From a candidate division WOR-3 bacterium (GTDB lineage Bacteria > Hydrothermota > Hydrothermia > B15-G9 > WFZT01): DNA of 18,625 nt. Position 1 is the stretch's first letter, and the number at the start of each line of letters is the position of its first letter. The DNA lies in contig JALUEE010000014.1 in assembly GCA_027053075.1 (NCBI GenBank), positions 1 through 18,625 of the forward strand, given 5' to 3'. Under the pieces are notes generated by a model, which saw nothing but the letters and a program-made list of their open reading frames with translations, ran no database searches and was not told the DNA's origin. This document shows, one piece after another, positions 1-18,625 of the stretch. The position numbers were made by a program, and so were the translations under genes.

Positions 1-126
1 AAGGGCTATGATTGCCGAAAAGATCAGCCCTATCAGAACCTCCTGCGACTTAAAAGTGGAGGTCAAAAACAACCACAGGATAAAGAGTACTAAAGTTGTA
101 AATATAAAACGACTCAGTTTACCCAT
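1..126 (-). CDS. mrpE: Na+/H+ antiporter subunit E-like protein (MrpE/MnhE; MbhA/MbxA-type), 5' part only, truncated by window edge
   Basis: Not in ORF track. ATG at 126-124 preceded by AGGAG. Translates MGKLSRFIFTTLVLFILWLFLTSTFKSQEVLIGLIFSAIIAL, matching the MrpE N-terminal pattern (LFxxWLxLT...QExxxG). Confidence 0.75.
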   Translation of the reverse strand, partial: MGKLSRFIFTTLVLFILWLFLTSTFKSQEVLIGLIFSAIIAL

Positions 127-160
127 ATTTCACTCCTTTTAGAGAGAGCATTGGTCGAAA

Positions 161-190
161 ATTATATTGAGCCGACTCTGAAAATGTCAA
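161..190 (-). promoter_or_regulatory. sigma70-type promoter for the mrpE-like gene
   Basis: Minus strand TTGACA (190-185), 18-bp spacer, TATAAT (166-161), 35 nt upstream of the ATG. Confidence 0.75.
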
Positions 191-284
191 AAAAGTCAAG
201 AACTTATGGGAATTTATGTCATAAATTTGATAAAATAAGAAGAAACTAACATGGAAAAACATTGAATCTTAGATTTTAATGAAA

Positions 285-1031
285 TTATTTAATGGGGATT
301 CTCAACGATGTTACAGGCTTAACTATTACTCCCGTTATTTCCGCAAGTTTTTCTACAGTTTCAATAAATTCTTTCAATCCCTGAGGTGATTGCGCATTAA
401 CAACAATACTCACATCACTCACCCCGGTAGTAAAGTTGATGTCCATAACCTTAAAATTACTACTCAAATTAGTATTTGGGAGTAGTGCAAGGAGCTTAAA
501 GAAACCTTTAACTCCGTACTCTTGATTCCATGGTAATGTATTTTTGACATATTTTTCAAACCTGAATAATTCTTTCATTTTGCCCAATGTTGCTTTGTAT
601 CTATGAATGTAAAATTTGTTATCTACATTTATCTCAGGTTTTTCTCGGTTTTTTAACTCCTCCGTCCCAATTTTCATAATTATGATATCATCTTCGCTAA
701 TCCTAATCCTTTCTTTGGGTACTTGAATTGATATATCAATCTTGCCTGTTGATCCCATAAGATTCAAAAACACTTTTTTCCCGCAAACGTCAAACACAAC
801 CTTTCCATTCAAATTTCTTTTGTGAGATTCAATGTAAAATAGTTGTGGATCCGGGTTGCACTTAACCACAGTGTCTTTTGATACTGATAATTCAACTTTT
901 CGATAACCATCAGAAACAGGTGTATCATAAAAATAACAATTCATAAATAAGTCTCTGTACTTATTTAAATCAACATAGAACTCATCCTTTCCAACTACGT
1001 ATAATCTCGTCAGAAAATCTATATTAGACAT
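285..1031 (-). CDS. hypothetical protein (248 aa) with possible C-terminal Lrp/AsnC ligand-binding (RAM)-like domain
   Basis: Long ORF whose start overlaps the stop of the 811-aa gene by 8 nt. C-terminal VMDINFTTGVSDVSIVVNAQSPQGLKEFIETVEKLAEITGVIVKPVTSL resembles the AsnC pattern vtG-D-v-a-s-l-fi-i-GV-T. Confidence 0.8.
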   Translation of the reverse strand: MSNIDFLTRLYVVGKDEFYVDLNKYRDLFMNCYFYDTPVSDGYRKVELSVSKDTVVKCNPDPQLFYIESHKRNLNGKVVFDVCGKKVFLNLMGSTGKIDISIQVPKERIRISEDDIIIMKIGTEELKNREKPEINVDNKFYIHRYKATLGKMKELFRFEKYVKNTLPWNQEYGVKGFFKLLALLPNTNLSSNFKVMDINFTTGVSDVSIVVNAQSPQGLKEFIETVEKLAEITGVIVKPVTSLRIPIK

Positions 1032-3459
1032 TACTTCCCCTATTATGATGTTCGAAATATTCGAAAGGAATCAATATATATGTGTCGGATCTATTTACAT
1101 ATTCAAATAATTTAATGAACTTATTGAATTTTTTTAGGCTTTCCCAATTTGTTATCAAGAGAAATGATATATTGGGCCATGAAGAACTTCTAAGGCATAA
1201 GTGTTTCTTTATCTTCATCACGCTATCAGACCCATTCCCCATCCCAAGCAGAATTCTTTTTATCTCTTCAAGCACTCTTTGACCTTCAGATGATGGAAAA
1301 TGCGAATCATACCTCATTCTTATCCATAATAATATATCATCCGATGATATCGCATTCAAAAACTCCTCCAGTTTCGTTATCTTTGTGGAATTTACTATTT
1401 CTTTTACATCTACAATGATATTCTCTGAATATAAAGTCCAATATTTGTCGGTCAAAAATTTGGTCCCTTCCTCACCTCTTTTACGCTTTATATTTTCGTC
1501 GATCTTTCTACATTTTGATTTTTCTATAACCTTACTTCTGAATAATAGTTCATCAATTGCTTCATGATGTCCTATAAAAAATAGTGAGTAATGGCCAAGG
1601 GACCAAAATATTTTGAAATCTCCCGTACCTTGTTTCTTTATAAATTTGCTATCTAATGGGAATCTTGATAAGTAATGTTGAGCATCTATTGCTAAGATAC
1701 TCAGTAATTCAAAATTTCTGAAAAATTTCCTATCCTTATTGATATGATCGGATTCGGCGTATCTGTTCAAATCAACATTTTCATCAAAAGTATGTATAAC
1801 ACGAGATATTTTTGAATTAATATTAATGTGCTGTTGAAAATACTCCTCAAGCTCATTACAATCAATCCTATTTTTTTTGTTATTATAATTTTCCTTCTTT
1901 TTGCTACAATTCTCTAAATAATTTACTCTTTGGTACATTCTATCAAAAAAGATACCAAATGCTACTAGCGGAAAGAGAGCCTTTGCGAATCTCCTATCTA
2001 TTTTATTTTCAATTAATTCTTCTTTATTTTTAATTAATTCTTCAACAACTTCCAATGCAATGTTTGTGTGGATAATTTCCAGATTCTTAAGTTCATCAAT
2101 CAACCTGATGATAGTACTCTCATTATTCCTTTTACTTTGAATAATGTCAAATGCAAAAAGATTAAAAGAATTTTCTAAATCTTTTATTGGATGCTTATCA
2201 ATTTTAAATGTTTCTCCGAACAATTCTGCCACTTTATAACTTACAAGTTTTGCCGAAGTTTGAATTCCATCGTAAACAAATTCAGCTGATACACTCGGTC
2301 TAGAAAAAGTTGTTTTGATTATCTGATATAATATCTCGCTTTCATAATAAATGTCTTCTTTAAACTTTTTTAAATTTTTACAATCCTCTCCCTTACAGTT
2401 ATCCGGCATATCTTTAAACACATCAATTAGAACTCTAAATCTCAATATCTCTTTAAATCTGGAAAAGTCCAGCTCATTATAAGAAAGCTTAGACGGAGCC
2501 CTTGGGTCATTCCCCATTGGAGAAAAATCCTGATGGGCTAAACCAGATGAAATCTTAGGATTTAACAGAATTGATAAAACGAAGTATACATAATAGTAAA
2601 TTCCTCCATATAGAAACCCCACGATATCAGCAAGGATTTCGTTAGTAATACTTTTACTGAAGTAATACGTAAACCCTCCCACAGCTCCAAGGTGAAGCTC
2701 TATGATTTCTAAAAGTTGACTGTACAAAGAATCTAACAGTCTATATAATTTCCTTAATTTCGGCAGCCTTTCGGGTATCTGAGAGTTGATAATAAGTATC
2801 TCTGCTAACTCGTGATACAGGGAAACAGACTGCTGGAACCAAAACAAGTTCCACACTGGTAAAGAAATTTCCGAGAATATTTTCTCGGAATCCTGTTCTC
2901 CTAATTTAATACTGGGATTGGCCTTTGCAGATATTATCTGTTCCCATGTTAGTAGAAGGTCGAATCTCCCGTATGGTAGGACCTCCATTACATTTTCGAC
3001 TATTTCTCTCCACAGTGCACTTGTCTTAATTGCGCTCATTCTCGCGAACCGTCTTGGAATTAGTGGAAACAATGCAAGGGAGTCTATTCTACGATCTAAA
3101 AATCTATGCACTGTCTGTATATCTTTAAATGTGGTATAAATTAAAAAATTTGATTCAGCAATTTGATCTAAATAACGGGCCTTTTGGGAGTAAAAATCAT
3201 CCCCAAGATTTTTTTCAATATCATTACTCATGTTTTCTATGCTCCCACGTAATTGTTCCCACTCGGAAAGCCTTTTCTCGACTAACCTTATAACATCAAA
3301 TGAGGAAGCTCTTTTGGGGATAGCCCCTGGAAACGCATAAAGATAGTTAAAAAGGGATTCCAGATAAGATAACCTGAGTATCACTTCATTAGTTGTTCTT
3401 TTTAAGAACCACGTTGAAGTGTATGGTATATATAACATCCCCTCTTTTGAATTTTGCAT
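1024..3459 (-). CDS. hypothetical protein (811 aa); N-terminal zincin-like region with degenerate HExxH, C-terminal ferredoxin/RAM-like segments
   Basis: 2.4-kb ORF with AAGGAG RBS. Contains ISLPVW...LYHELAE (H216) and NEILADIVGFLYGG (E274), FWSLGHYSLFFI, and terminal ESLKKFNKFIKLFEYVNRSDTYILIP. The CDS is solid; the domain call is by eye. Confidence 0.85.
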   Translation of the reverse strand: MQNSKEGMLYIPYTSTWFLKRTTNEVILRLSYLESLFNYLYAFPGAIPKRASSFDVIRLVEKRLSEWEQLRGSIENMSNDIEKNLGDDFYSQKARYLDQIAESNFLIYTTFKDIQTVHRFLDRRIDSLALFPLIPRRFARMSAIKTSALWREIVENVMEVLPYGRFDLLLTWEQIISAKANPSIKLGEQDSEKIFSEISLPVWNLFWFQQSVSLYHELAEILIINSQIPERLPKLRKLYRLLDSLYSQLLEIIELHLGAVGGFTYYFSKSITNEILADIVGFLYGGIYYYVYFVLSILLNPKISSGLAHQDFSPMGNDPRAPSKLSYNELDFSRFKEILRFRVLIDVFKDMPDNCKGEDCKNLKKFKEDIYYESEILYQIIKTTFSRPSVSAEFVYDGIQTSAKLVSYKVAELFGETFKIDKHPIKDLENSFNLFAFDIIQSKRNNESTIIRLIDELKNLEIIHTNIALEVVEELIKNKEELIENKIDRRFAKALFPLVAFGIFFDRMYQRVNYLENCSKKKENYNNKKNRIDCNELEEYFQQHININSKISRVIHTFDENVDLNRYAESDHINKDRKFFRNFELLSILAIDAQHYLSRFPLDSKFIKKQGTGDFKIFWSLGHYSLFFIGHHEAIDELLFRSKVIEKSKCRKIDENIKRKRGEEGTKFLTDKYWTLYSENIIVDVKEIVNSTKITKLEEFLNAISSDDILLWIRMRYDSHFPSSEGQRVLEEIKRILLGMGNGSDSVMKIKKHLCLRSSSWPNISFLLITNWESLKKFNKFIKLFEYVNRSDTYILIPFEYFEHHNRGSNV

Positions 3460-3486
3460 AAATCAAACTCCTTTAATAATTAACCA

Positions 3487-4272
3487 TCAAAAGTAATAAA
3501 AAAGGTGTTGAATGTTGTCCACAAAAAACAATTTCAAAAGATGCCAATATTCCTGTATCGATCTAAGTAAAATCTTTAAATGTTTAAAAGAAACTACCAT
3601 TAACAAAATAGATATTATCATAAAATATATTTGCTTAATAAAATATACACGAGGCCCCATTTCTGATAATAACTGGGACAAATACTTTTCGTTAAGTATG
3701 TCCTTATATAACAACTTATGGAATGAGTTATTACTCAATTCTTCAATATTCATAGATTTAGGAAGTTCTAAGACCTTTATGATATCTTTTGGCTTTCTAA
3801 ATCGTACAAAATACCATGAATCAAATAAATGTGAGATATGTTTTATTATAAGAAAGATACCGTCATGTAAAAACATGCGGTTCATTAAGTCATAAGATTT
3901 CATAACTACAATTATAACCCGATTTTTGTTCTCCTTAACCCTTGGATCTTCAATAGAAAATATTATCCAGGGAGATCTAACAATAGGAGGGACCTTGACA
4001 CGATAGTGAAGAACCAGGTTTAAAACAGATCTGGACTGCACACATGTAAAATACATTCTTGGCAAACCTACTACCTCTACGGGGTTTGAGGAAACATGAA
4101 TTCCACGCACGATCACTGCGGTCAGAAATATTGACCGCACTTTGCGAAGAATCAAATCTTTCGGTATATAATCTTCTACACTACGCTCAATTTCTTTTGG
4201 CAAAAAATAAACAGTTATACCTGTCTCATCTAATGAATTTAAATTCTGTGGAGGATATTTAAGGTACTCCAT
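3487..4272 (-). CDS. hypothetical protein (~261 aa) with a C-terminal hydrophobic helix
   Basis: Long ORF in AT-rich DNA filling the gap between two co-oriented genes. ATG at 4272 (alternative TTG at 4278), 10 nt after the upstream stop. Hydrophobic segment IYFMIISILLMVVSF. Confidence 0.7.
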   Translation of the reverse strand: MEYLKYPPQNLNSLDETGITVYFLPKEIERSVEDYIPKDLILRKVRSIFLTAVIVRGIHVSSNPVEVVGLPRMYFTCVQSRSVLNLVLHYRVKVPPIVRSPWIIFSIEDPRVKENKNRVIIVVMKSYDLMNRMFLHDGIFLIIKHISHLFDSWYFVRFRKPKDIIKVLELPKSMNIEELSNNSFHKLLYKDILNEKYLSQLLSEMGPRVYFIKQIYFMIISILLMVVSFKHLKILLRSIQEYWHLLKLFFVDNIQHLFYYF

Positions 4273-4282
4273 TGGCAACTTT

Positions 4283-4768
4283 TCATTCTATATCAAATCC
4301 TGAAACGCCAATACTGGCCTGTTGCCCCGGTGATAACAAAAGCGACAATCCAAAAGTCTCTCTCAAATTAATTGATTTGAGAACTGAAGTATTGTGTGCA
4401 ATCCTTCTCGATAAACCATCAATTTTAACTTGCATATTTCTCTTTACATCCTGTAGCTCATTAGATAAATCGTCTATCCTGTACTGCATTTTTTGCATGT
4501 CACTCTTTATAAACCGCACCTCTTCCGACAGTGCTTCTATTCTACTTAGCAAATCTGTCTTCATTTCCTGCATTTTATCTGATAAATCCTTCATCCTGCC
4601 TTGCAAATCTGTCTTCATTTCCTGCATTTCATCAGACAAAGTATACATCCTGCCTTGCATTTTTTGCATGTTCTGTGAGAGGTTGTTTATTGCATTCAGG
4701 ATAGAGCTAAATTTCTGATCCAGAAGCTCCTCTTGAGATCTCCTCTCACTGTCCTTGCTTTTAGACAT
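4283..4768 (-). CDS. coiled-coil protein with 18-residue repeats (161 aa)
   Basis: AAGGAGG RBS before ATG 4768. Repeats QGRMYTLSDEMQEMKTDL / QGRMKDLSDKMQEMKTDL / LSRIEALSEEVRFIKSDM / QYRIDDLSNELQDVKRNM. Confidence 0.85.
   Translation of the reverse strand: MSKSKDSERRSQEELLDQKFSSILNAINNLSQNMQKMQGRMYTLSDEMQEMKTDLQGRMKDLSDKMQEMKTDLLSRIEALSEEVRFIKSDMQKMQYRIDDLSNELQDVKRNMQVKIDGLSRRIAHNTSVLKSINLRETFGLSLLLSPGQQASIGVSGFDIE
4549..4659. repeat. intragenic 54-bp tandem duplication (2 copies)
   Basis: GCAAATCTGTCTTCATTTCCTGCATTT is identical at 4549-4575 and 4603-4629. CATCCTGCCTTGCA also recurs at a 54-bp offset. Confidence 0.9.
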
Positions 4769-5593
4769 TTATTACCTCCTTTTTAGCTAATCATGTTCAT
4801 ATGTATCCACAAATCCAAGCATACATACTTAGAAAAATCACCCTTCAAGACTATCCATTGAGTGATTGGGCCAAGTTACCAAATTATATTCATCCGAACA
4901 ACCTGTTGTGCATAAATCAGTGCCCTGTTTTAACAAAGAACAGGTTATCCTTTTGTCCCCCACATTTCTCGCTATATATACGTACACTGACTCATCTAAC
5001 ATGTCTATTTTAATTAAGATATTCGTAAATTATTTCTAATATATTGAGATTGTTTTGCCACTTCGCTTATTCCTTTTGCTAATTTCTTACATGTTTCACT
5101 ATCCAATCTTCTTTTATACACGTAGCTACTCTAATATCATTATTCATCATCCCATCATTTAATTTCATAGTTTACAGAATACTCGAATTGCCCAAGAAGA
5201 CGGCCCTTCTCTGCTTATTTTCCTGTATGAATACTCCCTAATATGCCTTTTTAGATTCACCCCGCTATAATTCCTCATAATATCTTGAACATACGTTTGA
5301 ATATTGTATAGTGTTATTTACTCTAAATGTCAAGATTTCGATCTTCCCCCAAATCCTCAGCTAAGGAAAATTTTGGTCTCGATCAGGCCATCCTGATGCT
5401 TATCTCCACACCCTCTCTACCATCTTCACTGGATTACACCTTTTCCTTCACTATTTTTATCCACTCATCTCCCTCATCTCTCCTTTCCCTTCGTACACCT
5501 ATCCCATCTTCTTTGTAGTAGAACCAATCGATATGTGTCACACGTCGTCTCGGGTGTTAGAATAATTTTGTGTAAGGAGTACAATATAATACT

Positions 5594-5618
5594 CCCCCAG
5601 GTCCGTAGGACCTGGGGG
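5594..5618. repeat. perfect 11-bp GC-rich inverted repeat (hairpin)
   Basis: CCCCCAGGTCC-GTA-GGACCTGGGGG, followed by CAAAAA. Could act as a minus-strand terminator or be IS-end structure. Confidence 0.7.
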
Positions 5619-5718
5619 CAAAAATTACATCATAAGGAGGTTTGTCCCGTCCTGATATATGTTTACAGTACAACAGTCACCATGGATGATTATAAAACTT
5701 TTAAAGGAGGTCACTTTT

Positions 5719-6120
5719 ATGCCTAATAACAACAAAAATTACACCGAAGCCCTAAAACTTAAGGTTATTAGAGAATTCGAGGCCGGCGCCTCTATTGGTC
5801 ATTTACGCAGAAAATACGGAATCGGTGGTAATTCCACTATTCAAAAATGGATAAATAAATACAGTCACAAGGCTCCAAAAACATCAAAAATTAAAACAGA
5901 CAACCAGGAACAAGTGGAAAGGTTAAAAGAGAGAATAGCTCAACTTGAGAAGGCTGTATTGAATCTAACAGTAGAGAAGCTGGTTCTTGAGAGCACATTA
6001 GAGGTGTATGAGGAAGAGTATGGAGCGAGATTAGGTCAAAAAAAGAACGCAGATCATCGAGAAGGCGAAGCAGAAAGGAAAGGGAGAGAAAATAAAGATG
6101 GGAGCTATATGCAGAGTTAA
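5719..6120 (+). CDS. IS3-family transposase OrfA (HTH plus leucine-zipper-like coiled coil)
   Basis: AAGGAGG (5704-5710) before ATG 5719. YTEALKLKVIREFEAGASIGHLRRKYGIGGNSTIQKWINKY is an IS3-type HTH. Confidence 0.9.
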   Translation: MPNNNKNYTEALKLKVIREFEAGASIGHLRRKYGIGGNSTIQKWINKYSHKAPKTSKIKTDNQEQVERLKERIAQLEKAVLNLTVEKLVLESTLEVYEEEYGARLGQKKNADHREGEAERKGRENKDGSYMQS

Positions 6121-6949
6121 AGGTATAAGTCGGCAGGCGCATTATCAGAAGAGGCGCAGAGAGGAGGGCAAGAGGGCAGAGGAAGAGAAGATATTAACGA
6201 TGGTAAGGATGATACGAAGGCGGCATCCATATGTGGGGGTGAGGAAATTACTTGTGAAGATGAAACCGATGATGGATCAGGAGGGTATAAAAATAGGTAG
6301 GGACAGGTTATTTGAGCTGATGAGGGCGAATGATTTACTTGTGAAGAGAAGGAGGCGTAAGAACAGGACGACGTGGCCAGGGATGAAGCGGATGTCGAAC
6401 CTATTGGTGGGAGAGGTGATAGACAGGCCGAACAAGGTGTGGGTAGCGGATATAACCTACATAGAGATGGGTGGTGGTGGATTCAGATATCTGTTTATAG
6501 TGATGGACTTATACAGCAGGAAGGTAGTGGGGTGGAGTTTGGGCAAGACACTGGAATGGGGTAACGCGTTGGCAGCATTGGAGATGGCAGTGGAGAATGC
6601 AGGGGGTGAGGTGAAGGGGCTAATACATCACAGCGATCATGGCAGTCAATACACTAGCAGGGGGTATTTGGAGTATTTGAGTAGAAATGGTATGAGGGCA
6701 AGCATGGGTGAAGTTGGGGATGCATACGACAATGCGTACGCGGAGAGGGTGGTGGGGACGTTAAAGAGGGAATACGGATTGGGGGAAGTATTCAAGAGTG
6801 GGATAGAGGTAGCGGTGGGAGAAGCGATAGAGTTGTACAATGAGGAGAGGCCGCATCAATCGTTGGGGTATGCGACGCCGAGCGAGGTGTATAGAGGGGA
6901 AGTAGAGATAGAGGGATTTAAGGTGAAGATAGGGGGTAGAACATGCTGA
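6098..6949 (+). CDS. IS3-family transposase OrfB (integrase-like DDE domain); frame is open from 6035
   Basis: Motifs PNKVWVADITYI, HHSDHGSQY, DNAYAERVVGTLKREY, YNEERPHQSLGYATP. Confidence 0.95.
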   Translation: MGAICRVKGISRQAHYQKRRREEGKRAEEEKILTMVRMIRRRHPYVGVRKLLVKMKPMMDQEGIKIGRDRLFELMRANDLLVKRRRRKNRTTWPGMKRMSNLLVGEVIDRPNKVWVADITYIEMGGGGFRYLFIVMDLYSRKVVGWSLGKTLEWGNALAALEMAVENAGGEVKGLIHHSDHGSQYTSRGYLEYLSRNGMRASMGEVGDAYDNAYAERVVGTLKREYGLGEVFKSGIEVAVGEAIELYNEERPHQSLGYATPSEVYRGEVEIEGFKVKIGGRTC

Positions 6950-7086
6950 GGGGAGTCCCCCTTTTAAGTGTCAACATATTTCAGGACTTGACAGTGAAAT
7001 TTCCTAAAAATTTAATGGCACATAATTCCTCAAACACATTTCCACTAAACTGATCTTGTTCGAAAATTCCTCCCCCTCCTCTCCTC

Positions 7087-7113
7087 CCCCCCACGCACTT
7101 TGTGCGTGGGGGG
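7087..7113. repeat. 12-bp GC-rich palindrome adjacent to the IS110 insertion site
   Basis: CCCCCCACGCAC-TTT-GTGCGTGGGGGG. Confidence 0.75.
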
Positions 7114-7293
7114 AGATAACAATAATGTTTGTCAAGATTGACAACAACAGTATCATAAAATTTGATATCGTTATTATTGTAAAACTTTGATGCCACTGCC
7201 TTCTATGGTCTTTGTGATTTTTGACAATATTATGCCCCTCTCTAACCTGCTATCAAGCTGGACAAAATCTGAATTTTTTTCTTTCCTTCCCGC

Positions 7294-8589
7294 CTAAAAT
7301 ATGTTTATATCTATCTCATCACTTTCCGTTGGACGTTGTGCCCTTGTCTCCACCCCCGCCATCTCCATCCTTCTCATCGCCATCTCTTCTCCCCTCCTTA
7401 TACCTTCCATCGCCTTCTCCAAACTCCACTCCTCTCCGCTAACCGCTATCGCATACACTATCTCCGCTAATTTCCTCGCTACCGCCCCTCCCGCTGCCCT
7501 CTTGCTCTTACCACGCCTCAATAACCTCTCATAATACGCCCTTATCTGCGGATTCGTCCTCCTCGCACTCACACCCGCTAGCAAAAATGCCATCTTCAAC
7601 ATCCTGTTCCCCTTGTTCGTCATCTTCCCCCTCCTTCGCATATCACCACTCTCCCACACCGTAGGATACAACCCACAATACCCCACAAATTTCTTCTTGC
7701 TCCTGAACCTCCGCTTTATGTCCCCTGCCTCCGCTATTATCACTCCCGCTGTCACCCAGCCTATCCCCGGTATGCTCGTTATCTTGCACTCCGAATAGTA
7801 TTCCTCAACTATCTCCTTCACTTCCCTGTCTATCTCCTTTATCACTCCATCGATCTCCAATATCTGCCTCACTATTGTCTTTATTATCAGCATCTCCGCC
7901 TCTCTTAATTCCTGTATCGGTGCACTCCTCGCTACCTCCATTACCTTCCTGACTATGCTCCTCCTTATTTTCTGCCTACCAACCCTTATCTTCATTAATT
8001 CCTCTTCCCCAGCTCCCAGTATTAAATGGGGTGATGGAAATCTCTGGAGTATGTAAAGAAAACCAAGAGGCAACCCACTCTTCACCAGAATCCTGTATCC
8101 AGGGAAATAAATTCTCAGTATGTGGTACAATTGATTCTTTAAAGAGGCCTTGTTCTCTATGAAGGTACGTCTTGTGCGAACAAGATGACGCAGGCGTTGG
8201 AGGAAGAGGGGAACGTGATAGTCTCCCTGAGGTTTGATAGTGGCCAGGTAGCGGGCTATAATTTGAGCATCGATACGGTCGGTTTTGGCACTGACGTTGA
8301 GTGCTTTAGCGAAGTAACGGACGGATGCGGGATTGAGTTGATGTACTTCAATGTTATCCATGGCTTCGAGGGTGTGTAGGATACCGATATGGAAGTCACC
8401 GGTAGATTCGAGGCCGCAGACGATTTTATAGTTTTTGGAGAGTGAGGAGATGAGTTGGGAGAACTCATGCCAGCCATCAGGGGTATTAGGGTATTTAGCG
8501 GAGGATATGACGGGGTGTAAATTATCATCGAAGAAGGAGGCGAATAGTTCTTTTGAGCTTACGTCTATACCAACGTATAAAGTATCCAT
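7294..8589 (-). CDS. IS110-family transposase/recombinase (DEDD RuvC-like domain plus Tnp domain)
   Basis: AGGAGG RBS. YVGIDVS, GLESTG and KTDRIDA supply DEDD. SIPGIG and YCGLYPTVWESG carry the conserved serine. Confidence 0.96.
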   Translation of the reverse strand: MDTLYVGIDVSSKELFASFFDDNLHPVISSAKYPNTPDGWHEFSQLISSLSKNYKIVCGLESTGDFHIGILHTLEAMDNIEVHQLNPASVRYFAKALNVSAKTDRIDAQIIARYLATIKPQGDYHVPLFLQRLRHLVRTRRTFIENKASLKNQLYHILRIYFPGYRILVKSGLPLGFLYILQRFPSPHLILGAGEEELMKIRVGRQKIRRSIVRKVMEVARSAPIQELREAEMLIIKTIVRQILEIDGVIKEIDREVKEIVEEYYSECKITSIPGIGWVTAGVIIAEAGDIKRRFRSKKKFVGYCGLYPTVWESGDMRRRGKMTNKGNRMLKMAFLLAGVSARRTNPQIRAYYERLLRRGKSKRAAGGAVARKLAEIVYAIAVSGEEWSLEKAMEGIRRGEEMAMRRMEMAGVETRAQRPTESDEIDINIF

Positions 8590-8613
8590 AATGCACCTCC
8601 TGTTTTTTTTATT

Positions 8614-8793
8614 GGGAGGAGATGGAGAGTGGGAGCCTCCACCGAATGGGGTATAGCCTAACCTTCTGAATGGAGTGATTTTTTACACGAATAACAATCC
8701 AGGCTTATACCCCAGGTGGAGGGACCAATCTCCCCCTCGGGGTCATGCCCCAGGACCAAGGCCGGTCTCCACCCACTCATACCATCTCCTCCC
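8614..8793 (-). ncRNA. putative IS110 bridge RNA (two internal loops within a closing stem)
   Basis: Nested complementary segments: 8614-8625/8782-8793 (12 bp), 8627-8633/8772-8778, 8636-8643/8715-8722, 8647-8655/8706-8714, 8656-8659/8701-8704, 8723-8726/8764-8767, 8739-8742/8748-8751. Loop segments match the element's junction sequences. Confidence 0.78.
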
Positions 8794-8928
8794 GAAGTGT
8801 TTTCCCTATATTTTTAGTGATAACCATCATAAATAACAACAAACATTATAGAAGGAACAAGGTGGGGGGTAAATTTTTCCTCAAAAATCAAAGAATTTGA
8901 GATTTTTTCAAACAGGCTCTCACTAAAC

Positions 8929-8957
8929 TTGACTCTAATGGTGATATTTGTTATTAT
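8929..8957 (+). promoter_or_regulatory. upstream sigma70-type promoter for the ArsR gene
   Basis: TTGACT (8929-8934), 17 bp, TATTAT (8952-8957), with an extended -10 TG at 8949-8950. Confidence 0.55.
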
Positions 8958-8999
8958 AGCTCCCACAACTTTTTCATTGCATTTATTAAAAAACAAACT

Positions 9000-9029
9000 A
9001 TTGACATTAAGTCTAATGGCAATTAAAAT
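9000..9029 (+). promoter_or_regulatory. sigma70-type promoter overlapped by a candidate ArsR operator
   Basis: TTGACA (9001-9006), 17 bp, TAAAAT (9024-9029). Inverted repeat ATTGACATTA-AGTC-TAATGGCAAT (9000-9023, 1 mismatch). Confidence 0.7.
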
Positions 9030-9038
9030 ATTTTCGCT

Positions 9039-9380
9039 ATGAAAGAAAAGAAATTCTGTGAAGAGTCATACGTGGTTGAGCCCCTCGAGGAGTTCTTCAG
9101 CGCGCTCTCCTCTGTAAAAAGATTGCAGGTGGTTTACCTTCTCAAAACCGGTGAGAAAAACGTGAAAGAACTTATGTCATGCATGAACATTGATCAGTCC
9201 TCTTTATCGAGGCACCTAAATATTCTTAAAAAAGCGGGAATTCTGAAAGTGAGGAGAGAAGGGACACTCACTTATTACAGGCTTTCTGACCCTCGGGTAG
9301 TGGACATCATCCAGACCGGACTCAAAATTGTGATAAAGATTAAAGAAGAGGAGATGACGAGGCTTACCTCACTCCAGTAG
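9039..9380 (+). CDS. ArsR/SmtB-family transcriptional regulator
   Basis: FFSALSSVKRLQVVYLL...QSSLSRHLNILKKAGILKVRREGTLTYYRLSD winged-HTH signature. Confidence 0.93.
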   Translation: MKEKKFCEESYVVEPLEEFFSALSSVKRLQVVYLLKTGEKNVKELMSCMNIDQSSLSRHLNILKKAGILKVRREGTLTYYRLSDPRVVDIIQTGLKIVIKIKEEEMTRLTSLQ

Positions 9381-10133
9381 GGGCTCGATGTAAATCCGGT
9401 CGCCATCTAAGACAAGGTGAACGTGGAATACATCTCTAAATAAATCCTCTCTAAAGACTGTACTACTCTCTCCTGATTTTACAATCCTCCCCTTGTTCAA
9501 AACCAGCGTTCGATTCCCATATCTGTAAGCGAGGTCAAACTCATGCATGATGGTAATAATTGTCCTACCCTGTTCATTTAATCTTTCAAGAAGCTCCATG
9601 ATTTCGAACCTGTGTTCATAATCCAGGTGGGATGTCGGTTCATCAAGCAAAATGTACGATGATTCCTGTGCAAGCACACGGGCAATTCTCACCCTTTGCA
9701 TTTCACCTGACGAAAGGGCTCCGAGCATTTTATCCTTAAAATCAACCGTTCCCGTCGAGCGAAGGGCATTATAAACTATTTCTTTATCCCTTATTGTGAG
9801 CCTTCCCGAAGGCCCCACGTGAACAAATCTGCCCAGTGCAACGTAATCCGCCACCCTAATTGACTTCTCAACTATATCAGTTTGAAGTAAAACAGCTACG
9901 TCTCGGGCGATGTCCCTGACATCCATCTTCCTTACATCTTTCCCATCTATCTTCACAGCCCCCGCAAGAATTTTCGTTCTCTTTAATAAAGTTTTAAAAA
10001 TTGTTGACTTGCCGGCTCCGTTAGGACCTATGATGTTCCAGAATTCCCCCTCGTTAACCCGCCAGCTGAAGCCCTCGAGCACAACCCTGCCGTTTTCATA
10101 TGCCACGCTTAAATTCTCAAATTCCAGAGCCAT
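9369..10133 (-). CDS. ABC transporter ATP-binding protein (iron-siderophore/cobalamin type, FhuC/BtuD-like)
   Basis: Walker A GPNGAGKST, signature LSSGEMQR, Walker B ILLDEPTSHLD, H-loop IMHE. Confidence 0.93.
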   Translation of the reverse strand: MALEFENLSVAYENGRVVLEGFSWRVNEGEFWNIIGPNGAGKSTIFKTLLKRTKILAGAVKIDGKDVRKMDVRDIARDVAVLLQTDIVEKSIRVADYVALGRFVHVGPSGRLTIRDKEIVYNALRSTGTVDFKDKMLGALSSGEMQRVRIARVLAQESSYILLDEPTSHLDYEHRFEIMELLERLNEQGRTIITIMHEFDLAYRYGNRTLVLNKGRIVKSGESSTVFREDLFRDVFHVHLVLDGDRIYIEPLLE

Positions 10134-11058
10134 TTCTGTTCAAGATATAAAAGAAAAATGGGACTCCTATCAAAGCTGTTATCACGCCGACAGGAAATTC
10201 AAAGGGGAAAAAATACCTCGAGACCATATCCGAAAGAAGTAGAATAAGAATACCACTCATGATGGAGATCGTAAAAATGTGTAAGTGACGCCTGACTCCG
10301 AGAAGTTTCGCAACATGTGGTGAAATCAGACCCACAAAACCGATCGCTCCCACAGTGGATATCAAAACGCCTGTGGATACTGAGCTCACTAAAAACGTAA
10401 CTTTTCGCATGAAATCCACATTCACACCTATAGAATATGCCTCTTCTTCTCCCAGAGCCAGCGCATCAAAGGCAAGATGATAGAGATAATAAACTCCAGC
10501 AGACAAAAGAATAATGACGATTCCTGCAGCAATCGTTTTCAGCTCACTTCCCGTTACAATGATTCCAAATGATCCCCAGAGTAGATAGAGGATTTTCTCC
10601 AGGCCCTGTCTTTTAAAAGTCAAAATGAGCAATACAAAGCTATAGCTAAAAAAATTGAAAACTACCCCGCCAAGAAGTAGAGTCCGAAGGTTCATATACC
10701 CCTTTGACGTGGAAAACCAGTAAATTAAAAGCATGGTAAGCAAAGCACCCAGAAATGCGAAGCCTGAGAGTACAAGAAATGATGAATATCCCAATAAAAT
10801 TGCGAGTGAGTAGCCGGATAGTGCCCCACCAGAGATTCCCACAATATATGGTTCTGCCAGTGGATTTAGAAATATTGTCTGGAGGGCAGTTCCATTGGAG
10901 GCAAGAGAAACTCCCGCGGTAATGGCGAGAACAAACCTTAAAATCCTGAGCTTGAATATCTCAGGATACCGAAAGCTTTTATCAACAACAAAAAAGAAGA
11001 TGGATACAGCAATCAGAGAGAAGATTAAGAAGATGTAAACTTTTTTCAGTCTTTGCAC
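10117..11058 (-). CDS. FecCD/BtuC-family ABC transporter permease
   Basis: Multi-TM protein with LQTIFLNPLAEPYIVGISGGA, LALGEEEAYSIGV, GAIGFVGLISPH, PVGVITALIGVPFF. Confidence 0.93.
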   Translation of the reverse strand: MQRLKKVYIFLIFSLIAVSIFFFVVDKSFRYPEIFKLRILRFVLAITAGVSLASNGTALQTIFLNPLAEPYIVGISGGALSGYSLAILLGYSSFLVLSGFAFLGALLTMLLIYWFSTSKGYMNLRTLLLGGVVFNFFSYSFVLLILTFKRQGLEKILYLLWGSFGIIVTGSELKTIAAGIVIILLSAGVYYLYHLAFDALALGEEEAYSIGVNVDFMRKVTFLVSSVSTGVLISTVGAIGFVGLISPHVAKLLGVRRHLHIFTISIMSGILILLLSDMVSRYFFPFEFPVGVITALIGVPFFFYILNRNGSGI

Positions 11059-11966
11059 TTTTTATCAATGAGATCGTAGAGTCCGGCTATCATTTCACCC
11101 ATCAGGCCCATCATGAAAAGGATCAACCCGGAAATGACCAGGAACATCGTCAAATAGACAAGTGGCCTGTAACCGATATGCTTGAAAACCCGGAAATATA
11201 CTGCTACAAGACCCACAAGAATTCCGATCAAGGTGGTGAAAGCACCCAATGAGCCGAAGTATAGCATGGGCTTGCGCATGAAGGAGAGCTGAAACTTAAC
11301 TGCCAGTAGGTCAAAAACCCCTATGATCACCCTTTTTAGTCCTTTGTACTTGGACTCACCGTGAAGCCTCGAATAGAGGGTTACTTCAACCTCGGCGAGC
11401 CTATAACCTCTATCAAAAGCAAGAGGAACAATATATCTGTGCCAGTCTTTTCTTAGCGGAACATTTTCTATAATTTCTTTTCTGAACGCCTTAATGGAAT
11501 TCATATCAGAGACAGGAAGTCGGAATAGCCACTGCGAAAGCCGGTTGTAAACGCTCGATACAAACTTCTTCTCATATTTGCCCTTCTTCTTGCCCGTAAC
11601 GAGGTCGTACCCTTCATTTTTTATTTTATCCACCAGTTTTTTGACATCATCAAGATGAAACTGGAGGTCTGCGGGGAAAAATACGAGAATTTCTCCTTTC
11701 GCATGCTTTGCTCCGGTCTCAAGAGCGGCAGTAACGCCAAGATTTTTCTGGTGTTTTACCAGTGTAACTTTGAGGTCTTTGTGCTTTTCTAAGTTTTCCC
11801 TGATAAGGTCATATGTACCATCAGTTGAACCGTCATCCACAAAGACAACTTCCCAATAGTCGAGTAGATTATTGGAGCTTAGAAAATCGTGGATGTGCTC
11901 AAAAAGGGACTCAATATTGCCTTCTTCATTATAAGCTGGGACTATCAGAGAAACTTCGATACTCAT
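11046..11966 (-). CDS. GT2 glycosyltransferase (polyprenyl-phosphate glycosyltransferase, ArnC/DPM1-like)
   Basis: SLIVPAYNEE, VDDGSTDGT, ADLQF, RLHGESKY and two C-terminal TM helices. Confidence 0.93.
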   Translation of the reverse strand: MSIEVSLIVPAYNEEGNIESLFEHIHDFLSSNNLLDYWEVVFVDDGSTDGTYDLIRENLEKHKDLKVTLVKHQKNLGVTAALETGAKHAKGEILVFFPADLQFHLDDVKKLVDKIKNEGYDLVTGKKKGKYEKKFVSSVYNRLSQWLFRLPVSDMNSIKAFRKEIIENVPLRKDWHRYIVPLAFDRGYRLAEVEVTLYSRLHGESKYKGLKRVIIGVFDLLAVKFQLSFMRKPMLYFGSLGAFTTLIGILVGLVAVYFRVFKHIGYRPLVYLTMFLVISGLILFMMGLMGEMIAGLYDLIDKKCKD

Positions 11967-14365
11967 ATCTTTACAATGGGGGCAACAATTGAAACAAGGA
12001 TAGTTAATACACTGACCAGACCAAGAACGTTGTATTCCTTGCTCCTGAATTTGATCTCCACCGTGTGGTGCCCTTTAATCCCTTCAAATCCCATCAAAAT
12101 GTAGTCAGTCTGATAGGTTTTAACCGGCTTTCCATCTATCAGCACTTCAAGCTTGGGGTAGTTATTTGTGCTATAGACGAGCAGTGCATTTTTGCTGAGC
12201 GTGTAGTCAAATTTCCAGTAATCCGGCTGATATTCAAGCATTTTAAAGGAAAAGTTGAGAGCTCCAGTATCAGGCTTGAATTCCGGTTTCTCCTCGAGAA
12301 CCGCAATCTTTCTCGGATCAAAATCTGACTTCTCCATGCGCTTTAAAACATCATCTTTCTTCATTACCTCAATGGAATCAACAGCGAACACACGGGGGAT
12401 AAACTTCTTATTTTCATAAATGGCGTAGCGAACATTATTCTGGCCGGGAACCACATTCAGGACTCTGAAATGGCTCGTATCGTTCACAAATTGACTTATA
12501 AGGTACAGCATTTGATAAAGATTGACATTCTTCCTGTAAGGTGATAAGTCCTGCGGTATGGGCTGTGAAACTACATACTTCACATTGAGCATGTCAGCAA
12601 ACCAGGGATACCTGTAAAGATTGGGCTCATCAGCGGGTCGAAACATAAAGTGGTGAGGATTTCCGAGAAATTCCTGGTATCTCTGGAACTGGTTCCCGTG
12701 GTGTCCACCTATGGACTCAATTCTATGGAGCATAAGATAGTTGCTGTCAATCCGATAAAATATCGGGAATACTCGATAAACGTCTTTGTCCTTTTCAAGA
12801 GTTTTAACCACTTCGTCCTTTGCATAGTACTTATCCGGACCGGGCAGGGTTTTGAGAAACTTCCAGTCAATGGACCAGAGATCAGCTATTATGACAAGGG
12901 TCAATATTCCAGCGACCGGCAGGTCAAGCCTGAACTTCCCACCAAGCAGGTACACGGCAATTGCCGCAACAATGGAGAATCTCAAAAAGGCAAGTGGAAT
13001 ATTTGAATAGTATTGCTCGAGAATCTTAAGCTGGTTTTGTGACCTGACAAATAACTCTTTGAAGATTCCTATAAATAAGCCTTTTGCGACAAATGCGAGC
13101 AGTGCTATTCCAAAGATAACCGCGATTGATATCCAGAGGTTTTTCATAAGTTTCGGGTCATTTGCCCGCTCCCTTATGTATTCCACCCCAAATGCACCCA
13201 GGACGTTAAAAGCAAAGGCCACAAAAATGAAACTCATGCTCGGGGCGCGAAACTTCTTTATCCCCGGAAGCATGTAGTAGAAAAGTTTATAAACAGGTGT
13301 GTATCCTCCAAGCGCAACAAGGGAGAAAAACACAGCTATGATGCCAAAGACCCATACGAGGAATTTTCTCTTTTTGTTGAAAAAGCCCACAAACCCAAGA
13401 AATGCAGCAAATGCTCCCATGTATTCCGTATTCAGCTTGAACGGGTTCCTCCCCCAATAGCTGTCAAGGAATCCAGAGAACTTCGCAAAAAATGCACTAA
13501 TGTAGTCTTCCCATGGAAGAGACCAGGAGACTGAGAACTGGTACCCCCTGTTACCCGCGCCACGAGGTGAGAATTTAGCCACATACTCGTAGCCCGGTAG
13601 AAGCTGAACAGCTCCTATGAGGAGTGAGAAAATCACCGAGACCACGAAGAAAACACCAATTTTTACAGCCGGAAGTGCACCTTTCTCCCTGTATTTCGCA
13701 ATGAACAGGGCAAGAATGTAAATCCCTGAAGCAAGATAGAGATAGTACATCATCTGCACATGGGGAGAGAGGATGCCAAATCCCATAAACATCCCGGCAA
13801 GGGCAAAATAGCCGAACTTTTCGCTCAGGTAACCCTTATGGATGAAGTAAAATACAACAGGAATGAAGGCTGAAACCGCCATTTTACCATCGTGTCCAGG
13901 ATAGGTGAGGGAAATCAGGGTGCCTGTAAACATGAAGGATACAGCAAAGAGAAACGAAACAAACTTATTGAGTTTAAGGAGCCTCAAGTACAGGAACATG
14001 AAAATTCCGGCAAGAATGGCATGGACGATGAAGAACCAGTTGAGAACTATGTGCGGTGGGAATATGATCCTCAGGAAGGAAAATGGATAAAAGATGTCAC
14101 CGTGAAAAGCATCAATAAAGGGAATTCCAGAAAACAAATAAGGGTCCCAGAATGGAATATGGTGAAAAGTTTTAAGCACATAAGCATGAAACGCGCGGAA
14201 TGGGAATCCAGCGGTTATCTGGTCTGTAGCAAAGAGCATCACATTGGGGGAGAGTATCTTGTAGAAGTAAATCAGCCCTAAGATAACTATCAGGATAATC
14301 AAATTGGAGTCTTTAAACTCCCGCCTATATTCTACTTTTTGGGATCTCTTCCTTTTTCTGGCCAT
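11963..14365 (-). CDS. YfhO-family membrane protein (GT-C-like glycosyltransferase)
   Basis: Multi-TM protein with PFWDPYLFSGIPF...FYP, ESIGGHHG, MLNVKYV, YENKKFIPRVF and a C-terminal beta domain plus TM. ATG 14365 preferred over GTG 14410. Stop overlaps the GT2 start (ATGA). Confidence 0.85.
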   Translation of the reverse strand: MARKRKRSQKVEYRREFKDSNLIILIVILGLIYFYKILSPNVMLFATDQITAGFPFRAFHAYVLKTFHHIPFWDPYLFSGIPFIDAFHGDIFYPFSFLRIIFPPHIVLNWFFIVHAILAGIFMFLYLRLLKLNKFVSFLFAVSFMFTGTLISLTYPGHDGKMAVSAFIPVVFYFIHKGYLSEKFGYFALAGMFMGFGILSPHVQMMYYLYLASGIYILALFIAKYREKGALPAVKIGVFFVVSVIFSLLIGAVQLLPGYEYVAKFSPRGAGNRGYQFSVSWSLPWEDYISAFFAKFSGFLDSYWGRNPFKLNTEYMGAFAAFLGFVGFFNKKRKFLVWVFGIIAVFFSLVALGGYTPVYKLFYYMLPGIKKFRAPSMSFIFVAFAFNVLGAFGVEYIRERANDPKLMKNLWISIAVIFGIALLAFVAKGLFIGIFKELFVRSQNQLKILEQYYSNIPLAFLRFSIVAAIAVYLLGGKFRLDLPVAGILTLVIIADLWSIDWKFLKTLPGPDKYYAKDEVVKTLEKDKDVYRVFPIFYRIDSNYLMLHRIESIGGHHGNQFQRYQEFLGNPHHFMFRPADEPNLYRYPWFADMLNVKYVVSQPIPQDLSPYRKNVNLYQMLYLISQFVNDTSHFRVLNVVPGQNNVRYAIYENKKFIPRVFAVDSIEVMKKDDVLKRMEKSDFDPRKIAVLEEKPEFKPDTGALNFSFKMLEYQPDYWKFDYTLSKNALLVYSTNNYPKLEVLIDGKPVKTYQTDYILMGFEGIKGHHTVEIKFRSKEYNVLGLVSVLTILVSIVAPIVKI

Positions 14366-14413
14366 TTGAAAGTTAATTATATTGACCCTTAGAAATTTAT
14401 TCAACTGCACCTG

Positions 14414-14442
14414 TTGATAACACTTTAACTGGTTTTTATAAT
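14414..14442 (+). promoter_or_regulatory. sigma70-type promoter for the ald operon
   Basis: TTGATA (14414-14419), 17 bp, TATAAT (14437-14442). Confidence 0.7.
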
Positions 14443-14493
14443 TGTATTTTGGTAAGGTGCGTTATTTAAAAAACTTAGAAAGGAGAAGTTGTT

Positions 14494-15612
14494 ATGATCA
14501 TAGGTGTTCCCAAGGAAATAAAGAAAGAAGAGTATAGAGTTGCAATGACCCCCTCAGGAGTTTACTCACTGACTCAGGCGGGTCACAGGGTTATAATCGA
14601 GACAAAAGCCGGTCTGGGCAGCGGAATTTCCGACGACGATTATGTCGCAGCAGGAGCAGAAATTGTCCCTACAGCTGATGAGGTCTTTGAGAAAGCTGAC
14701 ATGATCGTGAAAGTCAAAGAGCCTCAGGAAGTTGAAATTCCCAAACTACGCGAAAATCAGGTATTATTCACATATCTCCACCTTGCAGCTGATAAAAAAC
14801 TCACCGAAAAGCTTCTTGAAAGAAAGATCATTGGTATAGCTTACGAAACTGTCGAGCTTGATGACGGCTCACTCCCCCTCCTCATCCCCATGAGTGAGGT
14901 TGCAGGCCGTATGGCCCCCCAGGAAGGTGCAAAATATCTTGAAAAACCTCAGAAAGGGCTTGGTGTGCTACTCGGCGGAATTCCGGGTGTTCCGCCAGCT
15001 GAGGTCGTAATCATTGGGGGAGGAACTGTTGGAACAAATGCCGCTTTCATTGCCGCTGGAATGGGCGCAGACGTTACTGTTCTTGACCTCAATCCAGTTA
15101 GACTCAGATATCTCGCAGAAATCATGCCGGCTAACGTAAAAACCCTCATTTCCACACCTTACAACGTTAAGGAGGCCCTGAAGAAAGCGGACCTTGTTAT
15201 CGGAGCAGTTTTGATTCACGGAAGAAAGGCACCAAAGATTATCACCCGTGAGATGCTGAAAGAGATGAAGGACGGAGCGGTAATTGTAGATGTAGCCATT
15301 GACCAGGGTGGTATAGCGGAAACTTCAAAGCCCACAACCCACTCAGAGCCCATATTTGTCGAAGAAGGTGTTGTCCATTACTGCGTCGCAAATATGCCCG
15401 GTGCAGTTCCAAGGACCTCAACCTACGGTCTCACCAATTCAACCCTGCCCTATGTGCTCGAGCTCGCAAATAAGGGCTGGAAACAGGCTGTAAAAGAAAA
15501 CAAAGCCCTCTGGAGGGGCGTCAACGTATTTAAAGGATATCTTGTTTACAAGGGGATTGCTGAAGATTTCAACATGCCATACACTCCCCTTGAGGAGGTT
15601 ATTGATCAATGA
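14494..15612 (+). CDS. ald: alanine dehydrogenase
   Basis: [74 protein letters not shown]. Confidence 0.96.
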
Positions 15613-16787
15613 AACAGCCAGTGATTGTAAGCGCTGTTAGAACCCCAATAGGGAAGCTTTTGGGGGGATTAAAGGATTTTGAGGCTCCTGAGCTTGGAGC
15701 CATCGTCATTAAAGAAGCGGTGAAAAGGGCAGGAATTAAGCCAGAGATGGTGGAAGAAGTGATCATGGGAAACGTGTTACAGGGCGGAGTTGGTCAATCC
15801 CCTGCACGTCAGGCCGCAATAAAGGCTGGTTTACCAACAAATATCCCCGCTTTCACAGTGAATAAGGTTTGCGGTTCGGGCCTTAAAGCAGTAATGCTTG
15901 CTGCTCAGGCAATCAAAGCAGAGGACGAGGATATTATTGTTGCCGGTGGAATGGAATCCATGACCAATGCTCCATTCGCCGTAAAAGACATGAGAAAGGG
16001 CAGAAAATTTGGCAATACCACTTTTCTCGACCTCATGGTCTGGGACGGACTCTGGGACCCCTACCACAACGTGCACATGGGAAATTTTGCAGATTACACG
16101 GCCAGAAAATCCGGAATCACCCGCGAGGAGCAGGATAAATTTGCGTACGAAAGCCACATGAAAGCAATCAAGGCCATTGATGAAGGCAAATTCAAGGCGG
16201 AAATTGTCCCGGTTGAAGTACCCCAGCGTAAAGGTGAGCCCATTATTTTTGATACAGACGAAGGGCCAAGAAGAGATACTTCCCTTGAAAAGCTCGCTAA
16301 GCTAAAGCCTGCATTTGAAAAGGATGGAACAGTTACAGCAGGAAATGCCCCCGGTCTAAACGATGGAGCATCAGCTCTTGTCGTTATGTCCGAAGATAAG
16401 GCAAAAGAGCTTGGCATCGAGCCGCTTGCATACATCAGGGCTTATGCGGCTGCTGCAGTTGATCCGCAGGACGTATTCTATGCCCCAATTTACGCCATCA
16501 GAAAGGTAATGGACAAGCTGGGTGTGGACATTGATTACTTTGACCTTATTGAAATCAATGAGGCATTTTCTGTGCAGGTTCTCGCTGATGGGAAAGAGCT
16601 TGGCTGGGATTGGTCAAAGGTTAATGTAAACGGTGGCGCCGTTGCCCTCGGTCATCCCATCGGCGCCTCAGGTGCAAGGATTCTCACAACTCTCATCTAT
16701 GCAATGAAGGATAGAGGTGCAAAAACAGGTCTCGCTGCTCTATGTATCGGTGGTGGTAAAGCTGTTGCAATGGCAATCGAAATGTAA
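15609..16787 (+). CDS. acetyl-CoA C-acetyltransferase (thiolase)
   Basis: [27 protein letters not shown] motifs. ATGA overlap with ald. Confidence 0.96.
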
Positions 16788-16803
16788 AAGGAGGTGATAC
16801 GTT

Positions 16804-17565
16804 ATGAAGATTCTCGTTCTACTTAAAAAAGTGCCGGACACCGGGCTGACCCTGCAGGTAAAGCCCGATGGAAGTGATATTGTGAGGGATAATATTACCT
16901 ACGTGATAAATCCTTACGATGAGTTTGCCATCGAAGAAGCGCTAAAAATCAAAGAAAAACTGGGTGATGTCGAGACAGTCGCAATTTCCGTCGGAGACGA
17001 AGGCGCTAAAGAGCAGATCAGAACCGCCCTCGCCATGGGTATAGACAGGGGCATCCTCGTCAAAGTTGACGGTTTCTGGGACCTCGATGGATATACCACA
17101 GCTATGATGCTTAAAGACGTCATAGAGAAAGAGGGCTTTGACCTCATTCTCACAGGTAAAATGGCAGTGGACGACTACAATTCCCAGGTCCCCGCTTACA
17201 TCGCGGAATTTTTCAATATCCCACAGGCGACCTATATCGTTAAGCTCGAATTAGACGGTAATACAGCGAAAGTTGAGCGCGAGCTGGAGACTGGGATGGA
17301 AGAATGGGAGGTACCTCTCCCTGCTATTCTCACATGCGAAAAAGGATTGAATGAGCCAAGATACCCATCACTCCGTGGAATTATGCAGGCCAAGAAGAAA
17401 CCCATCGACGTGGTCGAACCTTCATTCACACCCGCTGAGGCTATTAAAAAGGTTAAGCTCGCACCTCCACCAGAAAAAGCTCCTGGAAAGATTATCGACA
17501 AGGAATTCCCCGAGAACGTAAAGGAACTCATCAGGCTCTTGAGAGAAGAGGCAAAGGTCTTATAA
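16804..17565 (+). CDS. etfB: electron transfer flavoprotein subunit beta
   Basis: KKVPD, INPYDEFAIEEAL, ALAMGID, NEPRYPSLRGIMQAKKK. AAGGAGG RBS. Confidence 0.96.
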   Translation: MKILVLLKKVPDTGLTLQVKPDGSDIVRDNITYVINPYDEFAIEEALKIKEKLGDVETVAISVGDEGAKEQIRTALAMGIDRGILVKVDGFWDLDGYTTAMMLKDVIEKEGFDLILTGKMAVDDYNSQVPAYIAEFFNIPQATYIVKLELDGNTAKVERELETGMEEWEVPLPAILTCEKGLNEPRYPSLRGIMQAKKKPIDVVEPSFTPAEAIKKVKLAPPPEKAPGKIIDKEFPENVKELIRLLREEAKVL

Positions 17566-17578
17566 AGGAGGTGGAGAA

Positions 17579-18580
17579 ATGGCCAACATACTCGTTTTCA
17601 TTGAAACCAAAAAAGACGAAATTAGAGAATTTTCACTTGAGGTCTTAAACACCGCAAGTAAAATCGCAGACGCTTCAGGTGGAAAGGTCTATGCACTTCT
17701 TGTCGGTAAAACAGATGGATTTGATGATACACTTGCTCACTACGGGGCAGATGTAATTTACAAGGTCTCTGATGAGAGGCTTTCAAACTACCTCACTGTC
17801 CCCTATGCCAAGGCAGTAAAAGCTGCAATGGATAAGGCAGGAGCCAGTGTCTTCCTCCTTTCCGCCACAAGTCTTGGAAAGGACCTTGCTCCTCGTGTGG
17901 CCGCAAAGTTTGGCGTCCCTATGGTTTCCGATATCACGGGACTCGAATACAAAGACGGAAAGTTTGAAATCGTTAAACCTCTCTATGCAGGAAAGGTTTA
18001 TGGAACTTTTGAGCTTTCCGCAGACCCCGCAATTATCTCTTTAAGGCCTAAGATTTTTGAGAAAGGAGAGCCTGACACCTCAAGGAGTGCAAGTTCAGAG
18101 GAGCTCACCGTTGACCTTACAGACGATGATTTCCGCGCGAAGGTTGTCGAGGTCAAAGAGAAAGAAACAGGTGAAATTGATGTTACAGAGGCGGACATTA
18201 TCGTATCTGGTGGTAGAGGTGTAAAGGGTCCCGAGGGCTTTGAACTCCTGCGCCAGCTTATTGACGTGCTAAACAAGGCCGGTGTGGGGAAAGTGGCACT
18301 TGGAGCATCCCGCGTGGCAGTGGACAGTGGGTGGATTGACCACTCACACCAGGTAGGTCAGACTGGAAAGGTGGTTGCTCCAAAGCTCTACATGGCCTTT
18401 GGAATATCTGGCGCTATCCAGCATCTTGCAGGAATGAGAACATCTAAGGTGATTGTGGCTGTTAACAAAGACCCTGAGGCCCCTATTTTCAAGGTTGCAG
18501 ACTACGGGCTCGTGGAGGACCTTTTCAAGGTCGTGCCCGAGATGATCAAAGAACTGAAAGAGATTTACAAAGTGGAATAA
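17579..18580 (+). CDS. etfA: electron transfer flavoprotein subunit alpha
   Basis: IIVSGGRG, GASRVAVDSGW, QVGQTGKVVAPKLY, GISGAIQHLAGM, AVNKDPEAPIF. AAGGAGG RBS. Confidence 0.96.
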   Translation: MANILVFIETKKDEIREFSLEVLNTASKIADASGGKVYALLVGKTDGFDDTLAHYGADVIYKVSDERLSNYLTVPYAKAVKAAMDKAGASVFLLSATSLGKDLAPRVAAKFGVPMVSDITGLEYKDGKFEIVKPLYAGKVYGTFELSADPAIISLRPKIFEKGEPDTSRSASSEELTVDLTDDDFRAKVVEVKEKETGEIDVTEADIIVSGGRGVKGPEGFELLRQLIDVLNKAGVGKVALGASRVAVDSGWIDHSHQVGQTGKVVAPKLYMAFGISGAIQHLAGMRTSKVIVAVNKDPEAPIFKVADYGLVEDLFKVVPEMIKELKEIYKVE

Positions 18581-18590
18581 AATTTAAGGG

Positions 18591-18625
18591 GGTGGGTGGG
18601 AGGCGCGAAGCGCCTCCCACCCACC
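18591..18625 (+). terminator. long perfect hairpin after etfA, probable intrinsic terminator (cut by window edge)
   Basis: GGTGGGTGGGAGGCGC-GAA-GCGCCTCCCACCCACC, 16-bp perfect stem 10 nt after the stop. Any U-tract lies outside the window. Confidence 0.7.

What the first reader, a model, noticed from the sequence alone, without database searches (positions are those of the whole stretch)
285..4768. Unassigned AT-rich four-gene operon: repeat coiled coil, membrane protein, zincin-like/RAM protein and RAM protein
Seen: four co-oriented genes with gaps of 10, 27 and -8 nt, clear RBSs on genes 1 and 3, visibly more AT-rich than the housekeeping genes after 9 kb, sitting between an mrpE-like promoter and an IS cluster. 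I recognise none as a named family. Inference: a horizontally acquired module combining a possible sensor or scaffold (coiled coil), a membrane component, a large peptidase-fold protein and small-molecule-binding RAM-like domains. That architecture fits an undescribed defence/conflict or signalling system. Function is not demonstrated.
Basis: partly seen in the sequence, partly recalled or inferred. Interest (0 to 1): 0.78.

Follow-up and report, generated by a model that had tools for sequence, protein, structure and literature searches.

The report
Orphan protease-like and sensor gene island
Four unfamiliar genes sit on a foreign DNA insertion that some strains of a hydrothermal-vent bacterium carry and others lack; three of them travel together and likely encode a metabolite-gated metal enzyme with a small-molecule sensor and a membrane anchor, possibly for anti-virus defence, which is untested.

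Summary
The four genes, their gaps (10, 27, -8 nt) and the AT-richness are real: GC is 0.33 against 0.44 for the genome. They lie on a strain-variable insertion between an mrpE/mbh promoter and arsR. A relative 99% identical over window 1-233 has the empty site, and vent metagenomes hold both alleles. Genes 2-4 match no Pfam, NCBIfam or PADLOC family, and those scanned (genes 2-4) no PHROG. Gene 4 ends in a likely RAM (Lrp ligand-binding) domain, supported weakly by several methods. Gene 3 is conserved and has a gluzincin-like site with a changed ligand set (H-E-x-x-E...E-x-x-A-D, 4 of 4 sequences). No profile or fold search confirmed the zincin fold, and an HD-type hydrolase is a rival. Its proposed RAM tail was not confirmed and is missing from its three distant homologues. 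Gene 2 has one C-terminal hydrophobic segment. Gene 1 is an 18-residue-repeat coiled coil, and nothing links it to the others beyond position. Linkage 2-3-4 is seen only among close alleles. Best reading (0.35): a ligand-gated metallohydrolase defence/conflict module. It is a real, very rare and undescribed combination with no functional evidence.

The parts
4283..4768 (-). Gene 1, 161 aa: coiled coil of about five 18-residue repeats; possibly a passenger
   Evidence: Identity at lag 18 is 26 of 87, against 9-11 at lags 7, 11, 14, 21 and 36. Only generic sub-threshold coiled-coil hits, best DUF1664 at 29.5 bits vs cut-off 34.6. Not found in 40 relatives.
3487..4272 (-). Gene 2, 261 aa: soluble domain of unknown fold with one C-terminal hydrophobic segment (likely membrane anchor)
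   Evidence: Hydropathy peak 2.17 at residues 211-229 of the 263-aa form. Homologues only at 86-87% identity. No family hit.
1024..3459 (-). Gene 3, 811 aa: N-terminal helical bundle (1-130), very conserved block (118-154), putative metal site H216-E217-x-x-E220 ... E274-x-x-A-D278, helical middle, and a 240-aa tail with an unconfirmed ferredoxin-like repeat
   Evidence: Alignment of 4 sequences at 31-35% identity to gene 3. Bundle from the AF2 model and VIA search. 13 of 16 listed variant codons are synonymous.
285..1031 (-). Gene 4, 248 aa: unassigned N-terminal half and a C-terminal ferredoxin-like, likely RAM domain (139-248)
   Evidence: VIA match to 2zbc STS042, Z 8.4, rmsd 2.5, 75 aligned, 25% identity, on a low-confidence model. 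phmmer top hit 2zbc, E 0.46. Home-built RAM HMM gives 10.5 bits, reached by 0 of 500 shuffles.
233..234 (.). Left junction of the insertion, upstream of the mrpE/mbhA promoter
   Evidence: G037 matches window 1-233 at 99%, then 320 bp, then window 8905-9399. Loose ends at 233 in runs X2, X3 and X7 resemble that empty allele; X3 record 9 (187-756) bridges the filled junction.
161..190 (-). Perfect sigma-70 consensus promoter of the downstream mrp/mbh operon, outside the insertion
   Evidence: 12 of 12 match; also present in the empty allele.
4883..4912 (-). Candidate promoter for the four-gene unit (weak)
   Evidence: 10 of 12 match. The region's 26 sites do not exceed the shuffle mean of 24.8, so this is a candidate only.
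5546..8904 (.). IS3-type element and IS110 element that obscure the right end of the insertion
   Evidence: Pfam rve, HTH_28, DEDD_Tnp_IS110 and Transposase_20; multi-copy in the genome.

Best explanation
Genes 2-4 lie on a horizontally acquired, strain-variable insertion and likely form a conflict (defence-type) module in which gene 3 is predicted to be a cytoplasmic metal-dependent peptide hydrolase of gluzincin type, likely switched by the RAM domain of gene 4 and likely held at the membrane by gene 2. In this reading His216, Glu220 and Glu274 bind the metal and Glu217 is the general base: the second His of HExxH is replaced by another metal ligand rather than lost (inferred). RAM domains change oligomer state on binding amino acids or related metabolites (PMC2995911). 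Gene 4, perhaps with the tail of gene 3, would keep the enzyme off until a metabolite or infection signal changes. The enzyme would then cut a host or invader target, in the manner of the Lit protease (Lit's mechanism recalled). Gene 1 may be a scaffold or an unrelated passenger. Shown: the insertion, co-orientation and tight spacing, the linkage in close alleles, constraint on gene 3, and the motif. Inferred: fold of gene 3, activity, binding between the proteins, ligand and defence role.
For: Insertion and low GC. Gene 3 not found in 271 other genomes of the phylum. Contigs from two other studies bridge genes 4-3 (X2 r1, X3 r10, X4 r19; X7 r26 with an unaligned middle) and genes 3-2 (X2 r8). 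H216, E217, E220, E274 and D278 are invariant in 4 of 4 sequences at 31-35% identity to gene 3, where about a quarter of columns are invariant. The spacing from H to ExxAD is 58, within the 55-84 seen in 28 of 29 M48 sequences. The ExxAD helix is what hhalign pairs with M48 (P 0.017-0.028; control windows 0.10-0.60). Atlas: 0.93 to 30 unnamed clusters, nearest named clusters U49/M48 at 0.76-0.77. RAM in gene 4.
Against: HExxH itself is not met (HExxE; HEVPE with a proline in two homologues). hhalign probability is only 1.7-2.7% and no Pfam zincin hit appeared. The AF2 model has pLDDT below 50 over the motif region and gave no zincin match. The Atlas recognition value (2245) is under its 2300 mark. 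No PADLOC hit for genes 2-4. The only other features on the insertion are IS elements, with no known defence genes. The three distant homologues lack the C-terminal ~240 aa. Genes 2 and 4 have no distant homologues. In gene 2 only 2 of 9 listed variant codons are synonymous. Linkage among close alleles can be plain co-inheritance.
Confidence: 0.35

Rival explanations
1. The insertion is a string of orphan genes carried together without one shared function; gene 3 is a real conserved protein, and genes 1, 2 and perhaps 4 are passengers.
For: Only close alleles show linkage. Genes 2 and 4 have no homologue below 86% identity while gene 3 has three at 31-35%. Gene 2 shows no synonymous excess in the listed subset. 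An IS end is joined into gene 3 at 3119 in run X7.
Against: Genes 3 and 4 overlap by 8 nt. The 4-3 order holds in a contig only about 77% identical over 1055-1460 (X7 r26). The listed indels inside genes 3 and 4 come in +1/-1 pairs that keep the frame.
Confidence: 0.25
2. Gene 3 is a catalytically dead zincin used as a peptide- or protein-binding scaffold in a signalling module read out through RAM domains.
For: The second His is lost in 4 of 4 sequences. The most conserved part is the Arg-rich block 118-154 (31 of 40 invariant in 121-160), not the metal motif (16 of 40 in 201-240). An earlier, unchecked scan note describes a 'decayed' zincin with small sensor domains.
Against: Three potential ligands, the general-base Glu and the ExxAD Asp are all kept, which decay would not favour (inference).
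Confidence: 0.2
3. Gene 3 is an HD-superfamily (YfbR/HD_3-like) phosphohydrolase with HE for HD, acting on nucleotides; it would deplete or degrade them under RAM control.
For: HD_3 proteins read EH...HDxxE...AxD. Gene-3 homologues read WEH...HExxE...AD, with 34 residues between the two His in P0006. hhalign pairs the HExxE helix with HDxxE (P 0.086).
Against: The upstream His is Gln in the window's protein. The segment between the two His looks like two beta-strands rather than helices (read from the sequence). The M48 pairing scored better, and no Pfam HD hit appeared at E up to 10.
Confidence: 0.12
4. The unit is an accessory metabolic regulator of the co-oriented mrp/mbh operon just downstream.
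For: Same strand, no terminator-like site listed between gene 4 and the mrpE promoter, and a RAM domain.
Against: The operon keeps its own 12/12 promoter and lacks the unit in G037. The three other congeners with mrpE have different genes upstream.
Confidence: 0.08

Closest known systems
Gluzincin metallopeptidases of clan MA: M48 (HtpX type, PF01435) and U49 (E. coli Lit cell-death peptidase, PF10463)
   Same: An H-E helix followed about 58 residues later by E-x-x-A-D; nearest named clusters in the Atlas feature search.
   Different: HExxE instead of HExxH, no profile match, no run of transmembrane helices, an N-terminal helical bundle and a 240-aa tail; 811 aa against about 300.
Stand-alone RAM proteins and Lrp/AsnC ligand-binding domains (STS042 2zbc, TTHA0845 2djw, DM1; PF01037)
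   Same: Ferredoxin-like C-terminal domain of gene 4 with T-G-V-S-D at the G-x-[YF]-D position.
   Different: Below the Pfam cut-off (12.4 vs 25 bits). Fused to a ~135-aa unassigned N-terminal half rather than an HTH, and coupled to an enzyme-like gene.
YfbR/HD_3 phosphohydrolases (PF13023)
   Same: EH...H[DE]xxE...AD pattern with similar spacing in 3 of 4 gene-3 sequences.
   Different: No HD dyad, upstream His missing in the window's protein, no profile match.
Zincin-like MPTases of polyvalent proteins (PMC5512222)
   Same: Conflict-associated zincins with variant active-site motifs.
   Different: Those are domains of large phage or plasmid proteins with HEXXH or HEXXXH; the passages seen mention no RAM partner.

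Membership tests
Gluzincin (M48/U49-type) metallopeptidase, gene 3 | HExxH motif | tested here: not met
   HELAE, HELTE, HEVPE, HEVPE in 4 of 4 sequences.
Gluzincin (M48/U49-type) metallopeptidase, gene 3 | Third-ligand Glu on a later helix (ExxAD) | tested here: met
   E274-x-x-A-D278 invariant in 4 of 4; spacing 58 vs 55-84 in 28 of 29 M48 sequences.
Gluzincin (M48/U49-type) metallopeptidase, gene 3 | Profile match to a zincin family | tested here: not met
   No Pfam or NCBIfam zincin hit; hhalign probability 1.7-2.7% to M48, 0.2% to Lit.
Gluzincin (M48/U49-type) metallopeptidase, gene 3 | Zincin fold (three-stranded sheet plus two helices) | tested here: inconclusive
   Model pLDDT below 50 for residues 122-238; the fold searches were driven by residues 1-136.
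Gluzincin (M48/U49-type) metallopeptidase, gene 3 | Metal-dependent proteolysis | not testable with these tools
   Needs an assay.
RAM (Lrp/AsnC ligand-binding) domain, gene 4 | Ferredoxin-like alpha/beta sandwich | tested here: met
   Residues 139-248; VIA Z 8.4 to 2zbc, tied with other ferredoxin-like folds; model pLDDT about 50 in that part.
RAM (Lrp/AsnC ligand-binding) domain, gene 4 | Sequence match to RAM | tested here: inconclusive
   Pfam PF01037 12.4 bits vs cut-off 25; home-built HMM 10.5 and 12.2 bits, 0 of 500 shuffles reach 10.5.
RAM (Lrp/AsnC ligand-binding) domain, gene 3 tail | RAM sequence or fold in residues 575-811 | tested here: inconclusive
   No HMM score. The model there has pLDDT 20-43 with a beta-alpha...beta-alpha-beta order at 711-796.
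RAM (Lrp/AsnC ligand-binding) domain | Amino-acid-dependent oligomerisation | not testable with these tools
   Needs biochemistry.
Lrp/AsnC transcription factor, gene 4 | N-terminal HTH | tested here: not met
   No Pfam hit at E up to 10 on the N-terminal 127 residues.
HD_3/YfbR phosphohydrolase, gene 3 | HD dyad with an upstream His | tested here: not met
   HE in 4 of 4; upstream His in 3 of 4; hhalign P 0.086 against a profile of only 4 sequences.
Described anti-phage systems (PADLOC 2.0) | Component profile hits in a system's arrangement | tested here: not met
   0 hits for genes 2-4 at E up to 1; gene 1 has only generic coiled-coil hits.

The most novel reading that the evidence does not exclude
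A new class of metabolite-gated defence system. A zincin-fold hydrolase with a His/Glu/Glu metal site is switched by Lrp-type RAM oligomers and anchored at the membrane, so the cell senses infection as a change in amino-acid or nucleotide pools and triggers proteolytic arrest. This locus would be a thermophile offshoot of a wide unnamed superfamily (30 Pfam-less Atlas clusters).
Probability: 0.2. Interest if true: 0.8.

Novelty: new variant of a known kind. Interest (0 to 1): 0.47.

Why it matters
RAM domains are known as amino-acid sensors of transcription factors, and the role of stand-alone ones was called unclear in the 2010 review read here (PMC2995911). A RAM protein wired to a hydrolase on a mobile island would extend feast/famine sensing to enzyme switching or immunity. 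An active HExxE site would widen the motif used to recognise zincins. The module is small, heat-adapted by habitat and naturally present/absent between strains, so it is easy to test. Its rarity limits comparative support.

Tried and rejected
- Gene 3 relatives: HMMER over 1.84 billion representatives with the 4-sequence profile returned 3 proteins, all already in the alignment. DNA-pattern scans confirmed no relative in genome, metagenome or viral contigs; the same held for gene 2 in metagenome contigs.
- Plasmid and phage tblastn: nothing real. The Sinorhizobium hit (E 0.1) falls in a large repeat-protein region with no matching ORF and was rejected as chance.
- Phylum searches with genes 2 and 4: only weak partial hits, E 7e-4 to 9e-3, 3 of 5 and 4 of 5... 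i.e. 3 and 4 non-self hits, several with stops; not followed up.
- U49 search of 272 genomes: rang nowhere, controls included, so it is uninformative.
- Weak PF01037 hits in longer ORFs: ordinary Lrp regulators in 3 of 3 loci read.
- Recalled lead that zincin+RAM genes pair with uracil phosphoribosyltransferase: not confirmed in 5 of 95 plasmid loci read.
- Complex prediction, gene-3 tail with gene-4 RAM: no answer, score 0.00, partner fold uncertain; not evidence either way.
- Gene 1: no cover from 4371 to 4750 in the four runs laid; not evidence of absence.
- Expression: no RNA holder listed.
- No Rfam match. No terminal repeats or target-site duplication found at the junctions.
- Neighbours of the three distant gene-3 homologues could not be read.
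Full report
Observation. The four minus-strand ORFs exist at the stated coordinates, with gaps of 10, 27 and -8 nt when gene 2 starts at the ATG at 4272. The protein collection also calls it at 261 aa. Genes 1 and 3 have clear AGGAG(G) sites. GC is 0.332 against 0.439 for the genome, and 1 of 2,013 sliding windows is as low. No paralogue of any of the four exists in the genome. Downstream is MnhE/MrpE, heading a long co-oriented antiporter/hydrogenase-type operon. Upstream are an IS3-type and an IS110 element, then arsR.

The unit is an insertion. Of five congener genomes, four have mrpE. G037 matches window 1-233 at 99% and window 8905-9399 at 96%, with 320 bp between, so window 234-8904 is absent there. 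The other three have unrelated genes upstream of mrpE. Four public runs from two studies other than the possible source were laid (X3 and X7 are labelled hydrothermal vent; X2 and X4 carry no label). Loose ends at 233 in X2, X3 and X7 resemble the G037 empty allele, and X3 record 9 bridges the filled junction. Both alleles therefore exist. The contigs with the empty junction are deeper (36 and 185 against 4-27 for the listed island contigs), but the tool warns that depth is no share of cells. The right end is hidden by the IS elements, and no integrase, terminal repeat or target duplication was found. Gene 3 was found in 0 of 271 other genomes of the phylum, and gene 1 in 0 of 40 relatives.

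Linkage and selection. Contigs bridge genes 4-3 in X2, X3 and X4, and in X7 with an unaligned middle; one X2 contig bridges genes 3-2 (238 further records were not shown). These are close alleles, about 77-100% identical, so this shows co-inheritance rather than deep conservation. I classed 36 of the 40 listed substitutions (566 were not shown; 2 lie outside the genes and 2 sit in a gap alignment). Synonymous sites were 13 of 17 in gene 3, 3 of 7 in gene 4 and 3 of 12 in gene 2. By codon, counting two changes in one Arg codon together, that is 13 of 16, 3 of 6 and 2 of 9. Gene 3 is constrained; gene 2 is not visibly so in this biased subset, although its homologues at 86-87% identity keep the frame. 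An IS end is joined into gene 3 at 3119 in X7, so broken alleles also occur.

Gene 3. It has no meaningful hit in Pfam, NCBIfam, PADLOC, PHROGs or PDB sequences. Three homologues of 599-602 aa align at 31-35% identity over residues 1-570 and lack the last ~240 residues. An exhaustive HMMER search found no others. Invariant residues include H216-E217-x-x-E220 and E274-x-x-A-D278. By PMC5512222 (passages read), zincins carry HEXXH on one helix and a Glu ligand on the next, with variant motifs known. Here the second His is Glu in 4 of 4 sequences. The spacing of 58 fits M48 (55-84 in 28 of 29 sequences). hhalign pairs the ExxAD helix with M48 at P 0.017-0.028 but only 1.7-2.7% probability, with control windows at 0.10-0.60. 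The Atlas places the protein at 0.93 (184-190 shared features) near 30 clusters without Pfam names, with U49/M48 the nearest named (0.76-0.77), but its recognition value is under the mark. The AF2 model (mean pLDDT 41.8) supports only an N-terminal helical bundle and is unreliable over the motif. An HD_3-like reading of the same motif scored P 0.086. The most conserved part is the Arg-rich block at 118-154, which none of my readings explains. PMC7215534 (passages read) writes HEXXE for fungal M35 proteases. M35 is usually given as HEXXH (recalled), so I do not count it as a precedent.

Gene 4. It has one homologue at 88% identity. Residues 139-248 model as a ferredoxin-like domain. The stand-alone RAM protein STS042 is the top natural VIA match (Z 8.4, rmsd 2.5, 75 aligned, 25% identity), tied with several Lrp proteins and other ferredoxin-like folds. 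It is also the top phmmer hit (E 0.46). The Atlas lead is RAM at 0.76, and a RAM HMM built from 30 sequences of this phylum scores 10.5 bits, reached by 0 of 500 shuffles. Each line is weak, but they agree. The N-terminal half has no assignment and no HTH hit. PMC2995911 (passages read) describes RAM oligomerisation, amino-acid and 2-oxoglutarate effectors, and hetero-octamers.

Genes 1 and 2. Gene 2 has a single hydrophobic segment near its C-terminus and no fold lead; it was not modelled. Gene 1 is an 18-residue-repeat coiled coil with generic hits only.

Mechanism. I commit, at 0.35, to a ligand-gated metallohydrolase module with a conflict role: gene 3 as enzyme, gene 4 as sensor and brake, gene 2 as anchor. 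The conflict role is inferred from mobility, patchiness and the likeness to Lit-type peptidases; no call tests it. Rivals are passengers (0.25), a dead-zincin signalling scaffold (0.2), an HD-like nucleotidase (0.12) and an mrp/mbh regulator (0.08).

Literature. Eight full-text searches listed no paper describing a zincin-plus-RAM system. Papers other than the three named were seen as listings and abstract openings only. Supplements were not read, and the library lacks most subscription papers. One unchecked scan note (e1-9579591) describes an analogous AT-rich operon with a decayed zincin and three small sensor domains, paired elsewhere with TIR domains. I could not test whether it is the same family; sequence look-ups with P0003 and P0007 found nothing.

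Verdict. This is a real, very rare insertion with an undescribed domain combination, built from known kinds of parts, with weak fold evidence and no functional evidence.

Noticed in passing
window 3119 and 5635 (run X7): A contig joins the IS end at 5635 to position 3119 inside gene 3, within its most conserved block; probably an IS-disrupted allele.
   Followed up: no
window 564-1055 (run X7 record 26): One allele keeps the gene-4 RAM part and the gene-3 tail but has 491 unaligned letters over the N-terminal half of gene 4, which suggests a swapped or fast-evolving domain.
   Followed up: no
window 7050-7115 and 8853-8919: Two halves of a multi-copy intergenic repeat flank the IS110 element; a related ~300-bp repeat fills the empty site in G037.
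   Followed up: partly
window 5552-5642: A 91-bp IS-end segment, 100% identical at many contig ends; the IS3-type ORFs 5659-6120 and 6098-6949 overlap in different frames.
   Followed up: no
G000 genome-wide and the phylum: G000 has no PF01037 match over the cut-off, while 105 of 272 genomes of the phylum do, mostly as small stand-alone RAM ORFs of 75-130 aa, often in tandem pairs.
   Followed up: no
L091:5974-7841 (Acuticoccus plasmid): A divergent upp is translationally coupled to a 404-aa unannotated repeat protein next to toxin-antitoxin pairs; unrelated to this locus.
   Followed up: partly

What the first reader, a model, noticed from the sequence alone, without database searches (positions are those of the whole stretch)
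8614..8860. IS110 bridge-RNA candidate with all four guide segments readable from the sequence
Seen (element sense = minus strand): empty target = ccaCCTTG-TT-ATCTCCCCC; circle donor = cattATTGTT-CCTTCTataat. The non-coding left end folds into two stem/internal-loop arms. Arm 1: CCUUG (8761-8757) equals the left target flank, and GGGGGAGAU (8736-8728) is the reverse complement of the right target flank ATCTCCCCC (7117-7109), 9/9. Arm 2: AUUGUU (within 8698-8691) equals the left donor, and AGAAGG (8667-8662) is the reverse complement of the right donor CCTTCT (8855-8850). Established: this same-sense-left / reverse-complement-right layout, target loop first and donor loop second, is the logic of IS621-type bridge RNAs. 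Inference: an intact programmable RNA-guided recombinase with a predictable target. The class is known; this member and its specificity may not be.
Basis: partly seen in the sequence, partly recalled or inferred. Interest (0 to 1): 0.85.

Follow-up and report, generated by a model that had tools for sequence, protein, structure and literature searches.

The report
IS110 bridge-RNA element targeting hairpin repeats

Summary
Real, but misregistered. The window holds a 1,737-bp IS110 element (minus strand, 8852-7116) with an intact 431-aa recombinase and a bridge-RNA-like left end. Empty copies of the landing site in the genome and in three other runs put the core at CT, not TT. The guides are therefore LTG 8760-8752 (8/9), RTG 8736-8730 (7/7), LDG 8698-8690 and RDG 8667-8663. 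All four matches together occurred in 0 of 20,000 shuffles. A second variant in the same genome has other loops, other targets and a matched donor/RDG change; relatives at 40-49% identity keep the fold with compensatory pairs. Against a simply predictable target: 3 of 5 copies with this loop fit the left guide poorly in register, and all 12 right junctions abut a DNA hairpin. Unusual: an 11-bp subterminal inverted repeat on a left-end-type element. Expression and activity are untested. New member of a known kind.

The parts
7116..8852 (-). IS110-family element, 1,737 bp, between two copies of the CT core
   Evidence: empty sites in genome, joints in 3 of 4 runs, second full copy on contig C98 99.1% identical
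8853..8854 (-). CT core, left junction
   Evidence: 13 of 14 left junctions in the genome have CT here
7114..7115 (-). CT core, right junction
   Evidence: 12 of 12 right junctions in the genome
7294..8589 (-). IS110 recombinase, 431 aa; D9, E61, D104, D107, S314
   Evidence: PF01548 and PF02371; NF033542 235.7 bits, cut-off 140; residues invariant in 30 of 30 aligned proteins; aligns with IS621 and ISCro4 chains
8590..8852 (-). non-coding left end, 263 nt
8614..8793 (-). predicted bridge RNA body: target and donor arms enclosed by a long stem (8793-8782 with 8625-8614); transcript ends unknown
   Evidence: fold; the closing stem has a compensatory change in variant B; arms supported across 14 sequences
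8752..8760 (-). left target guide CUUGGUCCU, 8 of 9 to left target plus core
8730..8736 (-). right target guide GGGGGAG, 7 of 7 to core plus right target
8728..8729 (-). target-loop handshake AU, complementary to donor positions 6-7
   Evidence: defined in PMC11208158
8690..8698 (-). left donor guide AUUGUUAU(U): 8 of 8 to 7123-7116, then U opposite the core C (wobble; C in L002 and L021)
8663..8667 (-). right donor guide AGAAG, 5 of 5 to core plus first 3 nt of the left end
   Evidence: AGGAG with donor CTCCT in variant B
8661..8662 (-). donor-loop handshake GU: G complements target position 7; U does not complement position 6
   Evidence: sequence
8845..8850 (-). -10 box TATAAT
7130..7135 (-). 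-35 box TTGACA; would sit 18 nt from the -10 box in the circle
   Evidence: rebuilt junction; 17 nt in 5 of 5 distant relatives
8839..8849 (-). 11-bp subterminal inverted repeat, left copy, 3 nt inside the end
7122..7132 (-). 11-bp subterminal inverted repeat, right copy, 6 nt inside the end
7116..7293 (-). non-coding right end, 178 nt
8855..8919 (-). left half of the interrupted ~125-bp target repeat (left target at 8861-8855)
   Evidence: uninterrupted copies elsewhere in the genome
7052..7113 (-). right half of the target repeat: C-rich/G-rich hairpin whose 5' arm is the right target
8921..8929 (-). 9-bp direct repeat flanking the target repeat, left copy
7043..7051 (-). 9-bp direct repeat flanking the target repeat, right copy

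Best explanation
This is an intact IS110-group insertion sequence that likely moves by bridge-RNA-guided recombination at a CT core into C-rich hairpin repeats. Shown: boundaries, core, intact catalytic residues, four guide-like matches with handshake bases, conserved two-arm fold, and variants whose loops track their donors and targets. Inferred from IS621: the element forms a circle; joining the ends builds a TTGACA-18-TATAAT promoter; the left end is transcribed; the recombinase binds the RNA; the donor loop reads the circle junction and the target loop reads the left target, core and right target; handshake bases pair with the opposite DNA after top-strand exchange. Inferred from the copies: the right guide is read strictly, the left guide loosely and perhaps in either of two registers one base apart, and the target hairpin probably assists, as reported for ISPpu10.
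For: Core and ends. Enzyme. Four matches in 0 of 20,000 shuffles. Donor covariation: donor CTTCT with guide AGAAG in variant A; CTCCT with AGGAG in variant B (loop seen in C23, C89, L020) and in 5 of 5 distant relatives with both ends; their left donor and guide change together in L032. Target covariation: 9 B left flanks fit the B guide at 6-9 of 9 Watson-Crick positions (one-base-shifted register) and the A guide at 3-6; right-target position 10 is C in 4 of 4 junctions that fit the A guide 7/7 and T in the other 8, as the A and B guides predict. In G004, L008 has a third loop fitting its flank at 8 of 9 plus a wobble (read). A loop variant seen as a loose end in runs X2 and X6 equals the odd flank of C89 at 9 of 9. 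Fold: 23 pairs, 97.8% of cells paired, 12 pairs with two-sided change, slid controls 29-52%. Hairpin: 12 of 12 right junctions.
Against: Three of 5 A copies fit the left guide at 2-4 of 9 in register; the one-base shift that raises them to 7-9 of 9 (wobbles counted) was chosen after the fact, and 69 of 292 hairpin sites reach 8 or more that way. The exact guide-predicted A target has 0 copies in the genome. L021 (6 of 9) and L002 (7 of 9, after discounting 3 extra bases) fit loosely. With wobbles the A right guide fits B targets at 5-7 of 7. No contig holds both ends of variant B, so its end pairing is by elimination. The pairs counted were taken from the fold of the same alignment, and two clades supply most changes. 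The protein-free fold closes the target loop.
Confidence: 0.85

Rival explanations
1. The element is RNA-guided, but sites are chosen mainly by the right guide plus the DNA hairpin (half-match or structure-led), the left guide adding little; the target is then not predictable from the loops alone.
For: Poor in-register left fits in 3 of 5 A copies and imprecise left junctions in 2 of them; 8 of 8 B right junctions lie in hairpins against 626 of 6,977 genome sites with that 5-mer; half-match insertion and a stem-loop gate are reported for IS621 and ISPpu10.
Against: B left flanks follow the B left guide closely; L008 and the C89-type loop track their flanks; hairpin and left-flank sequence come together in the repeats, so the hairpin count is confounded; for A the hairpin background is 292 of 557.
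Confidence: 0.3
2. One reading: TT core, with the AT and the C assigned to target and donor as written.
For: The strings match when read against the post-insertion junctions.
Against: 0 empty sites of that form against 4 exact CT-core sites; joints in 3 runs; 12 of 12 right ends share the AT whatever the flank.
Confidence: 0.01
3. The element is a dead relic whose guides no longer act.
For: The exact guide-predicted target is absent from the genome; activity was not measured.
Against: Open frame with all catalytic residues; left end 100% identical over the aligned part in 5 copies at different sites; two full copies differ at 15 of 1,737 bases, all in the middle of the gene.
Confidence: 0.12
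4. It is an IS1111-type element, with its guide RNA in the right end, as the 11-bp subterminal repeats would suggest.
For: Perfect 11-bp repeats, the length typical of IS1111; a 178-nt right end.
Against: All four guides lie in the left end; left end longer than right; repeat offsets are 3 left / 6 right, the mirror of IS1111's 6-7 left / 3 right; 431 aa is outside the 330-350 aa IS1111 range; relatives have only 3-4-bp repeats. The right end was folded but not searched for guides.
Confidence: 0.03

Closest known systems
IS621 bridge recombinase (Durrant 2024, PMC11208160; Hiraizumi 2024, PMC11208158)
   Same: DEDD plus serine enzyme, CT core, left-end RNA with target loop then donor loop, guide polarity, handshake bases, junction promoter, insertion into an intergenic palindromic repeat.
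   Different: 431 aa against 326, distant in sequence (E 1.6e-22); natural 7-nt right target guide against 4; both arms predicted inside a closing stem; 11-bp subterminal repeat against 2-3 bp.
ISPpu10 (bioRxiv 10.64898/2026.03.19.712850)
   Same: CT core, tolerant left guide, strict right guide, target carrying a stem-loop.
   Different: The stem-loop is on the left-target side there and on the right-target side here; sequence relationship not tested.
IS1111-group elements (Siddiquee 2024, PMC11187229)
   Same: 11-bp perfect subterminal inverted repeats with asymmetric 3 and 6 nt extensions.
   Different: Extensions are mirrored relative to the gene; guide RNA is upstream; enzyme is longer. 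That paper already notes exceptions on both sides.
Long IS110-subgroup elements such as IS110 and IS900
   Same: Enzyme length in the 395-455 aa range. Distant relatives of this element insert at ribosome-binding sites, which I recall as IS900's habit.
   Different: No direct comparison was run; nearest annotated plasmid IS110 proteins are only about 30% identical. The IS900 habit is recalled; the passages read say only that its hed frame lacks its own RBS and start codon.
BoxC / TMECO triplex-motif repeats (Holder 2015, PMC4666352)
   Same: C-rich arm, loop, G-rich arm and second G-rich run; the consensus begins with the core and right target read here.
   Different: Longer stem, and embedded in a ~125-bp unit with terminal inverted repeats and 8-10-bp flanking duplications; that paper found no mobile elements at TMECO sites in E. 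coli. Resemblance only.

Membership tests
IS110 family bridge recombinases | RuvC-like DEDD domain plus Tnp domain with catalytic serine | tested here: met
IS110 family bridge recombinases | No target duplication beyond a shared core dinucleotide | tested here: met
   1,739-bp skip with 2-nt ambiguity
IS110 family bridge recombinases | Non-coding end folding into two arms with internal loops | tested here: met
   caveat: target loop closed in the single-sequence fold
IS110 family bridge recombinases | LTG, RTG, LDG, RDG complementary to target and donor across the core | tested here: met
   left target guide loose in several copies
IS110 family bridge recombinases | Handshake bases complementary to the opposite DNA at positions 6-7 | tested here: met
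   2 of 2 in the target loop, 1 of 2 in the donor loop; position facing donor base 7 is A in 5 of 5 distant relatives
IS110 family bridge recombinases | Promoter formed across the circle junction | tested here: met
   consensus -35 and -10 with 18-nt spacing in the rebuilt junction; sequence only
IS110 family bridge recombinases | Circular intermediate exists | tested here: inconclusive
   no such joint listed in contigs of 4 runs; contigs drop rare forms
IS110 family bridge recombinases | RNA is expressed, binds the enzyme and programs recombination | not testable with these tools
   needs RNA data and an assay
IS110 group (as against IS1111) | Guide RNA and longer non-coding end on the left | tested here: met
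   263 against 178 nt; guides at 8760-8661
IS110 group (as against IS1111) | Subterminal inverted repeat absent or short | tested here: not met
   perfect 11 bp; so filed under the IS110 family, with IS110-group layout but not as a typical group member
IS110 group (as against IS1111) | Enzyme falls in the IS110 branch of a reference tree | not tested
   no reference set at hand; length fits the 395-455 aa subgroup
IS1111 group | Subterminal repeats of 7-17 bp | tested here: met
   11 bp
IS1111 group | Extensions of 6-7 bp left and 3 bp right; guide RNA downstream; 330-350 aa enzyme | tested here: not met
   3 left / 6 right, guides upstream, 431 aa

The most novel reading that the evidence does not exclude
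This lineage is natural reprogramming caught in the act: from ancestors that aim at ribosome-binding sites, it has re-aimed at BoxC-like hairpins, split into co-resident variants with separate target and donor codes, reads its left guide in either of two registers, needs a right-side DNA hairpin as a gate, and has independently gained IS1111-length subterminal repeats in mirror geometry. From a vent habitat, it could also be a heat-tolerant bridge recombinase.
Probability: 0.25. Interest if true: 0.6.

Novelty: new member of a known kind. Interest (0 to 1): 0.38.

Why it matters
Bridge recombinases are a young genome-editing class, and each well-bounded natural member adds rules. This one offers a native 7-nt right guide with a full target-loop handshake, two or more loop variants in one genome with mapped sites, a test of hairpin gating on the right side, and a case where long subterminal repeats occur with a left-end RNA. 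None of this changes the known mechanism.

Tried and rejected
TT-core boundary model: rejected. Rfam at gathering threshold: 0 matches in the window. RNA evidence: no RNA holder listed among 14 runs; no bearing either way. Circle junction: not among the listed joints in 4 runs of contigs; no bearing. A closer look at loop variants in further runs was not obtained, so the frequency of loop variants in the population is open. The search for related loci with the single protein found nothing; the alignment gave 20 loci, of which 7 distinct left ends went into alignment A2 (3 more were further copies of L026; the other 10 lacked the left-end pattern or were more remote). Metagenome pattern scan: only 2 loci. 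Genome searches: close relatives only in G004 among 60 other genomes, no intermediate relatives among 272 of the phylum at E 1e-40, so when the long repeat arose is not dated. Autonomous partner of the ~125-bp repeat: no long frame between its end motifs; the one IS256-type gene has one stop and an end that agrees only in its first bases. Literature: 'IS110'+'BoxC' gave 6 papers, the 5 listed irrelevant; 'IS900'+'bridge RNA' gave 0; the IS900 ribosome-site searches gave listings only, apart from PMC8141618. ISfinder could not be searched, and supplements were not opened; the large orthologue tables of PMC11208160 may already hold this element or a close relative.

Full report
Setting. The window is the whole contig C14 of a 2.44-Mb draft genome. 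The stretch also lies in hydrothermal-vent metagenome runs, three of which were laid (X1, X2, X9); the best holder may be the source itself. The finding is the non-coding end upstream of a minus-strand frame, 8589-7294, 431 aa, with both IS110 Pfam domains and NF033542 above its cut-off. D9, E61, D104, D107 and S314 are invariant in 30 aligned proteins and line up with the IS621 catalytic residues; L336, L337 and V340 face the IS621 wedge (alignment, read by eye; residues from PMC11208158 passages).

Boundaries. The genome holds many uninterrupted copies of the repeat that the element splits (87 hits to the rebuilt site, partial ones included). They fix the ends. Three of four runs show the same joint. 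All 12 right ends in the genome end in the same way and are followed by CT; 13 of 14 left ends are preceded by CT. The element is 8852-7116, with CT at 8854-8853 and 7115-7114.

Guides. With these ends the map becomes the published one (PMC11208160 sections 7 and 12; PMC11208158 passages). Left target guide 8760-8752 equals left target plus core at 8 of 9. Right target guide 8736-8730 is the reverse complement of core plus right target, 7 of 7. Left donor guide 8698-8691 equals the last 8 nt of the right end. Right donor guide 8667-8663 is the reverse complement of core plus the first three bases of the left end. All four matches together were seen in 0 of 20,000 shuffles. The rebuilt circle junction carries consensus -35 and -10 boxes 18 nt apart; a weaker -35 from the target flank exists in the integrated state.

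Covariation. The genome has 5 left ends of the window's type (A) and 9 of a second type (B), classed by their first 60 nt, outside the loops. B has CTCCT as right donor and AGGAG as guide, where A has CTTCT and AGAAG; the B donor loop is visible in two contigs and in L020. B left flanks fit the B left guide at 9, 9, 8, 8, 8, 8, 7, 7 and 6 of 9, in a register one base 5' of A's, and the A guide at 3-6. Of 12 right junctions, 4 fit the A guide 7/7 and the B guide 4/7; the other 8 have T at position 10 as the B guide requires. B's two ends never share a contig, so the pairing is by elimination. A same-genus genome adds two more loops, one fitting its flank at 8 of 9 plus a wobble. Seven distant left ends (enzymes 40-49% identical) keep the CT core, a 188-192-nt distance to the right donor guide and the two-arm fold: 97.8% of cells paired, 12 of 23 pairs with two-sided changes, 0 and 1 of 500 shuffles, slid controls 29-52%. 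I counted 23 of the 30 predicted pairs, leaving out those inside the donor loop and a long-range triplet; the structure came from this alignment and two clades dominate it.

Limits of predictability. Only 2 of 5 A copies fit the left guide well in register; the other three score 2-4 of 9, and two of them carry extra bases at the left junction. Shifting the guide one base lifts them to 7, 8 and 9 of 9 with wobbles, but this is after the fact and a quarter of hairpin sites reach 8 or more that way. Six empty sites carry the window's own 14-nt target; none carries the exact guide-predicted one. Every right junction begins the 5' arm of a hairpin: 8 of 8 for B against 9% of genome sites with that 5-mer, 4 of 4 for A against 52%. 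A tolerant left guide, strict right guide and helpful stem-loop are reported for ISPpu10 (abstract and section 8), and half-match insertion for IS621 (abstract and section 8).

The target repeat. Here it lies in a ~125-bp unit with inverted ends; 6 of 9 strict-pattern copies have a flanking direct repeat of 8-10 bp, and the window's copy has 9 bp, as a miniature transposon would. Its mobiliser was not found.

What is unusual. A perfect 11-bp inverted repeat lies 3 nt inside the left end and 6 nt inside the right. Five distant relatives with both ends have 3-4 bp at the matching place; the extra 7 bp would arise by chance about 5 times in 100,000. IS1111 elements have 11-13-bp repeats with the mirror offsets and a downstream RNA; IS110-type elements are described as lacking them, with exceptions noted (PMC11187229 passages and section 6; PMC11208160 section 12). 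In the distant relatives 7 of 7 junctions (4 from one genome) cut a ribosome-binding site 4-10 nt before an ATG on the other strand, and the element's left end rebuilds AGGAG, which suggests the ancestral target; direction of change was not tested on a tree.

Other papers seen: PMC13626964, abstract and outline; ISPpu9 preprint, passages; PMC8141618, passages. No supplements were opened and ISfinder was not available, so that this member is undescribed rests only on the absence of close named proteins and on the searches.

Verdict. The element is real and very likely works like IS621. New member of a known kind, with a few variant features; interest 0.38.

Noticed in passing
L023, L026, L027, L029, L032, L035, L036 (left junctions): Distant relatives insert into Shine-Dalgarno sites 4-10 nt before an ATG on the opposite strand, 7 of 7 junctions; the element's left end rebuilds AGGAG, so the host gene would keep a ribosome site.
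   Followed up: partly
G000 C98, C22; L002; also L029, L032: Left junctions with extra bases between target and element (one T; TCT twice; possibly a doubled CT), perhaps from register slippage or repeated insertion.
   Followed up: partly
G000 C33:137130-137300: Orphan copy of the bridge-RNA region, 69% identical, with no IS110 gene on the contig by tblastn; its right target guide is locked in a perfect 30-bp palindrome.
   Followed up: partly
G000, 57 ends on many contigs (e.g. C29:12448, C50:11652): A second family of short elements with CTGAC-type inverted ends often inserts in the same hairpin repeats.
   Followed up: no
window 8234-8262 (+): Promoter-like site, 11 of 12, inside the recombinase gene pointing antisense towards the left end; kept in 6 of 8 loci compared (the other two gave no hit), but it overlaps the conserved catalytic motif.
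   Followed up: partly
window 8621-8614 and 8601-8596 (-): The 3' arm of the closing stem could instead pair with the recombinase's own ribosome-binding site, a possible translational switch.
   Followed up: no
window 5659-6949 (+): An IS3-family element (two overlapping frames; NF033516 above cut-off) lies about 100 bp from the target repeat.
   Followed up: no
window 285-4278 (-): Low-GC stretch (29-38%) with frames of 248, 811 and 263 aa that have no Pfam match.
   Followed up: no
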